From an uncultured Nitrososphaerales archaeon (GTDB taxonomy: Archaea; Thermoproteota; Nitrososphaeria; Nitrososphaerales; Gagatemarchaeaceae): a stretch of 64,000 nucleotides of DNA. Under the pieces are notes generated by a model. It saw only the letters and a list, made by a program, of their open reading frames with translations, searched no databases and was not told where the DNA came from. This document shows, piece by piece, positions 1 to 64,000 of this stretch. Each line of letters begins with the position of its first letter. Positions within the stretch are counted from its first letter, which is position 1. The position numbers were made by a program, and so were the translations under genes. The stretch lies in contig OY970160.1 in NCBI GenBank assembly GCA_963706445.1, positions 480,001-544,000 of the forward strand. Direction: 5' to 3'.

Positions 1-19
1 GGGAGCTCGCGAGGTCACA

Positions 20-787
20 ATGAAGATAGCCGTCTGCGTGAAGAACGCCATAGACGAGACCGAGCTCAAGCTCGACCCGTCGGGGAGACCTCAGACCACC
101 GGGGCGCCCACCAAGATGAGCACCTTCGACAAGAACGCCGTCGAGGAGGCTCTTCGGCTCAAGGCCAAGCTCACTGGGGAGGTCACCGTGTTCACTGTCG
201 GCGGGGTGGAATCCAAGAAGACGATGAAGGAAGCCCTCGCGATGGGCGCCGACAGGGGGGTACTGGTCAACTCCGACACCCTCGCCATCGACACCCTGAG
301 GACGGCGGAGCTGCTCGCATCAGCTATAACGAAGGGGGGGCCCTACGACGTCGTCCTTTGCTCAGAGGGATCCTCGGACACATACAGCGGCCAGGTCCCT
401 CCGATGCTGGGGGAACTGCTCGGGTTGCCCTTCGTCGGGTACGCCCGGAAGGTCGAAGTTAACGCCCAGACCGCGAAAGTCGAGCGCTCATTGGAGGACA
501 GCATCGAGGTCGTCGAGGCGCCTCTGCCCTTCGTTGCCTCGGTCATCAGCGAAATCAACGAGCCGAGGTACCCGACTCTGATTCAGATAATGCAGGCTTC
601 GAAGAAGCCCATCGAGGAACTCAGCGGCGACCAGCTCTCGCCTCCATCACCGAAGGGGCACGCCTCCGTCGTCTCGATGTACGCTCAGCCGTCGAGCAGG
701 AAGCACGTAATGATCGAAGGGACCCCAGATGAGGCCGCGGCCAAGCTGGTGGACGCTCTGATGAAAGAAGGGGTGATTTCGAAGTGA
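20..787 (+). CDS. etfB: Electron transfer flavoprotein beta subunit
   Basis: MKIAVCVK N-terminus, D-x-N-A-V-E-E-A-L-R-L-K, ALAMGAD and INEPRYP motifs. Confidence 0.95.
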   Translation: MKIAVCVKNAIDETELKLDPSGRPQTTGAPTKMSTFDKNAVEEALRLKAKLTGEVTVFTVGGVESKKTMKEALAMGADRGVLVNSDTLAIDTLRTAELLASAITKGGPYDVVLCSEGSSDTYSGQVPPMLGELLGLPFVGYARKVEVNAQTAKVERSLEDSIEVVEAPLPFVASVISEINEPRYPTLIQIMQASKKPIEELSGDQLSPPSPKGHASVVSMYAQPSSRKHVMIEGTPDEAAAKLVDALMKEGVISK

Positions 788-1713
788 GCGGGGAAGTCTG
801 GGCATACTCCGAGAACGACGGTGTGGCGAGCGAGGTCGCGTCTGCTGCCATGGAAGCCTCCAAGAACACACCCGCCGGCGTTTTCGTGATAGAAATCGGA
901 GCCGTCCGTCAGGGGGTCTCCGCTCCTGGCTCCCGGCTGCTGCTAAAGGGCCCGTCGCCCGAGTCTCCCCCGGAGGTTGTGGCCGAGGCACTCTTCAGGG
1001 CATGGAAGGAGAGGCAGCCAATCGCGATCCTGATCGGTGCTACAAGGAGTGGAAGGGAGACGGCGTCACGCCTCTCGGCCAAGCTGAAGTCCGGCTGCCT
1101 TTCAGAAGTCGTGAAGCTTTCAGCAGACGGTTCTAGCCTGTCAGGGGAAAGAAACGCCTACGCGGGCAAGGTCGTAGCAAAGGTCAGCTGCGGATTCCCC
1201 GCGGTCGCGACTGTCAAGGGAGGCTACTATCCCCGGGCTTCGTCAGCGCAAGGGAGTACCTCAGAGATCAACGTGGGGGAAATCCCGCAAAAGTCGAAGC
1301 TTGTCAGCCGTGATAAGAAGGCCGCCGGCGCCGTCGACCTAAAGTCCGCCAAGGTCATCGTCTCGGCAGGGAGGGGGGTCAAGAAGAAGGAGGACCTTGC
1401 GATGATCGAGGACCTGGCCAAGGACATGCACGGCGCCCTCGGGTGTTCGAGGCCACTCTCGTCAGACCTGGGTTGGCTCCCCGAGGAGCACCACATAGGC
1501 CTCACCGGCATCACCGTCAAGCCCGACCTGTACCTCGCAGTGGGAATCTCAGGCCAGCTCCAGCACGTGGCCGGCATGAAGGACTCCAAGATCGTGGTGG
1601 CGATAAACACTGACAAGGACGCCCCGATGTTCCAGGCCTCAGACTACGGGATCGTGGGGGACCTGTACCAGCTGGTCCCAGCCATCCGCAAGGCGCTGGG
1701 GAACCGCGGCTGA
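784..1713 (+). CDS. etfA: Electron transfer flavoprotein alpha subunit
   Basis: VIVSAGRG, GCSRPL, IGLTGITVKPDLYLAVGISGQLQHVAGM and AINTD motifs; GTGA overlap with etfB. Confidence 0.95.
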   Translation: MSGEVWAYSENDGVASEVASAAMEASKNTPAGVFVIEIGAVRQGVSAPGSRLLLKGPSPESPPEVVAEALFRAWKERQPIAILIGATRSGRETASRLSAKLKSGCLSEVVKLSADGSSLSGERNAYAGKVVAKVSCGFPAVATVKGGYYPRASSAQGSTSEINVGEIPQKSKLVSRDKKAAGAVDLKSAKVIVSAGRGVKKKEDLAMIEDLAKDMHGALGCSRPLSSDLGWLPEEHHIGLTGITVKPDLYLAVGISGQLQHVAGMKDSKIVVAINTDKDAPMFQASDYGIVGDLYQLVPAIRKALGNRG

Positions 1714-1766
1714 CAACGAGATATTCGGGGACACCCTTTAAGCAGTCGTGGGGCCGCCCGTGAAAC

Positions 1767-3590
1767 ATGGCGGGGCCTGACCTGGGCTACGCAGCCGTCT
1801 ACTCGCTCACCCTGCTCAGCGTAGCGGCGGTTTCCTACTTCCTTATCTCACATTCGAGAAGGACCAAGACGGGAATCGGGCCCCACAGGCTCATCGGGCT
1901 TGCGAAAGATGAGGCAGGAAGGCTGTCGAGCGGCGACCCGGTCTTCCTGATGCACCTCTCAATCGCCCTGGGGGTCGGGCTCTCGATAACGAACTCCATC
2001 CTGGACCCCGTGATGGTCTACGTCCCCTGGCTCAAGATCCTGTTCCTTGCGGCATCCGTCCCGCTCGTCGCGGGCCTAGTGGCCGCATTCGTCTGGAGGC
2101 TCCAGCGGTACGTCCAGAGCAAGCGGGTGGAGAAGGAGCTCAAGACAGATGCCGGGTTCACGTCTGCGTCTAGTGTGCTCCAGCTGATACTTGTCCTTGC
2201 CATCGGTCTGACGACCACAGAGCTCGTGCTCATGTGGCTCCCGTCTCTGGTCCTTGTGGGCGGGCTTGTCGGGGTCTTCAGGAACCTGCTCGTCGCTCTA
2301 TACTACACGCGGCCCAGCGTCAACCTCATCGGGTACTTCGACAAGCCTCTTTCCCAAATCAAGACCCCGTTCAAGCTGGCGGACGTCATGTCAGGGAAGG
2401 TCGACGCATCTGAGATCAGTGTCGGCGTCGGCAAGGTCTCAGAGTTTGACTCGGCCCAGAAACTATCCTTCGATTCCTGCGTCGAGATCGGCGCCTGCGA
2501 AGCCGCCTGCCCTGCGACTGCCGCGGGCCGCCCCCTGTCTCCGAGGGTCCTTGTGAGGAAGGTGAGCATCCTGGCCGGAGGGGGCCAGAGCACCGATCCT
2601 GACCCCCTATCGACCGTGGGCGAGGAAGAGCTCTGGTCCTGCACATCCTGCGGCGCCTGCATGAGCAGCTGCCCCGTTAGCGTCAAGCACCTCGACGTAA
2701 TCTACGACCTGCGGAGGAATCTGGTTGCGAAGGGGAAGCTTGACAAGGAGAAATCTGGGATGCTTGAGAACCTCTCACAGACCCAGAACCCCTACGGGTT
2801 CAAGAACTCCTCGCGCGCAGACTGGGCCCGTGACCTCGGGGTCGCGACCATGGCGTCCAAGCCTGGGGCGGAGTACCTTTACTGGGTGGGGTGCGTCACC
2901 TCGTTCGACCAGAGGGCTCAAAGGATTGCGAGGGCGCTTACGAAGATACTTGACAGGGCAGGCGTGTCGTTCGCAATCCTAGGTAGCGAGGAACTCTGCG
3001 TCGGGGACCCTGCTCGCAGGGTCGGGGAAGAGGGAAGGTACCAGGAGCTCGCCTATCAGAACATAGAGAAGCTGAACTCCTACGGGGTCAAGAAGATAAT
3101 TGCCACCTGCCCCCACTGTTTCAACGCCCTCAAAAACGAGTACCCGGAGTTCGGAGGGAACTTCGAGGTCGTCTATCACACCCAACTGATTTCAGACCTT
3201 ATCAGGGAGGGTAAGGTGAAGGTCCCACCCGACAGGGTGCAGAAGATCTCCGTGACCCTGCACGACGCCTGCTACGCATCCCGATACAACAACGTCTTCG
3301 ATGAGCCCAGGGAGATACTGGGCTCAACCGTCACCGACCTCAGGGAGATGAAGAGGAATAAGGAAAAGACATTCTGCTGCGGCGCCGGGGGTTCGAACTA
3401 CTGGTACAAGGTCGAACAGCAGCGTTCAATCGCAGGAATCAGAACCGAGGAGGCCATGGAGACCGGGGCCAAAGCCATTGCGACCGAGTGCCCCTTCTGC
3501 CTTTCGATGCTCGACGACACCACAAAGGTGATGAACTCAGGGATGGACGTTAGAGACGTTGCTGAGATTGTCGCCGAATGCCTCCAATGA
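1767..3590 (+). CDS. Membrane-bound Fe-S oxidoreductase (HdrD/GlpC CCG-domain, FadF-like ETF:quinone oxidoreductase)
   Basis: N-terminal TM helices, ferredoxin motifs (CVEIGACEAACP, CTSCGACMSSCP), two CCG domains (CPHC, HDAC, FCCGAGG, CPFC); follows etfBA. Confidence 0.85.
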   Translation: MAGPDLGYAAVYSLTLLSVAAVSYFLISHSRRTKTGIGPHRLIGLAKDEAGRLSSGDPVFLMHLSIALGVGLSITNSILDPVMVYVPWLKILFLAASVPLVAGLVAAFVWRLQRYVQSKRVEKELKTDAGFTSASSVLQLILVLAIGLTTTELVLMWLPSLVLVGGLVGVFRNLLVALYYTRPSVNLIGYFDKPLSQIKTPFKLADVMSGKVDASEISVGVGKVSEFDSAQKLSFDSCVEIGACEAACPATAAGRPLSPRVLVRKVSILAGGGQSTDPDPLSTVGEEELWSCTSCGACMSSCPVSVKHLDVIYDLRRNLVAKGKLDKEKSGMLENLSQTQNPYGFKNSSRADWARDLGVATMASKPGAEYLYWVGCVTSFDQRAQRIARALTKILDRAGVSFAILGSEELCVGDPARRVGEEGRYQELAYQNIEKLNSYGVKKIIATCPHCFNALKNEYPEFGGNFEVVYHTQLISDLIREGKVKVPPDRVQKISVTLHDACYASRYNNVFDEPREILGSTVTDLREMKRNKEKTFCCGAGGSNYWYKVEQQRSIAGIRTEEAMETGAKAIATECPFCLSMLDDTTKVMNSGMDVRDVAEIVAECLQ

Positions 3591-3604
3591 GCTGATTCAG
3601 TCAT

Positions 3605-5410
3605 TCAGACTGTCCCTGCAGCCCGCCGGATCACCTTCCCTCCGCCGGCTGGAAGGGACCTTAGCACCTCGTCCAAGGACAGGGGATTCGCCACAGGGCC
3701 TCCTGTTGAAAGCTCCTTGAGCACCTGTTTCGCCGTGTCCGAGCTCTTCTCCTTGTGAGGGCGGAGGACGACATACCGCGCAGACCTAGTGCGGATCGCC
3801 TCTTCGGGTCCGGCGAGCACCCTCCCCGCGGTGTCCACCCCGACGGCGACCTCCACCATGTTCTTGGCCACGAAGTTCTTCTTCCCCCTTATGGCGAAGC
3901 TCCCGCGTGCAAGGTACTCCCCGCTGGGGGCCGCCGGGCTCACCTGGTCTGATACAATCCAGTAGGCATCCGCCGACCCGAGCCCCGTCTTCCAAGCGCT
4001 ACTGAACGCGACAGTAGCCTGGGAGACCTGCCGGATTTCTTCTTCGGTCTGCTCTTCCCCCCCTTTCAGGACGAAGAAGGGAGAACCAAAAAGGTCCGCG
4101 TGATAGACCGTGTCGTAAGGCTCGAGATGTCTTGAGATTAGCGTCGAATTTGACTGAGCGTCTCTGCCGCCGATTGCTAATTTCCCATTGGTGGTCTGGA
4201 ACCATCTGAACTTCTCATACCACTCTGCCTTCCTGCGGGGGAGCAGCTTCCCGCGGGATGCGGCCGCTTTCCTGACCCTGGGCATCCTCTTCTCGAGGTC
4301 TTTCGCCGATTCGAGGGCTTCTTCCGATTTCGCCTCGAGGGCCTTGGCGTGGTCGAAAAGTGCCGAAGCGACCGCCGCCGCCGAAGTCGGCTCTCTCGCC
4401 GTGCGGATCCCGGATTCATCCAAGAGTTTCAGGCCCTCTGACAGGGGAGCGGACCTCACCTTCGCAGCGGCCTCTCTCGCCTTGGCCGCCTCGGCAAGAT
4501 TCGCCTCTGAGTCGGCGCGGAGCCTGGAAACGGTCACTTCAAGCTCCTTCCTCTTCGCCTCCTCCGGGGTCTGGGGCTCGGGGGATGACAGTGCGTCGGA
4601 CAATAGCAGCTTGTCGCACAGCTCAGAGACCGACCCTGCGGTCTCCTTGACCTTCGATACCCTCGGTTGGATCACGAAGAGTTCGTCCCCCTGGGGGGTC
4701 TCCACGATGCACGGCCTGGGGTCTTCTCTAGCTTCTTTGACCATCTCCTGCATTGTGCGGACCACATCCCCTTCCCTTCCCGACAGGCTTTGAGAAGGGG
4801 AGCCATCGGCCACCCCGAGCCTCGCAAGGCATTCGGCCACGTACTTCCTTGGCAGGGCCACATGCTTGCCGATCGCCTTCCCAATGGAGTCCTCTTGGCC
4901 GAGCATCTCTCTCACGGCGTTCTCATCGATGTCCGCCGGGCTCAGGCGCGACTGTTTCGGAGGAGGATAGTTGGACCCCTTGACGACGTACCTTGCCTGC
5001 GACCGCACTTCGTTCTGGGCGAGGATTATTCTGCGTCCCTCGTCGGTGACGATGACGTTGCCAGGGGGCATCATCTCCACCACCAGCGACTTTCGCTCTC
5101 TAGCCTCGAATTCGAGGACGAATACCCTGTCCAGGTCGACCTGGGTCGATTCCACGAACTTCGCTCTTTCCAGCTCACCACGGAGCCTGGAGGTGAATTC
5201 GCCCGTCTCCGCGCGCTCTTTGACTTCACGCGAGACCCAGACCCCCTTCCTGGGTGAAACGACCAGCCAGCGGTCCTCCTCGTCCGGCCTTCTAAGTCGG
5301 AAGAGCTGGGAAGGTCCGGCCGTGTAAATATTATTAACATAGGCTCCGCGCAGCGCCGAATTGATCTCCTTGAGCAAGGCCAAGACCTCGAAACCCGAAA
5401 GCTCAGCCAT
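3605..5410 (-). CDS. rqcH: NFACT-family ribosome quality control protein (Rqc2/RqcH-like)
   Basis: N-terminal DRV and EMMPPGNVI; C-terminal WYEKFRWF, GGRDAQSN, HAD and SGEYL..GSF.IRG motifs. Confidence 0.9.
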   Translation of the reverse strand: MAELSGFEVLALLKEINSALRGAYVNNIYTAGPSQLFRLRRPDEEDRWLVVSPRKGVWVSREVKERAETGEFTSRLRGELERAKFVESTQVDLDRVFVLEFEARERKSLVVEMMPPGNVIVTDEGRRIILAQNEVRSQARYVVKGSNYPPPKQSRLSPADIDENAVREMLGQEDSIGKAIGKHVALPRKYVAECLARLGVADGSPSQSLSGREGDVVRTMQEMVKEAREDPRPCIVETPQGDELFVIQPRVSKVKETAGSVSELCDKLLLSDALSSPEPQTPEEAKRKELEVTVSRLRADSEANLAEAAKAREAAAKVRSAPLSEGLKLLDESGIRTAREPTSAAAVASALFDHAKALEAKSEEALESAKDLEKRMPRVRKAAASRGKLLPRRKAEWYEKFRWFQTTNGKLAIGGRDAQSNSTLISRHLEPYDTVYHADLFGSPFFVLKGGEEQTEEEIRQVSQATVAFSSAWKTGLGSADAYWIVSDQVSPAAPSGEYLARGSFAIRGKKNFVAKNMVEVAVGVDTAGRVLAGPEEAIRTRSARYVVLRPHKEKSSDTAKQVLKELSTGGPVANPLSLDEVLRSLPAGGGKVIRRAAGTV

Positions 5411-5705
5411 ACAGCCTCAGCCTCTGCCCTCGTTTGATAAGCTATACTGGTCCAGACTTGGGCTTGCGGCCGTCGCCGGCTTCCTCGCAGAGGTCATCGT
5501 CGGGACAGACTACGCCAGCGGCATCAGCATCGGCATCCTGTTCTACCTGATATCCTACTACGCGGCCCGCTTCACCCTGTACAAGGGGCTCGGAAGAAAA
5601 GGGCAGGGAAAAATCTACACCACTGGCATAGGAGGGTTCCTTATGGTGTTCCTGTTCACTTGGATACTGTTCTTCACTCTGCAGACTGCGGGCTACTTGC
5701 CGTGA
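5361..5705 (+). CDS. Small three-TM membrane protein, EMC6-like (start uncertain, 5361 or about 5409)
   Basis: Three hydrophobic helices ending GIGGFLMVFLFTWILFFTL, reminiscent of the EMC6/Rab5ip C-terminus. Confidence 0.55.
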   Translation: MISLSKAKTSKPESSAIQPQPLPSFDKLYWSRLGLAAVAGFLAEVIVGTDYASGISIGILFYLISYYAARFTLYKGLGRKGQGKIYTTGIGGFLMVFLFTWILFFTLQTAGYLP

Positions 5706-5991
5706 GCCTAGAGTAGTTCAGCAGAGTCTCGGCATAACCCACGTCAAAATCGTCGGCCATCTCGCTCGCCGTGATGGACTTCGCGGCCCTCTCGATCCTT
5801 CCACTGTCCCAGGTCCGCATCGTCCCTTCCTTCGCCTTTGACATGCTAGAATAGATGCCTGCGGCGGCGAGGAGTCCCCCTCTCTCTTTTTCCGACTTCA
5901 CTTCCGGAGTAAGCGTCTGAATCTTCCTCTTTGCGTCCTCTAGGTCGTTGTTCTTCAGCGAATAAAGAATAGAAGCGATGTTCTCCTGCAC
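5674..5991 (-). CDS. Hypothetical helical protein (GTG start at 5991 or 6009)
   Basis: Open frame with typical codon usage; TATA-like GTTAAATAT at 6022-6030 on the minus strand. Confidence 0.55.
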   Translation of the reverse strand: MQENIASILYSLKNNDLEDAKRKIQTLTPEVKSEKERGGLLAAAGIYSSMSKAKEGTMRTWDSGRIERAAKSITASEMADDFDVGYAETLLNYSRLTASSPQSAE

Positions 5992-6148
5992 GACCTTACT
6001 CGTTAGCACATCGACTACACGATATTTAACCTTCCTTAAGCTCGCGGCGCAAAAAAATTTGCACAATTGGTCACATTCGATGCGAGCGGCGCCTTACAAT
6101 GCAGAATTTGGATATACTCGATGGATATACTCGGCAATCCGCTGTACT

Positions 6149-6877
6149 TCAGGTAACTCCGGCCGCCCCCACCTCCATCCTCGCCCCTTCACCCGACGAT
6201 AGAAGAGTGGCCTTCGTCATCGCTCCATCTCTTTCCAACATGACCGATGCGTGGACCAGTTGTTCGACCGTCCTCCCGCCGATGCTCACATCACGCGAGG
6301 GTCCGAAGGTGACTCTATTGGTCAAGATGTATGCCCTGCCGTTGATGTAGGCGTCCCGGGCCATTTCGCTGATGTGAACGCCGAGGGCCGCCTGCCTGTT
6401 GGAGAGGTTGGACGTCCCGGGGAGCTCGACCGAGAAGTTCCGCGTCAGCGTGTCGACGACGACGAGCCTGGACGAGGCGGTCGCTGGCCGGGCCTGCATG
6501 TTGCGCACCGTTTCGAGCTGCTCGGACACCGAGTCTGTCCTCACATAGATCACCCGCTCCATGAGCCCTCCAATCTCCCACCCACGTGCCTCCGCCATCT
6601 GTTCGAGCCTTTCGGGCCTGAACGAACCCTCGGTGTCGACATAGAGGGAAGGTTCCTCCCTCCTTGCTGCTTCGAGCACGGCCTGCATTGCCAGCTGCGA
6701 CTTCCCGCTGTTGCTTCTTCCGAAGACCTCAGTCAGCGTCCCGGCCCGGTAGCCTCCCCCAAGGAGGGCGTCAAGTTTCTTCGACCCTGAACTGTGGCGT
6801 TCGAAGGCCGCGACCCTCTTTACGGACGATTCGGCCGACTCCCAAAACCCTGACGTCTCTTCCGACCCCGCCCTCAT
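6149..6877 (-). CDS. radB: RadB / RecA-family DNA repair ATPase
   Basis: LDALLGGG, Walker A GRSNSGKS, YVDTEGSFRPERL, Walker B LVVVD; lacks the RadA N-terminal domain. Confidence 0.85.
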   Translation of the reverse strand: MRAGSEETSGFWESAESSVKRVAAFERHSSGSKKLDALLGGGYRAGTLTEVFGRSNSGKSQLAMQAVLEAARREEPSLYVDTEGSFRPERLEQMAEARGWEIGGLMERVIYVRTDSVSEQLETVRNMQARPATASSRLVVVDTLTRNFSVELPGTSNLSNRQAALGVHISEMARDAYINGRAYILTNRVTFGPSRDVSIGGRTVEQLVHASVMLERDGAMTKATLLSSGEGARMEVGAAGVT

Positions 6878-6938
6878 TTCGCTTTCATCACCGATGTCTT
6901 TTTAACTGTGAGGCGAGGCCCGTCGAAAAAGTTCTGAC

Positions 6939-7190
6939 GTGAATTCTCAGCCGCCTCAACCGACCAAGCGTCCTCTCAATGTCCTACAAAAGGCGACAAA
7001 CAAGCTCGTCTCTGTCCGCCTGAAGAATGAAATCGAATACAAGGGGAGGATGTCCAACGTCGATCCATACATGAACGTGATTCTGGTCGACGCGGAGGAG
7101 TCGGAGAACGGCGCCAAGGTGGCGAACTACGGGAAGGTAGTCATCCGAGGCAACAACGTCCTCTATGTCAAGATAGAGGACAGACTCTAG
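6939..7190 (+). CDS. Sm-like (Lsm) RNA-binding protein
   Basis: Sm1 motif (YKG..DPYMNVIL.DAEE) and Sm2 motif (GKVVIRGNNV). Confidence 0.93.
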   Translation: MNSQPPQPTKRPLNVLQKATNKLVSVRLKNEIEYKGRMSNVDPYMNVILVDAEESENGAKVANYGKVVIRGNNVLYVKIEDRL

Positions 7191-7202
7191 GAGGCACGGC
7201 GG

Positions 7203-8414
7203 GTGCCGCGGTCGCTTCATGTAGAGGAACTCACAGGGCGTAGCGTAGCGGACCTCGACGTCGAGATAGTCGAAAGGAAGGGGAAGGGTCATCCCGACAG
7301 CCTCATCGACGGTGCCTCGGAGGCGGTCTCCCTGGGGCTGTCTGACTACTATCTGAAGCATTTTGGGGCGATCCTTCACCACAACGTCGACAAGGGGATC
7401 CTCGTTGGCGGCAGGTCCCAGGCGGGATTCGGAACAGGGACCATTATTGCCCCGATCTACCTCATGGTCGCCGGGAGGGCCACTGAGCTGGTTCCCATCA
7501 AGGGGAAGATGGTCGAAGTCCCGGTCGAGGAGATAGCCCGGCAGTCTATCAGAGATTTCATCCGTGAAACGATGAGGTTCCTCGACCCAGACAAGCACGT
7601 GGTGATTGACACCAAGATCAAGCAGGGGTCGCCGGACCTAGTCGCAGTATTCATGCGTAAGGGGGCGATGCCTGTCTCCAACGACACATCCATAGGCGTA
7701 GGGTACGCGCCTCTGTCCCCCACAGAGAACCTCGTCCTTTCGTCAGAAAAGCTCCTTAACTCCCCATCGTTCAAAAGGAGGTTCCCGGAAGTGGGAGAGG
7801 ACGTCAAGGTGATGGGGCTCAGGAGGGGTAAGAAACTTGAAGCCACGGTGGCGGCCGCAATGGTGAGCCGCAAGATCCCGGACGCCAGCCACTACATCAG
7901 CGTAATGGACGACGTCCACGAGGAGCTCCAGAAGCTTGCAGAGGAAGTCAGGCTGGACGTCAACTTCAAGTTGAACGCCGCCGACAACCCAAAGCACGGA
8001 GATTTCTATCTGACGGTGACGGGGACTTCCGCGGAACAGGGAGACGACGGGAACACCGGCAGGGGCAATAGGGTCAACGGCCTCATATCTCCGATGCGCC
8101 AGTACTCCATGGAGGCGACAGCGGGGAAGAACCCGGTGAACCACACCGGGAAGATCCTGAACGCCCTAGCCGTCCTGACAGCTAGAGAGATTGTGAAGAA
8201 GGTGCCCACAGTGAAGGAGTCCTACGTGCGGGTCCTCAGCAGGATCGGGAAACCCATCGACCAGCCGCTCATAGCCAGCGCAGCGGTGGTTCTCGAAAAG
8301 GGAGGAAGGATTTCCAGGGTCCGTGGGGAAATCGAGTCCATCATGGACGACTCGCTGGAGGACATCAGGCGGGTCACGAACCTGATTCTAGAGCGAAAGA
8401 TCGAGCTATTCTAG
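7203..8414 (+). CDS. mat: Archaeal S-adenosylmethionine synthetase
   Basis: EIVERKG.GHPD, HHNVDKG, NDTS.GVGYAP, GEDVKVMG, GRGNR.NGLI and AGKNP.NH.GK motifs. Confidence 0.95.
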   Translation: MPRSLHVEELTGRSVADLDVEIVERKGKGHPDSLIDGASEAVSLGLSDYYLKHFGAILHHNVDKGILVGGRSQAGFGTGTIIAPIYLMVAGRATELVPIKGKMVEVPVEEIARQSIRDFIRETMRFLDPDKHVVIDTKIKQGSPDLVAVFMRKGAMPVSNDTSIGVGYAPLSPTENLVLSSEKLLNSPSFKRRFPEVGEDVKVMGLRRGKKLEATVAAAMVSRKIPDASHYISVMDDVHEELQKLAEEVRLDVNFKLNAADNPKHGDFYLTVTGTSAEQGDDGNTGRGNRVNGLISPMRQYSMEATAGKNPVNHTGKILNALAVLTAREIVKKVPTVKESYVRVLSRIGKPIDQPLIASAAVVLEKGGRISRVRGEIESIMDDSLEDIRRVTNLILERKIELF

Positions 8415-9293
8415 CGCGGCTGATTTCCCGGTCACGTAGTCGAAAGAGTTCTGGGCATCGGACTCTACACCGTAGGCCCTATCGAAGAAGGCGCACACCG
8501 CCTTCACATCGTGCATCAGCAGTTCAGCGCTGTTCGGGTGGCCGGCGACGACGGCCTGAGGCCAGTCGATGAGCCAGACCCGTGATCCGTCGGACAATAT
8601 GTTGTATTCGCTAAGGTCGGCGTTCACAAGCCCGGCCTTGGTATAGGCCGCGCGCATCAATCTGAGTATGGTCTTCAGGGCCGCGCCTGCATCTTCCATG
8701 TAGGGCCGCTGCGAAAGCCTCACCCCTGACAGCTCCTCCAATAGTACCGTGCTTCTGCTGTATGAGATGGCCCTGGGAAACGACGTGGAGAGACCTTCGA
8801 GCTTCCTCAGGGCGTGGTACTCTCTCTTCGCAGCGTCGTAGTTTGCTGTCATCCAGCTCCTGAACTCCGCTGTTTCCCTCGCTCGCTTCTTCCTGATGCT
8901 CGTGAAGCTGATCCTTCCGATCTTGTAGAGCTTGAGGGCGTAGACAGTCCCTTCCTCGGTCAGTGCTTCGTACACATCCGATTCCTTCCCTTTTGCGATT
9001 ACGGCCCCCAGCGCGAATATCAGGTCTTTCTTCACGTAATCCTTCAGGGCCATCGCCTCGACCCCTTCTCGGGTGAGGACGTAACCCTGTCCCTTGCGCA
9101 TCGCCAGCCCCTTCCTCTCTAGGGCGTCGGTGGCGAAGTTCACGCGATCAGGTGGCAGGCGGCTCATCCTGGCGATCCTCCCCAGGTCGGGGGTCCCGTA
9201 TCCTGAGGACGCTCTTTCTAGGCCCGCAAGGGTCCTCCACTCCTCGTCCTTGAGGGATTTCAGGACCCGCGCCGCGTTCTCGGTGGTAGACAC
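8406..9293 (-). CDS. rio2: RIO2-type serine/threonine kinase
   Basis: N-terminal winged helix, GKESDVY, DLSEYNIL and IDWPQ motifs. Confidence 0.9.
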   Translation of the reverse strand: MSTTENAARVLKSLKDEEWRTLAGLERASSGYGTPDLGRIARMSRLPPDRVNFATDALERKGLAMRKGQGYVLTREGVEAMALKDYVKKDLIFALGAVIAKGKESDVYEALTEEGTVYALKLYKIGRISFTSIRKKRARETAEFRSWMTANYDAAKREYHALRKLEGLSTSFPRAISYSRSTVLLEELSGVRLSQRPYMEDAGAALKTILRLMRAAYTKAGLVNADLSEYNILSDGSRVWLIDWPQAVVAGHPNSAELLMHDVKAVCAFFDRAYGVESDAQNSFDYVTGKSAALE

Positions 9294-9352
9294 GTCTAGA
9301 CAGTCTGGGCAGTGCCCCTCGTTATATCAAAGGGAGCCTTTGCCCCGGGCGT

Positions 9353-10399
9353 TCACATCAAGAGTCTGTGGTTTGCCTTTGCGTAGGCGCCCCAATAGGG
9401 GTCAGGACTTTGGACGTACCTCTTCGCAGGCCTTCCGTCCAGGAGCCTTAGGCCTTCGCCTTTCCTCACGACCCCGATTTCCACCCCTCCATGACCAGCA
9501 CGCCGCAAGATGTCAAGGAGCTCATCCAGCTTTTTCGGCGCGCAGGTTATCAGCAGGGCCCCTTCTCCCATCGTCGTCAGCGGATCCAATCCGAAAACCC
9601 TGCAGACTTCGGCAGCTTCCTTCGAGACAGGTATCTTCTCCGGGTCGACAAAGAATGATTTCTCCGACGCAGCAGCCATCTCATCCAGAGCCCCCAAGAC
9701 TCCCCCCTCGGTGGCGTCGTGCATCGATGTCACGCCGTCAGGGCCGAGACCTACCTGTCGCGCGGTCCTCGAGTCTTCCACGGTCGTGCATAGGCTGGTG
9801 AACCTGACAGCTTTCCTGACGATGGCCTTTCCGGCCTTGGAGGCCGTGAAATCTGGGAATGAAGCGGCCAGGGACGCCGTTGCCTCTATGGCAGCATGCT
9901 TCGTCATAACAATGCTGTCCCCCGGTCGGGACATGGCCGGGGTCAGGTAGCCCCCCTCCTTGGCGAACCCAAGCATTGCTCCACTCCCAATCACCGTGTA
10001 GCCTGCGCCAGGGTAACTGCCGGTGTGTCCTCCCGCTATGGCGACCCCTAGCTTCTTGCACTCGTCTCCGACAGCTCTGATGTAGCCTTCCCTCTCCTTT
10101 TCGCCCATGGCCTCCGGGAAGTTGTAGCTGAGGAGTGCGAACTCTGGGTCGACTCCAGAAGTAGTGTAGTCCGAGGCGATCAGATGGACGCTCAGCCAGG
10201 CGGAGAGCTTCATGCCGAGGGCAGGGATGGCTGAGATCGGGTCCACGGTCACGATAATGACCTGACCTCGGCCGATTGAGACCACCCCGTTGTCCAGGCC
10301 CTTTCCGGGCCCGAAGGTTATCTTCGCGTCCGGCCTTCCCAGGTGTGAGTAGACGACTTCATCCATGAAGCTGTCCGGCTCCTTCCCGATGTGGCCCAA
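9353..10399 (-). CDS. AIR synthase-related (PurM/HypE/ThiL superfamily) protein
   Basis: GPG.G.D, DPI, AGGHT and MHDATEGGVLGALDEMA motifs. Confidence 0.85.
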   Translation of the reverse strand: MGHIGKEPDSFMDEVVYSHLGRPDAKITFGPGKGLDNGVVSIGRGQVIIVTVDPISAIPALGMKLSAWLSVHLIASDYTTSGVDPEFALLSYNFPEAMGEKEREGYIRAVGDECKKLGVAIAGGHTGSYPGAGYTVIGSGAMLGFAKEGGYLTPAMSRPGDSIVMTKHAAIEATASLAASFPDFTASKAGKAIVRKAVRFTSLCTTVEDSRTARQVGLGPDGVTSMHDATEGGVLGALDEMAAASEKSFFVDPEKIPVSKEAAEVCRVFGLDPLTTMGEGALLITCAPKKLDELLDILRRAGHGGVEIGVVRKGEGLRLLDGRPAKRYVQSPDPYWGAYAKANHRLLM

Positions 10400-10409
10400 G
10401 GCATGCCGC

Positions 10410-10988
10410 CTACTGGAATCCTAGCCTCTTGAAAGAAGGCTTGGCAGCTCTAATCAGCGCGAAAGCCACGGGGATGAAGGCAAGGTCGAACAGGGTGAAG
10501 AAGTCGGCAGACGCGAGGCCGAGCGGGGTCTGATTGGCTCCCACCGAATAGGAAAAGAGGCCATACTGATAGAATGCCCAGTCCGAGAAGAAGAATGCGA
10601 GGGTTTCGAATACCGTGGCAGCGACCATGGCGATCACGAGGGTCTTCGTCCCCCTGTTCCTCGCCCACGCGACTATGAACACCTCGGGCGCCCTCGCCCA
10701 GACGATCCCGAACGGATAGATTGGCGACCCTGCTCCCCTGAATGCCACGTTGAACGCCTCCCCGATGAAGCCCCCGATGGCTGTGGCGTCGAAGGCAGTC
10801 GATGTATCGACAAGGACAGCCAGCGCGAGATAGATCGGCGGCGACCAGGTGATCTCGTAAAGGGGGGGCGGGAGGGGGATGGAGAGTATCGTGCCGAGGG
10901 CAATGAGGGCCGAGAAGATCGCTACCACCGCGAGGGTCTTCGACCTCGGCATCTCCGGCAGTGAAACCTTCCCTAGGCCGATTCCCAC
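10410..10988 (-). CDS. ECF transporter substrate-specific (S) component
   Basis: About 190 aa, hydrophobic, N-terminal AxxA-IFSAL motif and GGFIGE. Confidence 0.65.
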   Translation of the reverse strand: MGIGLGKVSLPEMPRSKTLAVVAIFSALIALGTILSIPLPPPLYEITWSPPIYLALAVLVDTSTAFDATAIGGFIGEAFNVAFRGAGSPIYPFGIVWARAPEVFIVAWARNRGTKTLVIAMVAATVFETLAFFFSDWAFYQYGLFSYSVGANQTPLGLASADFFTLFDLAFIPVAFALIRAAKPSFKRLGFQ

Positions 10989-11010
10989 GACCCGCCGGTC
11001 GGCTCCACTC

Positions 11011-11028
11011 TTATAAACAAGTGAATAA
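11011..11028. promoter_or_regulatory. Divergent promoter / putative ThiR operator
   Basis: Imperfect palindrome TTATaaAC-AA-GTgaATAA in the 40-bp gap between the ECF gene and the thiR-like gene. Confidence 0.4.
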
Positions 11029-11973
11029 ATGGCTTATACCATGCAACCCCCCGATGAGCTGATGACGGGGGTGTTCCTCCCGGCAATGCGGCAGCTCGTT
11101 GCAGGCAAGCTCAGGTCAAGGGGGCTGTCCCAGAACAGAGTCTCGTCCATCCTAGGGGTCACTCAGGCATCGGTCAGCATGTACCTCTCCTCGGGCCCCG
11201 AAAAGGCGTACCGTTTGCTGTCCAGGTTCGCCGTAACACGCAGGGCCGCTGACAGCGATGCCGAGGTCCTGGCGGACCAACTGCTGAGGGACCCTGCCGA
11301 GAGCGTCAGAGGCCTGAACTCCATCTGGACTGCCTTGCTGGGGTCAGGTGCGGCCTGCACCGCCCACCGCGAAGCCTACCCGTCGCTTGCGGGCTGCGAC
11401 TTTTGCCTCAAGGAGTACGGAAGCCGGGGCAGCTCCTTATCGGAAGCAGTGGCCCAGGTCACCCAGGCCGTCCGCCTCCTCGAAGAATCCTCACAATTCG
11501 TCGCCGTGATGCCAGAGGTCTCTGTTAACATCGCCTGCGCGGCTGCGGATGCAGCGTCCCCCGCTGATGTCGTCGCAATTCCGGGGAGGATTGTGAAGGT
11601 CAGGCAGAGGGCCAAGGCGATGTTGCCACCGGAGCCTGGCGCGTCGGCGCACATGGCCGGGGTCCTCTTAACGGCGAAGAGACGCCGGGGGGAACTCAGA
11701 GCCTGCATCAACCTCAGATATGATCCGAAGATGGCTTCCGTCCTGCGCGTTTCAGGGCTTCGCACCCTCAATCTCGGCACCCGCCGGACAGGCGGAACAT
11801 TGGCCTCCACAGCCGAGCTGCTCGAAAAGAAGATTGCCTCATCGGCGTCGTTCGACGCCGTCGTGGACGAAGGTGGAAGCGGGATAGAGCCCAATGTGTA
11901 CCTCTTCGCCAAAGGCGCCCCGGAGGTCGCCAAGCTCGCCCTGAAGCTGGCGAAGGCCTACTCAGCGGCTTAA
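11029..11973 (+). CDS. thiR: ThiR-like regulator (HTH plus ThiN thiamine-phosphate-binding domain)
   Basis: HTH LSQNRVSSILGVTQASVSMYL, then ThiN domain (MPEVSVNIA, DVVAIPGRIV, G.S.H.A..LL, DEGG.GIEP). Confidence 0.8.
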   Translation: MAYTMQPPDELMTGVFLPAMRQLVAGKLRSRGLSQNRVSSILGVTQASVSMYLSSGPEKAYRLLSRFAVTRRAADSDAEVLADQLLRDPAESVRGLNSIWTALLGSGAACTAHREAYPSLAGCDFCLKEYGSRGSSLSEAVAQVTQAVRLLEESSQFVAVMPEVSVNIACAAADAASPADVVAIPGRIVKVRQRAKAMLPPEPGASAHMAGVLLTAKRRRGELRACINLRYDPKMASVLRVSGLRTLNLGTRRTGGTLASTAELLEKKIASSASFDAVVDEGGSGIEPNVYLFAKGAPEVAKLALKLAKAYSAA

Positions 11974-13605
11974 GGACCTAAGTCTCTCGGGTTCCTTGGA
12001 AAGCCGACGCGCCCGCTTTACGCAAGCTGCCACGAACTCCACGTAGATCGGCTCGGGCCTCTCGGGCCGGCTGATGTACTCGGGGTGATACTGGGTGGCC
12101 ATGTAGAAGGGGTGCCCCTCCAGCTCCAGGATCTCCGCACGCCTTCCGCCGTCGCTGAAAGCGGTGTACTTCATCCCCTTCTCCTCGAGCTTCTTCAGGT
12201 ATGCCTGGTTCAGCTCGAACCTGTGCCTGTGCCTCTCCCTAATGGTGTCCGACCTGTAGATGTCGAAGGCCCTGCTTGGTTTCTTGACACGGATGTCGTG
12301 CCCTCCGAGCCGCATCGTCCCCCCGAGGTCGGTGACTTCGCGCTGCTCTGGGAGCAGGTCGATCACCGGGTGGGGGGTCCGCGGGTCGACTTCGGTGGTG
12401 TTCGCCCCCTTAAGTCCGAGGACGTGTCTGGCGAAAGACACACTCGCGAGCTGAAAGCCGTAGCACAGCCCTAGGAAAGGTATCTCCGCCACCCTCGCCT
12501 TGTTCGCGGCGGCTATCTTCCCCTCGACTCCCCGGCTCCCGAAGCCCTGGGGGAGGACGACCCCGTCATAGCTCTCCATAAGGTCCAACTTTGTGGCGTC
12601 CTTCTCTATCTCTTCGGACTCTATCCACGAGATCCTAGTGTTCGCCCCGTTGACCGCGCCCGCGTGCGACAATGCCTGGTTGACGCTCACATAGCTGTCG
12701 GCTAGGTTGGCGTACTTGCCCACCATGGCGATCCTAACGGTAATGTTGTGGTCCAAGAATCTGCCTGCGACAAGGTTCCATGCGGCGATGCCAAGCCTCG
12801 AACGGAGCCCGAGCTGCCTGTGGATCGGCTTCAGGACTCCCTCCCTCTCGAGGAGCCTCGGCACCTGGTAGATTGTCTCGACATCCGGGTCTGAAATTAC
12901 GTTCTCCAAGGGGACGCTGGTGAAAAGAGAGACCTTCTCTTTAGCATCCGCCGGGAGGACCCTGGTGCCTCTGATTACAAGTATGTCCGGCTGTATCCCG
13001 ATCCTTCTCATCTCCTGGACGCTGTGCTGAGTGGGTTTCGTCTTCATTTCCCCCACGACGGAGAGTTCAGGGGCGAGGGCCACGTGCAGAAAAAGCGACC
13101 TCGACATCCCCTCTTCCATCCGCATCTGCCTGAACGCCTCAAGGAAGGGGAGACTCTCTATGTCTCCCACCGTCCCACCGCACTCCACGACCAGCACGTC
13201 CACGTCCTCCCTCTCCCCCAGCTCGCGGATGCGCCGCTTGATCTCGTCGGTGATGTGGGGGATAATCTGGACGGACTTTCCCAGGAACCGCCCCCTTCGT
13301 TCGTCGTCGATCACCTTCTTGTAGATCTGTCCGGTGGTGATGTTGTTCGCCTTGCCCATGTCCCTGTTGAGGAACCTCTCGTAGTTGCCGAGGTCCATGT
13401 CCGTCTCCCCTCCATCGTCTGTTACGAAGACCTCCCCGTGGGTGTAGGGGTTCATTGTCCCCGCGTCGAAGTTTAGGTACGGGTCGATTTTCAGGCAGGT
13501 GACATCGACACCTGATAGCTGCAGCAATTTTGCCACAGAGGATGTTATGATGCCCTTGCCGAGCCCCGACATCACTCCTCCCGTGACGAAAAGATACTTC
13601 GGCAA
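11962..13605 (-). CDS. pyrG: CTP synthase
   Basis: [40 protein letters not shown] and QYHPE motifs. Confidence 0.97.
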
Positions 13606-13656
13606 GACTGCAGCAAAGAGCCCTTTGTAATTAAGCGTTTTCCGAGGTCCGGAGGT

Positions 13657-14646
13657 CTACGCGACCTGCTGAGTTATCACGGCCAGATCCGATACGTCGA
13701 TCAGGAGCTTGCTGACCCGCTCGAGCGTCGCCAAAGTCTCTGTCGTCGCGCCGTCGTCATCCGATGGGGTCTTTGCGAGGGCCGCGAGTTTGTCGCTCAC
13801 TTCCTGAGCGAGCGCGTTCACCTGCTTGCTGATGGTCCTCTGTCTGCTCACCCTCCTTGTGATGAACCCTTGTGTGGCCAGGTCGTTCATCGACTTCAGC
13901 TTCAAGACCAGGGACGAATACTCCCTCGCGAGCTCCTTCGACCCGACCCTCCCGTGAAGCTTACGCGACAGGTCGGTGACCGCGTCCCCGATGCTCTCCA
14001 TGAAACTGGCCAGGACCCGGTAGTCGAGGAGGTCCACCGGAGATAGTCCATACCCCTCCGCCATTTCTGGCCTGACGATGGCAGCTCTTGTCGCGCGTAC
14101 CAGCAGGAAATACAGTCTGTCTACCTCGTCATCCCTTTCCCCAGCAAGGGCCAGGAGCTTCGCGTCACCCTTCGCCAGGGCCTCCGCCATATCCTTGAGC
14201 ATCCCGTCGAGGAGCCCCGACATCCTCAGGACTATCTTCTCCGGTACGATTACAGTGGGCTCAAGGAGGAATTGCATGGTAATCCGCTTCGAGTCCTCGT
14301 CCATTATCTCGAGCCCGACTAGCCTGCCGATGGCAGACTTGATGGCGGCCCTGTCTTCCCTGCTGATGACCTTGCTCCCAACGACCTTGATCACGTCGAA
14401 TCCAAGAAGGTAGGCCCCTGTCAGGTCGTTGGTGACCTGGCTGACGTCTTCCCCGGGGTAGTCAATCGCGATCTGCTTCGGCTCGTCCCCCTTCCTCTCA
14501 TACGGACTGACCAGCAGCTTTCGGGCCGAGATCTCCTCTACCGAAATTGTGGCGCCCTTCTTGATTCCGTTCTTCTTCACCCATTCCTTCGGTAGAGAGA
14601 TGAGGATAGTGCCCTTGCCCATCTCTATCGCCTTCCTTCCTTCCAT
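13657..14646 (-). CDS. phoU: AbrB-PhoU phosphate uptake regulator
   Basis: ISLPKEWV AbrB domain, RDDEVDRLYFL and ESIGD PhoU motifs. Confidence 0.85.
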   Translation of the reverse strand: MEGRKAIEMGKGTILISLPKEWVKKNGIKKGATISVEEISARKLLVSPYERKGDEPKQIAIDYPGEDVSQVTNDLTGAYLLGFDVIKVVGSKVISREDRAAIKSAIGRLVGLEIMDEDSKRITMQFLLEPTVIVPEKIVLRMSGLLDGMLKDMAEALAKGDAKLLALAGERDDEVDRLYFLLVRATRAAIVRPEMAEGYGLSPVDLLDYRVLASFMESIGDAVTDLSRKLHGRVGSKELAREYSSLVLKLKSMNDLATQGFITRRVSRQRTISKQVNALAQEVSDKLAALAKTPSDDDGATTETLATLERVSKLLIDVSDLAVITQQVA

Positions 14647-14675
14647 GTGTGGAGGTGCCTTGAATCTCTGTATAT

Positions 14676-15140
14676 CTATTTACTTTCAGATACGTCCACG
14701 GTGCTCCCCCCGGCGAGCCTGACCAGGTCCTTGGGCTGCATCCTGAAGACCAGATTCGGAGCGCCTCCCGCTGCCCAGACCTGTTGAAACCGCTCGATGG
14801 AGGCGTCCACGAGGGCCACCACGCCTTCGATGTGCGGAAAAGGCGGCACCCCGCCGATCGGATACCCGGTCCTCTCCCTGACCTCGTCGGGGCTCGCCCT
14901 CTTCACGGGTCCGCCCACCATCTTCTCCAGCCTGGCCTCGTCCACCCGCTTGTCTCCTGATATGATTACTACCGAGGTCCTGTCCCCGACGAAGACTACG
15001 CTCTTCGCTATCTCCGCGACCGTACACCCAAGAGCCTGCGCTGCGAGAGCTGAATTCTTGGTGCTCTCTCCGAACTCCTTCACCTGATAGGACGCACCGG
15101 ACTTTGACAGGAATTCCGCTACCCTCTCCCGGCTCCCCAA
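14676..15140 (-). CDS. YbaK/EbsC aminoacyl-tRNA deacylase
   Basis: AA.ALGC...EIAKS and TGYPIGGVPPF motifs. Confidence 0.9.
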   Translation of the reverse strand: MGSRERVAEFLSKSGASYQVKEFGESTKNSALAAQALGCTVAEIAKSVVFVGDRTSVVIISGDKRVDEARLEKMVGGPVKRASPDEVRERTGYPIGGVPPFPHIEGVVALVDASIERFQQVWAAGGAPNLVFRMQPKDLVRLAGGSTVDVSESK

Positions 15141-15150
15141 TCCGGCTTAC

Positions 15151-15459
15151 CTACTGAACGGGCTGGACTGGTTTGTTGACCTGCTTGTTCACTGCGTCCG
15201 CAAGGTAATGCCCCCTCAGCGTGACCTTTGCCTCCTTGACGCCGGGGACGGACAGGAGTCCTGCCTTGATGTCGGCCGCTATCTTGAGTGCGAACACGGG
15301 AGGACAGAACGGCGCGGTAAGGTGGAACTCTAGGTCCACGTTCCCTTCGGTGACCGTCATCTTGTCGATCAGCTTCAGGTCGGTTATCGGACGTCCAAGC
15401 TCGGGGTCCATGATCTTCGACATTGCAGCGTTGATCGCCGACTCTTCCACTTGAGACAA
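15151..15459 (-). CDS. DUF59/SufT (MIP18-like) Fe-S cluster assembly protein
   Basis: DPEL...ITDL.LI and LTAPFCP motifs. Confidence 0.9.
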   Translation of the reverse strand: MSQVEESAINAAMSKIMDPELGRPITDLKLIDKMTVTEGNVDLEFHLTAPFCPPVFALKIAADIKAGLLSVPGVKEAKVTLRGHYLADAVNKQVNKPVQPVQ

Positions 15460-15517
15460 GCCTGAAAATCGGGCTCAACTGCTTATTTATCCGTTTGGAG
15501 CCGCGGACCGCCGTCGT

Positions 15518-16135
15518 TTGTCCCTGATATCATCTTTCTTCTCATTTGACGCCGTCCTTTTTGTCGAAGCCTTCGTGTTACTGTTCGCCGTCATCGACGC
15601 CATCGGGACAGTCCCTATCTTCGTGCCACTTACCGCCAACTACCCCGAGGACCGAAAGAGGATCCTCAGGCAGGCCATGCTGATCTCCACGTCAATCTTG
15701 GTTGTGTTCACACTGTTCGGATGGCTCATCTTCGACATATTCGGGATCACCATCGACGACTTCCGAATCGCAGGGGGCATCATCCTCTTCGTCGTCGCCG
15801 TAGACCGCCTAAGGGGAGCGGACATCAGGGCCCGTGGGCTCCAACCTTCGGACGTCGCAGCCTTCCCCCTGGCCACGCCGCTGCTCGCTGGACCGGGTGC
15901 CATCTCCACGGTCATAATAATCTCCGGGCCCCCCTACTCCCCCTTCCTTGCACTCGTCGTCGGTTGCAACGCCGTGCTCGCTTTCCTCATCCTGTCTAGC
16001 TCGAACTGGGTCAGGAAGTTTCTGGGGGCGAACGGCACCAACGCTCTTTCACGGATAACCGCACTGCTCATCGCGTCCCTCGCGGTGCCTTTCATCATCG
16101 CAGGCATCACGGACGTAGTCGCCTCCCTGAAATGA
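15518..16135 (+). CDS. MarC family membrane protein
   Basis: D.IG.VP.F, FRIAGGIILF and PLATPLLAGPGAI motifs. Confidence 0.92.
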   Translation: MSLISSFFSFDAVLFVEAFVLLFAVIDAIGTVPIFVPLTANYPEDRKRILRQAMLISTSILVVFTLFGWLIFDIFGITIDDFRIAGGIILFVVAVDRLRGADIRARGLQPSDVAAFPLATPLLAGPGAISTVIIISGPPYSPFLALVVGCNAVLAFLILSSSNWVRKFLGANGTNALSRITALLIASLAVPFIIAGITDVVASLK

Positions 16136-16413
16136 TCACTTTGTCAAAAGCGGTCCACGTCAAGATTAGGGGCCTCGTCCACGGGGTATCATTCCGTTCC
16201 AGCATGGCCCAGAAGGCCACCTTCCTTGGAGTGAGGGGGTGGGTCAGGAACCTGCCGGACGGCTCGGTCGAAGCGTTCCTAGAAGGAGACGAGCGGAACC
16301 TGAAGAAGGTCCTGAACTGGGCGAGGACGGGCCCCCCGAGGGCCAGGGTTGACGATTTCGTGATCGAGCCCGCTACCCCGCGGAACCACCGCGACTTCAG
16401 GATCCACGGTTAG
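16132..16413 (+). CDS. acyP: Acylphosphatase
   Basis: G.V.GV.FR, GWVRNLPDGSVE and GPPRARV motifs. Confidence 0.92.
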   Translation: MITLSKAVHVKIRGLVHGVSFRSSMAQKATFLGVRGWVRNLPDGSVEAFLEGDERNLKKVLNWARTGPPRARVDDFVIEPATPRNHRDFRIHG

Positions 16414-17615
16414 CTCTTCTGAAACGACTCCCATCGCGCGTCCAAGTTTATATCGCCCAATGCGGCGATGACCTGGTCCCCGAACTCCATCGCGCTGGCG
16501 CCCCCGGCGCGCCCTGTGATGACCGCCTTACGGTCGTAGGTTGCGCACATGTCGAGCGCTCTGGCGAGCCTCTGGCTCTGCGCCATCATCCCGACGTGCT
16601 CGAGCATCATGACCGCCGCGCGCATCAGGCTCAGCGGGTCGGCGTAGTCTCCTCTCCCTTCGATGATCATCCTGGGGGCGGACCCATGTATCGCTTCGAA
16701 CATGCCGAACCTCGCTCCGAGGTTAGCGCTCCCTGCAGTCCCGACCCCTCCCTGAAGCTCGGCGGCTTCGTCCGTTACGATGTCACCATAGAGGTTCGGG
16801 AGCACGACGACCTCGAACTCCCTCCTCCTCTTCTCGTCGATGAGCTTCGCGGTGAACACGTCGATGTACCATCCGTCCCATGAAATCTCGGGGTATTCCT
16901 TCGCCACCCTCTTGGCCGTCTCGAGGAAGAGGCCGTCCGTAGTCTTGATCACGTTCGCCTTGGTGACGACTGTCACCTTCTTCCTGTGGGTCTTCTTCGC
17001 ATGCTCGAAGGCGAGCCTGATGATCCTCTCAGCCCCCGGCCTTGTTATCACCTTGAAGTCGAGCGCCATCTCAGGTGTCACCATGAGCCCCTTGCTCCCG
17101 AGGACGTACTCCCCCTCTGTGTTCTCCCTGAAGAAGACCCAGTCGATCCCTTCGGCAGGTATCCTCACCGGCCTGACGTTGGCGAAGAGGTCGAAGGCCT
17201 TCCTGATGGCGATGTTCGCGCTCTCGATGTTCGGCACTCCGCTCCCCTCCTCCGGGGTGGTCGTGGGACCCTTCAGTAGGACGTGGCATTTCTTGATTGC
17301 GGACAGCACATCTTCTGGAAGCGCCTGCATTAGCTTGATCCTCCGCTCGATGGTGAGCCCTTCAATTTCCCTGATCTCGACCTTCCCTGATTTGATTTCG
17401 TCTTTCAGCAGCTCAGTGATTACGCGGGTCGTCTCCTTTGCTATTATGGGGCCAATCCCGTCCCCTCCTATCACCCCGATCACAAGCCTGTCAAGCTTGG
17501 TGTAATCCAACCATTCGACTGGCTTACTGATTCTCTGTACTCTTTCGGCCTGTTCCTGAAGCAGCTTCCGGATGTGCTCAAGGGCCGCATCGAAGTTCGC
17601 GTCTGGGGTAGGCAT
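16410..17615 (-). CDS. Isocitrate/isopropylmalate dehydrogenase family protein (start MPTPD; upstream extension in the ORF track is spurious)
   Basis: GDGIGP, KGPTTTP, DLFANVRP, RENTEG, NLYGDI and FEAIHGSAP motifs. Confidence 0.9.
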   Translation of the reverse strand: MPTPDANFDAALEHIRKLLQEQAERVQRISKPVEWLDYTKLDRLVIGVIGGDGIGPIIAKETTRVITELLKDEIKSGKVEIREIEGLTIERRIKLMQALPEDVLSAIKKCHVLLKGPTTTPEEGSGVPNIESANIAIRKAFDLFANVRPVRIPAEGIDWVFFRENTEGEYVLGSKGLMVTPEMALDFKVITRPGAERIIRLAFEHAKKTHRKKVTVVTKANVIKTTDGLFLETAKRVAKEYPEISWDGWYIDVFTAKLIDEKRRREFEVVVLPNLYGDIVTDEAAELQGGVGTAGSANLGARFGMFEAIHGSAPRMIIEGRGDYADPLSLMRAAVMMLEHVGMMAQSQRLARALDMCATYDRKAVITGRAGGASAMEFGDQVIAALGDINLDARWESFQKS

Positions 17616-17674
17616 ACAGCCCGAGCCTTTCAACTGTGGATTAAAATGTGCTACCGAAGATGTTCGAGGCGCGG

Positions 17675-18406
17675 CTAGTCGAGGGCATTGGGATGCTGCC
17701 TCCGCCAGAGGGCCCTGAGAACGGGGGTCGAAATCAGTGAACCGACGATTGTGAAGAAGGTTCTCTCTATCGGGTACAGGGCAAAGAACCCAGGGACCAG
17801 CGTTTGCTGCCAGGTCTGGAGGGAAATGACCTGGTAGACCCTCACCGCGAGCTCCTGCCCGACCAGCGTGCCCGTCAGTTGGCCGCAGAGGAGGGCGCCG
17901 AATGTCACGCCGACAACGAAGACCGGGCTGAGCTTGCTGATCCTTCCTGCCTTCTCGAGCAACAGGACCACCCCAAGAGCAATCAGCGCGATCATGTGCA
18001 GCCAGGTGAAAGGCACACGACCGACGAACAAGACTGAGATGGGGTCCAGCCAGTACAACGCCAATATCGCTATCGGGAGACCAAGAGCAGCCTTCCACTT
18101 CCCCGCGTAAGCAAATCCAGCCGTCCCGACCGTAGCGAGGTCCGCGGCCATGATGGCAAAGCCGGTGCTACCTAGAGAAATGTATCCAGCATAGGCATCC
18201 AACAAGTCTCCAGCCAGGGCTGAGAATCCTCCGACGAAGGGTCCGAAAATCATCCCAGCGAGGGGGGTGACGAAGTTACTTGCTGTCAGGAAATTGCCCG
18301 GACCCATCAGAAGCTGGGAAATGGGAATCGTCCCCAGCACTGCGTATAGTGCCGCGAAGACTGCAGCAGCCGCCACGTAGGCTGTCCTGCGCTTCAGCCG
18401 AAGCAA
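17675..18406 (-). CDS. Multi-pass membrane protein, ECF S-component-like
   Basis: AAVFAALY and PLAGMIFGPFVGG motifs; 6-7 TM helices. Confidence 0.55.
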   Translation of the reverse strand: MLRLKRRTAYVAAAAVFAALYAVLGTIPISQLLMGPGNFLTASNFVTPLAGMIFGPFVGGFSALAGDLLDAYAGYISLGSTGFAIMAADLATVGTAGFAYAGKWKAALGLPIAILALYWLDPISVLFVGRVPFTWLHMIALIALGVVLLLEKAGRISKLSPVFVVGVTFGALLCGQLTGTLVGQELAVRVYQVISLQTWQQTLVPGFFALYPIERTFFTIVGSLISTPVLRALWRRQHPNALD

Positions 18407-18511
18407 TGGCCAAGACCCTCAGGTGGAAGGCTTAACACTTTCACGAAAGTCCCTTTCATGCGAGTCCGTCCCCGCTAACGTTTTTAGTGCAACTTTCATG
18501 GACTCTCATCA

Positions 18512-19039
18512 ATGGCTGCTGTCGACAGGGACACCAAGAAGGCCGCCGAGCTCAAGCTCTGGCTCGAGGAGAGGATCGCCCAGCTTCAGGACGAGTTGGA
18601 AAGGCTGACCGAGACCCTCGGGTATGTTGATACTACCTTGAGAGCTTCGACGTTCAAACAGGCCAGTGAGATGATGGCCGAGGCGAAGGAAGCCCCGGAG
18701 GTCAGGGAACTCAAGCGGGACAAAGGAGGGCAGGTCATAGCAAGGGCGTCGATAAGCACCGACGCGGTCGCCATCGAACCGAGCGGTGTAGTGCTGAAGT
18801 CCTCGACCCCCCCGTTCAAGTCGTTCCTCATGGGGAAGATACTCCAGGGGATGAAGGCGAAAGACGAAGAGCTAGTCAAAGCGGGGAAGCTCGCCAAGGG
18901 GACGGAGCTGCGCTTTGACGTGGAAGAGTCCAACGGGACCATCGGGAAGGTCATCATAGAGAACTACAGGGAGAAGACGCGTCTGAACGAGATCCTCAGC
19001 ACTGTCTCCTGGACGTTCTCCAGGATGCTTGAGAAGTAA
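18512..19039 (+). CDS. Hypothetical coiled-coil protein
   Basis: Strong codon bias, N-terminal coiled coil, TATA-like TTTTTA at 18481. Confidence 0.75.
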   Translation: MAAVDRDTKKAAELKLWLEERIAQLQDELERLTETLGYVDTTLRASTFKQASEMMAEAKEAPEVRELKRDKGGQVIARASISTDAVAIEPSGVVLKSSTPPFKSFLMGKILQGMKAKDEELVKAGKLAKGTELRFDVEESNGTIGKVIIENYREKTRLNEILSTVSWTFSRMLEK

Positions 19040-19047
19040 GCATAGAA

Positions 19048-20001
19048 TCAGCCGAGCGCCTGCGCCAAAGTGGGAGGAGTCAGCTCCCTGCTCCCGAGAT
19101 ACAACCTCGCCGCCTTATTCGCGAACGCGAGTCTTTCTGATTCGTCCATTCCCTTCAGCCTCCCGTAGATTGCACCAGCGTCCCAGACATCCCCGGCGCC
19201 TGTCAACCTCCTCGAGTTGATCCTCCTGACCTTGGCTCTGCTTACCCTCGTTCCTTCGCTCGAATAGGAGGCCTCGATTCCGTGCAGATCGAACACGACA
19301 CCGAGCTTCCTCGCGGTCTCCTTGCAGACCTCGGCGGGGTCGTCGGACTCGATCCCTAGCAACTTTGCAGCTGCTAGTGCCTCGATTTCATTCATGCTCA
19401 CCCAGTCGACAAGCCGCCTCTCCTCGATCAGGTCAAGGACCCCCCTGAACCCCTGAGGGTTGTCCCGAAAGTCAGCAGGGTCCATGAATATTGGCTTCTC
19501 AGGCCCGAGCCGCCGCCGCAGCGCCTTCAGCAGTTCCGTGCCCTTCGTGTTAGCCGCCCAGTTCACAGAGCAGACCAGTTGTGACGAGCGGAGAGCCTCC
19601 CAGTCGTCCGCGTCGAGGCGGCTCGGGCCGAAGTCCGAAGCTCCCTTCCCGTCGCCGATCATCACATTCACCTTCTCCTCATAGGCCACGGTCAGGCCGG
19701 CGGGAAATGGCTTGACCCTGACCTCCGCCCTCAGGCCGACGAAGGCCTGCTCCAGCAGCGCCTCGTGGGTCTTCTCGCTGTGGGTGATCAGCAGCGTCTT
19801 CAGACCGAGCCTTGCGAGGGCGTGGGCGAGGTTCACCGCGTTCCCTCCCCTGACCTCTTCCTGGACGGTGCCATGGATCCCTCCGCCCCCTGACGACGCC
19901 TTTTCGGCGATGGAGCCCATCATCTGGGGGATCGCGTCGACGTGGACGAGCCTGTCCACGAAGTAGTCGTGCATCACAGCGACGTCGAACTTCTTGGCCA
20001 A
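19048..20001 (-). CDS. PfkB-family carbohydrate kinase
   Basis: GGNAVN.A.ALARLG, NEIE and TGAGD motifs. Confidence 0.88.
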   Translation of the reverse strand: MAKKFDVAVMHDYFVDRLVHVDAIPQMMGSIAEKASSGGGGIHGTVQEEVRGGNAVNLAHALARLGLKTLLITHSEKTHEALLEQAFVGLRAEVRVKPFPAGLTVAYEEKVNVMIGDGKGASDFGPSRLDADDWEALRSSQLVCSVNWAANTKGTELLKALRRRLGPEKPIFMDPADFRDNPQGFRGVLDLIEERRLVDWVSMNEIEALAAAKLLGIESDDPAEVCKETARKLGVVFDLHGIEASYSSEGTRVSRAKVRRINSRRLTGAGDVWDAGAIYGRLKGMDESERLAFANKAARLYLGSRELTPPTLAQALG

Positions 20002-20002
20002 C

Positions 20003-20509
20003 TCACTTCAGAATCTTTATACTTCTGATGACCTTTAATCCGTGCAGCTCTTCCATCGCCTGCCCCGTAAGCTGCCCCTCGACCACCATGGTCATCTTCG
20101 CGTCTGGGACCATCTCTGGGTCTTCGGCGACAGCCTGCCTGACGACCATCCCATGCCGCGACAGGATCTCGGCGACCCCTGCCATTACCCCCGGGGACTT
20201 TGGATCGGCTTCTATCACAATGGCGGTGTACCCTAGCTGCGACACCACGTTGACCAGGCTGGTCCCCAGGGGCTTGGTCATCGAGAAAAGCGAGAACAAG
20301 TACCTGTTCCTGCGTATCTGCTGGGCCGTCTGCTTGACCACGCGCCTGTCGACGTCGAGGGCCCGGGCGACCGCCGAATAGTCCACCTCTATGTCATCGA
20401 CGTAGATCTTCTCGTCGTCGGAGACGCGCATCCCGCACTGTATCATCTTCCTAACTATCTCAGGCCTCACCACTTGCCGTTCGAACTGCTTCCTGACGTT
20501 TACCCACAT
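20003..20509 (-). CDS. ACT-domain regulator of amino acid metabolism
   Basis: [14 protein letters not shown] plus C-terminal ACT domain ([18 protein letters not shown]). Confidence 0.85.
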
Positions 20510-20623
20510 GCCATTTATGTACCAAAACGTACACTATTGAGCTTTGTTGACAGATTCCGCTTCAAGCGGGGTGCTCAACTTTGGTCAGGATTTGATTTAA
20601 CCCCCGCGAAGCCGACCATTTCC

Positions 20624-21991
20624 ATGAGCAACACTCAGCTCAAAGTTGTCCTTTCACAGGACAAACTACCCACAGACTACTACAACATCCAGCACGACCT
20701 GCCGGAGCCTCTCCCACCTCCCCTCGACCCGCGGACGATGCAGCCAATGGCGCCAGAGCCCCTCCTCCGCCTCTTCGCAAAAGAGTGTGTGATGCAAGAG
20801 GTGTCGACCCAAGAATTCATCCCCATCCCGGAAGAGGTCCGCGAAGCCTATCTCCGCCTCGGTCGCCCCACCCCGCTGTACAGGGCCGCCCGGCTCGAAC
20901 AGAAGCTGAAGACGCCGGCGCGGATCTACTTCAAGCGGGAAGACCTCAACCCCGTGGGGAGCCACAAGCCCAACACCGCCATAGCTCAGGCGTACTACCA
21001 CAAGAAGGAAGGCACCGAGCGGCTGACCACCGAGACCGGAGCCGGCCAGTGGGGGAGCGCGCTCGCCCTCGCGGCGGCGCTCTTTGACATCGACCTTACG
21101 GTCTACATGACCAGGAGCAGCTACGAACAGAAGCCATACAGGCGGACGCTCATGGAGGTGTACGGAGCCAAGGTCCATTCGTCCCCCAGCCGACTGACAA
21201 ACGCAGGCAAGAAGTTCCTCGAGAAGGACCCCAACCACCCGGGGAGCCTCGGCATCGCGATCAGCGAGGCCATCGAAGACTGCGTCACCCACGACAACAC
21301 AAAGTACGCCCTTGGGAGCGTCCTCAACCACGTCCTCATGCACCAGTCGGTCATCGGCCAGGAGGCGAAGCTCCAGATGGAGGAGTTCGACGTCGAGCCT
21401 GACTACCTCGTCGGGTGCATCGGCGGCGGGAGCAACTTCGCAGGGCTGGCCTACCCGTTCATGAGAGACAAGCTGCGCGGCAAGAGCAGCGCGGAATTCG
21501 TGGCGGCCGAGCCGAAGGCCGTCCCGTCGACCACCAGAGGGTCATACAGGTACGACTACGCAGACACCGCAGAGACAACCCCGCTCATCAAGATGCACAC
21601 CGTCGGCCACTCCTACCAGTGCCCTCCGATCCACGCCGGCGGGCTGAGATACCACGGCAAGGCCCCCTCGATGTGCATGCTGATCGACAAGGGGTACATG
21701 CGCAGCGTTGCCTACAACCAGAATGAAGTGATGGAAGCGGGAATCCTCCTCGCCCAGACGGAAGGGATAGTTGCTGCCCCCGAGTCAAACCACGCAGTCA
21801 AAGCTGCCATCGACCTCGCCCTCGAGTGCAAGCGGAACAACGAGCCGAAAACCATTCTCTTCAACCTCAGCGGCCACGGCCTCCTGGACCTGAAGGCCTA
21901 CGAGGACAAGATGGCCGGCAAGCTGGTGGACTACGAACCTGACGCCGCGTTCCTCAACCAGGCGTTAGAGAGCGTCCCCGTAGTGCGTTAG
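20624..21991 (+). CDS. trpB2: TrpB2-type tryptophan synthase beta / PLP enzyme
   Basis: [45 protein letters not shown] and FNLSGHG motifs; no adjacent trpA. Confidence 0.93.
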
Positions 21992-21993
21992 TG

Positions 21994-22014
21994 CGGCTGC
22001 GACACGCGCAGCCG
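21994..22014. terminator. GC-rich hairpin between convergent genes
   Basis: CGGCTGCG-acacg-CGCAGCCG 8-bp stem directly after the trpB2 stop. Confidence 0.45.
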
Positions 22015-22024
22015 TCCCCCGATC

Positions 22025-23365
22025 TTATCCGTAGGCTCGGGTTATCGTGACGCCGTCGATGATCATCCACGGGCACAGAGTTGGCGTGTCGACCTCCCAC
22101 CACTGAATCCACTCCCTCTTTTTCGAGAGCATCTCGACCGAGGAGAACATCCTCTTCAGGTCGTCCCCGGCCCGCATCCCCTTCAGGGACTTAGTCACCC
22201 TCCCTCCTTCCACAAGGAATGCCCCGTCTCTGGGGACCGTTGAGAACTCCCCGGTCCTGTAGTTCTTGAACCTCGTATACCAGTTGCTCGTCAGGATTAT
22301 TCCCTGCTTCATCTCCTTCACCATCTCATCATAAGATGAGTCCCCGCTCCCGACCTCGAGATTCCATGGATGCGGAGAGACGAAACCCGCGTTCCCCGTG
22401 CTCTTGGTCCTCCACTTCTCTGCGGTAGTCAGATTGTGGAGGTAGCTCCGGAGAACGCCTCCTTTGATTATCTCGTTGGACGCAGTCTTCACCCCTTCAT
22501 CATCGAAGACCCTGCCCCCAAGCCCCCCTTCCACAACGCCGTGGTCGGTCAGGTCAAAGGATTTCGCAGCCACATCCTTGCTAAGCCTGTCTGCTAGGTA
22601 AGATGTCCCTGCGTCAATTGAGAATGCCGACGTCGCGGCGGCCACCGTCTCGATCAAGTTGGACGCCACGGTCGGGCTAAGGAGAACTTTGTATTTCCCA
22701 GCCTCAGGCTCGGAGGCCCCCTTCATCCTCTTCGCCCCCTCGCCTGCTCTTCTGCCTGCCTCTTCCGGGTCGAACCCGGCCAGTGACGAGGAGCATGACA
22801 GCCCGTGACCACTCGCCTCGTTCTCCGTGAAGGAGCGTATGTTGAGTGTTATCGCCGTCCTCGAGTCGCTCCCCTCCACTCCTGCCGTCGTCAGAATGGC
22901 GACCGTCCCTTTGCCGGCGTTGATCACCCCGGCAGACCTCTTCCCCCCAGCCGCCTTCGCCGATTCGATGGCAGTCTTGGCCAGGTCCGGGAGCTCCTCG
23001 TCCAGTGTCTCCAGCTTCTTATCGTGACCGAGCCTGCTCGGGGAGTACTTGGCCGCCTTGCCGGGGAGTGGGACGTACTCCGCCTCAGGGAGCCCCTTTA
23101 TCGACCCGAACAGGTCCCCGACGAACTTCTTGACCGCGGACGCTTCGAGGTTGGAGGTCGACGCGATGGCACGCCTCCTTTCCTTCGCGAGGTACACCGT
23201 AAGCTCCGCCTCCTCGACCCTGCTGACCACCGAAACCGAGTTGTTCGCGAACCTGATCATACTGTCTCCGCCCTTCGCGCTGAGGGCGACCGCATCGTCG
23301 ACCCCGAGGCGCTTCGCGGCCGCTATCGCCGTCTCGTTGAGCTTGCCAAGGTCCACTCTGGTCAC
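22025..23365 (-). CDS. pmbA: TldE/PmbA family protein
   Basis: IRFANN, FDDEG and WYTRF motifs; overlaps tldD. Confidence 0.88.
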   Translation of the reverse strand: MTRVDLGKLNETAIAAAKRLGVDDAVALSAKGGDSMIRFANNSVSVVSRVEEAELTVYLAKERRRAIASTSNLEASAVKKFVGDLFGSIKGLPEAEYVPLPGKAAKYSPSRLGHDKKLETLDEELPDLAKTAIESAKAAGGKRSAGVINAGKGTVAILTTAGVEGSDSRTAITLNIRSFTENEASGHGLSCSSSLAGFDPEEAGRRAGEGAKRMKGASEPEAGKYKVLLSPTVASNLIETVAAATSAFSIDAGTSYLADRLSKDVAAKSFDLTDHGVVEGGLGGRVFDDEGVKTASNEIIKGGVLRSYLHNLTTAEKWRTKSTGNAGFVSPHPWNLEVGSGDSSYDEMVKEMKQGIILTSNWYTRFKNYRTGEFSTVPRDGAFLVEGGRVTKSLKGMRAGDDLKRMFSSVEMLSKKREWIQWWEVDTPTLCPWMIIDGVTITRAYG

Positions 23366-24801
23366 CTCGAACCCAGTCTGATTCCCGCCAGTAGAGTCTC
23401 AGGCCCCCCAGTCCAGACCGGCGCCCCCTGCATCGGGTCTCCCTTGCCACAGGTCGCGGACTCGAACTCCATGTGCTTGCTACGCCCCTTCACGCTCCCC
23501 CAGAGCTTGGGCGTCGTAATCTCAAGGACTGGGGATCGCACCAGCCCTTTGAGCTCCCCCTGCTCTATCAAGTAAGCCTCCAAAGCCACGTACCTCTGGT
23601 TCAGCCTCTTGTCGTCTATGTTCCATTCTGTGAAAGTCTTGAAGAAGATTCCGTGTTTGACCTCTTTCATCAACTCGTCAGTCTGATAGTCTCCCGGTTC
23701 GACGAAAGTGTTCGACATCCTGATTATGGGCTCGCGGTCGAAGGAGACGCTCCTGGCGGCCCCATTGCTCTTCAACCCGAATTCCTTCGCTGTGGTCCTG
23801 TTCTGCAGGAACTCATTGATTATCCCTCCCTTGATCAGGAGGCGCTTCTTCCCCTCGACCCCCTCGTCGTCGACTGGGACGAACCCGTTCGAATGGAGGA
23901 GGTTCGGGTCGTCGCTCACGTTGGCCTCGGCGCTCCCGATCTTCATTCCTAGGCTGTCGGACTTCAGATACGATTCCCCCGCCTGGGCTCCCTCCCTGCC
24001 CAGCACCCTGTCTGCCTCCTGAGGATGTCCCACCGACTCGTGGGCCGCGATGCCCGAAAGCTCAGGGCTGAGTACTACGTCTATGGTCCCCGTCGGGGGC
24101 TTTGCGGAGGCCCTGAGCACCTTCCCCATCACCCTCGCTTCGTCTTCGACTCGGTCGACGAGCCCGATCCGCTTCACTACCTCAAGGCCACCCGTTTCTC
24201 CCTGCTGGATGAACCTCTGCGCCGTGTCCCCTCCCTCCATGGCGGTGAGCGAACCAAAAAACCCAACCCGAGGGAGCCTTCCCTCTACCCTTGCCCCGTC
24301 ACTGTTCACGTAATACCTCTCCTCAAGCTCGGCCCCGAGATAGAGCAACCTCCCGGGGAGCTTCACTCCTGCCTTCCCGCCTGCGATCCTTCCCTCGATC
24401 TCCAAGAGCACACCTCTGAGCCAGGCTGAATCTGCGTTCTCGACCTTCCTCGTCTCCGGCGGCGCCCACTTCCTCCGAGAGGGCTTCGAATCGTCCAGCT
24501 CGACGGGCTTGGTGAGGACCCCCGCCGATGCCCTCGCGAGTCTTACCGCCTTGCCCGCCAATTCAATGACAGATGTCCTCTTCATGTCGTTGGTTGCTGC
24601 GAACCCCAGCGCCCCTCTGGAGATCACTCTGATGCCAATCCCGAATCCTTCGGAGAAATAAGACGGCTGAGACTCCCCGTTCTTGAGAACGAATTGCCTT
24701 TCCCAGGTGCTCTGCACCCTGGCTTCAGCATAGGACGCCCCCGCGGAGCGAGCCTTGGAGACTGCAGCTTCAGCCAGGTCCTTGGTGGCTTCCCTCGCCA
24801 T
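23362..24801 (-). CDS. tldD: TldD metalloprotease
   Basis: HESVGHPQEAD zinc motif, DDEGV, RMSNT and CGKG.P.Q. Confidence 0.92.
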   Translation of the reverse strand: MAREATKDLAEAAVSKARSAGASYAEARVQSTWERQFVLKNGESQPSYFSEGFGIGIRVISRGALGFAATNDMKRTSVIELAGKAVRLARASAGVLTKPVELDDSKPSRRKWAPPETRKVENADSAWLRGVLLEIEGRIAGGKAGVKLPGRLLYLGAELEERYYVNSDGARVEGRLPRVGFFGSLTAMEGGDTAQRFIQQGETGGLEVVKRIGLVDRVEDEARVMGKVLRASAKPPTGTIDVVLSPELSGIAAHESVGHPQEADRVLGREGAQAGESYLKSDSLGMKIGSAEANVSDDPNLLHSNGFVPVDDEGVEGKKRLLIKGGIINEFLQNRTTAKEFGLKSNGAARSVSFDREPIIRMSNTFVEPGDYQTDELMKEVKHGIFFKTFTEWNIDDKRLNQRYVALEAYLIEQGELKGLVRSPVLEITTPKLWGSVKGRSKHMEFESATCGKGDPMQGAPVWTGGPETLLAGIRLGSR

Positions 24802-24854
24802 CGGTCTCGACCCAGATGGACGATATTTCTACGTTATTGGTGTATAGACTTCCC

Positions 24855-26222
24855 TCAGGAGGGCAGGGGGATGGGTTTCCCCTTCACCGGGACCGTCGGG
24901 CTCGATTCTCCTTTCACGAAATCCATGAAGAGCTCAGGGTGCTCAGTGTGGATGGGTACGACCTTCTTTGCCGCTATCCCCTTTACAAGAAACCTGACTT
25001 CCGGACCTGGGGCGTGCCCTGACGCGTGGATCTGCGAATAGCTGAACCCGACATGGTCGACCCAGTTGCGTATCAGTGCCTCCTCCCTCTCCCCTTCTTC
25101 GTTGAAAGCCTCCGTCGCCGCGTGGATGTACGTCCCTCCTCTTTGGGGTCTGATGTCGATAAGCTCTGGGAAATTGAGTGCTTCTAAGTGTAGGAACGTC
25201 ATCTTCTGCTTTTCTCTGACATCTTTGGCGTTCATTCCGTATTGTAGGAAGGGCCTCTCCCACTTGTAGTAGTCGGAGTCGTCGAACTTGCCTGTCTTCT
25301 TCCTCCTGACGTAAACGTCGACGTCCTTCCCAACCCTGGGGACTTTCAGCTTCTTGTCCGACTTCAATTTCTCGAGCAGGATTGCTATCCTCATCGAGAC
25401 GACCAGCCTCCGGTCCGACTCGAGGCACGCATCATAGAACGTATTGACCCTGTCGACGTCGTTCCCCCTGAACGTCGAGAATACAAGCGCCTTCGACCTC
25501 TTGACCAGCTTCGAAGCTTCGTCTTGGACGTCCTTCTCGCTCATGTTTCCCGTCGCGTCTATTCCGGGAGCTACCCTGGTCCCTTCGCTCAGCAGCAGTC
25601 GTGGCCTCTCGTTCTTCGCCGCCGCCATGAAATCATTGGTCATCGAGCCGACCCGCCCGTGGAAGCGGAAGTCCCCGGTGTAAGCCATGGCCCCTCCGCT
25701 CGTGTGGATGACGAAGCCGTAGGCCCCAGGGATCGAATGGTCCACGTGCACCGGGAGGAACTCTAGAGGTCCAATGCGGAACTTGTCCCCGGTCCTGAAC
25801 CTCCTAAGGGGATGGTCGTCCAGGGGAGAGCCCGTCGAGTCGCTGTAGGCCTCGTGTATGAGCGCCGTCGTCTCGCCGCAGTAGACGGGGATCTTGGGGT
25901 CGACCAGCCCGATCCTCCCCGTGTGGTCGTAGTGGTAGTGAGAGAGGACGACCGCGTCGACCTCCGGCTCCACGTACTTCAGCGGGGTGTTCTGCAGCGC
26001 CTTCTCGGAATAGAGGCCAGGCATCTCAGGGAGGAGCCCGAACTCGAAGAGGTCACCGGCCCCGTTTACACCCCTTGGCTCTATGCTCGAATCGAAGTAG
26101 TCGGCACCGTCTGAAAAGCCAGTCCCGAAGTCAAGAAGCACCTTCGCTCCCTTGTCCTCTAGGAGGAACTTGTTCCCCCCTATCTCGCCGACTCCGCCGT
26201 AGCAGGTCACCCTGGGCGGCAA
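24855..26222 (-). CDS. MBL/beta-CASP ribonuclease (RNase J-like)
   Basis: GGVGEIGGN, SHYHYDH, DHSIPGA, YTGDFRFHG, HASGH and PIHTE motifs. Confidence 0.85.
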   Translation of the reverse strand: MPPRVTCYGGVGEIGGNKFLLEDKGAKVLLDFGTGFSDGADYFDSSIEPRGVNGAGDLFEFGLLPEMPGLYSEKALQNTPLKYVEPEVDAVVLSHYHYDHTGRIGLVDPKIPVYCGETTALIHEAYSDSTGSPLDDHPLRRFRTGDKFRIGPLEFLPVHVDHSIPGAYGFVIHTSGGAMAYTGDFRFHGRVGSMTNDFMAAAKNERPRLLLSEGTRVAPGIDATGNMSEKDVQDEASKLVKRSKALVFSTFRGNDVDRVNTFYDACLESDRRLVVSMRIAILLEKLKSDKKLKVPRVGKDVDVYVRRKKTGKFDDSDYYKWERPFLQYGMNAKDVREKQKMTFLHLEALNFPELIDIRPQRGGTYIHAATEAFNEEGEREEALIRNWVDHVGFSYSQIHASGHAPGPEVRFLVKGIAAKKVVPIHTEHPELFMDFVKGESSPTVPVKGKPIPLPS

Positions 26223-26313
26223 CCCGTTTCCGTGACCTCACACTCTACTTAACGATTCCAAAGTCTGAACTCCGACAACGGATAAATACGAACTTTGGTC
26301 AACGCGCGGCACG

Positions 26314-26442
26314 TTGTTTCCTCACCTGCCGGTGCTTCAGGCGGGGGGTTCCGACACTTTCACCGCAGTAGCCATCCTCGTGATCGCCCTGGGGTTCGTC
26401 GGGCTCGCGATTCTGATCCTATTCTCAAAGAAGAAGATCTAG
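26314..26442 (+). CDS. Unannotated 42-aa single-pass membrane peptide (MFPHLPVLQAGGSDTFTAVAILVIALGFVGLAILILFSKKKI)
   Basis: TTG..TAG ORF about 25 nt after ATAAATA; TM helix plus KKK; ends 6 nt before the HAD gene. Confidence 0.65.
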   Translation: MFPHLPVLQAGGSDTFTAVAILVIALGFVGLAILILFSKKKI

Positions 26443-26448
26443 CCGGCC

Positions 26449-27114
26449 ATGGTCGTCGCTGCCATCTTCGACCTAGACGGCACCCTTGTGACCTTCAAAT
26501 TCGACGTCCAGGGAACGAGGCGAGCAATTATTCGTCTGTTCGAATCCCAAGCCGTCGACACCGCAGGACTGGGTCTGAACACTCCGACCCAGGAGATGCT
26601 CGACACAGCGAAGGCGAGGTTGCAGCCCGGGGACCAGGGGGCCTACGCCGCCCTCAGGGCGAAGGTCTTCTCGATCCTCGACGACTTTGAGGAGCAGAGC
26701 GTCCCTTCTACTTCGGTGCTCCCCAGGACGCGAGAGATCCTCGTGGGGCTCAAGGCGACTGGGGTCCGCATCGCGGTCCTGACGAACGGCGGTCGGAGGT
26801 CTGCCATCCAATCGTTGGGACGAGCTGGCCTGGAGGACCTGTTCGAGTTCGTCCTCACCCGCAACGAGACTGAAGTAATGAAGCCCAGACCAGAGGGGGT
26901 GGTGATGGCGGTCGAGAGGCTCTCCGTGCCGAGGGAGTCTGTCTACTACGTCGGCGACAGCCCGTTTGATATCATGGCGGCCAGGGGGGCCGGTGTGAAG
27001 ATCGTTTCGGTGGCCACCGGGAACTACTCGGCCGACCGGCTGAAGGCCGACGGGGCAGACTTCGTGATCCACGGCCTTTCAGAATTGGAGAATGTCCTGG
27101 AGGCGGGGCGTTGA
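26449..27114 (+). CDS. HAD-family phosphatase (phosphoglycolate phosphatase-like)
   Basis: FDLDGTL, KPRPEG and VGDSPFD motifs. Confidence 0.9.
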   Translation: MVVAAIFDLDGTLVTFKFDVQGTRRAIIRLFESQAVDTAGLGLNTPTQEMLDTAKARLQPGDQGAYAALRAKVFSILDDFEEQSVPSTSVLPRTREILVGLKATGVRIAVLTNGGRRSAIQSLGRAGLEDLFEFVLTRNETEVMKPRPEGVVMAVERLSVPRESVYYVGDSPFDIMAARGAGVKIVSVATGNYSADRLKADGADFVIHGLSELENVLEAGR

Positions 27115-29132
27115 CGCCGGCGGAGCTGACTCCCAGAGAGACCGGAGTACTGAAGTCAATATGCGACGCCCTGTTCCCACCGATTCAGGATGGTTCAGAG
27201 TTCTACCGCCGGAGCGGCTCCGACCTCGGTGTGCACGCGATGCTCGCCGACGCAATTGTCAACTCCCTCCAGCCGGCGAACGCCAGAGACTTCCGCAGGA
27301 TCCTGGCGGTCTTCGAAAGCCCACTTTACAATCTCGCACTATCCGGCAGACCAGTCAGTTTCAGTTCCCTGCGCCCTTCCGAGAGGGAGAGGTACCTTCA
27401 GGCCTGGCGCGACAGCCCGATCGCCCTGAAGCGGACCGCCTTCCAGGCCCTCAAGAGGCTCGTGCTCTTCCTTGCGTACGCGTCGATAGGCCCAGAAGGA
27501 AAGAATCCCAACTGGGAAGCCATCGGGTATCCCGGCCCTCACAGCCGGCCCCCCATCCCCATCCCTGAAGCCACTCGGCTGAGGCCTCTGACCTTTGACG
27601 CTGACACGAAGACGAGCTGCGACGTCGTGGTCGTCGGGCCTGGGGCCGGAGGGAGCGTCATCGCTGATGAGCTGGCGCGCGCCGGCTACAAGGTCTTGGT
27701 CCTCGAAGCCGGCCCCTACGAGACTTCGGAGACCTTCAAGCAGAATGAGATGAGGATGATGCAGAAGCTCTTCCAGCAGAGTGGGACCGCGGCCACGAAA
27801 GACCTCTCGTTCGTCTTGCTCGCTGGAAGGGGTGCGGGGGGAGGGACCACGGTGAACTGGAACACCTGTCTGAAGCCGCCTGCAAGGATTCTCACTGAGT
27901 GGCAGGCCGAGTACGGCATCGAAGGAGTCGCGGGTCAGGTCTTCGACGGATACCTCGCAGAAGTCTGGGAAAAGATGGAGGTGAACTCCTTGGAGAGCCA
28001 GAGAAACGGCAACAACGGAGTCCTCTGGGACGGGTGTAAGAGTCTAGGTTACAAGGAAGGCACCGACTACCACACCATCGAAAGGAACGCGGTCGGATGC
28101 GAGCAGAGGTGTGACTACTGCACCTACGGCTGCATCTACGCTGCGAAAAGGTCGACAGCCATGAACTACCTTCCCTCTGCCCAGAGCAACGGCGCGGCCT
28201 TCGTCTTCGACGCGAGGGTGGAGCAGGTCTTGATCGAAAAAGGGGTCGCCAGGGGGGTGGTGGCAGCCTGCCGTTCCGGTGCCAGGAATGTTAGATTGGA
28301 AGTGTCCGCACGGGTGGTCGTCGTCGCCGCAGGGGGGATCGAGACCCCGGCGCTCATCCTAAGATCAGGGGTGGACGACAAGAACGTCGGAAACTTCCTC
28401 CGCCTGGACCCCACCGTGGCCGTCGGGGGCATATTCGAGAAGCCCATCAACCCCTGGCAGGGGCCCCCGCAGACCGTCGCAGTCTGGAAATTCATCGACC
28501 TGGACGGGAGCTACCACGGCTTCTGGATCGAGGCGGCCCCTGCCCACCCGGGCCTCTTCGCCCTCTCCATCCCCTGGGTCAGCGGGAGGCAACACAAGGA
28601 CTTCATGAAAGAATACTACTCCCGTTCATCTGCCTCCATCGTACTCCTTCGTGAAAGGAGCTATGGAAGGGTCTCCGTCGACAAGGACGGATACCCCTCA
28701 GTGACCTATGACCTCAACTCCGTGGACAGGAGCACCCTGGTCAGGGGGATGGAGGAGACCGCCAAGATACTCGCCGCCGCGGGGGCCACGGGGGTCTGGA
28801 CGACCCACAACGATCAGGTCTTCGCCGGGGATGGAAAGTCAAGGATCGGATCCACAGAGCTCGACGCCTTCTCCGCTACGCTCCGGGCCAAGGGTGTCAA
28901 TTACAACCGGGTGATGCTCTACAGCGCCCACCTGATGGGGTCCTGCAGGATGAGCTCAGACCCACGGACGGGCCCTACGGCGCCGACGGGGGAGCTCCAC
29001 TCCGTCAAGAACCTGTACGTGGGGGACGCTTGTGTCTTTCCCACCACTCCGGCCGTCAATCCGATGATCACCATCATGGCCATGTCGAGGAGGACGGCAG
29101 AATCCATAAAGGCCTCCCTTGCTGGCCACTGA
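27111..29132 (+). CDS. GMC oxidoreductase, long-chain fatty alcohol oxidase-like
   Basis: FAO-type N-terminal domain (WEAIGYPG), GPGAGG, GGGTTVNW, C..CDYCTYGC and SAHLMGSCRM. Confidence 0.85.
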   Translation: MTPAELTPRETGVLKSICDALFPPIQDGSEFYRRSGSDLGVHAMLADAIVNSLQPANARDFRRILAVFESPLYNLALSGRPVSFSSLRPSERERYLQAWRDSPIALKRTAFQALKRLVLFLAYASIGPEGKNPNWEAIGYPGPHSRPPIPIPEATRLRPLTFDADTKTSCDVVVVGPGAGGSVIADELARAGYKVLVLEAGPYETSETFKQNEMRMMQKLFQQSGTAATKDLSFVLLAGRGAGGGTTVNWNTCLKPPARILTEWQAEYGIEGVAGQVFDGYLAEVWEKMEVNSLESQRNGNNGVLWDGCKSLGYKEGTDYHTIERNAVGCEQRCDYCTYGCIYAAKRSTAMNYLPSAQSNGAAFVFDARVEQVLIEKGVARGVVAACRSGARNVRLEVSARVVVVAAGGIETPALILRSGVDDKNVGNFLRLDPTVAVGGIFEKPINPWQGPPQTVAVWKFIDLDGSYHGFWIEAAPAHPGLFALSIPWVSGRQHKDFMKEYYSRSSASIVLLRERSYGRVSVDKDGYPSVTYDLNSVDRSTLVRGMEETAKILAAAGATGVWTTHNDQVFAGDGKSRIGSTELDAFSATLRAKGVNYNRVMLYSAHLMGSCRMSSDPRTGPTAPTGELHSVKNLYVGDACVFPTTPAVNPMITIMAMSRRTAESIKASLAGH

Positions 29133-29141
29133 CTGTCCTTC

Positions 29142-29501
29142 ATGAGCTCAAAGAATAATCGTCCGCCGTTCTATATCGTCGGCCTCCCTGAGGAGGCCAT
29201 CGAGGCCGGAGAAGCGCAGATGAAGTTCGAGAAACTCTCCGCCGAGCTGAGCAAGGTCTATCCCTCCATCGAAGAGATCAGGGCGGTGGTGAAGTCGAGG
29301 AAGCCAGGCAAGACCCACGCGAGATATGAGGTCTCCGTCGAAATCTACACGCCGAAGGAAAGGCACGCTTTCTCAGGGAACGGGTACAACATAGCTGAGG
29401 TTTTCGACTCCTTGGGCCCGAAGATGAAGAGGCTCCTTTCATCAAGGCAGTCGAAGGTGACCTCGACCCACGGCGACTCTCGTCGAAAGACCGCTGAATA
29501 A
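29142..29501 (+). CDS. Putative HPF/RaiA-fold ribosome hibernation protein
   Basis: beta-alpha-beta3-alpha pattern (KFEKL, RYEVSVEI, YNIAEVFDSL..KMKR) and basic tail. Confidence 0.5.
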   Translation: MSSKNNRPPFYIVGLPEEAIEAGEAQMKFEKLSAELSKVYPSIEEIRAVVKSRKPGKTHARYEVSVEIYTPKERHAFSGNGYNIAEVFDSLGPKMKRLLSSRQSKVTSTHGDSRRKTAE

Positions 29502-29503
29502 CT

Positions 29504-31996
29504 TCAGGACGCAGCCCGTGCGAGCCTGCGGTTCTCTTCCTTGAGCTCCTCGACCTCTGCCTTCAGCTTAGCGAGGGAAGCAGACCGCTCCATGGTGGCC
29601 GAAAGGTCATAGTACACCTCCAGGGCCTGCCGCTTTAGTCCAGGAATCCGGTCCTTCTTCGAGACTTCCGCTAAGGTGTCGGCGAGCCGGAGGTCGGCCA
29701 ACTCTCTCGCGACGGCGGAGATTAGGTATTGCCTCACCCTGAACTCCTTGTCATGCAGAATCATGTCCTTGAGGATCGGGAGCTCATCATCATCAATGTG
29801 CCCCTTCGCCTTTATTCCCTTCAGCGCTCCTATCCTCGCCCTGGTGGGCTTGCCGTAGGCAAGGTTCTCTTTGATGATCTCCTTCGCCTCCCCGTCCTTG
29901 AGCTTCCCCATCGCCTCGAGGCAAGCCTCTGTGAGCGTCTCGTTGACCGTATGGACCCCCATGGCCTTCCTCAACAGAGGGAGCGCGCCGTCCGGCATCG
30001 ATTTCGCCAAGGCCAGCGCAGCTTCGCACCTGACGTATGGGCTCTGATCCACCTCCAGGAGGCTTACAAGGATCTTCTGGGCCTTCTCGTCCTTGAAGTT
30101 CCCGAGGGCCTTCGCCAGCGCCCTCCTGACTTTCCTGTTGGACGGCAGTCCCATGCTTAGAAGCGCTTCGAGAGCGCCGTCGCTCCCGACCTCTCCCAAG
30201 GCCCTCAGGGCGCACGCCCTTACGTCCCAGAACTGCTCCTTTGATGCCGCAGTTTTCAGGGCTTCTACGACCCTGTCCGACGCCGTCTTGCCAAGGGCCA
30301 TGGCCGCTTCGGCCCTGCTGAATGCGTCCTGGCTCTGCGCAAGCTGGTTCTGGAGCAGGTCGATGGTCTTCTCGAACTTCACTTTCTTCAGGAGCCACTT
30401 CTGAGGGTCGAACTCTACCACCGACGGCTTCGAATCGAGGGTGAACACGAGAGTCTGGTCGGGGGAGTCCAGCCAGGTTCTGAACTTCCCGCGTTTTCCG
30501 TCCACATAGAATACGATGTCGCAGGGGAGCTTGAACACCGGCGTCCCGTCCCCGGTCTCCTGCGCCTGCTTGACCCTCAGAGTCGCGGTCTTTGCCCCGT
30601 CGTCCCAGGCGTACTCCACCCTGAACTCGGGGAACCCCGGCCTGTAGAATGCCTGCTCGAAGAACTCTTCCAGTGGGACCCCCGACGCCCTCTCCATGGA
30701 CTTCCTGAAGTCGTCGGTGTCCGCAGGCCCTTTCGCGTGAGCGTTCAGGAATCCGTTGACCCCTTTGAAGAAGCTCTCGTCACCCAGGACGAACCTGAGC
30801 TCGTGGAGCATCGCCGCCCCTTTTCTGTATGTGGTGTGGTCGAAGACGTCGTGGGGCCACACGTATTCCCTCTCGACAATGGGCCGCCTGTACTGGGACT
30901 CGTCCTCGTCGAAGTACTCTGACTCCCTGGCGCGCATCTCCCATCTCATCTCGTCAGCCCCCCTGCTCTGCTCGATGTACAGGGACTGGAGGTAGGTGGC
31001 CCAGCCCTCGTTGACCCAGGCGTGACACCAGTCTGAGCAGGTCACGTAGTCCCCGAACCACTGGTGGGCCAGCTCGTGGGCCACGAGGTTCACCGCCGTC
31101 TGCCACGGGGCTGCGTAGGACGGGCTGAAGTCCTCCTCGGAGCTCGCATCAGGGTAGTAGTTCATGGCGAGGGTTGTGGCGTTGAGGTTCTCCTCTCCGC
31201 CAGCCACGAAATCCTGGACGGTGGTCTGGTCGTACTTCTCGTATGGGTATTTGACCCCGGTAAGCCTGTTGAAGACCTCCATCATCTTCGGGGTCTCCCC
31301 GAAGTATCTGAGAACATCCTCCATCTTCGACTCGGGGAAGTTGTAGCGGAGCTTGACCCCCTCCGCATCCTGGGTTAGCTCCCCGAACTTCCCGGCAACG
31401 AAGGACGTCAGGTATGCGGAATGGGGAACTTCCTCTTTCCAATGGTAGGTGACCCCGTCCTCTCCTACCTCTGTCGAAAGCAGCTTACCGTTTGAGATCA
31501 CCCTGAACTCTTTCGGAACCGTGATGACCAATTCGCTGGTGGACTTTGCGCTTGGATGGTCATGGCATGGGTACCAGAAACAGGATGCCTCGGGCTCGCA
31601 GTGGGTCCAGGCCTGGACTTCCTTCTCGGGGTGCTCCCTGTCCGGCGAAGTGAAGTAGATTCCTTCCCGCGGGGTGGCTTTGTATCCGACCCTGATCTCG
31701 TGCTTTGACCCCCCCGGCGACAGAGGAAGTGTAAGTGTCCTGTTATCGTACTCGAAGGCTACCTCGCTCCCGTCGACCTCGCAGCTGCTGATGTCCATCT
31801 CGCAGGCATCGAGGTGAGCCCACCTCAGGTCCTCCCTGACCGGTTCGATGCTCAGGGTGCAAGAGCCTGATATCCCCTTCTTTTCGAAGTCGATTCCAAC
31901 TTCGACCTTGATGTGGGACGTGTGGAACTCAAGTGGAGGAGGGTAATGTGGCCTAGACTCCGGCAGGTGGAACGACTTGTGCGCCCCCGCTACCAT
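29504..31996 (-). CDS. pepN: M1 aminopeptidase with C-terminal HEAT repeats
   Basis: GGEEN, HELAHQWFG..NEG and Y.KGA motifs; HEAT repeats in the C-terminal third. Confidence 0.92.
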   Translation of the reverse strand: MVAGAHKSFHLPESRPHYPPPLEFHTSHIKVEVGIDFEKKGISGSCTLSIEPVREDLRWAHLDACEMDISSCEVDGSEVAFEYDNRTLTLPLSPGGSKHEIRVGYKATPREGIYFTSPDREHPEKEVQAWTHCEPEASCFWYPCHDHPSAKSTSELVITVPKEFRVISNGKLLSTEVGEDGVTYHWKEEVPHSAYLTSFVAGKFGELTQDAEGVKLRYNFPESKMEDVLRYFGETPKMMEVFNRLTGVKYPYEKYDQTTVQDFVAGGEENLNATTLAMNYYPDASSEEDFSPSYAAPWQTAVNLVAHELAHQWFGDYVTCSDWCHAWVNEGWATYLQSLYIEQSRGADEMRWEMRARESEYFDEDESQYRRPIVEREYVWPHDVFDHTTYRKGAAMLHELRFVLGDESFFKGVNGFLNAHAKGPADTDDFRKSMERASGVPLEEFFEQAFYRPGFPEFRVEYAWDDGAKTATLRVKQAQETGDGTPVFKLPCDIVFYVDGKRGKFRTWLDSPDQTLVFTLDSKPSVVEFDPQKWLLKKVKFEKTIDLLQNQLAQSQDAFSRAEAAMALGKTASDRVVEALKTAASKEQFWDVRACALRALGEVGSDGALEALLSMGLPSNRKVRRALAKALGNFKDEKAQKILVSLLEVDQSPYVRCEAALALAKSMPDGALPLLRKAMGVHTVNETLTEACLEAMGKLKDGEAKEIIKENLAYGKPTRARIGALKGIKAKGHIDDDELPILKDMILHDKEFRVRQYLISAVARELADLRLADTLAEVSKKDRIPGLKRQALEVYYDLSATMERSASLAKLKAEVEELKEENRRLARAAS

Positions 31997-32078
31997 GCAT
32001 CGCGTCGCCCGTCGGAGACTTCAAAAGACTTTCGAGCCTTCCATACTTTGAAATACGCAACCCGGACGCGCGACAAGC

Positions 32079-32474
32079 ATGGTCTCGCTAGCGAGGTCGA
32101 TTCAGGGCGTAATACTCTTCTCAACAGTGCTTGGCGTCTTCTTCCTGTGGCAGGCCTATCCGCTGCTGCCGACAGACGTCTTCTACTTCATCGCGTTTGG
32201 GTGGGTGCTCTTCCTCGTCGACAGTGTCCTCACTTTCGTCAAGCCTCGGGTATCGTACTACTTCGGGATGGCCCTTGGAGTCATCGCCCTGGGTGAAACG
32301 CTCTCGCAGCCTGAGCACTACCAGCTCGTCGCAAACGGGAACGTCCCTGCGACCATCATCCTGGTCCTCGGCTCGACCGCGGAAGCGCTGCTAATCGTGC
32401 TGGTCGCCATCTATATCATGGCGGAGAGGCGGAAGGACCCCTGGGCTTGGCCTGGTGCAAAGTCTCCAGCCTGA
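32079..32474 (+). CDS. Hypothetical four-TM membrane protein
   Basis: Hydrophobic ORF with upstream TTTGAAATA box. Confidence 0.7.
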   Translation: MVSLARSIQGVILFSTVLGVFFLWQAYPLLPTDVFYFIAFGWVLFLVDSVLTFVKPRVSYYFGMALGVIALGETLSQPEHYQLVANGNVPATIILVLGSTAEALLIVLVAIYIMAERRKDPWAWPGAKSPA

Positions 32475-32671
32475 CAGCGGCCGTTGGTAGAGCTCTCAAG
32501 GACTCAAGCTTCCCGTCGACCCGCACCAGATTGCTGAAGGCTACGGCAAGGAGGAACGTCGAAGGCTGGGAGCTGAACTATTTCCTTTCGGAGGCGCTCA
32601 TGCGGACGAGATACGCCGACCTGAAGTCAGTGATCGACGACCTAGACGAGTGGCTAGAGGCTCAGGGCTAA
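32447..32671 (+). CDS. Small DUF2795-like protein
   Basis: L...FP.TR..LL..A pattern and Y...V C-terminus. Confidence 0.45.
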   Translation: MAWCKVSSLTAAVGRALKDSSFPSTRTRLLKATARRNVEGWELNYFLSEALMRTRYADLKSVIDDLDEWLEAQG

Positions 32672-34989
32672 AGGTAGCCCCAGCTCAGGAGCTTGTCGCT
32701 GTCGTGGGTCCACCGCTGGCCGATGTCGTTCCGATAGAACATGTTGGGTATCATCACGTTCGTCACGTTCTGATACGCCTTCTCTATGGCATCTGCCATG
32801 GTGGCCCCGGAGCCTGTGACGACTAGCGCGTAGCCAGAGTTCCCTGCAATGTGCCAGTCCCCCTCCTCAAGCTTGACCTCTCCTATGTGAATGCCGTCTA
32901 GGCTCTGGCGCCTGAAAAGTATTGTCGCCCCCTCGGAGTATTTCTTGAACGCCTTCTCGTCCTCGAAGGGCCAGGGAGGTATGGCTACCACGACCCCTAT
33001 CTGGTAGCCCTTCTTCGTCTTGAGCTGGGTCTCGTTACCGCGGGCGATGTCGTTGAGAAATGGGCCCCATTCGCTCGTGATGCCCTCCATCTGGATACTT
33101 ATCGTAGGAAAACCGAAACGCGAGGTCCATTCAAGCGGCCATATGCCCTTGCTGTTGACTATGCAGTTGATATCGATGTATCCGACGTATTTGCTTGCGG
33201 CGAGCTTCTCCTTGGTCTTCAGCAAAGTCCTCTCAAACACCGGACTGTCCTTCGTGTAGTACATGCCTGTGTTACCACACCAGACCGGTTTTCCGTTTCG
33301 TCTAACATACATCACGTGGTTCTTCACAGTTGCACAATAGACCTTACCGTTGTAATCAACGACACTTGAATCTCTTCTATCCAACCACGAATTGAGTCTC
33401 TGCACTCGTTCGTGGACTTCATACTGCGTGTTGGAACCGTCTGCGAAATGGTCAACGATCCACAGCCTTCCCCTCCCCTTCCTCGCTTTTACTATCCCAA
33501 GTCGTCCTGCCTTCAAGAGGAGCTCTTGGATATCGTCCCCTAGGCGTCGGGATGATGTGTAGAATATCCGGAACCCCTTTCGCATCAAAGTAGCGTCACC
33601 CTTTGAGAACCAGTCCAAAAAAATCCGAACTTGCCTTGAAGACAGCCCCTTGACGAAATCTGGGACGTATTTCTGCGGTGCCTCCCCGAACCGCCTGAGG
33701 TAGGTGCAGAGTTGCTTGTCATAACAGTAGAAACCAGCTTCGTTCGTGGTGAACTTGAAAGGAAGGCTGTCTACGATGACTTGGATTTGCTTTCGAAGGG
33801 CAGGTTTGGTCTGCGATATCTTCACTTGGTAGTTCGGACCGTCTTGGGTTGCAGCCCCGTCAGAGAGCCAAACACCGAAGAAAGCAAGCCACCTGTCCAT
33901 GGGTACAGATATCTCACCAGATTCATGGAAGACCACTTGACGACCACTCACATGTCCAATCTGAACCGAAGGTAGAACAAAGGATACAACTTCATCCCCC
34001 GCCCAATTGCCGGTTCGCTTGACTACGCTCTGCGATTGAAGATCCTTTGCCTTGACGAACTCGAACTTGTTCCTGCGCTTCCGAGCATTCTGCTGCGTTT
34101 CTACGTACATGTTATGATCTAAGGTCACCATAAGGTCTATCGTGCGGTTGCGAATTGAAATCAGTTTATTGTGATGAGTGAATGCCACAAGGGCCTCAGG
34201 CTTCTGATATTCTATTCCGTGATTGTTCGGATTGAGGGTGCATATCTCATCTTGGTAGGTGACATCAGAGAACAATTTCCAGCCTGCCTTCGTCAGCACC
34301 TCTGTTTCATCGTCATAGCACCCCATTTCTCCGGTGCTTGGGCCTAGTTCATCGGGGAAGAGTCTCTTGTGCTCGAAGTTGACGCACACCGGCATCACGA
34401 AGTCCTTTCCGTTGAAGAAAGCCCCAACCGCAATCTCCACGCCGTCGGCGAACTTCTGCATCTGGAACTCTTTGATCTTCTTGGACCAGTTCGTCTTGTA
34501 GTGCTCCAGGACCTGCAGGATGTCCTTGCCGTCCGCCTCCTGACCGATGAAAAGGAGCTCCTTCTCGTTCTGGGCCTTTCCGCTCGGTTTGAGTACGTAC
34601 CTGTCGGGGTTCTTGGTCACAAATTCAATCGCTTCATCGAATGAAGTGAAGTTCCAGCTTGGAAGGATGTCGACACCAACCGAATTGAGCTCCGACTGCC
34701 CGAACTCCCTGTCAAGCTCGAGCTTGTCAGTGTATGGGCTCCCTCCAACCACGAACTTTCCTTCATTCCTGAGCTGGTCCGCCTTGGTCCCAAAGCCGAT
34801 GTCGTCGAAGATTATGATATCAGCCCAGTCCTTTAGCGAATCCCATTCCTCGACTTTCTCGAAGAAGCCGAGCCCGACGTCCTTCTCGCCCTGGCCGTGG
34901 CAGTACATCTTGACCTCCTGTCCTTCTTTCTTCAGCTGCCATGCCAAATCTGCAGAAAGACTTTCGTTGGTGACGAAAAGAAATTTCAT
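32668..34989 (-). CDS. PurD-like ATP-grasp ligase containing an intein
   Basis: LELDREFG, YVLKPSG, FEHKRLF...GPSTGEMG and LEWTSRFGFP motifs; lacks the GSGGREHA motif of canonical PurD. Confidence 0.85.
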   Translation of the reverse strand: MKFLFVTNESLSADLAWQLKKEGQEVKMYCHGQGEKDVGLGFFEKVEEWDSLKDWADIIIFDDIGFGTKADQLRNEGKFVVGGSPYTDKLELDREFGQSELNSVGVDILPSWNFTSFDEAIEFVTKNPDRYVLKPSGKAQNEKELLFIGQEADGKDILQVLEHYKTNWSKKIKEFQMQKFADGVEIAVGAFFNGKDFVMPVCVNFEHKRLFPDELGPSTGEMGCYDDETEVLTKAGWKLFSDVTYQDEICTLNPNNHGIEYQKPEALVAFTHHNKLISIRNRTIDLMVTLDHNMYVETQQNARKRRNKFEFVKAKDLQSQSVVKRTGNWAGDEVVSFVLPSVQIGHVSGRQVVFHESGEISVPMDRWLAFFGVWLSDGAATQDGPNYQVKISQTKPALRKQIQVIVDSLPFKFTTNEAGFYCYDKQLCTYLRRFGEAPQKYVPDFVKGLSSRQVRIFLDWFSKGDATLMRKGFRIFYTSSRRLGDDIQELLLKAGRLGIVKARKGRGRLWIVDHFADGSNTQYEVHERVQRLNSWLDRRDSSVVDYNGKVYCATVKNHVMYVRRNGKPVWCGNTGMYYTKDSPVFERTLLKTKEKLAASKYVGYIDINCIVNSKGIWPLEWTSRFGFPTISIQMEGITSEWGPFLNDIARGNETQLKTKKGYQIGVVVAIPPWPFEDEKAFKKYSEGATILFRRQSLDGIHIGEVKLEEGDWHIAGNSGYALVVTGSGATMADAIEKAYQNVTNVMIPNMFYRNDIGQRWTHDSDKLLSWGYL
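33271..34320 (-). mobile_element. 350-aa intein with LAGLIDADG homing endonuclease
   Basis: G|CYDDETEVLT (block A), VTLDH (B), FFGVWLSDG (C), KYVP (D), FLDWFSKGD (E), TSS..L..DIQELLL (H), YNGKVYC.TV..H...VRRNGK..WCGN|T (F/G); more AT-rich than the flanks. Confidence 0.95.
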
Positions 34990-35073
34990 CCGTCATCAAT
35001 CAACGATTGTCCTCGTTAATATCTCTTGACGGAATTACATTTTCTGAAACTGTCTCGACATCTTCCTGGTCGA

Positions 35074-36450
35074 TCAGGTCCCGTGACTGACTATTGCAAA
35101 GTCGAGTGCCTCCCCGAACTTTTCCAAAGTTTTCTGGACATCAATCTCCGAATGGGAAAGGGAAAGGCAGTACCTGTTCTCTGGTTTGAGGTACACGCCC
35201 TCAGAAATCAACGCTAGGTCGATGAACCTCCTGAGCCTTAGGTCAGATTCTCTGACGTCGCGGTAGTTCCTGACTCTCCTTTCAGTCAGGTAGAAGTTGA
35301 ACATCGCCCCCTCTCCCGCCATATCGTGGCGCAGGCCCCTGCTCTTGAGCTCCTTGGAGATTCCACGCTTGAGGGTCTGTGTCCTGGAAAGGAGCACATC
35401 GAACCTTCTTGGCTTCATTATCTCCTCAACTGTGGCCTTCCCCGCCGCGACTGAGAGGGGGTTGCCGTTGAACGTCCCCGAATGAAAGACCCTCCGACCC
35501 TCAGCCTCCCTCGGGTCAAGCTGGGCCATGATTTCGGTGTCCCCCACTACCGCCCCGATGGGCAGACCTCCACCCATTATCTTCCCAAGGCATGCAAGGT
35601 CGGGGACAATCGAATAGTACTCCGAGGCTCCCCCCGGCCTTACCCTGAAGCCGGTCTTTACTTCGTCAAAAACCAGGGGGATCCGAAAGTCCTTTGTTAG
35701 CGTTCGAAGGTTTTTCATGAAGGAGCGGTCCCCCGCAATGACTCCCTCCTCGAATGGCTCCAGAATGACGCATGCCAGTTCCTTTGAACGGCCCGAGATC
35801 AGCCTCTCCGTCGACTCCCAGTCGTTGAACGGCAAGACGAGAGATTCCCCGAGCATCCCATGATCGACGTCGGCGCTGTCCCCTATCGGGACTGGAGAGG
35901 TCGCCTTCCCTGCCTTGACGACGGACGGGGTGTAGCTGAAAAGTAGTGTGTCGACAGCTCCATGATAGTGGCCTTCGAATTTCGCGACCATCCGTCGGCC
36001 GGTGAAAGCCTTGGCGAGCCTGACCGCGAGAAGGGTCGCCTCCAGGCCTGAATTGGTGAACCTGATAGCCCCTCCGGGGTGGTACATGTCTCGAATTGTC
36101 CTGCCAAACTCGATCTCGGCTCCCGTGGGAGTGCCGGTAACCGTTGTCCCCGTCGAGTCCAGGACTGCCTCGATGGCGGCCCTCACCACTCGAGAACCAT
36201 GCCCAAGGATCAGCGCACCGTAGCTCATCAGGTAGTCGATGTACTCGTTCTTGTCGACGTCCCAGATGTGCGAACCACTTGTGCGCTTCATGAAGACCGG
36301 ATAGGGGTCGAAGTACTTGATTCCTGCCATGACGCCCCCGGGGGTTACTCTTTCCGCAGTCCGGAACATCTTCGCCGAGGTCCGCGTCTTCGCCCTGAAC
36401 CGCTCGATGACGGTTTTTTCATCGATCTGGGACAATTGCGTGTCCTTCAC
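35074..36450 (-). CDS. Class III aminotransferase (glutamate-1-semialdehyde aminomutase-like)
   Basis: NSGLEAT, KFEGHYHG, FDEVKTGFR, LGKIMGGGLP and HSGTFNGNP motifs. Confidence 0.88.
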   Translation of the reverse strand: MKDTQLSQIDEKTVIERFRAKTRTSAKMFRTAERVTPGGVMAGIKYFDPYPVFMKRTSGSHIWDVDKNEYIDYLMSYGALILGHGSRVVRAAIEAVLDSTGTTVTGTPTGAEIEFGRTIRDMYHPGGAIRFTNSGLEATLLAVRLAKAFTGRRMVAKFEGHYHGAVDTLLFSYTPSVVKAGKATSPVPIGDSADVDHGMLGESLVLPFNDWESTERLISGRSKELACVILEPFEEGVIAGDRSFMKNLRTLTKDFRIPLVFDEVKTGFRVRPGGASEYYSIVPDLACLGKIMGGGLPIGAVVGDTEIMAQLDPREAEGRRVFHSGTFNGNPLSVAAGKATVEEIMKPRRFDVLLSRTQTLKRGISKELKSRGLRHDMAGEGAMFNFYLTERRVRNYRDVRESDLRLRRFIDLALISEGVYLKPENRYCLSLSHSEIDVQKTLEKFGEALDFAIVSHGT

Positions 36451-36590
36451 TAAGGTCGAGAACTTAAAGCGTCTTCGGAGTCGAATGCTTGACGGGCCAT
36501 CCCCGGGAGATGCGCGGACCCTCTCGCAAACAGCCCCCTCACTTATTAGGGAAGCTCAATAAAGCGGGCGTTGTGTCTGGAAAGCCTCCG

Positions 36591-37280
36591 ATGCAGAGGA
36601 ACAAGGCTGCTGTCCGAGTGGCCGTTATCCTTGTCATCTTCATACTAATTGCCGCCGCCGGAATAGCCATCGGGTACGGTTTCGGCACGACCGTCCAGAT
36701 TTCAGCCCAGGGGACTACGGTGACCACGACAGCCTCGGGCTCGAACTCGTCCGCGCCCTATGTCCTGACCCTTGTGATATCAACCGGCAACTATTACAAC
36801 TCGACATTCGGGGACCAGCCTGCCTACTATGTGCTGGGTCCCAACGGTTTGCAGTCCTCGGCGCAGATCGTCATACCGGCCAACAGACAGATTGAGCTCG
36901 TAATCGTCAACTACGACGATGGCTTGGCCAATCTCACGAGCTCCCAGTTAGCGAACGTGGCGGGGACGGTCAACGACCAGATGACACTCGTAAACAACTC
37001 CCAGATCAATTCCACGATGGCTTCTTCAGGGATACAGCTGCGTGGAGGAGAGACCGTCGGGAGCCTGCCCGTCTCTGAGATCTCGCACACGTTTACAATC
37101 CCGTCTCTTGGCATAAACGTCCCAGTCGGGACCTCTTCGACTGAAGTGGTCTACTTCACAGTCAAGTCCTCAGGCACCTATGCCTGGTTCTGCATGACCG
37201 CTTGCGGGGGAGGGGCCACGGGGTTAGGCGGAGCCATGGCGACCCCCGGGTGGATGGCTGGCTCCCTCGTGGTCCTGTAG
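36591..37280 (+). CDS. Membrane-anchored cupredoxin (COX2/sulfocyanin-like) with CuA-like motif
   Basis: N-terminal TM and S/T linker; HTFTIP..GINVP...G.Y.W.CMTACG...M...GWMAG. Confidence 0.75.
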   Translation: MQRNKAAVRVAVILVIFILIAAAGIAIGYGFGTTVQISAQGTTVTTTASGSNSSAPYVLTLVISTGNYYNSTFGDQPAYYVLGPNGLQSSAQIVIPANRQIELVIVNYDDGLANLTSSQLANVAGTVNDQMTLVNNSQINSTMASSGIQLRGGETVGSLPVSEISHTFTIPSLGINVPVGTSSTEVVYFTVKSSGTYAWFCMTACGGGATGLGGAMATPGWMAGSLVVL

Positions 37281-37387
37281 ACAAGAGAGTTCAGTCAGAT
37301 GAACTGGCAGGCGATACTGCTGGGGGCTATTCTCACTTTTGAGAACCGTACGAGGCACTTATATCTCGAATTCCGGGAGAAATTAGG

Positions 37388-38698
37388 GTGCCGAGTTTCC
37401 GCCAGGCCCTAACAGGTGGGGCAGTCATCACGATCCTTCTCCTGATGGTCGCGGCGCCGCCAGTGGCAGCTCAGGCCCAGCACGTCCAAGCAACCCCAGG
37501 GTACATCAACCTTGGAATGAGCACGTTCATCCTAGTGACCGCTCCGGCCGCGGGCTCCTACTCGGTCGTAGTTCAACAGCCCAACGGGACGGAATCAACC
37601 CTCAGCTTCAACCCCACGTCATCGGGACAGGTGCTGAACGCCACCTACGGGAACTTGACCGAGGGATTCAAAGCCCTGGTCGACCAGGCTGGAACTTACA
37701 ACGTCTTCCTTGAGCAGGGGAGCCAGGTAGTCTCCTCCACATCATTCTACGCGACCAACCAACTCCGGATATCAATCGAAGTGGTCATTGCCGGGACGTG
37801 CGACTACGTGTCGGGAGTGACGAGAGGGTCAAGGGAAATTTCTCACATCTTCATCGCCTATGCTTCGAATGACGCCCCGTGGAACAACACCGCGAAGGGC
37901 GCATCCGTTTACGGTCTCCTGCCCAGCGGCCAATGGACAGCCGCCACCTGGGACCCTTACTCCGTTGCGTGGCACATTGGGATTTATCCGAATTGGAACT
38001 ACACCTTCGTCGGGCCTTGGAACCCTGTCATCAACGCTAGCGACGCCGCCGGGAACACGGGGACCCTCAAGTACACTGGGAGCCCATTCACCATCAGCCC
38101 CGTCGAACTGGGCACTAGCATAACAGTTGTGAACGCAACCTCGGGTCTGGCGGTCACGAACCTCGTGAACGGTCAGACAGTTACGATCCAGGCCACCATC
38201 GCTTATCCGACCAATGTAGAGCCCGTCAGCGGTTTCGTTGCCCCTCTTAGTCCCACCCGTGGCGGTTCCGTTTCGACTCAGGTTGGGTGGGGTTACTACA
38301 ACACGACCTCGGGGACTTTCGGAGGGACAAAGCTGCCTGGTGCCCTACTCGGGACAGTCCCGATGGCATACTCGGGCAACAGCACCATCGGGGCATGGAC
38401 TGGGCAGTTCGTGTCGAGCTCTCTTCCCAAACTGCAGCCGGGATACGCCTACGAGGTAGTAGTCACGTCCAAGGACGGCGCGTCGCCCGCAAACACAGGG
38501 TTCGGGATGGAAATCCTCTCCCCCGCTTCCTCGACGGTGACCACAATCTCGACCACCGCCACACAAACTGCCACAACTACCGCCACACAAACGTCCACGC
38601 AGACGGTGCAAGCGATTCCTGATGCCGTCTATGCCGCCTTGGCAATTCTGCTGATAGTCGGCGTGCTCATAGGCTATATCGTCAGGGTTCCGAGGTAG
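37388..38698 (+). CDS. Secreted beta-rich surface protein with Thr-rich stalk and C-terminal TM anchor
   Basis: Signal peptide, many N-x-S/T sequons, TTATQTATT linker, IPD-TM-R tail. Confidence 0.8.
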   Translation: MPSFRQALTGGAVITILLLMVAAPPVAAQAQHVQATPGYINLGMSTFILVTAPAAGSYSVVVQQPNGTESTLSFNPTSSGQVLNATYGNLTEGFKALVDQAGTYNVFLEQGSQVVSSTSFYATNQLRISIEVVIAGTCDYVSGVTRGSREISHIFIAYASNDAPWNNTAKGASVYGLLPSGQWTAATWDPYSVAWHIGIYPNWNYTFVGPWNPVINASDAAGNTGTLKYTGSPFTISPVELGTSITVVNATSGLAVTNLVNGQTVTIQATIAYPTNVEPVSGFVAPLSPTRGGSVSTQVGWGYYNTTSGTFGGTKLPGALLGTVPMAYSGNSTIGAWTGQFVSSSLPKLQPGYAYEVVVTSKDGASPANTGFGMEILSPASSTVTTISTTATQTATTTATQTSTQTVQAIPDAVYAALAILLIVGVLIGYIVRVPR

Positions 38699-38702
38699 TC
38701 CG

Positions 38703-40496
38703 ATGAAGAGTGTCGGCATTGCCATAGCGGCCTCGCTCATCTTAGTTTTCCTCTTGCCGGCTGCGAACACCGCAGTCGCTGCGACCGCCCCTTCCATCAC
38801 CGTATTGCCTCCCAGGGCAGTAGTTGGCAGCAGCCTTTCGGTCAATGGACAAGGATATCCGCCCAACACTAATCTAACTCTGGAGTGGGGTACAACTGAC
38901 GCCAGCTGGATTGTAACCGGGAACCCTCCCAGGGTCACTGGAGTCAACGCGACGCCGATTGAGACCACACTCGGGCACGTAGAGACTGACTCTGCCGGCT
39001 CCTTCTCGTTTGATATGACCGTCCCCAGTGATTACCAAGGCCAACATGTCATCCAGGCTCTTTTTGCCAACGGTACCGTTGTCTCCGCAAGAGGCCTTTT
39101 CATTGTGGAACCGTCCTTCAGCATTTCGCCTTCTGGCGGGCCTGATGGCACTCCAATCACCGTAACCGCGACCGGACTGGGGTACGGGCTCTATGGGACG
39201 TACTTCTTCCTATACTGGGATAACGTCCAGGTCGGCTATTTCAGCGCCCTCACGTCACACGGGTCGACAAGTTTCACATTCTACGCATCAGGGACGCCCG
39301 GAACTCACTACATCGAAATCTATGAAGGGTACCCCGGACCGGGCTACCTGAACCCTTGGAATTCCGCGCCCGGCGTCAGCACGGGGTCTCTCTTCCCTCC
39401 ATACATACCATTCCATGCAGAGTTCAACATGACAGGTAGCCAGTCTTCGACATCAACGTCATTCACAATCCCTGCAGTGGTGGTCCTCGCAGCAGCTCTG
39501 ACTTCCATTGGGCTGTTCCTTTCCGTCGCCAAGACCGAACCCGAGAAACGAGGAAAGCTCGCGAGGATGTTGGCTGCCGTCGTGATCATCATCGCGATTG
39601 TCGCCGCAGGTGCGGGGGCATACCTGGCCCTCGCTCCCTCCTCCAATGGCGCCACGTCCGGTTTCACCCCTAAGGCCACGGTCGTCAGACCCGCAATTAC
39701 GGTGCCCCAGAGCACGGCGACGACGGGGCCAAGGATTTCAGTCTCCCCAGACATAGCCAGCGTCGGCCAGAATATTACCGTGAACGGCGCGGGCTTCGAA
39801 CCAGGTTCACAGGTTCCGCTTTCGTTTTCCGACAGGGTAGGGGACAACATTCTGGGCTTCAAGTTGGTCAACTCGCCCTTGAAGAATGTGACCGCTGGCT
39901 CCGACGGGACGTTCTCCTTCACCATGGATACACCTGTGACCCTCGGAGGCATTCACTACATCTCGGCAGCCAACATGACCCGGAATTCTAACGGGACACT
40001 TTTCGTCCAAAGGACCGCCACCATCAACGCCACTGAGGGCCCCGCTGGGACCACCGTCGCTGTCGTGCTGCAAGGCGTCGGATGGACCTTCAACACGAAC
40101 ATCGCGGCCCTCGACTACGACAACTCGTACATAGGCTACGGCTGCGGGTTCTTCAGCAACGGCAACGTGACCTTCGATCTTACTGTCACGGGGGCCCCTG
40201 GCATACACACCATAGACGTCTACCCTTCAGTGTGGTGGGGCCCATCCACGCAGACAAACCAGTTGTCGATCGAGTACCGATATGCGCTGCTCACCCCACA
40301 AGACCACCCTGAATTGATGCCATCATTCCACTTCACCTTCCTGATTACCGCCTCCGGCCAGCAGTCACAGTCGAGCGGAGCCATCATGCCTTCAGCCTCC
40401 TTCCTGGGTTTGATGGGCGTGACCGTGTGTGGCGTGTTCTTCCCATGCTTCCCCGCTCCAGTCGGTCCGACCCGCGGCGAGGCTCGGAAAAGATAA
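38703..40496 (+). CDS. Surface protein with duplicated Ig/IPT-like modules separated by a TM hairpin
   Basis: Two homologous halves (V.G.G[YF].P...D.G.FSF...P....G.H.I; GP.GT...G.G....DN...GY...G.PG.H.I..Y). Confidence 0.8.
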   Translation: MKSVGIAIAASLILVFLLPAANTAVAATAPSITVLPPRAVVGSSLSVNGQGYPPNTNLTLEWGTTDASWIVTGNPPRVTGVNATPIETTLGHVETDSAGSFSFDMTVPSDYQGQHVIQALFANGTVVSARGLFIVEPSFSISPSGGPDGTPITVTATGLGYGLYGTYFFLYWDNVQVGYFSALTSHGSTSFTFYASGTPGTHYIEIYEGYPGPGYLNPWNSAPGVSTGSLFPPYIPFHAEFNMTGSQSSTSTSFTIPAVVVLAAALTSIGLFLSVAKTEPEKRGKLARMLAAVVIIIAIVAAGAGAYLALAPSSNGATSGFTPKATVVRPAITVPQSTATTGPRISVSPDIASVGQNITVNGAGFEPGSQVPLSFSDRVGDNILGFKLVNSPLKNVTAGSDGTFSFTMDTPVTLGGIHYISAANMTRNSNGTLFVQRTATINATEGPAGTTVAVVLQGVGWTFNTNIAALDYDNSYIGYGCGFFSNGNVTFDLTVTGAPGIHTIDVYPSVWWGPSTQTNQLSIEYRYALLTPQDHPELMPSFHFTFLITASGQQSQSSGAIMPSASFLGLMGVTVCGVFFPCFPAPVGPTRGEARKR

Positions 40497-41278
40497 TGCC
40501 CCCGAACCCGGATGACAAGCCCGAAGGGTCGGAGCACGGTCCCGCATCCAGCGCGGACGACGGAAAAACTGCTGCGAAGGACAGCGCCTCGCGCAGACGC
40601 TTCATGAAGCTCTCCTTGGCCGCAGGGTTGGTGCTAGCAATAGCAGGAGTCGCCTCCGTCGCCCAGTCGCTCTTCAGCCCGATTTCTCCAGAACCCGGTC
40701 CCCCTCCGCCAAGTACCGAGACCGTCACGTCGACGGTCACCGTGGGGGCGACAGGATCCGCTAGCACAACGAACACGTCAACCTCGTCGACTTCCACGGC
40801 CGCGTCTCCCTTCCCCCGGGTGAAGGTTGCCAACGCGAGTGACCTCGCAGGGGGCCAGACTGTCACCTTCAACTATCCGTTGGACAACACGCCGAACCTC
40901 GTGGCGAAGCTGGGGCAAAAGGCCGCGGGGGGCGTCGGCCCGGACGGTGACATCGTCGCCTTCAGCCAAGTGTGTCAGCACCTAGGTTGCATTTGGGGGT
41001 ACGTCCCCACCAGCGGCTCGCCGAAGTGCGACAGTAGTTACAAGGCGGCGAGTCCGGTCGGCTTCTGCTGCTGCCACGGGAGCGTCTACGACCTGACAGC
41101 CGCCGCCGCAGTCATCGATGGCCCTTCTCCGAGGCCACAACCGCAAGTAATCCTAGAGTATGACAGTTCGACCGGGGACATTTATGCGACGGGGATGGGT
41201 CCGCCCACCATATTCGGCCACAACACGGGGAGCGAAAATGTTCTGGACGACCTGCAGGGCGGCAACGTGGTAAGCTAG
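40496..41278 (+). CDS. Tat-exported Rieske 2Fe-2S protein (SoxL/SoxF-type)
   Basis: SRRRFMK Tat motif, GVGPDGDIVAFS, CQHLGC, CCCHGSVYD and GPSPRP; TAATG overlap with the upstream gene. Confidence 0.93.
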   Translation: MPPNPDDKPEGSEHGPASSADDGKTAAKDSASRRRFMKLSLAAGLVLAIAGVASVAQSLFSPISPEPGPPPPSTETVTSTVTVGATGSASTTNTSTSSTSTAASPFPRVKVANASDLAGGQTVTFNYPLDNTPNLVAKLGQKAAGGVGPDGDIVAFSQVCQHLGCIWGYVPTSGSPKCDSSYKAASPVGFCCCHGSVYDLTAAAAVIDGPSPRPQPQVILEYDSSTGDIYATGMGPPTIFGHNTGSENVLDDLQGGNVVS

Positions 41279-41281
41279 AAG

Positions 41282-42844
41282 ATGTCCGACAACGCAGCTG
41301 AGGGCAACATGGATGAAGGAGAAACAAGGCATGATGGAAGCGGCTTCGTCGACAGGGTAATGGGGTGGTTCGACTCCAGGCTGGGGCTATCGCACCAGAT
41401 GCTGCGGCCCGCGCCCCAGTACTCCATCAACCCATTCTACTGGCTGGGGGCCCTCGCGACAGTTGCTTTCGTCATCCAGGGAGTCACAGGGGGGATAATG
41501 ATGCTGTACTATGTACCAAACCCGACCCAGGCCTATGCGACCACCCAGTATATCTTCCAAGTCGTGAGCTACGGCACATTCCTCGAAACTATCCACCTCT
41601 ACACTGCCTACGCCATGATTATGCTCGCGTTCATGCACCTGATGCGAGGCTACTTCGTTTCCGTCCACAAGAGGCCCCGGGAGCTGATGTGGGTCACGGG
41701 GATGGTGATGGGTTTCGTCACCCTGGGCTTCGGGTTCACCGGCTACCTCCTCCCATGGACCATCGTGTCGAAGTCTGCGACTGACGTGGGTATAGGAATG
41801 ATGGGCGCACTCCCTCAGCCGTTGGCGAACTGGCTGACCTTCTTGGTTGTGGGGTCGGGGAGCGACGCGGGAGAACTCCTCAGGTTCTACGACCTGCATG
41901 TCGTCGTACTCCCTGCGGTCCTTCTTGTGCTCTTGGTGGTGAAGATGTACATGCTCGAGGCCCATGGTGTCTCAGAACCGACCACGGGGATGGATTCGCT
42001 CCCGCCGAAAAAGAAGAAGCTCATCCCGATCTTCCCCGACGTTTCGTTCTACCTGGTGGAGCTTGCTGCCCTCTTCGGGTCGGCGGTAATCATCGTCTCT
42101 GTGATCTTCCCTCTCTCCCTCCCGCCTGAATATTCGGCATCTTTGGCGGGGCAGTACGTTGCTCAGCCCGACTGGTACTTCCTTTGGGTGTACCAGATCC
42201 TGAAGATTTCAGCGTTCGAAGAAGCGGGACTGGCAGTCGCCCTATCGGTCGTGACTCTCATCTTCATCGTACTGGTGCTCCTGCCATTCATTGACAGGGG
42301 GAAGATCAGGAACATCCGAGAAAGGATGGTGTACATGACCCTCGGCGCGATATTTGTGGCCGAGGTCGCGGTCCTTGCCGTTTGGGGATACCTGACCCCC
42401 GGGCAGGTAATACCTGATGAAACGGCTGTGCTTGTTCTTGGGGGGACCGCGCTCCTTGTCACCCTAGGGTCGGTCGTGGCCTACAAGGCGGTGTTCGGAG
42501 GGCTGAACGTATACTTGAAGGGCCGGGCGAAGAGCACGGCAACTGCCGCGGAGGCGCCGTCCCTGGTGGCGCCAAGAAAAGTATCATCGCGATCAGCGGC
42601 AGTCTGGACCTCAGTGCTCTTCGTCTGCTTCCTGGTTGCTGGTGCCTTCTTTATCGGACTTTCGGTAAACGGAGTGATTGCCCTAAGGCTTGGGGCCACT
42701 GGCGCCATCCAGTCTCTCGCTGTCTCGCTCGCGGGGTTATCGCTCATCGTCGTCGGCACTATGTTCTTTCTCTACAGGCTAGACCTGGGGACTGGCTCAA
42801 TAAAGAGAAGGATACGAGCCTTCGAGCTCGGGTGGCGGGAATGA
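41282..42844 (+). CDS. Cytochrome b of a Rieske/cyt b complex (SoxN/SoxC-like) with extra C-terminal helices
   Basis: Helix B H..H pair, PRELMW.TG, GFTGYLLPW, RFYDLH and PDWY Qo motif. Confidence 0.93.
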   Translation: MSDNAAEGNMDEGETRHDGSGFVDRVMGWFDSRLGLSHQMLRPAPQYSINPFYWLGALATVAFVIQGVTGGIMMLYYVPNPTQAYATTQYIFQVVSYGTFLETIHLYTAYAMIMLAFMHLMRGYFVSVHKRPRELMWVTGMVMGFVTLGFGFTGYLLPWTIVSKSATDVGIGMMGALPQPLANWLTFLVVGSGSDAGELLRFYDLHVVVLPAVLLVLLVVKMYMLEAHGVSEPTTGMDSLPPKKKKLIPIFPDVSFYLVELAALFGSAVIIVSVIFPLSLPPEYSASLAGQYVAQPDWYFLWVYQILKISAFEEAGLAVALSVVTLIFIVLVLLPFIDRGKIRNIRERMVYMTLGAIFVAEVAVLAVWGYLTPGQVIPDETAVLVLGGTALLVTLGSVVAYKAVFGGLNVYLKGRAKSTATAAEAPSLVAPRKVSSRSAAVWTSVLFVCFLVAGAFFIGLSVNGVIALRLGATGAIQSLAVSLAGLSLIVVGTMFFLYRLDLGTGSIKRRIRAFELGWRE

Positions 42845-43152
42845 TCGCCGACCAGTCCGTCTCAGGCGAGAATAACGCAGTTACCGAAGGGATGGGCCTC
42901 AGGATAGCCGCTCTCTTGGTGATTGTCGCTGCCCTTTCTGTTTTCGTACTTTGGTCAGTGAACCCGGTGGGTTCAGGAAGTGAGGCGACCTACGCCCTGT
43001 ATCTGGCTGTGGACCTGGTCGCCGTGGCGATGATCTCCTACGTCCAGAGAGCGATTGCCCGCGGGGGACGAATGGCAAGGGTGCCCCTGGTGGCCGGGTG
43101 CATATTCATTGTCGTCCTCGTGGTCGCCGGTCTTTACCTCCAGAGCGCATAG
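42841..43152 (+). CDS. Small three-TM membrane protein, last gene of the Rieske/cyt b operon
   Basis: ATGA overlap with cyt b; hydrophobic. Confidence 0.7.
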   Translation: MIADQSVSGENNAVTEGMGLRIAALLVIVAALSVFVLWSVNPVGSGSEATYALYLAVDLVAVAMISYVQRAIARGGRMARVPLVAGCIFIVVLVVAGLYLQSA

Positions 43153-43201
43153 CGAAACAAGTAGATTGCTAGCCGCTCGGACTGATTGAAGGAGCTTCTG
43201 A

Positions 43202-43723
43202 TCACTTTTCGGCCGTGTACCCACCTACGGCGCCGAAGATTCCGCCGGCGATTCCCAGGACCGCCGCCCCGAAGGGTCCAAAGAACGCGCCGATGACTAC
43301 GCCCAGGACGGTCCCCACTGCGAACTCTCTCATCTCTCTGCGGGCCCAGTTCTGGACAACGACGACCCCCGTAAGGGCGTAATTCGTCAGATAGAGCCCG
43401 ACGTATGTGGGGGTTATCGCGTTGATCACGATCAGGTCGAGGTACCAAAGATATCCTGTGAAAATGTTCCCTATTGTCAGCAGGATTAGCAGCCACCTCG
43501 GCAGGCCTGTTCTACCCAAATGAGTAATCTTGAGCCCTACGACTAGGATGAGCGGAAACCAAACGATCCCGAAGGCCCAATAGGGGACCCCCATCAGCGC
43601 GGAATAGACGGTGAACTTCACCGCGAACCAGTTTGTGGTGAACGCGTTCTCCTGCCAAGCATGGTAGAAGGCCTCGGCCACGCCGACCACCGAGAGCAGT
43701 ATGAAGGTGAGGGACGCCCTCAT
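43202..43723 (-). CDS. VKOR-fold membrane protein lacking all cysteines
   Basis: YS.LMGVP...G..WF and YLWYL.L.VINA-ITPTY, where VKORs have CxxC; zero Cys residues. Confidence 0.6.
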   Translation of the reverse strand: MRASLTFILLSVVGVAEAFYHAWQENAFTTNWFAVKFTVYSALMGVPYWAFGIVWFPLILVVGLKITHLGRTGLPRWLLILLTIGNIFTGYLWYLDLIVINAITPTYVGLYLTNYALTGVVVVQNWARREMREFAVGTVLGVVIGAFFGPFGAAVLGIAGGIFGAVGGYTAEK

Positions 43724-43950
43724 GGCGCCTTCGAGGCGCCTACGGCTATTAAGGAACCCGGACGTTTGTCAATATTGAGAATCTGACGCCGCGCATTGCC
43801 ACCCGAAAGGAAGCCTTTCGTCCTTATCTGATGTTCTCAGTCTCGGCAAACGTCTTGGTCATTCATGAGACGGACGGTTCCTTGACATTCATCGGAGAGT
43901 GAAAGGACCTAGACAGGTTCCGGAAAGAAAGATTCTACAGCCTTAAATTT

Positions 43951-43971
43951 AGAGGTTCAAACTGAACCTCT
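43951..43971. promoter_or_regulatory. Perfect palindromic operator
   Basis: AGAGGTTCA-aac-TGAACCTCT between the TTAAATT box and the SRPBCC start. Confidence 0.6.
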
Positions 43972-43984
43972 CAGCTACCGCACA

Positions 43985-44425
43985 ATGAAGGTCGAGGCTA
44001 GTTCAACGATCCATCGTCCTGCCAGTGATGTCTGGAACCTGTTGGCAGACACCTCTACATGGCCCAAGTGGGCCCCCGTGTATCTAGAAATACGGCAGAC
44101 CTCCTCAGGGCCCATCGGTGTTGGCGCGACATTCCAATCAAAACACCCGAGCAACAGAATGCTGAACGAAAAGCTCGTAGATTACGACCGCAATCGGAAG
44201 TTCGCCTTCGAATTTACCTCTGGCCCCATTAGGGGTTCGAAGGAAACCTACACCATTGAAGAGACCACCGACGAAGGGAATGCTTCGACTAAACTAAGCC
44301 GAGAGTTCGACCTGAGGTTCGGTGGGATATTCAAATTGCTCGGACCGCTGCTTGTCGCCCCCGGTTTCAGAGAGGAAAAACGGGTCGAAGTTGATAACAT
44401 CAAGCGATTGTTGGAAACGACGTAA
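43985..44425 (+). CDS. SRPBCC/START (polyketide cyclase-like) protein
   Basis: S.TI.RP...VW..LAD...WP.W and GPIGVGATF motifs. Confidence 0.85.
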   Translation: MKVEASSTIHRPASDVWNLLADTSTWPKWAPVYLEIRQTSSGPIGVGATFQSKHPSNRMLNEKLVDYDRNRKFAFEFTSGPIRGSKETYTIEETTDEGNASTKLSREFDLRFGGIFKLLGPLLVAPGFREEKRVEVDNIKRLLETT

Positions 44426-44509
44426 TCAAGACCGCGTCATAACTCGCTGACTGCTCTCGAGTTATTTGTTTCGAGCCCGAATGTGGCAACTCCCTCCGAT
44501 TAGTCAATA

Positions 44510-44600
44510 CGGGCCCGGTGGGATTCGAACCCACGGTTTCTGAGCTCTCGCACTTCAGCTTCGGAGGCTGACGCCCTGATCCGTGCTGGGCTACGGGCCC
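44510..44600 (-). tRNA. tRNA-Arg(CCG) with a 15-nt BHB intron at 45/46 (44538-44552)
   Basis: GGGCCCG acceptor, TCAGC-CT-CCG-AA-GCTGA anticodon arm, GTGGG-TTCGAAT-CCCAC T arm. Confidence 0.92.
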
Positions 44601-44678
44601 GAGCATCCCCAACAGGCCGGGGATAAGAAGCGTTGGCTCTGAGAGCTTTTATCGTGTCTCAGGGAGGACGGCGCACCT

Positions 44679-46574
44679 TTGAAGTTCAGGGAGTTCGAGG
44701 AAGAGGTTGAGGAGATAGTAGCGGAGTCCTGCCGCGCCTCGGGCTTCAAGGACGCCCTGGTCGAAGTCAGCGTCCCTCCAAACGACTCCTACGGTGACCT
44801 TGCAAGCGCGGTCCCGATCAGGCTAGCCCTGCAGTCAGGCAAGAAACCCGGGGACCTTGCAATCTCGCTCGCATCAAAAGCGTTGGAGCTTTCAAAGAAG
44901 TCGAAGTACGTGGGCCCGGTCAGCCCCCATCTTGGCGGGTACCTTAACTTCACGATCAACAGGGCTCGGTTCATCGAGGACAGCGTCAACGGGATAAAGT
45001 CGGGGGACCTCGGGGCAGAGCGCAAGAGGGGTGAGCGGATTGCAATCGAGCACACGAACGTCAACCCCAACAAGGCTCTCCACATCGGGCACGCGCGCAA
45101 CCTAGTCCTGGGGGACTCCCTCGTCCGAGTGATGCGCTACCTCGGGCACGATGTTCAGGCCCTGAACTACATCGACGACTCAGGCGCCCAGGTGGCCGAC
45201 ATCATCGTCGGCTTCAAGTTCCTCGGGTTGCAAGAAGAACCTCCGACTGGGGTGAAGTACGACGTCTACTGCGGGGACAGCGTCTACACGAAGGTCAACA
45301 GAGAATATGCGGCCAACCCCTCGCTTAAGGAGAAGCAGTCGTTCGTCCTGAAGGAAATAGAGAGCGGCTCCGGTGAGATAGCAGAGTACACCCGAAAGAT
45401 TGTCCGAAGGATCCTCGGAGCGCAGCTCTCGACCTGCTGGAGGCTTGGCGCTTCCTATGACCTGCTGAACTGGGAATCCCAGATAGTCCATTCGAAGATG
45501 TGGGAACGTCTCTTCGAGAGTCTCAAGAAGACTGGCTACGTCAAGTACCAGGACCAGGGAGAGAACAAGGGGTGCTGGGTCATCCCCGACCCCGAGACCG
45601 GCGAGGAGAAGGTCGTGGTAAGGTCAGACGGGACGACGGTCTACGTAGCGAAGGACATACCATATGCGGCCTGGAAAATAGGGCTAGTCGACGACCCATT
45701 TGGGTACGAAGTGTTCGCGAAGGACCAGCCCGGGAGGATATTGTACTCGACGAACCTGACAGGGAAGAAATCTGACCTCCGCTTCGGCGCGGCCCAGATG
45801 GCGGTCTCCGTCATAGACACCAGGCAGAGCTACTTACAGCGCATTGTTGCCAAGGTCCTCGACAATCTGCACGACGGATCGTCCAAGCGCTACCTGCACA
45901 GGAGCTACGAGGTAGTGTCTCTTTCCAAGAAGACAGCCTCGTCCATAGGCTTCGAGATAGAAGGGGAGTTCGCGCAGATGTCGGGGAGGAAAGGGCTGTA
46001 CATCAACGTAGACACCATGCTCGGGAAGCTGAAGGAGAAAGCCAAGGTGGAGACGAGGAAGCGGAACCTGTCCGAATCAGACGAATGGGTCGATACAGTC
46101 GCGGAAGCCGTGTCTGTGGCTGCCATGAGATACGAGCTCCTCAAGCAAGACCCGGAGAAGATGATCATCTTCGACATAGAGGAGGCCCTGCAGTTCCAGG
46201 GGGACACGGGGCCGTACCTGCTCTACACCTATGCGAGAGCGAAGCGGATTCTAGACAAGACGGATGGAAAGCCGTCGATAACCCTGGCCAGCGCTGCGAA
46301 GCTGACGACCCGACAAGAGATCCAGCTTGCGAAGAAGATGTCAATGCTTGACATGAGCGCGACCACCGCAGGAGAGTACCTTTCCCCCAAGGAGATAGCC
46401 AGGTTCGCCCACGAGCTGGCGGTCCTATTCAACGACTTCTACGAGAGAGTCCCCGTGAACAAGGAGGGAGACAAGGAGCTCCGGGACGCAAGGCTGGCCC
46501 TCGTCGAGGCAGCGAGCACGGTGCTGGCCGAGTCCATGCGGCTGATGGGAATCCTAGTCAAAGACCGGATTTGA
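44679..46574 (+). CDS. argS: Arginyl-tRNA synthetase
   Basis: EHTNVNPNKALHIGH, RSDGT..Y and MSGRKG motifs; GDTGPYLLY in the DALR domain. Confidence 0.96.
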   Translation: MKFREFEEEVEEIVAESCRASGFKDALVEVSVPPNDSYGDLASAVPIRLALQSGKKPGDLAISLASKALELSKKSKYVGPVSPHLGGYLNFTINRARFIEDSVNGIKSGDLGAERKRGERIAIEHTNVNPNKALHIGHARNLVLGDSLVRVMRYLGHDVQALNYIDDSGAQVADIIVGFKFLGLQEEPPTGVKYDVYCGDSVYTKVNREYAANPSLKEKQSFVLKEIESGSGEIAEYTRKIVRRILGAQLSTCWRLGASYDLLNWESQIVHSKMWERLFESLKKTGYVKYQDQGENKGCWVIPDPETGEEKVVVRSDGTTVYVAKDIPYAAWKIGLVDDPFGYEVFAKDQPGRILYSTNLTGKKSDLRFGAAQMAVSVIDTRQSYLQRIVAKVLDNLHDGSSKRYLHRSYEVVSLSKKTASSIGFEIEGEFAQMSGRKGLYINVDTMLGKLKEKAKVETRKRNLSESDEWVDTVAEAVSVAAMRYELLKQDPEKMIIFDIEEALQFQGDTGPYLLYTYARAKRILDKTDGKPSITLASAAKLTTRQEIQLAKKMSMLDMSATTAGEYLSPKEIARFAHELAVLFNDFYERVPVNKEGDKELRDARLALVEAASTVLAESMRLMGILVKDRI

Positions 46575-47203
46575 GCCGCTCCTTCCGACTGGCCTCGTTT
46601 GACATGGATGGGACCGTCCTCGAGCACAACAGCAGCTGGGTTGCAATCCACAAGCACTTCGGGACCGAGCACAAGGGAGCGGCTTCTCTTAGGCTCTACA
46701 CCGAGGGCAAGATAGGCTACAGGGAGTTCATGCGGAGGGATATCTCGTCATGGCCGAAGGGGGTCACGAGAGACGAAATCGTCGAGATCCTGTCGAAGTA
46801 CAAGATAAGGAGCGAAGCGCCGGGAGTCTTTGAAGAGCTCCGGAGGCGGGGGATCAAGACCGCACTTGTTACCTCAGGCATCGATATCCTTGCAAAGGAG
46901 GTGGCCGAGGAGCTTGAAATCGACTACTGTCTGGCAAACGGGCTCAGGTTCGATAGGCGAGGGATCCTACTGCCCGCTGGAATAGGGAGGGTCGACCCGA
47001 CCCGTAAGGACGTCGCCTACAGGAAGCTGCTTTCAGGACTGGGTATCCCTCCAAAGAAGACCCTGGCAGTCGGGGACACCATCTATGACCTGGCCTTCCT
47101 GAAATCGGCAGGGCTCGGTTTCATGCTGGCCCACACGACCAGGGTAGACGACCCCGATATCATACACATCGAACGGCTAACGGATATCTTTGGTCATTTT
47201 TAG
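46571..47203 (+). CDS. HAD-IB phosphoserine phosphatase-like protein
   Basis: FDMDGT...SSW..IH, TSG and AVGD motifs. Confidence 0.85.
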   Translation: MSRSFRLASFDMDGTVLEHNSSWVAIHKHFGTEHKGAASLRLYTEGKIGYREFMRRDISSWPKGVTRDEIVEILSKYKIRSEAPGVFEELRRRGIKTALVTSGIDILAKEVAEELEIDYCLANGLRFDRRGILLPAGIGRVDPTRKDVAYRKLLSGLGIPPKKTLAVGDTIYDLAFLKSAGLGFMLAHTTRVDDPDIIHIERLTDIFGHF

Positions 47204-47227
47204 GAGAGAACTTTTTATCCTGATAGG

Positions 47228-48388
47228 GTGAGGTTCGACCAGGTGTCCCAGATGGAGGACAATCTTCTGCTGATCCCGGGACCGACGAACCTCTCGCCTC
47301 GCGTAAGACAGGTCATGGCTGGGCCGCAACTCCCCCACGTCGGTTCGACCTTCTACGCCATGTTCAAGGAAACAGTCTCCCTGGCGAGGTACGTATTCAA
47401 GAACCAGAAGGGGGTCCAGTACGTCTACACAGGTTCTGGAACAATCGGGATGGAGTCCTCGGTGGTGAGCCTCGTTTCCCACGGGGACAGGACGCTGACA
47501 GTCAGCACCGGATACTTCGGCCACAGGATGTTGATGCTCAACCAGGTCCACGGGGCCCAGGCCGACCATCTTGAGATGACCGACGGGAGGGCCTGTGACC
47601 CTGACACTCTGAGGAAGGGGCTGCGGAATGCGAAGTACACAGCCGTCTTCATCACCCACGTCGACACGTCGAGCTCTGTCATCAACCCGGTCGACGAGTT
47701 GGTGGAGGAATGCAACAAGGCAGGCGTCCTATCCGTCGTGGATTCAGTCTGCGCCATCGGCGGGGTCCCGCTCGACTTTGACCGCCTTGGAGCCGACATC
47801 GTGTTTACCGCATCCCAAAAGGCGCTCGCGGGCGCCCCAGGGGCGGTGCTCTTGGCGGTCTCCCAGAGGGCCATCGAGCACATGGAGAAGCGGAAGGCTC
47901 AGATCGAATCGTACTACATGAACCTCCTGAAGTGGAAGCCAATCATGGACGACCCGAGGATGTACCTTGCCACCCCGGCGACTCAAGTCCTCCTCGCTCT
48001 GAGGGAAGCGATGCTCGAGCTCAAGGAAGAAGGGCTGGAGAACAGGTGGGCGCGACACACCAGACTCGGAGAGCTCACGAGGAGCATGGTTGAGAGGTGG
48101 GGCCAGAAGTTCGTGGCCGAGGAGGGGCATCGAGCCAACACAGTCACTTCGTTCTGGGTCGACAAGCAGAACGCGGGTGAAATTCAGGGGACGCTGGAGA
48201 AGGAGCACGGGATAATGATAGCCCGAGGGATCTATGACGACAGGGACAGGATGCTGAGGATCGGCCACTTCGGGATCCTTCCAGTTGACACACTCCACTC
48301 GGCCCTGGAAAAGATGGGCGGAGTCATGAAAGAACTCGGAGCAGTTCCAGGTGACGTGAAAGTGGCTCGACCCGCGAAGAAGAGATAG
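47228..48388 (+). CDS. Class V PLP aminotransferase (alanine/serine-glyoxylate type)
   Basis: LLIPGPT, GSGT.GME, HVDTS, SQKAL and RIGH.G motifs. Confidence 0.9.
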   Translation: MRFDQVSQMEDNLLLIPGPTNLSPRVRQVMAGPQLPHVGSTFYAMFKETVSLARYVFKNQKGVQYVYTGSGTIGMESSVVSLVSHGDRTLTVSTGYFGHRMLMLNQVHGAQADHLEMTDGRACDPDTLRKGLRNAKYTAVFITHVDTSSSVINPVDELVEECNKAGVLSVVDSVCAIGGVPLDFDRLGADIVFTASQKALAGAPGAVLLAVSQRAIEHMEKRKAQIESYYMNLLKWKPIMDDPRMYLATPATQVLLALREAMLELKEEGLENRWARHTRLGELTRSMVERWGQKFVAEEGHRANTVTSFWVDKQNAGEIQGTLEKEHGIMIARGIYDDRDRMLRIGHFGILPVDTLHSALEKMGGVMKELGAVPGDVKVARPAKKR

Positions 48389-48425
48389 AACGCTTTTATC
48401 GGAAGCAAAACGGCAGAAATTTCGC

Positions 48426-48498
48426 AGCCCGGTCGTCTAGTGGTCAAGGATGGGGGCCTCTGGAGCCTTCGACCTAGGTTCGAATCCTAGCCGGGCTA
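48426..48498 (+). tRNA. tRNA-Gln(CTG)
   Basis: AGCCCGG/CCGGGCT acceptor, CT-CTG-GA anticodon loop, CTAGG-TTCGAAT-CCTAG T arm. Confidence 0.93.
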
Positions 48499-48558
48499 TC
48501 TCTGAATGATTCTCAGGACGGGCTCCGTTGGCCAGAAGAGTCCAACCCAAGCGATGGT

Positions 48559-48984
48559 CTACTTGGCTCGCCCGCTCTTGCTGCTCAGATTTACGGCGAC
48601 AGCTCCGCGGATAAGGCGCTTCAGCGCTGCTTCGTCGATCTTGTCACCTTGATGTATGTCGATGAAGCGCCTCGTGTTGCTATCAAGGCCGCCATTGAAC
48701 AGTCTGGAGGGGTCCTTCAAGGAAGCGCCCTTGAAGAATGTCAACCTCACCGAATTCTTGAGAATGTCGACAACGCAGATGAGTCCGGAGTGGGAGTACA
48801 CGGGCGTCCCCTCGGGTTTTGAAGGCTTTTTCCACTTCAACTCTTCCACGATTTCAGGGTCTGCCAGTCTGATGAGCCCCTGCACTTTCTTGTAGGTGCT
48901 TCCGCGCCAGCCGCCCGTCTCCTTGATCATATCGGCGATCAACTTAGAAACGGGTTGCTCGGGTTCTGAGCCTGGGCTGGTCAT
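48559..48984 (-). CDS. DUF1801 (YdhG-like) protein
   Basis: WRG, EELKW....GTPVY and LTFFKGASLKDPSRLFN motifs. Confidence 0.85.
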   Translation of the reverse strand: MTSPGSEPEQPVSKLIADMIKETGGWRGSTYKKVQGLIRLADPEIVEELKWKKPSKPEGTPVYSHSGLICVVDILKNSVRLTFFKGASLKDPSRLFNGGLDSNTRRFIDIHQGDKIDEAALKRLIRGAVAVNLSSKSGRAK

Positions 48985-49074
48985 TGACTTGAAGCAGGAC
49001 TCTTCCGTATTTATCTCGTTCTTGATTGAGAGGTCACAACCCGGCCCAGATTCTAACAAGGAGGTAGGCTAGGC

Positions 49075-50259
49075 TTGAATCGGAAGGGGGTCTGCTACGA
49101 TGTTGGACGGGTATTGAACGGAGGCAACTGGCGCCCCAAGTTCGACCCGAAGCAAGTCCAACGTGAACTGGGAATCATAAAGGACGACTTGCACTGCAAC
49201 GCTGTAAGGATTCAGGGGCTGGACATAGACCGTCTCGTGACCGCGAGCGAGGCAGCCCTGTCGAAGGGGCTGGAGGTCTGGCTCTCCCCAGAGATGTGGG
49301 ACAGGAGCCAGGAAGAGACCCTCGATTACATTGAGAAGGTGGCCGAGAGAGCCGAGGACCTGCGTCAAAGATGGCCGGGGAAGCTGGTCTTTTCCGTCGG
49401 GTCAGAGCTTACGCTATTCTCTCAGGGGATGGTCGAGGGCGACAGCGTCTTCGACAGGATGGGCCGGCCCTCCTTCTGGGGCGACATCAAGGCAGGAAAG
49501 CAGAACGGCCCACTCAATGCCTTCCTTGCACGACTGAATGAAGTTACGAGGAAAGCATTCCGTGGACCCCTCACCTATTTCTCCCTCCCAATCGAAACAG
49601 TTGATTGGAAACCATTCGATTTCTTCGGAGTCGATCAATACAGGGACGCACGGATCAAAGATGCCTATTACCAGATGTTGGCCAAGTACAGCTCCTACGG
49701 CAAGCCTGTTGTCATAGGAGAATTCGGGTGCTGCACGTTCAAGGGTGCCGATCTTCTTGGCGGGAACGGCTTCATGGTTGCCTTCGGGATGATGGAAGGA
49801 TTACTCGGGCCTAACCCGAAGATCCCCAAGATGTTCATGGACATGGCGCGGGTCCCGCCTCGGAGCGACGGGCACTACATCAGGGACGAAGGGCTCCAAG
49901 CGCGAGAACTCGTAGACCAACTGGGAGTCCTCGACAAAGCTGGTGTTGAGGGCGCCTTCGTGTTCAACTTCATCACTCCCAACTCCCCGCACCGCGCAGA
50001 CCCCATGTTCGACTCGGACATGGCTAGCTTCAGCGTGGTGAAGAGCTATGCCGAGACAGATACGGCCAGCGAGTTCATGCGACAGATGGTCCTCCAGGCG
50101 AAGGAGATGCTGGGGGTCGACCTTGATCCCAACGTCGTGAGCCGCTTTTCGGGCCCGTTAGATGAGCATGGGACGACATATCCCGATATGCCTTGGGAGC
50201 CGAAGGAGTCGTTCAAGGCAGTCGCGGAATACTACGCCAGAGGAGATTCAACGACTTAG
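49075..50259 (+). CDS. Glycoside-hydrolase-like TIM-barrel protein (family often labelled 'abortive infection protein')
   Basis: KGVCYDVG, DDLHCNAVRI, GLEVWLSP, SVGSELTLF, GEFGCCTF.GA and WEPK motifs. Confidence 0.65.
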   Translation: MNRKGVCYDVGRVLNGGNWRPKFDPKQVQRELGIIKDDLHCNAVRIQGLDIDRLVTASEAALSKGLEVWLSPEMWDRSQEETLDYIEKVAERAEDLRQRWPGKLVFSVGSELTLFSQGMVEGDSVFDRMGRPSFWGDIKAGKQNGPLNAFLARLNEVTRKAFRGPLTYFSLPIETVDWKPFDFFGVDQYRDARIKDAYYQMLAKYSSYGKPVVIGEFGCCTFKGADLLGGNGFMVAFGMMEGLLGPNPKIPKMFMDMARVPPRSDGHYIRDEGLQARELVDQLGVLDKAGVEGAFVFNFITPNSPHRADPMFDSDMASFSVVKSYAETDTASEFMRQMVLQAKEMLGVDLDPNVVSRFSGPLDEHGTTYPDMPWEPKESFKAVAEYYARGDSTT

Positions 50260-50282
50260 GGGAAGGGTTCAAATAGTTCCGT

Positions 50283-50298
50283 TATCGGTATTCCGATA
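50283..50298. promoter_or_regulatory. Putative PadR operator
   Basis: TATCGG-tatt-CCGATA palindrome just downstream of TTCAAATA (50268-50275). Confidence 0.65.
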
Positions 50299-50299
50299 T

Positions 50300-50752
50300 C
50301 TGGTCAGTGAGAGGAAAACGTTCAACTTCGATTGGGCAAAGAAGACTCACAAGGGATTGAGGCGTTGGGTCATGTACATCGTCCGGGACTCTCCGAAAAC
50401 TGGTGCCGAAATAATGAGCGTGATGGAGGCAAACGTCCAAGGGTGGTGGAGGCCCTCTCCTGGGTCGATCTACCCTATGCTGCAGAAGATGAAGGACGAA
50501 GGCGTGCTTTCGGAAACAAACAAGAAGTACAGACTTACCGAGAAAGGGAGGGAGGAGGTCGACCATCCGTTTCCTTGGCTTGGTGGGGGCCCGCAAGCCC
50601 CGCGGTCCGTGGAAGGGGTCCTACAGGAGCTGTCGAGTTACGTATCCTACTTAGAGGACATTGCTGAATCGGATCAGAGTAAGTTAGACGACAGCGTCGG
50701 ACAAATAAAGGAGCTTGGAAATAGGCTGGCCAAGCTGGGTGGATCAACTTGA
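50300..50752 (+). CDS. PadR-family transcriptional regulator (start uncertain, possibly CTG)
   Basis: GLR..V, G.EIM, WRPSPGSIYP.L and Y.LTEKG motifs. Confidence 0.85.
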   Translation: MVSERKTFNFDWAKKTHKGLRRWVMYIVRDSPKTGAEIMSVMEANVQGWWRPSPGSIYPMLQKMKDEGVLSETNKKYRLTEKGREEVDHPFPWLGGGPQAPRSVEGVLQELSSYVSYLEDIAESDQSKLDDSVGQIKELGNRLAKLGGST

Positions 50753-51753
50753 GCAATCAGGCTATTGTGAAGGTCGAGGGCCTGACGAAGGTCTTCGGGC
50801 AACTCAAGGCAGTCGACGGAGTATCATTCGAAGTCGAGGAGGGGGAGATCTTCGGGTTCCTTGGGCCGAACGGCGCAGGGAAAACTACGACCATCAACAT
50901 GCTGACGACGCTTCTCACAGCTTCCGGGGGGCATGCTGAGATCGACGGCCTCGATATCCGCAAACATCCCACAGAAGTCAGGAGAGTCGTGGGCGTGGTG
51001 CCCCAGGAGTACACCGCCGACGAGGACCTCACCGGACTGCAGAACATAGTCCTGTGCGCAGACCTCTACGGCATTCCTCGGAGCAACTCTAAGCCGCACG
51101 CCATGGAGCTGTTGAAGCTGGTGGAACTGCAGGACGCCGCCAACAGGAAAGTCAGCACATACTCCGGCGGGATGAGGAGGAGGTTGGAGCTCGCATGCGG
51201 ACTCATCAACTACCCGAAGCTCCTGTTCCTCGACGAACCGACCCTCGGTCTTGACGTCCAGACCAGGACCGCAGTTTGGAACTACATCCGCATGCTCAAG
51301 GTAGAGTACAAGATGACGCTGTTCCTCACCACACACTATCTTGAAGAGGCTGATTCTCTCTGCGACCGCATAGCGATCATAGACCACGGCCACATCGTGA
51401 AGATCGGGACCCCGAACGAGCTGAAGGCTGCCGTTGGAGGGGATGTCATAGTGGTCGGAGTAACGGAATCTGGGCCTGACATCTCTGCCGACATCGCAAA
51501 GATCCCCCTAGTGAGGGAAGTGAAGAAAAGCGACCACGAGTACAGGATAAAATCCGAGGTCGGGGAGGAGTCCTCCATTCAGATAATCGACCTCGTGAGG
51601 TCCAAAGGCCTCCACGTGACTAAGATCTCTCTGACCAAACCGACCCTCGACGAGGCGTACCTCGAATTCACAGGGCGCAGCCTGAGGGAGGAGGAGACCA
51701 ACAAGATGGACATGTTCAAGCAGCGCGTGACGATGATGAGGGCACGTAGGTGA
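50749..51753 (+). CDS. ABC exporter ATPase (DrrA-like)
   Basis: GPNGAGKTT, YSGGMRRR, LDEPT and TTHY motifs. Confidence 0.93.
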   Translation: MSNQAIVKVEGLTKVFGQLKAVDGVSFEVEEGEIFGFLGPNGAGKTTTINMLTTLLTASGGHAEIDGLDIRKHPTEVRRVVGVVPQEYTADEDLTGLQNIVLCADLYGIPRSNSKPHAMELLKLVELQDAANRKVSTYSGGMRRRLELACGLINYPKLLFLDEPTLGLDVQTRTAVWNYIRMLKVEYKMTLFLTTHYLEEADSLCDRIAIIDHGHIVKIGTPNELKAAVGGDVIVVGVTESGPDISADIAKIPLVREVKKSDHEYRIKSEVGEESSIQIIDLVRSKGLHVTKISLTKPTLDEAYLEFTGRSLREEETNKMDMFKQRVTMMRARR

Positions 51754-51763
51754 GGGGCTGGAA

Positions 51764-52717
51764 TTGACAGAAGAAGTATCAAGGTCTACGGTCACGGCTC
51801 AGCAGCAGGCAATCGAGGAGCAGAAGGAGAGGGAGGAGGAGCGCGCCTTCAGGGCCGCCCCTACGCTCAACAAGAGCCCCTGGCACGGACTGTGGGCCCT
51901 TACTAACAGAGACCTGGTCAAATGGTACAAGAACCCAATTCAGCTAATCATCTCCCTTGTTCAGCCAATCGTATGGCTAGGGCTCTTCGGGAAGGCCTTC
52001 AACATCACGGGCCTGATTTCGGGGCAGGTGACCGCCGCTCAGCTGAGCGTCATAGATCTCGGCACCTTCGGCACGACCAGCTACTTTTCTTACCTTGCCG
52101 CTGGGATGCTGGCGTTCATCATACTTTTCACCGCCGCCTTCGCTGGCATGTCGGTCGTATGGGACAAGAGGTTCGGCTTCATGAACAAGGCGCTGAGTAC
52201 GCCGGTGGGCCGCGGTTCCATCGTCGTTGGAAAAATAGTCCAGAGCACCATCCGCTCGCTGATACAGGCTTCAATCGTGCTGGTGATTGCGGTTGTGTTA
52301 GGCATGGATATCACCAACTTCAGCCTCCTAAGCATCGGGGGCTCATTCGTCATCCTATTCCTCATGTCTTTCGGCCTTTCGTCTCTCTTCGTCATGCTTG
52401 CTCTCAGGTCGAGTGACTGGCAGACGCAGATGGCGATAATCAACCTGCTCAACCTACCTCTCCTATTTGCGAGTAATGCGATGCTCCCCGTAAAGATAAT
52501 GCCCGGCTGGCTACAGTCCGTCATTCATTACAACCCTGTCAGCTACGCCGTGGACGGAGTCAGACAGATGCTCCTCGGTGCTGGTTCAGCGGCTTCGTCG
52601 GCAGCGGGCTACACCACCCTTGCGCCACTCTGGGTCGACTTCGGCGTGCTAGCTGCGTTCGCGGTTCTACTTTCTGTCCTCGGGATAATCCTGTCTTGGA
52701 GACTTCTGACGAAGTAG
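51764..52717 (+). CDS. ABC-2 permease (DrrB-like)
   Basis: QP.VWL.LFG, WD..FGF and NPVSYAVD motifs. Confidence 0.9.
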   Translation: MTEEVSRSTVTAQQQAIEEQKEREEERAFRAAPTLNKSPWHGLWALTNRDLVKWYKNPIQLIISLVQPIVWLGLFGKAFNITGLISGQVTAAQLSVIDLGTFGTTSYFSYLAAGMLAFIILFTAAFAGMSVVWDKRFGFMNKALSTPVGRGSIVVGKIVQSTIRSLIQASIVLVIAVVLGMDITNFSLLSIGGSFVILFLMSFGLSSLFVMLALRSSDWQTQMAIINLLNLPLLFASNAMLPVKIMPGWLQSVIHYNPVSYAVDGVRQMLLGAGSAASSAAGYTTLAPLWVDFGVLAAFAVLLSVLGIILSWRLLTK

Positions 52718-52730
52718 AAATGCCACGCGG

Positions 52731-53480
52731 CTAGACGAATATTATCTTCTTCAGCTTCTCTGCCATCGCAAGCGGGCTTGAGTTCTGCCAGACGTTTCGC
52801 CCCACCGCAAGCCCTGTGGCGCCGGCTTGGATTACCCCCTTCACTTGCGCGAGGAAGTCGTCGTCCGTGGGAGCCTTCGGTCCTCCGCTCATGAATACCC
52901 TTACCCCTGCAGCTGCCTTGACGGCCCAGGAGAAGCTTTCAGGGTCTCCGGTGTACTTGATTTTCACGGCGTCCGCCCCCAACTCAAGCCCTGTCCTGGC
53001 GGCATAGGAGACGATCTCCTTCGACGTGTCGTTCTGGACGGCCGCGCCTCTCGGGTAGATCCATGCGATGGCCGGAATTCCTCTCTTATGCGCCTGCTCC
53101 TGGATGGCCCCGAACTCTTTGAACATCTTGTCCTCGAATCCACTGCCGAGGTAGATGGTATACCCTACCCCTTTGGCACCGAGTGCAACCGCCTGCTCGA
53201 CGCTGCAAACCTGCCTCGAGATCGGCTCCCCCTTTGGTAGGCTTGTCTTGCCGTTGAGCTTCACGATCAGGGGCACCTTACCGTCGTAGAACCTCTCCGC
53301 GACCCCCTTCTGGAAAACGACCCCGTTGAACCCCCCCTTGGCGGCGGTTTCCATAATCATGGCCGGGTCTACGTTCTTTTCGTTGAAATCGGCCGAAGGA
53401 CCGTGCTCCAGCCCCTGGTCGTAGGCGAGGAGCATGCTCCTCCCGTTCTTCAAGAAGGGGGCCATGCGGTCCTGCTTCAT
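52731..53480 (-). CDS. fba: Class I fructose-bisphosphate aldolase (DhnA type)
   Basis: LAYDQGLEHGP, W.YPRG, ELGADAVKIKY and GRNVWQ motifs. Confidence 0.92.
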   Translation of the reverse strand: MKQDRMAPFLKNGRSMLLAYDQGLEHGPSADFNEKNVDPAMIMETAAKGGFNGVVFQKGVAERFYDGKVPLIVKLNGKTSLPKGEPISRQVCSVEQAVALGAKGVGYTIYLGSGFEDKMFKEFGAIQEQAHKRGIPAIAWIYPRGAAVQNDTSKEIVSYAARTGLELGADAVKIKYTGDPESFSWAVKAAAGVRVFMSGGPKAPTDDDFLAQVKGVIQAGATGLAVGRNVWQNSSPLAMAEKLKKIIFV

Positions 53481-53587
53481 GGCCCGAACCTTCCCCCACG
53501 GTATTTAACAGGTTTGTCCGGATTCTCCGTCTCAATGAACGGGCGTTCCATATGTCTAAAAAAGAGGCCGCCAAGGACTGAATTGAA

Positions 53588-54478
53588 GTGAAGCTTGACG
53601 AGTTCCTTAGGCTGAACGCCCCCGAGGAGCTTGCCGCCCTCACCCTCGCTATCGCGAAGTCCAGCATGACAGTCTGGGACAACATACCCTTCAAGTCCGG
53701 GCTCCTTTCGGAGAAGAATCCCTCGGGAGAGATTCAGAAGGCGATCGACGTGTTCTCCAACGACGAGTTCGTTGAAGCCCTGACTTCGACCGGCATGGCG
53801 GCCGAAGTTGCTTCGGAGGAGATGGACGAAGCAACCCCCGGGAAGGGAGAGGTCAGCGTCGCCATGGACCCCCTGGATGGGAGCTCCAACGTGGAGACCA
53901 ATAACCCTCTAGGGAGCATCTTCGGCTTCTACTCGAAGAAGTTGCCCACCTCCGGGAGGAACCTCTTGGGATCTCTCTACGTCACCTACGGGAACATGGT
54001 CACCCTGACGTTCTCCTTCGGTAAGGGAGTACACAGGTTCGTGGCGGTCAGAGAAGGCTCGAGCATGGGCTTCGAGCTCCTCAGTGTGAACCTCAGGCTC
54101 CCTGAGAAGCCCGAGGTCTACGGATTCGGCGGCGCAAGGACGGACTGGGTCCCCAAGGTGAGGGAGTTCGTGGACTCGCTGGAAGAAAGAGGGATGAGGA
54201 TTAGATACTGCGGGACCTTCGTCGGGGACTACAACCAAGTCCTCACGAGGGGAGGGATCTTTGCCTATCCGCAGCTGGTCAAGAAACCCAAAGGGAAGCT
54301 GAGGATTCTATACGAAACCGCCCCCATGGCCTTCTTGAACGAGCAGGCGGGCGGATACGGGACAGACGGAAGGGGGAACCTCCTCGATCTGGAACCAAAG
54401 GATTTGGCTGAGACCTCCCCGGCGTACATAGGGAGCTCTTCCATCGTCCACGAGCTCGAGGACCGACTGTCCAGCTAG
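53588..54478 (+). CDS. fbp: Class I fructose-1,6-bisphosphatase
   Basis: NPSGE.Q..ID, SEE, DPLDGSSN and GKLRILYE..P motifs. Confidence 0.93.
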   Translation: MKLDEFLRLNAPEELAALTLAIAKSSMTVWDNIPFKSGLLSEKNPSGEIQKAIDVFSNDEFVEALTSTGMAAEVASEEMDEATPGKGEVSVAMDPLDGSSNVETNNPLGSIFGFYSKKLPTSGRNLLGSLYVTYGNMVTLTFSFGKGVHRFVAVREGSSMGFELLSVNLRLPEKPEVYGFGGARTDWVPKVREFVDSLEERGMRIRYCGTFVGDYNQVLTRGGIFAYPQLVKKPKGKLRILYETAPMAFLNEQAGGYGTDGRGNLLDLEPKDLAETSPAYIGSSSIVHELEDRLSS

Positions 54479-54577
54479 GGCAAGGTTCAGCAAGCGGGCC
54501 TTTTTTCGCTTCTAGAAAACAGGAGGATGAGCGCCTTCGTTCCTTTCCGAGGGCGCCCCTGACTTGCGTGATGGTGT

Positions 54578-55840
54578 CTATGGGAATGTTCCGAGTGTCT
54601 TGACCGCGTCGGCGACCCTGCCCACCGCGACTATCATGGCCGCAGTTCTCATGTCGGTTCCGTGCTTGAGGCTGGCCTCGTGCACGTCCTTGAAGGCACC
54701 TGTGATCTTCTTGTGCAGCATGTCGTTGACTTCGGTCTCGGTCCACTGAATCCTTTCGAGGTTCTGGACCCACTCCAGGTAGCTCACTATCACGCCGCCT
54801 GAGTTGGCCAGGATGTCTGGGATTACGAAGACCTTGTTCTTGAAGAGGATCTTGTCCGCTTCGGGCGTTGTCGGCCCGTTGGCGCATTCGGTGATGATTT
54901 TCGCCTTGATTCCTCTCGCGATGTCTGGTAGGATTGTGTTCTCGAGTGCTGCTGGGCTGAGTATGTCGACGTCCATCTGGAGGAGTTCCTTGTCGGAGAT
55001 CGGCTGGCTTCCTGGGTAGCCGACGACCGAACCGGTCTTCTCCTTGAAGGCGATGAGCTTGTCAGCGTCGATGGGCGTCTTGCTCATTATCGCGCCCTTC
55101 GAGTCACTGGCTGCCATCATCTTGGCGCCATAGGTCTGGAGAATCTGCGCGTAGAAGGAGCCGGCGTTCCCGTACCCTTCCACTGCGAACGTGGCCTTCT
55201 TGAGGTCGACGTTGTTCGCCTTGGCAGCCTCCACAGTGCAGAACACTGCGCCCCTTCCTGTGGCCTTGTCTCTACCGAGAGAGCCGCCGAGGGATATGGG
55301 CTTCCCAGTGATAACACCAGGCGAGATGACTCCCGTCAGGGTGTTGTAGGTGTCCATGATCCAGGCCATGGTCTGGCCGTTGGTGTACACATCAGGCGCA
55401 GGTATGTCCTTGTAGGGTCCAATGATGGGCGTAATGGCCGCCGCATAGCGGCGAGTCATGCGCTCATTCTCGCCCATTGACATGTGCTTCGGGTCGCATA
55501 TGATGCCCCCCTTGGCACCGCCGTAGGGTATGTTGGCGACGCTAGTCTTCCAGGTCATCCAGGCTGATAGCGCTTTGACTTCGTCCAGCGTCACGCCGGG
55601 GTGATACCTGATCCCTCCCTTGAAAGGACCTCTGGCGTCGTTGTATTGCACTCTGTAGCCGGTGAAGACCTTGATCTCTCCGTTGTCCATCTTCACTGGG
55701 AGAGAGGCTGTGAGCTGTCTCTTTGGGTGTGCAAGAATTTGATGAATGCCTTCGTCTAGTTTCAGATACCCGGCAGCTATCCTCAGCTGCTCGGTTGCGT
55801 TCTCGAATGGGTTAGGTTTTGGTTGATCCATTTGTTTCAC
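54578..55840 (-). CDS. gdhA: Glutamate dehydrogenase
   Basis: RGPFKGGIRYH, GGAKGG, DIPAPD, ITGKP and PDILANSGGV motifs. Confidence 0.96.
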   Translation of the reverse strand: MKQMDQPKPNPFENATEQLRIAAGYLKLDEGIHQILAHPKRQLTASLPVKMDNGEIKVFTGYRVQYNDARGPFKGGIRYHPGVTLDEVKALSAWMTWKTSVANIPYGGAKGGIICDPKHMSMGENERMTRRYAAAITPIIGPYKDIPAPDVYTNGQTMAWIMDTYNTLTGVISPGVITGKPISLGGSLGRDKATGRGAVFCTVEAAKANNVDLKKATFAVEGYGNAGSFYAQILQTYGAKMMAASDSKGAIMSKTPIDADKLIAFKEKTGSVVGYPGSQPISDKELLQMDVDILSPAALENTILPDIARGIKAKIITECANGPTTPEADKILFKNKVFVIPDILANSGGVIVSYLEWVQNLERIQWTETEVNDMLHKKITGAFKDVHEASLKHGTDMRTAAMIVAVGRVADAVKTLGTFP

Positions 55841-55903
55841 TTCGTATTTCTGAGCCGTGATATTCGCCCTAATAATATTGTATTTAATGAGCGGACTTGT
55901 TTC

Positions 55904-56569
55904 TCATTTCAGAGAACGAGCTAGCTCCCTGACCTTGGACTCCCAGTCCTGCGCTTTCACGACGCTGCTGGCCACAAGGACCCCCTCGGCCCCGAGTTCG
56001 ACTGCCCTTGAAACGTCCTCACCGGAGACGATTCCAGCCCCGCAGAGGACCTTCCCCCCGAATCCCGCCTTCCTAACCGCCGAAACGGTCCTCTGGATGA
56101 GCTCCGGCTTCGCCTTCGAGACTGCCACTCCCGTTCCTATTAGCTCCGGAGGCTCGATTGCCAGGTACCTCGGCCCCAGCGAAGAGAGTTCCACGGCCTC
56201 CATGGTCGTTTCGGCGCAAAGGCAGACCCCCATCCCCATGCCTAGGAGCCTAGGGACCAGTTTTCGGAGCTCGGCATGGGTCCTCTTGGACTCGCTGTGG
56301 TTCAGTATGGTCCCCGAGGCCCCAGCCGCCCTCACCGCTTCTGGCAGGATCGCGCCCGTAGTCATGTCTCCTGTCTTGCTCCCCAAGGTCTGGCTGTAGA
56401 CGATCGCCTTGGCCTTGGATGCCACAAGGGCGATCATGGGGGTCGGAGGGGCGACTATCGCCTCGACGTCAACGGTGTCGGCTACCCTCTTTACCGCAAG
56501 GGCGAGACGGACGGAGCCGTCGCCAAGGACTTCCGGGTAATTTTTGAAATTGACTATGATCGTTCTCAA
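55904..56569 (-). CDS. tpiA: Archaeal triosephosphate isomerase
   Basis: NFK.Y, NHSE, AIEPPELIGTG and GAGI motifs. Confidence 0.95.
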   Translation of the reverse strand: MRTIIVNFKNYPEVLGDGSVRLALAVKRVADTVDVEAIVAPPTPMIALVASKAKAIVYSQTLGSKTGDMTTGAILPEAVRAAGASGTILNHSESKRTHAELRKLVPRLLGMGMGVCLCAETTMEAVELSSLGPRYLAIEPPELIGTGVAVSKAKPELIQRTVSAVRKAGFGGKVLCGAGIVSGEDVSRAVELGAEGVLVASSVVKAQDWESKVRELARSLK

Positions 56570-56646
56570 ATGGCATGTGCACTGAGTCGGAACTCTATCT
56601 TAAAGGATGGCGTGGACGCTTGTCGCTCGCCTTGAGGATAGGTTAC

Positions 56647-56739
56647 CTAGGATCCGTCTTCGTCCGAGTCCTCTTCCCATCCGTCTTCGTCTAGGTCTTC
56701 ATCCAAGTCCTCGTCGAGCTCTTGGTCCTCTTCAGACAT
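56647..56739 (-). CDS. Unannotated 30-aa hyper-acidic peptide MSEEDQELDEDLDEDLDEDGWEEDSDEDGS
   Basis: ATG..TAG ORF 26 nt downstream of ATTTAATA box. Confidence 0.55.
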   Translation of the reverse strand: MSEEDQELDEDLDEDLDEDGWEEDSDEDGS

Positions 56740-56821
56740 TCGGCCCCCGCGGATTTTGATTGCACTATTAAATGTCACGGTAAAAGGATTCTGTTAAGTT
56801 TGTTGCACGGTAAGGAAACTG

Positions 56822-56959
56822 TCAAGTCTTGAGCCTCTTCTTGATTTCCTGTTCCCATTCTTCTTGGGTGATGACCCCCTTCTTTTCGAGTAAGTCCACC
56901 AAAGCAGTGAGCATGGTGTCCAGAATGTCAACCTCTTCGTTCTTACTTCTTTTTGGCGT
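56822..56959 (-). CDS. Small IS passenger ORF (PKRSKNEEVDILDTMLTALVDLLEKKGVITQEEWEQEIKKRLKT); ACG start, or ATG at 56914
   Basis: GGGGGAG SD-like site 6 nt before the ACG; LVDLLEKKGVIT.EE motif. Confidence 0.5.
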   Translation of the reverse strand, partial: TPKRSKNEEVDILDTMLTALVDLLEKKGVITQEEWEQEIKKRLKT

Positions 56960-57116
56960 TCTTGACTCCCCCTTTTGCTAAGTAGCCTTTCTCCGACAGC
57001 CACGCCGTCACTATGGTTCTTATCGTGTCCGAGTATCCGCGCCCCATTGTGTCTCCAAGGTCGTGGTCGATAATGTCCCAGATTTCGTCGGGTAATGCAA
57101 CCAAGGCCTTCCTCAT
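56943..57116 (-). CDS. 57-aa CopG/ribbon-helix-helix protein (IS passenger)
   Basis: MRKALVALPDEIWDIID...YSDTIRTIVTAWL; ATGA overlap with the transposase stop. Confidence 0.7.
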   Translation of the reverse strand: MRKALVALPDEIWDIIDHDLGDTMGRGYSDTIRTIVTAWLSEKGYLAKGGVKNAKKK

Positions 57117-58008
57117 TGTCGCACCACCTGCAAAGGCGCGACTGCTGTTCTCTCTCGCGGTTGTGTCTCCAAGGCTTCCGTCTGTATCGCGTTCTCGATA
57201 AGACTCTTCCAGCCCTTGACTTCTATCCCCGCTTTCTGTGCGGGAGTCTTCCCCTTCAAGGTCATGTGAGGCCTCGCAAAGTTGTAATTCACGACATATC
57301 CGTTCAGGATTGCTCTTGCCGAGTCCTGGTTCTTGAACCCGCGCATCGGGCGAGTCCTTTCCTTGACCGTCTCGTGAAGTCTCTCGACTATGTTATTTGT
57401 CTCACGGACACGGATTCCCACCCTCTTGACCAGCTCGACCTGTGCGACCCTGTAATGCGAAAAGAAGACCTTCCTGAAAGCCCTGTCATACTGCATCGAT
57501 CCGTCCACAAAAAGGGCTTGGGGTCGCTTGTTGGCTGTGTCGATTGCCTGTCGGAATACCGCTACCGTGTCTTTCAGGCTTCGGCTTTCGGAAAGGTGAG
57601 AAGCGACTAGGAACCTCGTGTCTTCGTCAATCATCTCCCAGAACCATTGGTCTTGACCCTCGCATCTAATGACTGTCTCGTCGTGGTGCCACTTCCCGCC
57701 TATTTGCGGGGAAAGCGTCTTGACATACTCGCTGACCATGCCGAATACTTCCTCACCCACTTCCAGACCGTGACTTGGCTCACCTTCTCGCCGTAGATGC
57801 TCTCTAGTTGGCGCGAGACCTTCCTTACTGAGAGACCTTCAAAATACATGGACATGGCTGTGACGATGGCGGTCTTGTTGACTCTCATGTTTGGAAGGTT
57901 GCCGTTGTCGAAGAACCGCTTTCCGCATGAGATGCACTTGACTAACTGCTTGCCCCTCATAGAACCCGCTGGCTTGACCGTTTCCGAGAGGCAGTATTTG
58001 CAAGGCAT
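57113..58008 (-). pseudogene. IS6-family transposase (Zn-ribbon, HTH, DDE), split by a 1-nt frameshift near 57741
   Basis: CxxC..CxxC, GLSVRKV, WHHDET, FVDG and NNIVERLH motifs; two overlapping frames. Confidence 0.85.
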
Positions 58009-58077
58009 ATCCTAGGGATCCCATGGACCAGCCACTACTTAAGCCTATATCCATACGGATATCCCAAAGTAACACGC

Positions 58078-58745
58078 CTACTCAGAACCCCCAGAACGAT
58101 TCCATTCCGAAATGAAGAGACGTGAACTGTAAGGAATGACAGACAGAGGCGCATCTTCCATCGACACACCTATCGTGACATCTGAAAAACTAGCTGGAAT
58201 GCTGAAACCATTGGCAATGTCTATCGGAAGCCTTGCGAATTTTCCACCCTCGACGGCGAACGCTAATACAACGTGCCCCACTATTGTTGGATCGAAAGTC
58301 CCTTGCCTTTCAGTGAAATACTTCCGTCGTAGCCATTCTGAGAGTTCGTCTGGGTCGGCATTGACTTCTTCATCAGTCCTTAGGCGTATGGGTTCGTCGT
58401 GTTTCACCGTTCCAAGCCAACAGAGTGGTGCTCCGTCAAATTCTCCCTTATAGTGGATATGGGGGGTCGCTGACTTCGCTGTCGTCAGCCCTTCGTTTGA
58501 GAGCCGAGCAACAACCGCACCTACCTTCTTGTTGACCACTCTGAATGATGGGGTGGTTATCTCGAAGTTAATTAGCAGATTATAGGTCTTGACTATTTCG
58601 AAATGCGGTAAAGCCTTCTGTCTCTCCGCCCGTTCAATAAAAAACGCCTTCGTTCTCCATAGGCGACGACCGCTTCCAGCGAAAAGATTCCGACTAGCGT
58701 GATGGCGGAAATCAGGCCTATCCACTCGTCGGTAGTCAAATCCAA
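58078..58745 (-). pseudogene. IS passenger membrane-anchored hypothetical protein, frameshifted in a T6 run near 58640
   Basis: MDLTTDEWIGLISAITLVGIFSLEAVVAY TM start in one frame continues as IERAERQKALPHF in another. Confidence 0.5.
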
Positions 58746-58852
58746 GCGGCTGTCGGCAGATGAGACAGAAGCAGACTAATATCCTTTGGGATATCCATGA
58801 GACGAGCCGTGCAACAAGGTTAACAGTATCCGGTAAAAGTGCTCGCGCAGAA

Positions 58853-59449
58853 ATGCCGTCGAGGATTGTAGCCATCGGTCCCGGGTCCATAGCCAACGCA
58901 GCCGGGCTCGTACGCAAGGGCGGCCTGGTCGTCTACCCGACGGACACGGTCTACGGCCTCGGGTGCGACCCTTTCAACGAAGCGGCCGTCAGGAGGCTCT
59001 TCGAGGCGAAGGGGAGAGAATCGAAAGCAGTGTCTGTCTTGTGCGCGTCTCTGGCTAAAGCAGCTGAGCTTGCGGAACTGAGCCCAAGGGCCATGGAGCT
59101 GGCGCGGGCGCACTGGCCCGGGGCACTCACCATGGTGTGCCCGGCGAAGAGGGAGTTCCCAGGGCTGATTACTCAGGGCAGCCCCGACGTGGGGGTGAGG
59201 GTCCCCTCCCACCAGGACTGCATCGAGCTCCTTACCGCCTGCGGGGGGTGGCTGACAGGGACCAGCGCCAACAGGTCGGGGAGGCCCTCCGCCAGAGACG
59301 CCCAGGAAGCCATGAGGCGGATAGGTGAGTCGGTGGACCTGATACTCGACGGCGGCCATCTGACCGGAGCCGAGTCAACCGTCGTCCGGGTGTCGGGAAA
59401 CGAAGTCGTACTCTTAAGAACCGGTCCAGTCGGGGTCGGACAACAGTGA
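58853..59449 (+). CDS. sua5: Threonylcarbamoyl-AMP synthase (YrdC/TsaC domain)
   Basis: YPTDTVYGLGCD, KGR, WPGALT, TSANRSG and STVV motifs. Confidence 0.93.
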   Translation: MPSRIVAIGPGSIANAAGLVRKGGLVVYPTDTVYGLGCDPFNEAAVRRLFEAKGRESKAVSVLCASLAKAAELAELSPRAMELARAHWPGALTMVCPAKREFPGLITQGSPDVGVRVPSHQDCIELLTACGGWLTGTSANRSGRPSARDAQEAMRRIGESVDLILDGGHLTGAESTVVRVSGNEVVLLRTGPVGVGQQ

Positions 59450-59969
59450 CGGGCAGACGAACCTCATAGTCACCTCAGCAAAGGGCCTGGAGGCGAGGGC
59501 CTCGGCCGAGTTCAAAGAGATAGCGCTTCAGGCAGGCATCCGGAAGCTCACCATCGACAGGTCGGCCTACGACGGCATCATCGAGGTAGGGGTGGAGGAC
59601 CCGAAGGCTCTCCTCTCTTTCATCACGGAGTTCGTCCGTTCTGAGCCGTTCAAGGTTCGGTTCATCCTGAGGATAATCCCCGTCGACCGCGTAGTCGACA
59701 CAAAGAAGCAGGACATTGTGAAGGCAGTCAAGGAGCTCTCGGAGGCCATCGGGCCAGGCGAGACCTTCAGGATTACGATCGAGGCAAGGGACTCGCCCTA
59801 TTCCGACAAGGACCTGATCGACGCACTCGCCGACGCCGTGGACAGGAAGGTCAGCCTGGACTCGCCCGACAAGGTGGTCCTGCTGGAGATATTCGGGGAA
59901 TACGCTGGGGTCTCAGTGATCTCCCCCCACGACATAGTGAGCATCCAGAAGTTGAAGCGGGCCACCTAG
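59446..59969 (+). CDS. THUMP-domain RNA-binding protein (Tan1-like); 5' end lacks an in-frame canonical start
   Basis: NLIVTS..G.E..A, RIIPVD, TFRITIE.R and V.L..PD..V..E motifs. Confidence 0.75.
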
Positions 59970-60400
59970 CCCCTGAAGGCGCTTAGGAGCGCCGCCTTCT
60001 CGACATTTCCAAGCTCTTCCTCCGACAGTTCATTTTTTGGAATCTCCTGGAGTCCTGGGGCCGCCTTCACCCTGCGCGGACCTGCGACGACGACGATGAA
60101 CGGTTCTCCTGCCTTCGCTCCCTTCTCCCTTATGGCCCGGGCAATCTGGGTCGTCCCGGCTGCTCTGAGCAACAGGTCGATCTCCGGCTTCTTTGCCAGG
60201 AGGCTTTCAGTCGACTGAGCATGAAAAGACTGGGCGGCCAGGAGCCGCAGGTATGCCGGGTTCCCATCCGTGTTCGACCTCAATGACTGAACCAAGTAGC
60301 CCGGGTTGAGCTCGGCTAGGCGCGACTTCGCCTCTTCCGGCTTGTCTCCGAGGCCGAACAGGAAGGCCCTGACGAATATCCTCAGCCAATCACCCGCCAT
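59966..60400 (-). CDS. cgi121: KEOPS subunit Cgi121
   Basis: LAKKPEIDLLLRAAGTTQI..AI...G and EKAAL motifs. Confidence 0.8.
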   Translation of the reverse strand: MAGDWLRIFVRAFLFGLGDKPEEAKSRLAELNPGYLVQSLRSNTDGNPAYLRLLAAQSFHAQSTESLLAKKPEIDLLLRAAGTTQIARAIREKGAKAGEPFIVVVAGPRRVKAAPGLQEIPKNELSEEELGNVEKAALLSAFRG

Positions 60401-60647
60401 GGGAGAACGGTATCAGGGCGACCCGCTGTCCCTCCTTCAACTCCCGGCTCGAGCCCGCCGCGACGAAGGCCTCCCCATCCTCCACCATCACAATCGTGTT
60501 GTATCTGTTGAATCCGGGCAAAGGTTCTCTAGACATGCCCCTCACCCTGTCGACCAGCTCGGCGGCGCCAATGTGCGAAGTATCGACAGTAACTTCCTTG
60601 GAGCCTACGCTTGTACCTATATGGCCGAAACAGAGGACCACAATCAA
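60390..60647 (-). CDS. Ubiquitin-like SAMP/MoaD/ThiS protein
   Basis: beta-grasp size, L..G..V.LIP..HGG C-terminus. Confidence 0.85.
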   Translation of the reverse strand: MIVVLCFGHIGTSVGSKEVTVDTSHIGAAELVDRVRGMSREPLPGFNRYNTIVMVEDGEAFVAAGSSRELKEGQRVALIPFSHGG

Positions 60648-61465
60648 TCCTGATTCAGAAGAAGTAGCCTTTCCTTATACCTTCTTCCCTCGTATTCGGC
60701 ACCCGGAGGCAGGAGCCTCTCCGTCCTTCCTTCGAGCCTCTTCCGAAGCGTTGCGCCCGTCGCTTCGTTGAGCTCTTTCACCGGAAAGTTCACCGCGACC
60801 GGTCGGGGGTCGATGACGTGCATGGATGTCTTGCAGGGGAACAGCTTCCCCGATCTCGCTGCGTTCACGACGTCCTCCTTTCTTAACTTCCGAAGCAGTG
60901 CGACGAAGTTCCTCTCCGTCTGCAACGGCACGTCTATGTCATCCTCGGGGACGAACCGTCTCTTCCAGCCTCTTTCCTCCGACATACGGTCGAGTGCAAG
61001 GACCATGTCTGTCGCCTGACCCATATCCAACGGAGTTTCGGGAAGATAAGCGGCGTTCTCCGTCAGCACAGCCAACCCCGACTGCCGGTCGTCGAGGGCC
61101 TCGAAGGCCTGAGCCAGGGTCACCCTGCGTCTCAGATCGGCCACTTCCAGGGCCTCCGAGAGGGCGTCTCCGCCTGACAGTGTGTAGATCCTGGCCCATC
61201 TTCCAAGGCTAACCGTCGAAGAGCTGTACTCCACCGAGCAGCAGACTGCGTTTTCACATCCAAGGGACTGGAAGGCGGCGAGCCTGTGCATCCCGTCCAG
61301 GACAGTCAGGGTGTCGTGGTCGATAATGATGGGGTCCTTCTGCACGCCTTCGCGCATGATGTCCGCCTTGAGCCCTTCGACGTGCGAATGGATTATTTCC
61401 TCATGGGGGCGAAGTGCCGCGACTGGCTTGACGGCAAGGATAAACCCCGCCTTCGCCAGGGCCAA
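60644..61465 (-). CDS. ParB/Srx-domain protein
   Basis: LRPHEE, PIIID...VLDGMHRL and L.P.KTS.H motifs. Confidence 0.75.
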   Translation of the reverse strand: MALAKAGFILAVKPVAALRPHEEIIHSHVEGLKADIMREGVQKDPIIIDHDTLTVLDGMHRLAAFQSLGCENAVCCSVEYSSSTVSLGRWARIYTLSGGDALSEALEVADLRRRVTLAQAFEALDDRQSGLAVLTENAAYLPETPLDMGQATDMVLALDRMSEERGWKRRFVPEDDIDVPLQTERNFVALLRKLRKEDVVNAARSGKLFPCKTSMHVIDPRPVAVNFPVKELNEATGATLRKRLEGRTERLLPPGAEYEGRRYKERLLLLNQD

Positions 61466-61469
61466 AGGC

Positions 61470-61688
61470 CTACGCCTTCTGTTCTTCAGCGGATTCAGGC
61501 GCTTCTTCGGCGAGGTCCCGCTTGAGCGACTTCGCGAGGTACCCAGCTATTCTGTTTCTCAGCATCTTGGACGGAATCAACGCAATGTCCTCAAGCGCTT
61601 TCTTGTTCTTCTCAAAGTCTATTCCGAAGGCTTCAGGGTGCCGCTGCAGGAGTTCCTCTGATAGCCTCCGAGTTCTGTCCAACTTCAT
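61470..61688 (-). CDS. rps17e: 30S ribosomal protein S17e
   Basis: F..DFEKNKK and SK.LRNRIAGY motifs. Confidence 0.93.
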   Translation of the reverse strand: MKLDRTRRLSEELLQRHPEAFGIDFEKNKKALEDIALIPSKMLRNRIAGYLAKSLKRDLAEEAPESAEEQKA

Positions 61689-61711
61689 TCAAGCCCGATT
61701 GGGTGCCATGA

Positions 61712-62449
61712 TTAACCTTTCTCGCTTGAACCCAGGAATCTCGCCGCATTATGCACAGTCCGCTCCCTCGCCTCGTCAAACGTGACCTTCCAGACCTCAG
61801 CGAGCTTGAACACCACCGACGGGATCAGCGACGGCCCGTGGCCACCCCCTAGGGGCTTGTATCGGATGGGCGAGTCGGACTCCGTGAGGACCTGGGCTGG
61901 ATCCAGACGCCGGGCCATTCTCTGCAGCTTTTTGGAATACAATACCGCCGGTCCGAAGGAGACGTAGTAGCCGCGTGCTACCACCTCTGAGAGGAGGCTT
62001 TCGCCCTCAAACCAGTGCATCAGCACCCCATTCAGCTTGAAGCTCCCCAGGACGTCCAAAGTCGCCCTCTCAGCGTCCCTGGCGTGGACCTGGACGGGCT
62101 TTTGGTGCCTCTGAGCCGCCTCCAGTTGGGCCAGCAGTACCTCCATCTGTTTCCCCCTCAGGCCCGTCGAGGAGTATTTCGGGTCAAGCCCGATTTCCCC
62201 GATCCCTGCCGCTCTGGCGAGCGACTGTCCAAGCCATTGCAGCCCCTCGGTCTTTGCCGATTCTGAGGGGTGGATTCCTATGAATGCTCGGACCGTCTCA
62301 GGGTGCGTTTTAGCAAGTGCAGTGACCCTAAGGGATGTGCTTTCATCGATTCCGCAAGCCAAGAGCGTGGTTTGATTCGCCTGGGCAAGAGACAGCTCGG
62401 CTGGGACGTCGGTTCCGTCCAAGTGAAGGTGCGAATCGACAAAACGCAC
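61712..62449 (-). CDS. tatD: TatD-family DNase
   Basis: DSHLH, GIHP, GEIGLD, VHAR and TESDSP motifs. Confidence 0.92.
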   Translation of the reverse strand: MRFVDSHLHLDGTDVPAELSLAQANQTTLLACGIDESTSLRVTALAKTHPETVRAFIGIHPSESAKTEGLQWLGQSLARAAGIGEIGLDPKYSSTGLRGKQMEVLLAQLEAAQRHQKPVQVHARDAERATLDVLGSFKLNGVLMHWFEGESLLSEVVARGYYVSFGPAVLYSKKLQRMARRLDPAQVLTESDSPIRYKPLGGGHGPSLIPSVVFKLAEVWKVTFDEARERTVHNAARFLGSSEKG

Positions 62450-62650
62450 GCTTGCGCATGGCGAGGGTGGTATTTCAGCCCACGCTATGGCCTACCGACG
62501 CAAAGCGGAACGTAGGAACGAAGGTGTGCGGTTTTTCCACCTATTTTCGGAATAGGGGTGAAGTTGAGTTCTTTGGGGCCGAAAAAGGTCAGGGAAGCGG
62601 GCCAAAACGGCCAAAGGTTTTTAAATATACCGCGTGGATTGCAAAGGCGA

Positions 62651-62878
62651 ATGTCCAGTTCTGAGTTCGGCCTTGCGGCTGTCTACAGGGTGATAAAGAA
62701 GGCCGGCGCAGAAAGGGTTGGAGACGACGCAGCCATCGAGCTGAGGACGGAGCTCGAGTCCGTCGGGATGCAGATCTCGAAGGCGGCTGTCGAGCTGGCG
62801 GCCCACGCCGGAAGGAAGACGGTTAAGCCCTCAGACATCAAACTGGCTGCAAAGTCTGTCCTCAAGCAGAACCAGTAG
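62651..62878 (+). CDS. Archaeal histone
   Basis: [13 protein letters not shown]...L...A...[11 protein letters not shown] histone fold; TTTTAAATA box upstream. Confidence 0.95.
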
Positions 62879-62970
62879 AGCCTTCTAGCCTGCGATATCT
62901 GATAACACCCCGTTTACACCCAATTTTCCCGGCACAACCACTATATTGACTACGTTTCGAGGCTGGCCGA

Positions 62971-63045
62971 GCCCCGGTGGTGTAGCCCGGTCAAGCATGT
63001 TACCCTCTCGAGGTAGCGACGCGAGTTCAAATCTCGCCCGGGGCA
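62971..63045 (+). tRNA. tRNA-Glu(CTC)
   Basis: GCCCCGG/CCGGGGC acceptor, CT-CTC-GA anticodon loop, GCGAG-TTCAAAT-CTCGC T arm. Confidence 0.93.
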
Positions 63046-63046
63046 C

Positions 63047-63081
63047 TGTACCTGCGGGTTATATTCTCCTCCGCGGGTACA
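63047..63081. promoter_or_regulatory. Inverted repeat enclosing the integrase TATA box
   Basis: TGTACCTGCGG / CCGCGGGTACA arms flanking TTATATT. Confidence 0.55.
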
Positions 63082-63098
63082 CTGCTGGGTGGAGTGAG

Positions 63099-64000
63099 TT
63101 GACCGCGAAGTCCCTGCTGGCGCTGCTGCCAGACCACGACAGGGCCACCGTCGAGGAGTTCGTCGTCTCCATCTCGCCCATGAGCGAGGTCAGGCTGCAG
63201 AAGTACCGCGCCTACCTCGGCAGGATGGCCACCTGGATCGGTAAGCCCCTGGAGGAGACGACCCGCAAGGACCTGGTCCGCGTCTGGCACGAGATCGACT
63301 CCATGGACGCTGAGCTCTGGACCAAGCGCGACTACGGCATGATGATCAAGCGCTTCTTCAGGTGGTTCAGGAACGAGGAGTTCGTCAAGGGGTTCAAGGT
63401 CCAGAGCGGCAGGGAGACGGTGGGGCCCGAGGACATCCTCACTGACGAGGAGCTGTTCAGAGTGTACCAGGCGTGCTACTCCCTCAGGGACAAGGCCCTC
63501 TCCTGCACGGCCTACGAGGCTGCCCTGAGGCCCCATGAGCTCATCAGGCTCAGGAAGACCGACGTCGCCCTGGACGACTACGGGGCCGTGGTCTACGTCC
63601 GGCCGGCCGCGACGGACTCGAACGCCAAGACGGGCGCCAGGAGGGTCAGGGTCGTGAACGCGGCTCCGCTGCTGGCCAACTGGATCGAGAACCACCCGCT
63701 CAAGGACAGGGACGCGCCCCTCTGGGTCGACATGAGCTCTAATACGACCTTCGAGCAGCTGAAGTGGACGGGGTACAGGAGGATAGTGCAGCGCTGGGCG
63801 CGGACCGCGAAGATAGAGAAGAAGTTCACGGCCTACCTGTTCAGGCACACGAGGCTGACGCACCTCGCCAAGTTCATGACCGAGGCCCAGCTCTGCATTT
63901 TCGCCGGGTGGAGCATCGGGTCGAAGATGCCCAGGATGTACGTCCACCTCTCGGGGAAGGACGTCGACGACTCTCTGCTGAAGGCCTACGGGCTGAAGAA
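63099..64000 (+). CDS. Tyrosine recombinase/integrase (truncated by the window end; not in the ORF track)
   Basis: TTG start; RD.A....YE...RP.E, KTG.R.V, YLFRH, GW..GS.M...YVHLS. Confidence 0.9.
   Translation, partial: MTAKSLLALLPDHDRATVEEFVVSISPMSEVRLQKYRAYLGRMATWIGKPLEETTRKDLVRVWHEIDSMDAELWTKRDYGMMIKRFFRWFRNEEFVKGFKVQSGRETVGPEDILTDEELFRVYQACYSLRDKALSCTAYEAALRPHELIRLRKTDVALDDYGAVVYVRPAATDSNAKTGARRVRVVNAAPLLANWIENHPLKDRDAPLWVDMSSNTTFEQLKWTGYRRIVQRWARTAKIEKKFTAYLFRHTRLTHLAKFMTEAQLCIFAGWSIGSKMPRMYVHLSGKDVDDSLLKAYGLK

Follow-up and report, generated by a model that had tools for sequence, protein, structure and literature searches.

Two uncharacterised extracytoplasmic protein families form a gene cassette within a cytochrome-c-free Rieske/cytochrome b operon of a Nitrososphaerales archaeon

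In this work, we asked how electrons might leave a Rieske/cytochrome b complex that is encoded with a cupredoxin and no cytochrome c, and what two surface proteins contribute to it when their genes lie inside the same operon. Respiration in this archaeal group, as in many soil bacteria, does without the textbook cytochrome c1/c step, and only part of the link between their quinol oxidases and the acceptors is known. In the window (the whole stretch of DNA that was analysed, 64,000 nucleotides), six co-directional genes, g1 to g6, occupy positions 36591-43152 and face a convergent VKOR-like gene, g7. All seven open reading frames of the preliminary description were confirmed, and the features are as follows:

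36591..37280, plus strand: g1, CuA-like cupredoxin, N-terminally anchored, 229 aa (Pfam Cupredoxin_1/COX2, NCBIfam CoxB/NosZ C-terminus)
37281..37387, plus strand: intergenic gap between g1 and g2, 107 nt (sequence reading)
37388..38698, plus strand: g2, secreted protein with three beta-sandwich domains, a stalk and a TM anchor, 436 aa (AF2 model, alignments)
38703..40496, plus strand: g3, internally duplicated Ig-like protein, 597 aa (self-alignment, AF2 model)
40496..41278, plus strand: g4, Tat-exported Rieske [2Fe-2S] protein, 260 aa (PF00355, TIGR01409)
41282..42844, plus strand: g5, long SoxC-like cytochrome b, 520 aa (Pfam, NCBIfam)
42832..43152, plus strand: g6, small membrane protein with three TM helices, 106 aa (synteny, TM profile)
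43202..43723, minus strand: g7, convergent to the operon, cysteine-free VKOR-like membrane protein (PF07884)

The last five genes of the operon are as tightly packed as had been described: 4 nt separate g2 from g3, g3 overlaps the Rieske gene by 1 nt (TAATG) with the ATG at 40496 as start, which was picked to agree with homologue lengths, 3 nt lie between the Rieske and cytochrome b genes, and cytochrome b overlaps g6 by 13 nt. A further 49 nt separate g6 from the convergent VKOR-like gene. Within the g1-g2 gap, a TATA-like TTATAT stands about 25-30 nt upstream of the g2 start and may be an internal promoter; no significant RNA structure was found in this gap (z 0.44), and the motif CACTTAT shared there is statistically not distinctive. 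Because the same genes occur together in dozens of related contigs, their clustering is beyond chance.

The product of g4 contains both cluster-binding boxes of a Rieske protein (CxH...C and CxCH, here CQHLGC and CCCHGS) and was matched by PF00355 with 26.1 bits (cut-off 20.3) and by the Tat signal model TIGR01409 with 17.5 bits (cut-off 16.7). The protein is TM-anchored, its Ser/Thr linker is long, and in family profile scans it is similar to AioB and SoxL2. In g5, the Qo-site motif PDWY of the PxWY type lies within QPDWYFLW, and three haem-ligand columns are conserved (H105, H119, and H206). Where the fourth ligand His would be expected, the sequence has Lys221, a residue present in 71/72 family members, and His228, seven residues further on, is conserved in 68/72. 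The four histidines expected for two b haems are thus not complete, but the domain matches are strong (Cytochrom_B_N_2, 8.8e-33; Cytochrom_B_C, 6e-12; SoxC as the top NCBIfam match), so from its sequence g5 is to be read as a divergent cytochrome b. The Rieske gene adjoins cytochrome b in 77/80 related loci, and a g6 homologue lies directly 3' of cytochrome b in 57 of the 80. Hence g6 is a conserved accessory subunit, and Rieske, cytochrome b, and g6 together are the conserved core.

The proposal that this module works without cytochrome c was borne out. CxxCH, as expected for a cytochrome c1, f or c subunit, is absent from all seven proteins, and the cytochrome c assembly family (Cytochrom_C_asm) is absent from the whole genome. 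It had been said that CxxCH was present only in the Rieske ligand box; the absence elsewhere holds, but Rieske box II, with the sequence CCCH, has the form CxCH and is therefore also not CxxCH. The genome encodes two haem-copper oxidases, both elsewhere than in the operon, and three Rieske/cytochrome b modules, only one of which, the present one, carries g2/g3; the pair is single copy in the genome. No match to amoA was found in the host archaeon. The VKOR-like gene, on the other hand, is probably not a member of the system. Its product matches VKOR (PF07884) with 30.8 bits and contains no cysteine, which means that the catalytic CxxC and the loop cysteines are missing, and the homologue at L035 is likewise free of cysteine. 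We reject it as an integral part because a VKOR-like gene neighbours only 6/80 loci, in varying position and strand.

The cupredoxin g1 was matched by Cupredoxin_1 with 27.1 bits and weakly by the COX2 and NosZ C-terminal families, the COX2 match of 18 bits being under the cut-off of 22. Among solved sequences, CuA domains of COX2 come nearest (E 0.003). Its site pattern, H166...C201-x3-C205...M...M, is kept in about 28 homologues, and H166 is the sole histidine, so the complete CuA ligand set (H...CxExCGxxHxxM) is not found in g1. Sulfocyanin (SoxE, TIGR03094) was considered and rejected, with 20.5 bits against a cut-off of 168.4. The earlier link between the cupredoxin and Rieske/cytochrome b is confirmed by the relatives, in which g1 directly upstream of the Rieske gene is the commonest arrangement (about 22-25/80 related loci); the idea of copper in place of cytochrome c is already published (PMC9038741). 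Two loci, L028 and L032, have the order hemL(-)-g1-Rieske, and the window has hemL(-)-g1-g2-g3-Rieske. The ancestral arrangement is therefore a membrane-anchored g1 directly upstream of the Rieske gene, and the g2/g3 cassette here sits between the two. Most genomes with g2/g3 show no linkage of g1 to the cluster.

Neither g2 nor g3 reached the cut-off of any family in the Pfam and NCBIfam scans. The description of g3 as a duplicated Ig-like protein was upheld, since residues 28-250 align with 320-555 at 31% identity (E 1e-20). The protein begins with a signal peptide followed by two Ig-like domains, a TM hairpin (~256-310), two more Ig-like domains, and a C-terminal hydrophobic tail, and its AF2 model has four beta-sandwich domains with the hairpin in the middle of the protein. 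Conserved residues are Cys481 and one His in each Ig domain. The residues W62, D173, N174, H202, H418, C481, and D534 are kept in bacterial homologues also, and the invariants are retained both in paralogues at 37% identity and in bacterial homologues about 500 aa long. The g3 family profile gave 2455 hits, partner/g3-like gene pairs number more than 1000, and more than 260 full-length homologues are every one annotated as 'hypothetical'. In the AF2 model of g2 (pLDDT 82), three beta-sandwiches are followed by a Ser/Thr-rich stalk (about 382-409) and, at the C-terminus, a TM helix; the protein has 9 N-glycosylation sequons and a single invariant Cys138. It matches the bacterial 'partner' family that precedes g3-like genes with an hhalign probability of 99.4% (E 4.7e-21), and this family has a beta-sandwich core of about 130 aa with an invariant D...C...RG...W. 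The cassette was defined by a two-Ig-domain unit that is duplicated and has its invariant Cys in the last domain, beside a partner with the D...C...RG...W core, and g2/g3 belong to it by the g3 invariants, the partner-profile match of g2, and the 4-nt spacing. Each of the two families thus keeps one invariant cysteine at only about 30% identity, and both the lone Cys and the His residues are conserved between archaea and bacteria.

In the alignments, no redox-cofactor motif was recognised in g2 or g3, and g2 is without an invariant His or Met. The conserved His residues of g3 may be structural because they take equivalent positions in all four Ig domains. The signal peptides of both proteins are of the Sec type without twin arginine, and therefore no pre-assembled cofactor is expected; an FeS cofactor was rejected on this ground. 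Structure searches with the g3 model (Foldseek, pdb) and the g2 model (pdb_via_wide) offered no clue to function, every match being of a generic multi-Ig or macroglobulin type and having a very large rmsd. Among PDB sequences, neither the g3-like nor the partner profile had a hit below E 0.08, and hence neither family has a solved relative. NCBIfam and Pfam gave only weak TIG, neocarzinostatin or Ig-like hits on the bacterial homologues and partners, and the clusters returned by ESM Atlas were only 'hypothetical' or 'IPT/TIG domain-containing'. The prediction of a complex between g3 (28-555) and g2 (29-381), run without controls, scored 0.00, 0.41, and 0.00, values that speak neither for nor against binding. 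Thus, g2 and g3 represent two uncharacterised, unannotated families that form a widespread extracytoplasmic two-gene cassette.

What ties this cassette to respiration is its neighbourhood in other genomes. The pair lies beside Rieske/cytochrome b in 15 of the 23 g3-anchored archaeal loci, where at least four gene orders occur, and all of the linked cytochrome b genes fall into one clade (SH-aLRT 97, quick IQ-TREE tree). In L107 and L110, it is found inside operons with a Tat 4Fe-4S protein (Fer4_11) and NrfD, which also encode cupredoxin-Big1 fusions; blue copper proteins are encoded in L015, L019, L022, and L024. Copies or fragments of g3 alone, without respiratory neighbours, were seen at five archaeal loci (L097, L100, L106, L109, and L111), and at least the first three of these are second copies in genomes that also hold the full cluster. 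In bacteria, the locus scan used the narrower alignment A5, the distant-homologue alignment A4 being too diverse. P0138 belongs to a locus ordered Rieske-cytB_N-cytB_C-partner-g3like and P0148 to one ordered g3like-Fer4-NrfD. Among the best 80 bacterial loci, four have Rieske/cytochrome b, in the order Rieske-cytochrome b-partner-g3-like, and three have Fer4/NrfD. The remaining 73, mostly from Acidobacteriota, where the cassette is mostly solitary, have no respiratory neighbour up to 7 kb away. Of 11 informative loci from 301 sampled Chloroflexota genomes, 7 have the order Fer4-NrfD-Big1-partner-g3like, in which the Big_1 protein is TM-anchored and a cupredoxin domain was not found. Monohaem cytochrome c accompanies two of the bacterial Rieske/cytochrome b loci (CxxCH ORFs in L143 and L173, the latter a c6-like family match), and therefore the pair is not a simple replacement of cytochrome c.

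Taken by phylum, the pair is tied to Rieske/cytochrome b in Nitrososphaerota, Chloroflexota, and Bacillota, and to Tat 4Fe-4S plus NrfD in Nitrososphaerota and Chloroflexota. These two different quinol-oxidising modules, in two domains of life, are the only consistent genomic association found for both families. Because the pair recurs beside both modules in archaea and bacteria, g2 and g3 are very probably functional partners of quinol-oxidising modules. The suggestion that the two surface proteins are dedicated partners is thus supported by a linkage that outlasts both the shuffling of gene order and the swap of Rieske/cytochrome b for Fer4 and NrfD. The synteny check by which it was to be judged, whether the Ig-like genes occur apart from respiration, came out divided, as the archaeal loci are mainly linked, but the paralogues and most of the best bacterial loci are not.

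We hypothesize, as a reading somewhat favoured on balance, that the product of the operon is a quinol-oxidising Rieske/cytochrome b complex free of cytochrome c, with the g2/g3 pair as an outer-face accessory module for electron output or input. Quinol would be oxidised at the PDWY Qo site, and the tethered Rieske domain would pass electrons to the tethered cupredoxin on the outer face, from which they could reach one of the two haem-copper oxidases. The g2 and g3 proteins probably form a heterodimer, perhaps joined or made redox-active via the two lone cysteines, and on the outer face the pair would be the accessory electron output or input of this particular complex. A more specific form of this idea is that the pair is an Ig-only extracytoplasmic redox module, with a metal or thiol/disulfide centre built from the two lone Cys, with or without the conserved His, which connects Rieske/cytochrome b or NrfCD, as their terminal electron output or input, with a substrate beyond the membrane. 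We regard this as possible but doubtful. Since g2/g3 have no cofactor motif, the outward electron transfer to or from an extracellular substrate in the preliminary description therefore stays speculation, drawn from the location of the proteins.

A nearby but rather unlikely alternative is that g2/g3 are a non-redox glycosylated Ig scaffold, which beneath the S-layer or cell wall would tether the outer-face domains of quinol-oxidising complexes, shield them or hold them in position, and the lone Cys would do no more than stabilise it by an intermolecular disulfide. Both proteins are built of beta-sandwiches throughout, with stalks and TM anchors, fold searches match generic multi-Ig proteins only, the Asp/Asn-rich invariant positions resemble extracellular Ig domains, and a scaffold would agree with the missing cofactor motif and with the solitary pair in most Acidobacteriota loci. 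However, a scaffold would not be expected to have a specific, repeated tie to two unrelated quinol-oxidising modules in two domains, given its absence from the other two Rieske/cytochrome b modules of the genome, nor to conserve one Cys per protein at such low identity.

It is less probable still that g2/g3 are an extracytoplasmic maturation system, a metal chaperone or thiol-redox pair for outer-face redox centres, for example to deliver copper into the cupredoxin CxxxC. The archaeal clusters nearly always hold a CuA-like or plastocyanin-type copper protein, L107 ends in a thioredoxin-like protein and a DsbD/CcdA-type membrane protein, and lone cysteines are typical of metal hand-over sites. 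But the Chloroflexota clusters with NrfD show no cupredoxin domain, the bacterial Rieske/cytochrome b loci have cytochrome c or no carrier, and no similarity to Sco, PCuAC or CopC was found in family or structure searches. We consider it very unlikely that the adjacency is incidental and that g2/g3 are a mobile adhesin-like surface cassette that landed in the operon with no functional respiratory tie, because the patchy distribution (g3 in 5/401 Nitrososphaeria genomes and in none of 24 sampled genomes of the same genus), the solitary copies, and the many bacterial copies without respiratory neighbours are set against the tight spacing within the operon (gaps of 4 nt or less, or overlaps), a linkage that survives at least four rearrangements, and independent recruitment to NrfCD operons in Archaea and Chloroflexota.

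As a redox module, the pair would add a new respiratory component to the abundant acid-soil archaea and to Chloroflexota, and if it is a terminal output or input module, it would represent an undescribed respiratory branch common to soil Nitrososphaerota and Chloroflexota. Even as a scaffold or maturation factor, the pair still marks a specialised sub-type of Rieske/cytochrome b and NrfCD complexes. Either way, g2/g3 are a concrete, clonable target for biochemistry and a good candidate for a so far unrecognised respiratory component.

Four known systems can be compared with this locus. With the CuA domain of COX2 and NosZ, g1 shares an alignable CuA loop, the first His, the two Cys three residues apart, and the Met. 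In contrast to that domain, g1 stands alone and lacks the second His, this copy also the Glu, and a Gly-rich insert carries a second Met, a pattern that is family-wide. Modules of the NrfC/NrfD type (PsrBC, ActBC, DsrOP-like) are comparable because Tat 4Fe-4S plus NrfD replace Rieske/cytochrome b beside the pair in L107, L110, and the Chloroflexota loci, although the window itself has no NrfCD. NrfCD modules known so far pass electrons to a molybdopterin or multihaem catalytic subunit, whereas these clusters encode no such subunit, and what follows instead is a TM-anchored Big_1 protein with the partner and the g3-like protein. The Sulfolobales SoxLN-CbsAB-OdsN system (cbsAB/soxNL cluster) also combines a Rieske protein (SoxL) and a cytochrome b (SoxN) without cytochrome c1, and its companions are a glycosylated anchored ecto-protein, CbsA, an accessory membrane protein, CbsB, and a small subunit (PMC5461723), so that it parallels g2, g3, Rieske, cytochrome b, and g6 in gene count and layout. 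However, CbsA is a haem b protein and g2 lacks the invariant His or Met, and g3 consists mostly of extracellular Ig-like domains and is not a hydrophobic protein. We rejected g2 or g3 as CbsA/CbsB homologues, since TIGR03154 (CbsA) and TIGR03155 (CbsB) had no match genome-wide at E <= 1, whereas both were above the cut-off in Sulfolobus acidocaldarius. The fourth system is the complex III-like locus of Nitrososphaerales and Ca. Angelarchaeales, in which a blue copper protein is encoded upstream of Rieske and cytochrome b without cytochrome c (PMC9038741). Both loci have the order copper protein, Rieske, cytochrome b, and they also share the membrane-tethered copper protein, a haem-copper oxidase encoded elsewhere, and the same host phylum. 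Unlike that locus, g1 here is CuA/COX2-like (H...CxxxC...M...M) and not plastocyanin-like, the g5 clade has Lys at the fourth haem-ligand position, and two extra conserved surface proteins are encoded within the operon. The architecture had been taken as undescribed as a whole; the core of copper protein, Rieske, and cytochrome b without cytochrome c is already described, and the new part is the g2 and g3 families.

The source genome carries the locus on a single 1.82-Mb contig, of which positions 480001-544000 form the window. The preliminary description had six co-directional genes and a convergent seventh, and the gene coordinates and junctions at 36591-43723 agree with it:

36591-37280, plus strand: g1, cupredoxin with an N-terminal anchor
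37388-38698, plus strand: g2, secreted, membrane-anchored, no family match above cut-off
38703-40496, plus strand: g3, secreted, membrane-anchored, no family match above cut-off
40496-41278, plus strand: g4, Tat-signal Rieske protein, boxes CQHLGC and CCCHGS
41282-42844, plus strand: g5, cytochrome b of 520 aa, best match SoxC of Sulfolobales, PDWY Qo motif
42832-43152, plus strand: g6, small protein with three TM helices
43202-43723, minus strand: g7, VKOR family match converging on g1-g6, zero cysteines

The junctions from g2 to g6 are overlaps or gaps of 3-4 nt, and g1 and g2 are spaced by 107 nt. No protein of the locus contains CxxCH by motif check, as had been reported for all but the Rieske ligand box. 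A class-III aminotransferase-like gene, HemL-like as judged from its sequence, diverges from g1 at 35074-36450 on the minus strand. The VKOR-like g7 had been listed with the six genes, but it neighbours the core in only 6 of 80 related loci and is therefore probably not part of the system; having no cysteine, like its homologue in locus L035, it cannot be a thiol oxidoreductase.

In the same 80 loci, sampled by anchoring on cytochrome b, the Rieske gene adjoins cytochrome b in 77, g6 does so in 57, and a g1 homologue is found immediately upstream of the Rieske gene in about 22-25. For Nitrososphaerales and Ca. Angelarchaeales, a Rieske gene preceded by that of a small blue copper protein, with no cytochrome c, has been described (PMC9038741); the core is of this kind, an ordinary copper-dependent counterpart of complex III in archaea. 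Unlike that copper protein, g1 is not plastocyanin-like, and its closest solved relatives are the CuA domains of oxidase subunit II. H...CxxxC...M...M is kept throughout the g1 family, the second CuA histidine being missing; in the C-terminal loop (37087-37265) the stand-alone cupredoxins conserve the CuA-like H...C-x3-C-G...GAM...GWM. In cytochrome b, Lys221 (41942-41944, in helix D at 41897-41968) replaces the fourth haem-ligand histidine, with lysine in 71 of 72 family members and a conserved histidine seven residues further on in 68 of 72. Possible consequences are His/Lys ligation, a shift of the ligand or the loss of one haem. A survey of cytochromes b lists Pyrobaculum as the sole exception among its representatives (PMC4122944).

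The nearest cytochrome b genes, mostly from soil and peat metagenomes, are on contigs labelled Nitrososphaerota, Thaumarchaeota, Nitrososphaerales, Ca. Gagatemarchaeum or Bathyarchaeia, the last label probably being a mislabelling. Aerobic respiration via A1-type oxidases has been published for the related Gagatemarchaeaceae (PMC10640624), and the genome contains two haem-copper oxidase operons (C1:582311-585412 and C1:440503-443567). A search for archaeal AmoA, run without positive control, gave no match in the genome. No cytochrome c assembly family was found there by a search positive in 11 of 14 control genomes; thus, the cytochrome-c-free state is a trait of the organism and not of the cluster. 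The genome has three Rieske/cytochrome b modules, of which only that in the window is accompanied by g1, g2, g3 and g6. The others are outside the window:

G000:C1:231916-233778, minus strand: Rieske/cytochrome b module
G000:C1:1019456-1021251, minus strand: Rieske/cytochrome b module

One of their cytochromes b is 56% identical to g5 and the other 27%, the latter module having the canonical fourth histidine and a plastocyanin-like match nearby.

The g2/g3 pair set into this core is a genuine feature that has not been described before, and its genomic context ties it consistently to quinol-oxidising modules. More than 260 full-length g3 homologues (50-76% identity) are all annotated 'hypothetical'. 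The pair occurs in 13 of the cytochrome b-anchored loci, beside Rieske/cytochrome b (R-B) each time and in at least four gene orders: g2-g3-R-B-g6, g3-g2-R-B (L010), g2-R-B-g6-g3 (L014, L015, L016, L019, L025) and R-B-g6-g2-g3 (L024). In a quick tree, all g2/g3-linked cytochrome b genes belong to one 21-row clade (SH-aLRT 97), whose basal members and sister clade have g1 instead. Loci L028 and L032 read hemL(-)-g1-Rieske-cyt b-g6 and the window hemL(-)-g1-g2-g3-Rieske-cyt b-g6, so g2/g3 look inserted into an ancestral operon, an event that the shared aminotransferase-like neighbour helps to date. Its distribution is patchy, with 5 carriers among 401 sampled Nitrososphaeria genomes and none in the large ammonia-oxidiser families of that sample. 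An independent g3-anchored scan gave 23 loci, 15 with Rieske/cytochrome b within 9 kb and five with g3 copies or fragments alone; for at least three of these five the genome has the full cluster as well, which makes them second copies. In some relatives two g3 paralogues are found in or close to a single cluster, as at L015:5326-7122 (47% identity to g3) and L098:15420-17321 (39%); the pair has been duplicated repeatedly. In L104:3487-12546, a divergent pair (31-39% identity) adjoins opposite-strand genes that are HdrA/B/C-like by N-terminal motifs only, which hints at a thiol/disulfide connection.

In two archaeal loci the pair stands beside another quinol-oxidising module, without Rieske/cytochrome b. 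L110 reads g2-g3-Fer4-NrfD, Fer4 being a Tat 4Fe-4S protein. L107 is a nine-gene operon with gaps of at most 7 nt or overlaps, in the order Tat 4Fe-4S protein, NrfD-family protein, cupredoxin-Big_1 fusion, g2, g3, long partner, g3, thioredoxin-like protein, DsbD/CcdA-type protein. The cupredoxin-Big_1 fusions of both loci have loops related to that of g1 (CxxxxCxGH and CxxxCEGM..M). The end of the L107 operon (10791-12059) encodes the thioredoxin-like protein (AhpC/TSA, Redoxin) and the DsbD_TM/CcdA-type membrane protein, which suggests that the outer-face cysteines stay in the reduced state. In a related MAG (L087:1400-8004), a Fer4-NrfD-Big1-like module is immediately upstream of Rieske/cytochrome b on the same strand, without g2/g3.

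A g3 profile search of 1.8 billion representatives gave 2455 matches. Many bacterial and haloarchaeal ones (~500 aa) share the two-repeat build of g3 and conserve W62, D173, N174, H202, Y215, H418, C481 and D534. In about 70 of the best 80 bacterial loci, a small secreted partner (core ~130 aa; D, C, R and W invariant) is encoded before the g3-like gene, and g2 belongs to its family (hhalign probability 99.4%, E 4.7e-21). Family scans and PDB searches gave no Pfam or NCBIfam model and no solved relative for either family. Most of these 80 loci are from Acidobacteriota, and 73 are without respiratory neighbours; the others read Rieske-cyt b-(cyt c)-partner-g3like (four) or Fer4-NrfD-Big1-partner-g3like (three). 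The cassette was found in 10 of 301 sampled Chloroflexota genomes, the latter order in 7 of 11 informative loci. The tie to quinol-oxidising modules thus recurs but is confined to particular lineages. That the adjacency is incidental agrees with those 73 loci but less with a linkage kept through at least four gene orders and with the separate recruitment of the pair to NrfD operons in archaea and Chloroflexota, and we consider it improbable.

Predicted models are all-beta, with three sandwiches on a Ser/Thr stalk in g2 and four in g3, whose halves are separated by a TM hairpin; fold searches with them gave generic multi-Ig matches only. No haem, copper or flavin motif was found in either protein, and alignments of g2 have no invariant His or Met. 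The conserved g3 histidines may be structural, since they take equivalent positions in all four domains. The asymmetric features are single invariant cysteines, C481 in g3 and C138 in g2/partner. A purely structural accessory role, in keeping with the all-beta build and less so with these cysteines, is less likely. The signals of g2 and g3 are Sec-type, so any cofactor would need to be acquired outside the cell. A maturation system, which the thiol-related neighbours of L107 would suit and the bacterial Rieske-linked loci less, is unlikely. In our best reading, the pair would form an outer-face heterodimer that gives the quinol-oxidising complex an accessory module for electron output or input; outward electron transfer is possible. 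Profiles of CbsA and CbsB had no match anywhere in the genome, and the cluster has no gene-for-gene counterpart among characterised complexes. A parallel layout is that of the Sulfolobales cbsAB-soxLN-odsN cluster (PMC5461723), in which Rieske and cytochrome b are accompanied by a glycosylated ecto-protein, another accessory protein and a small subunit.
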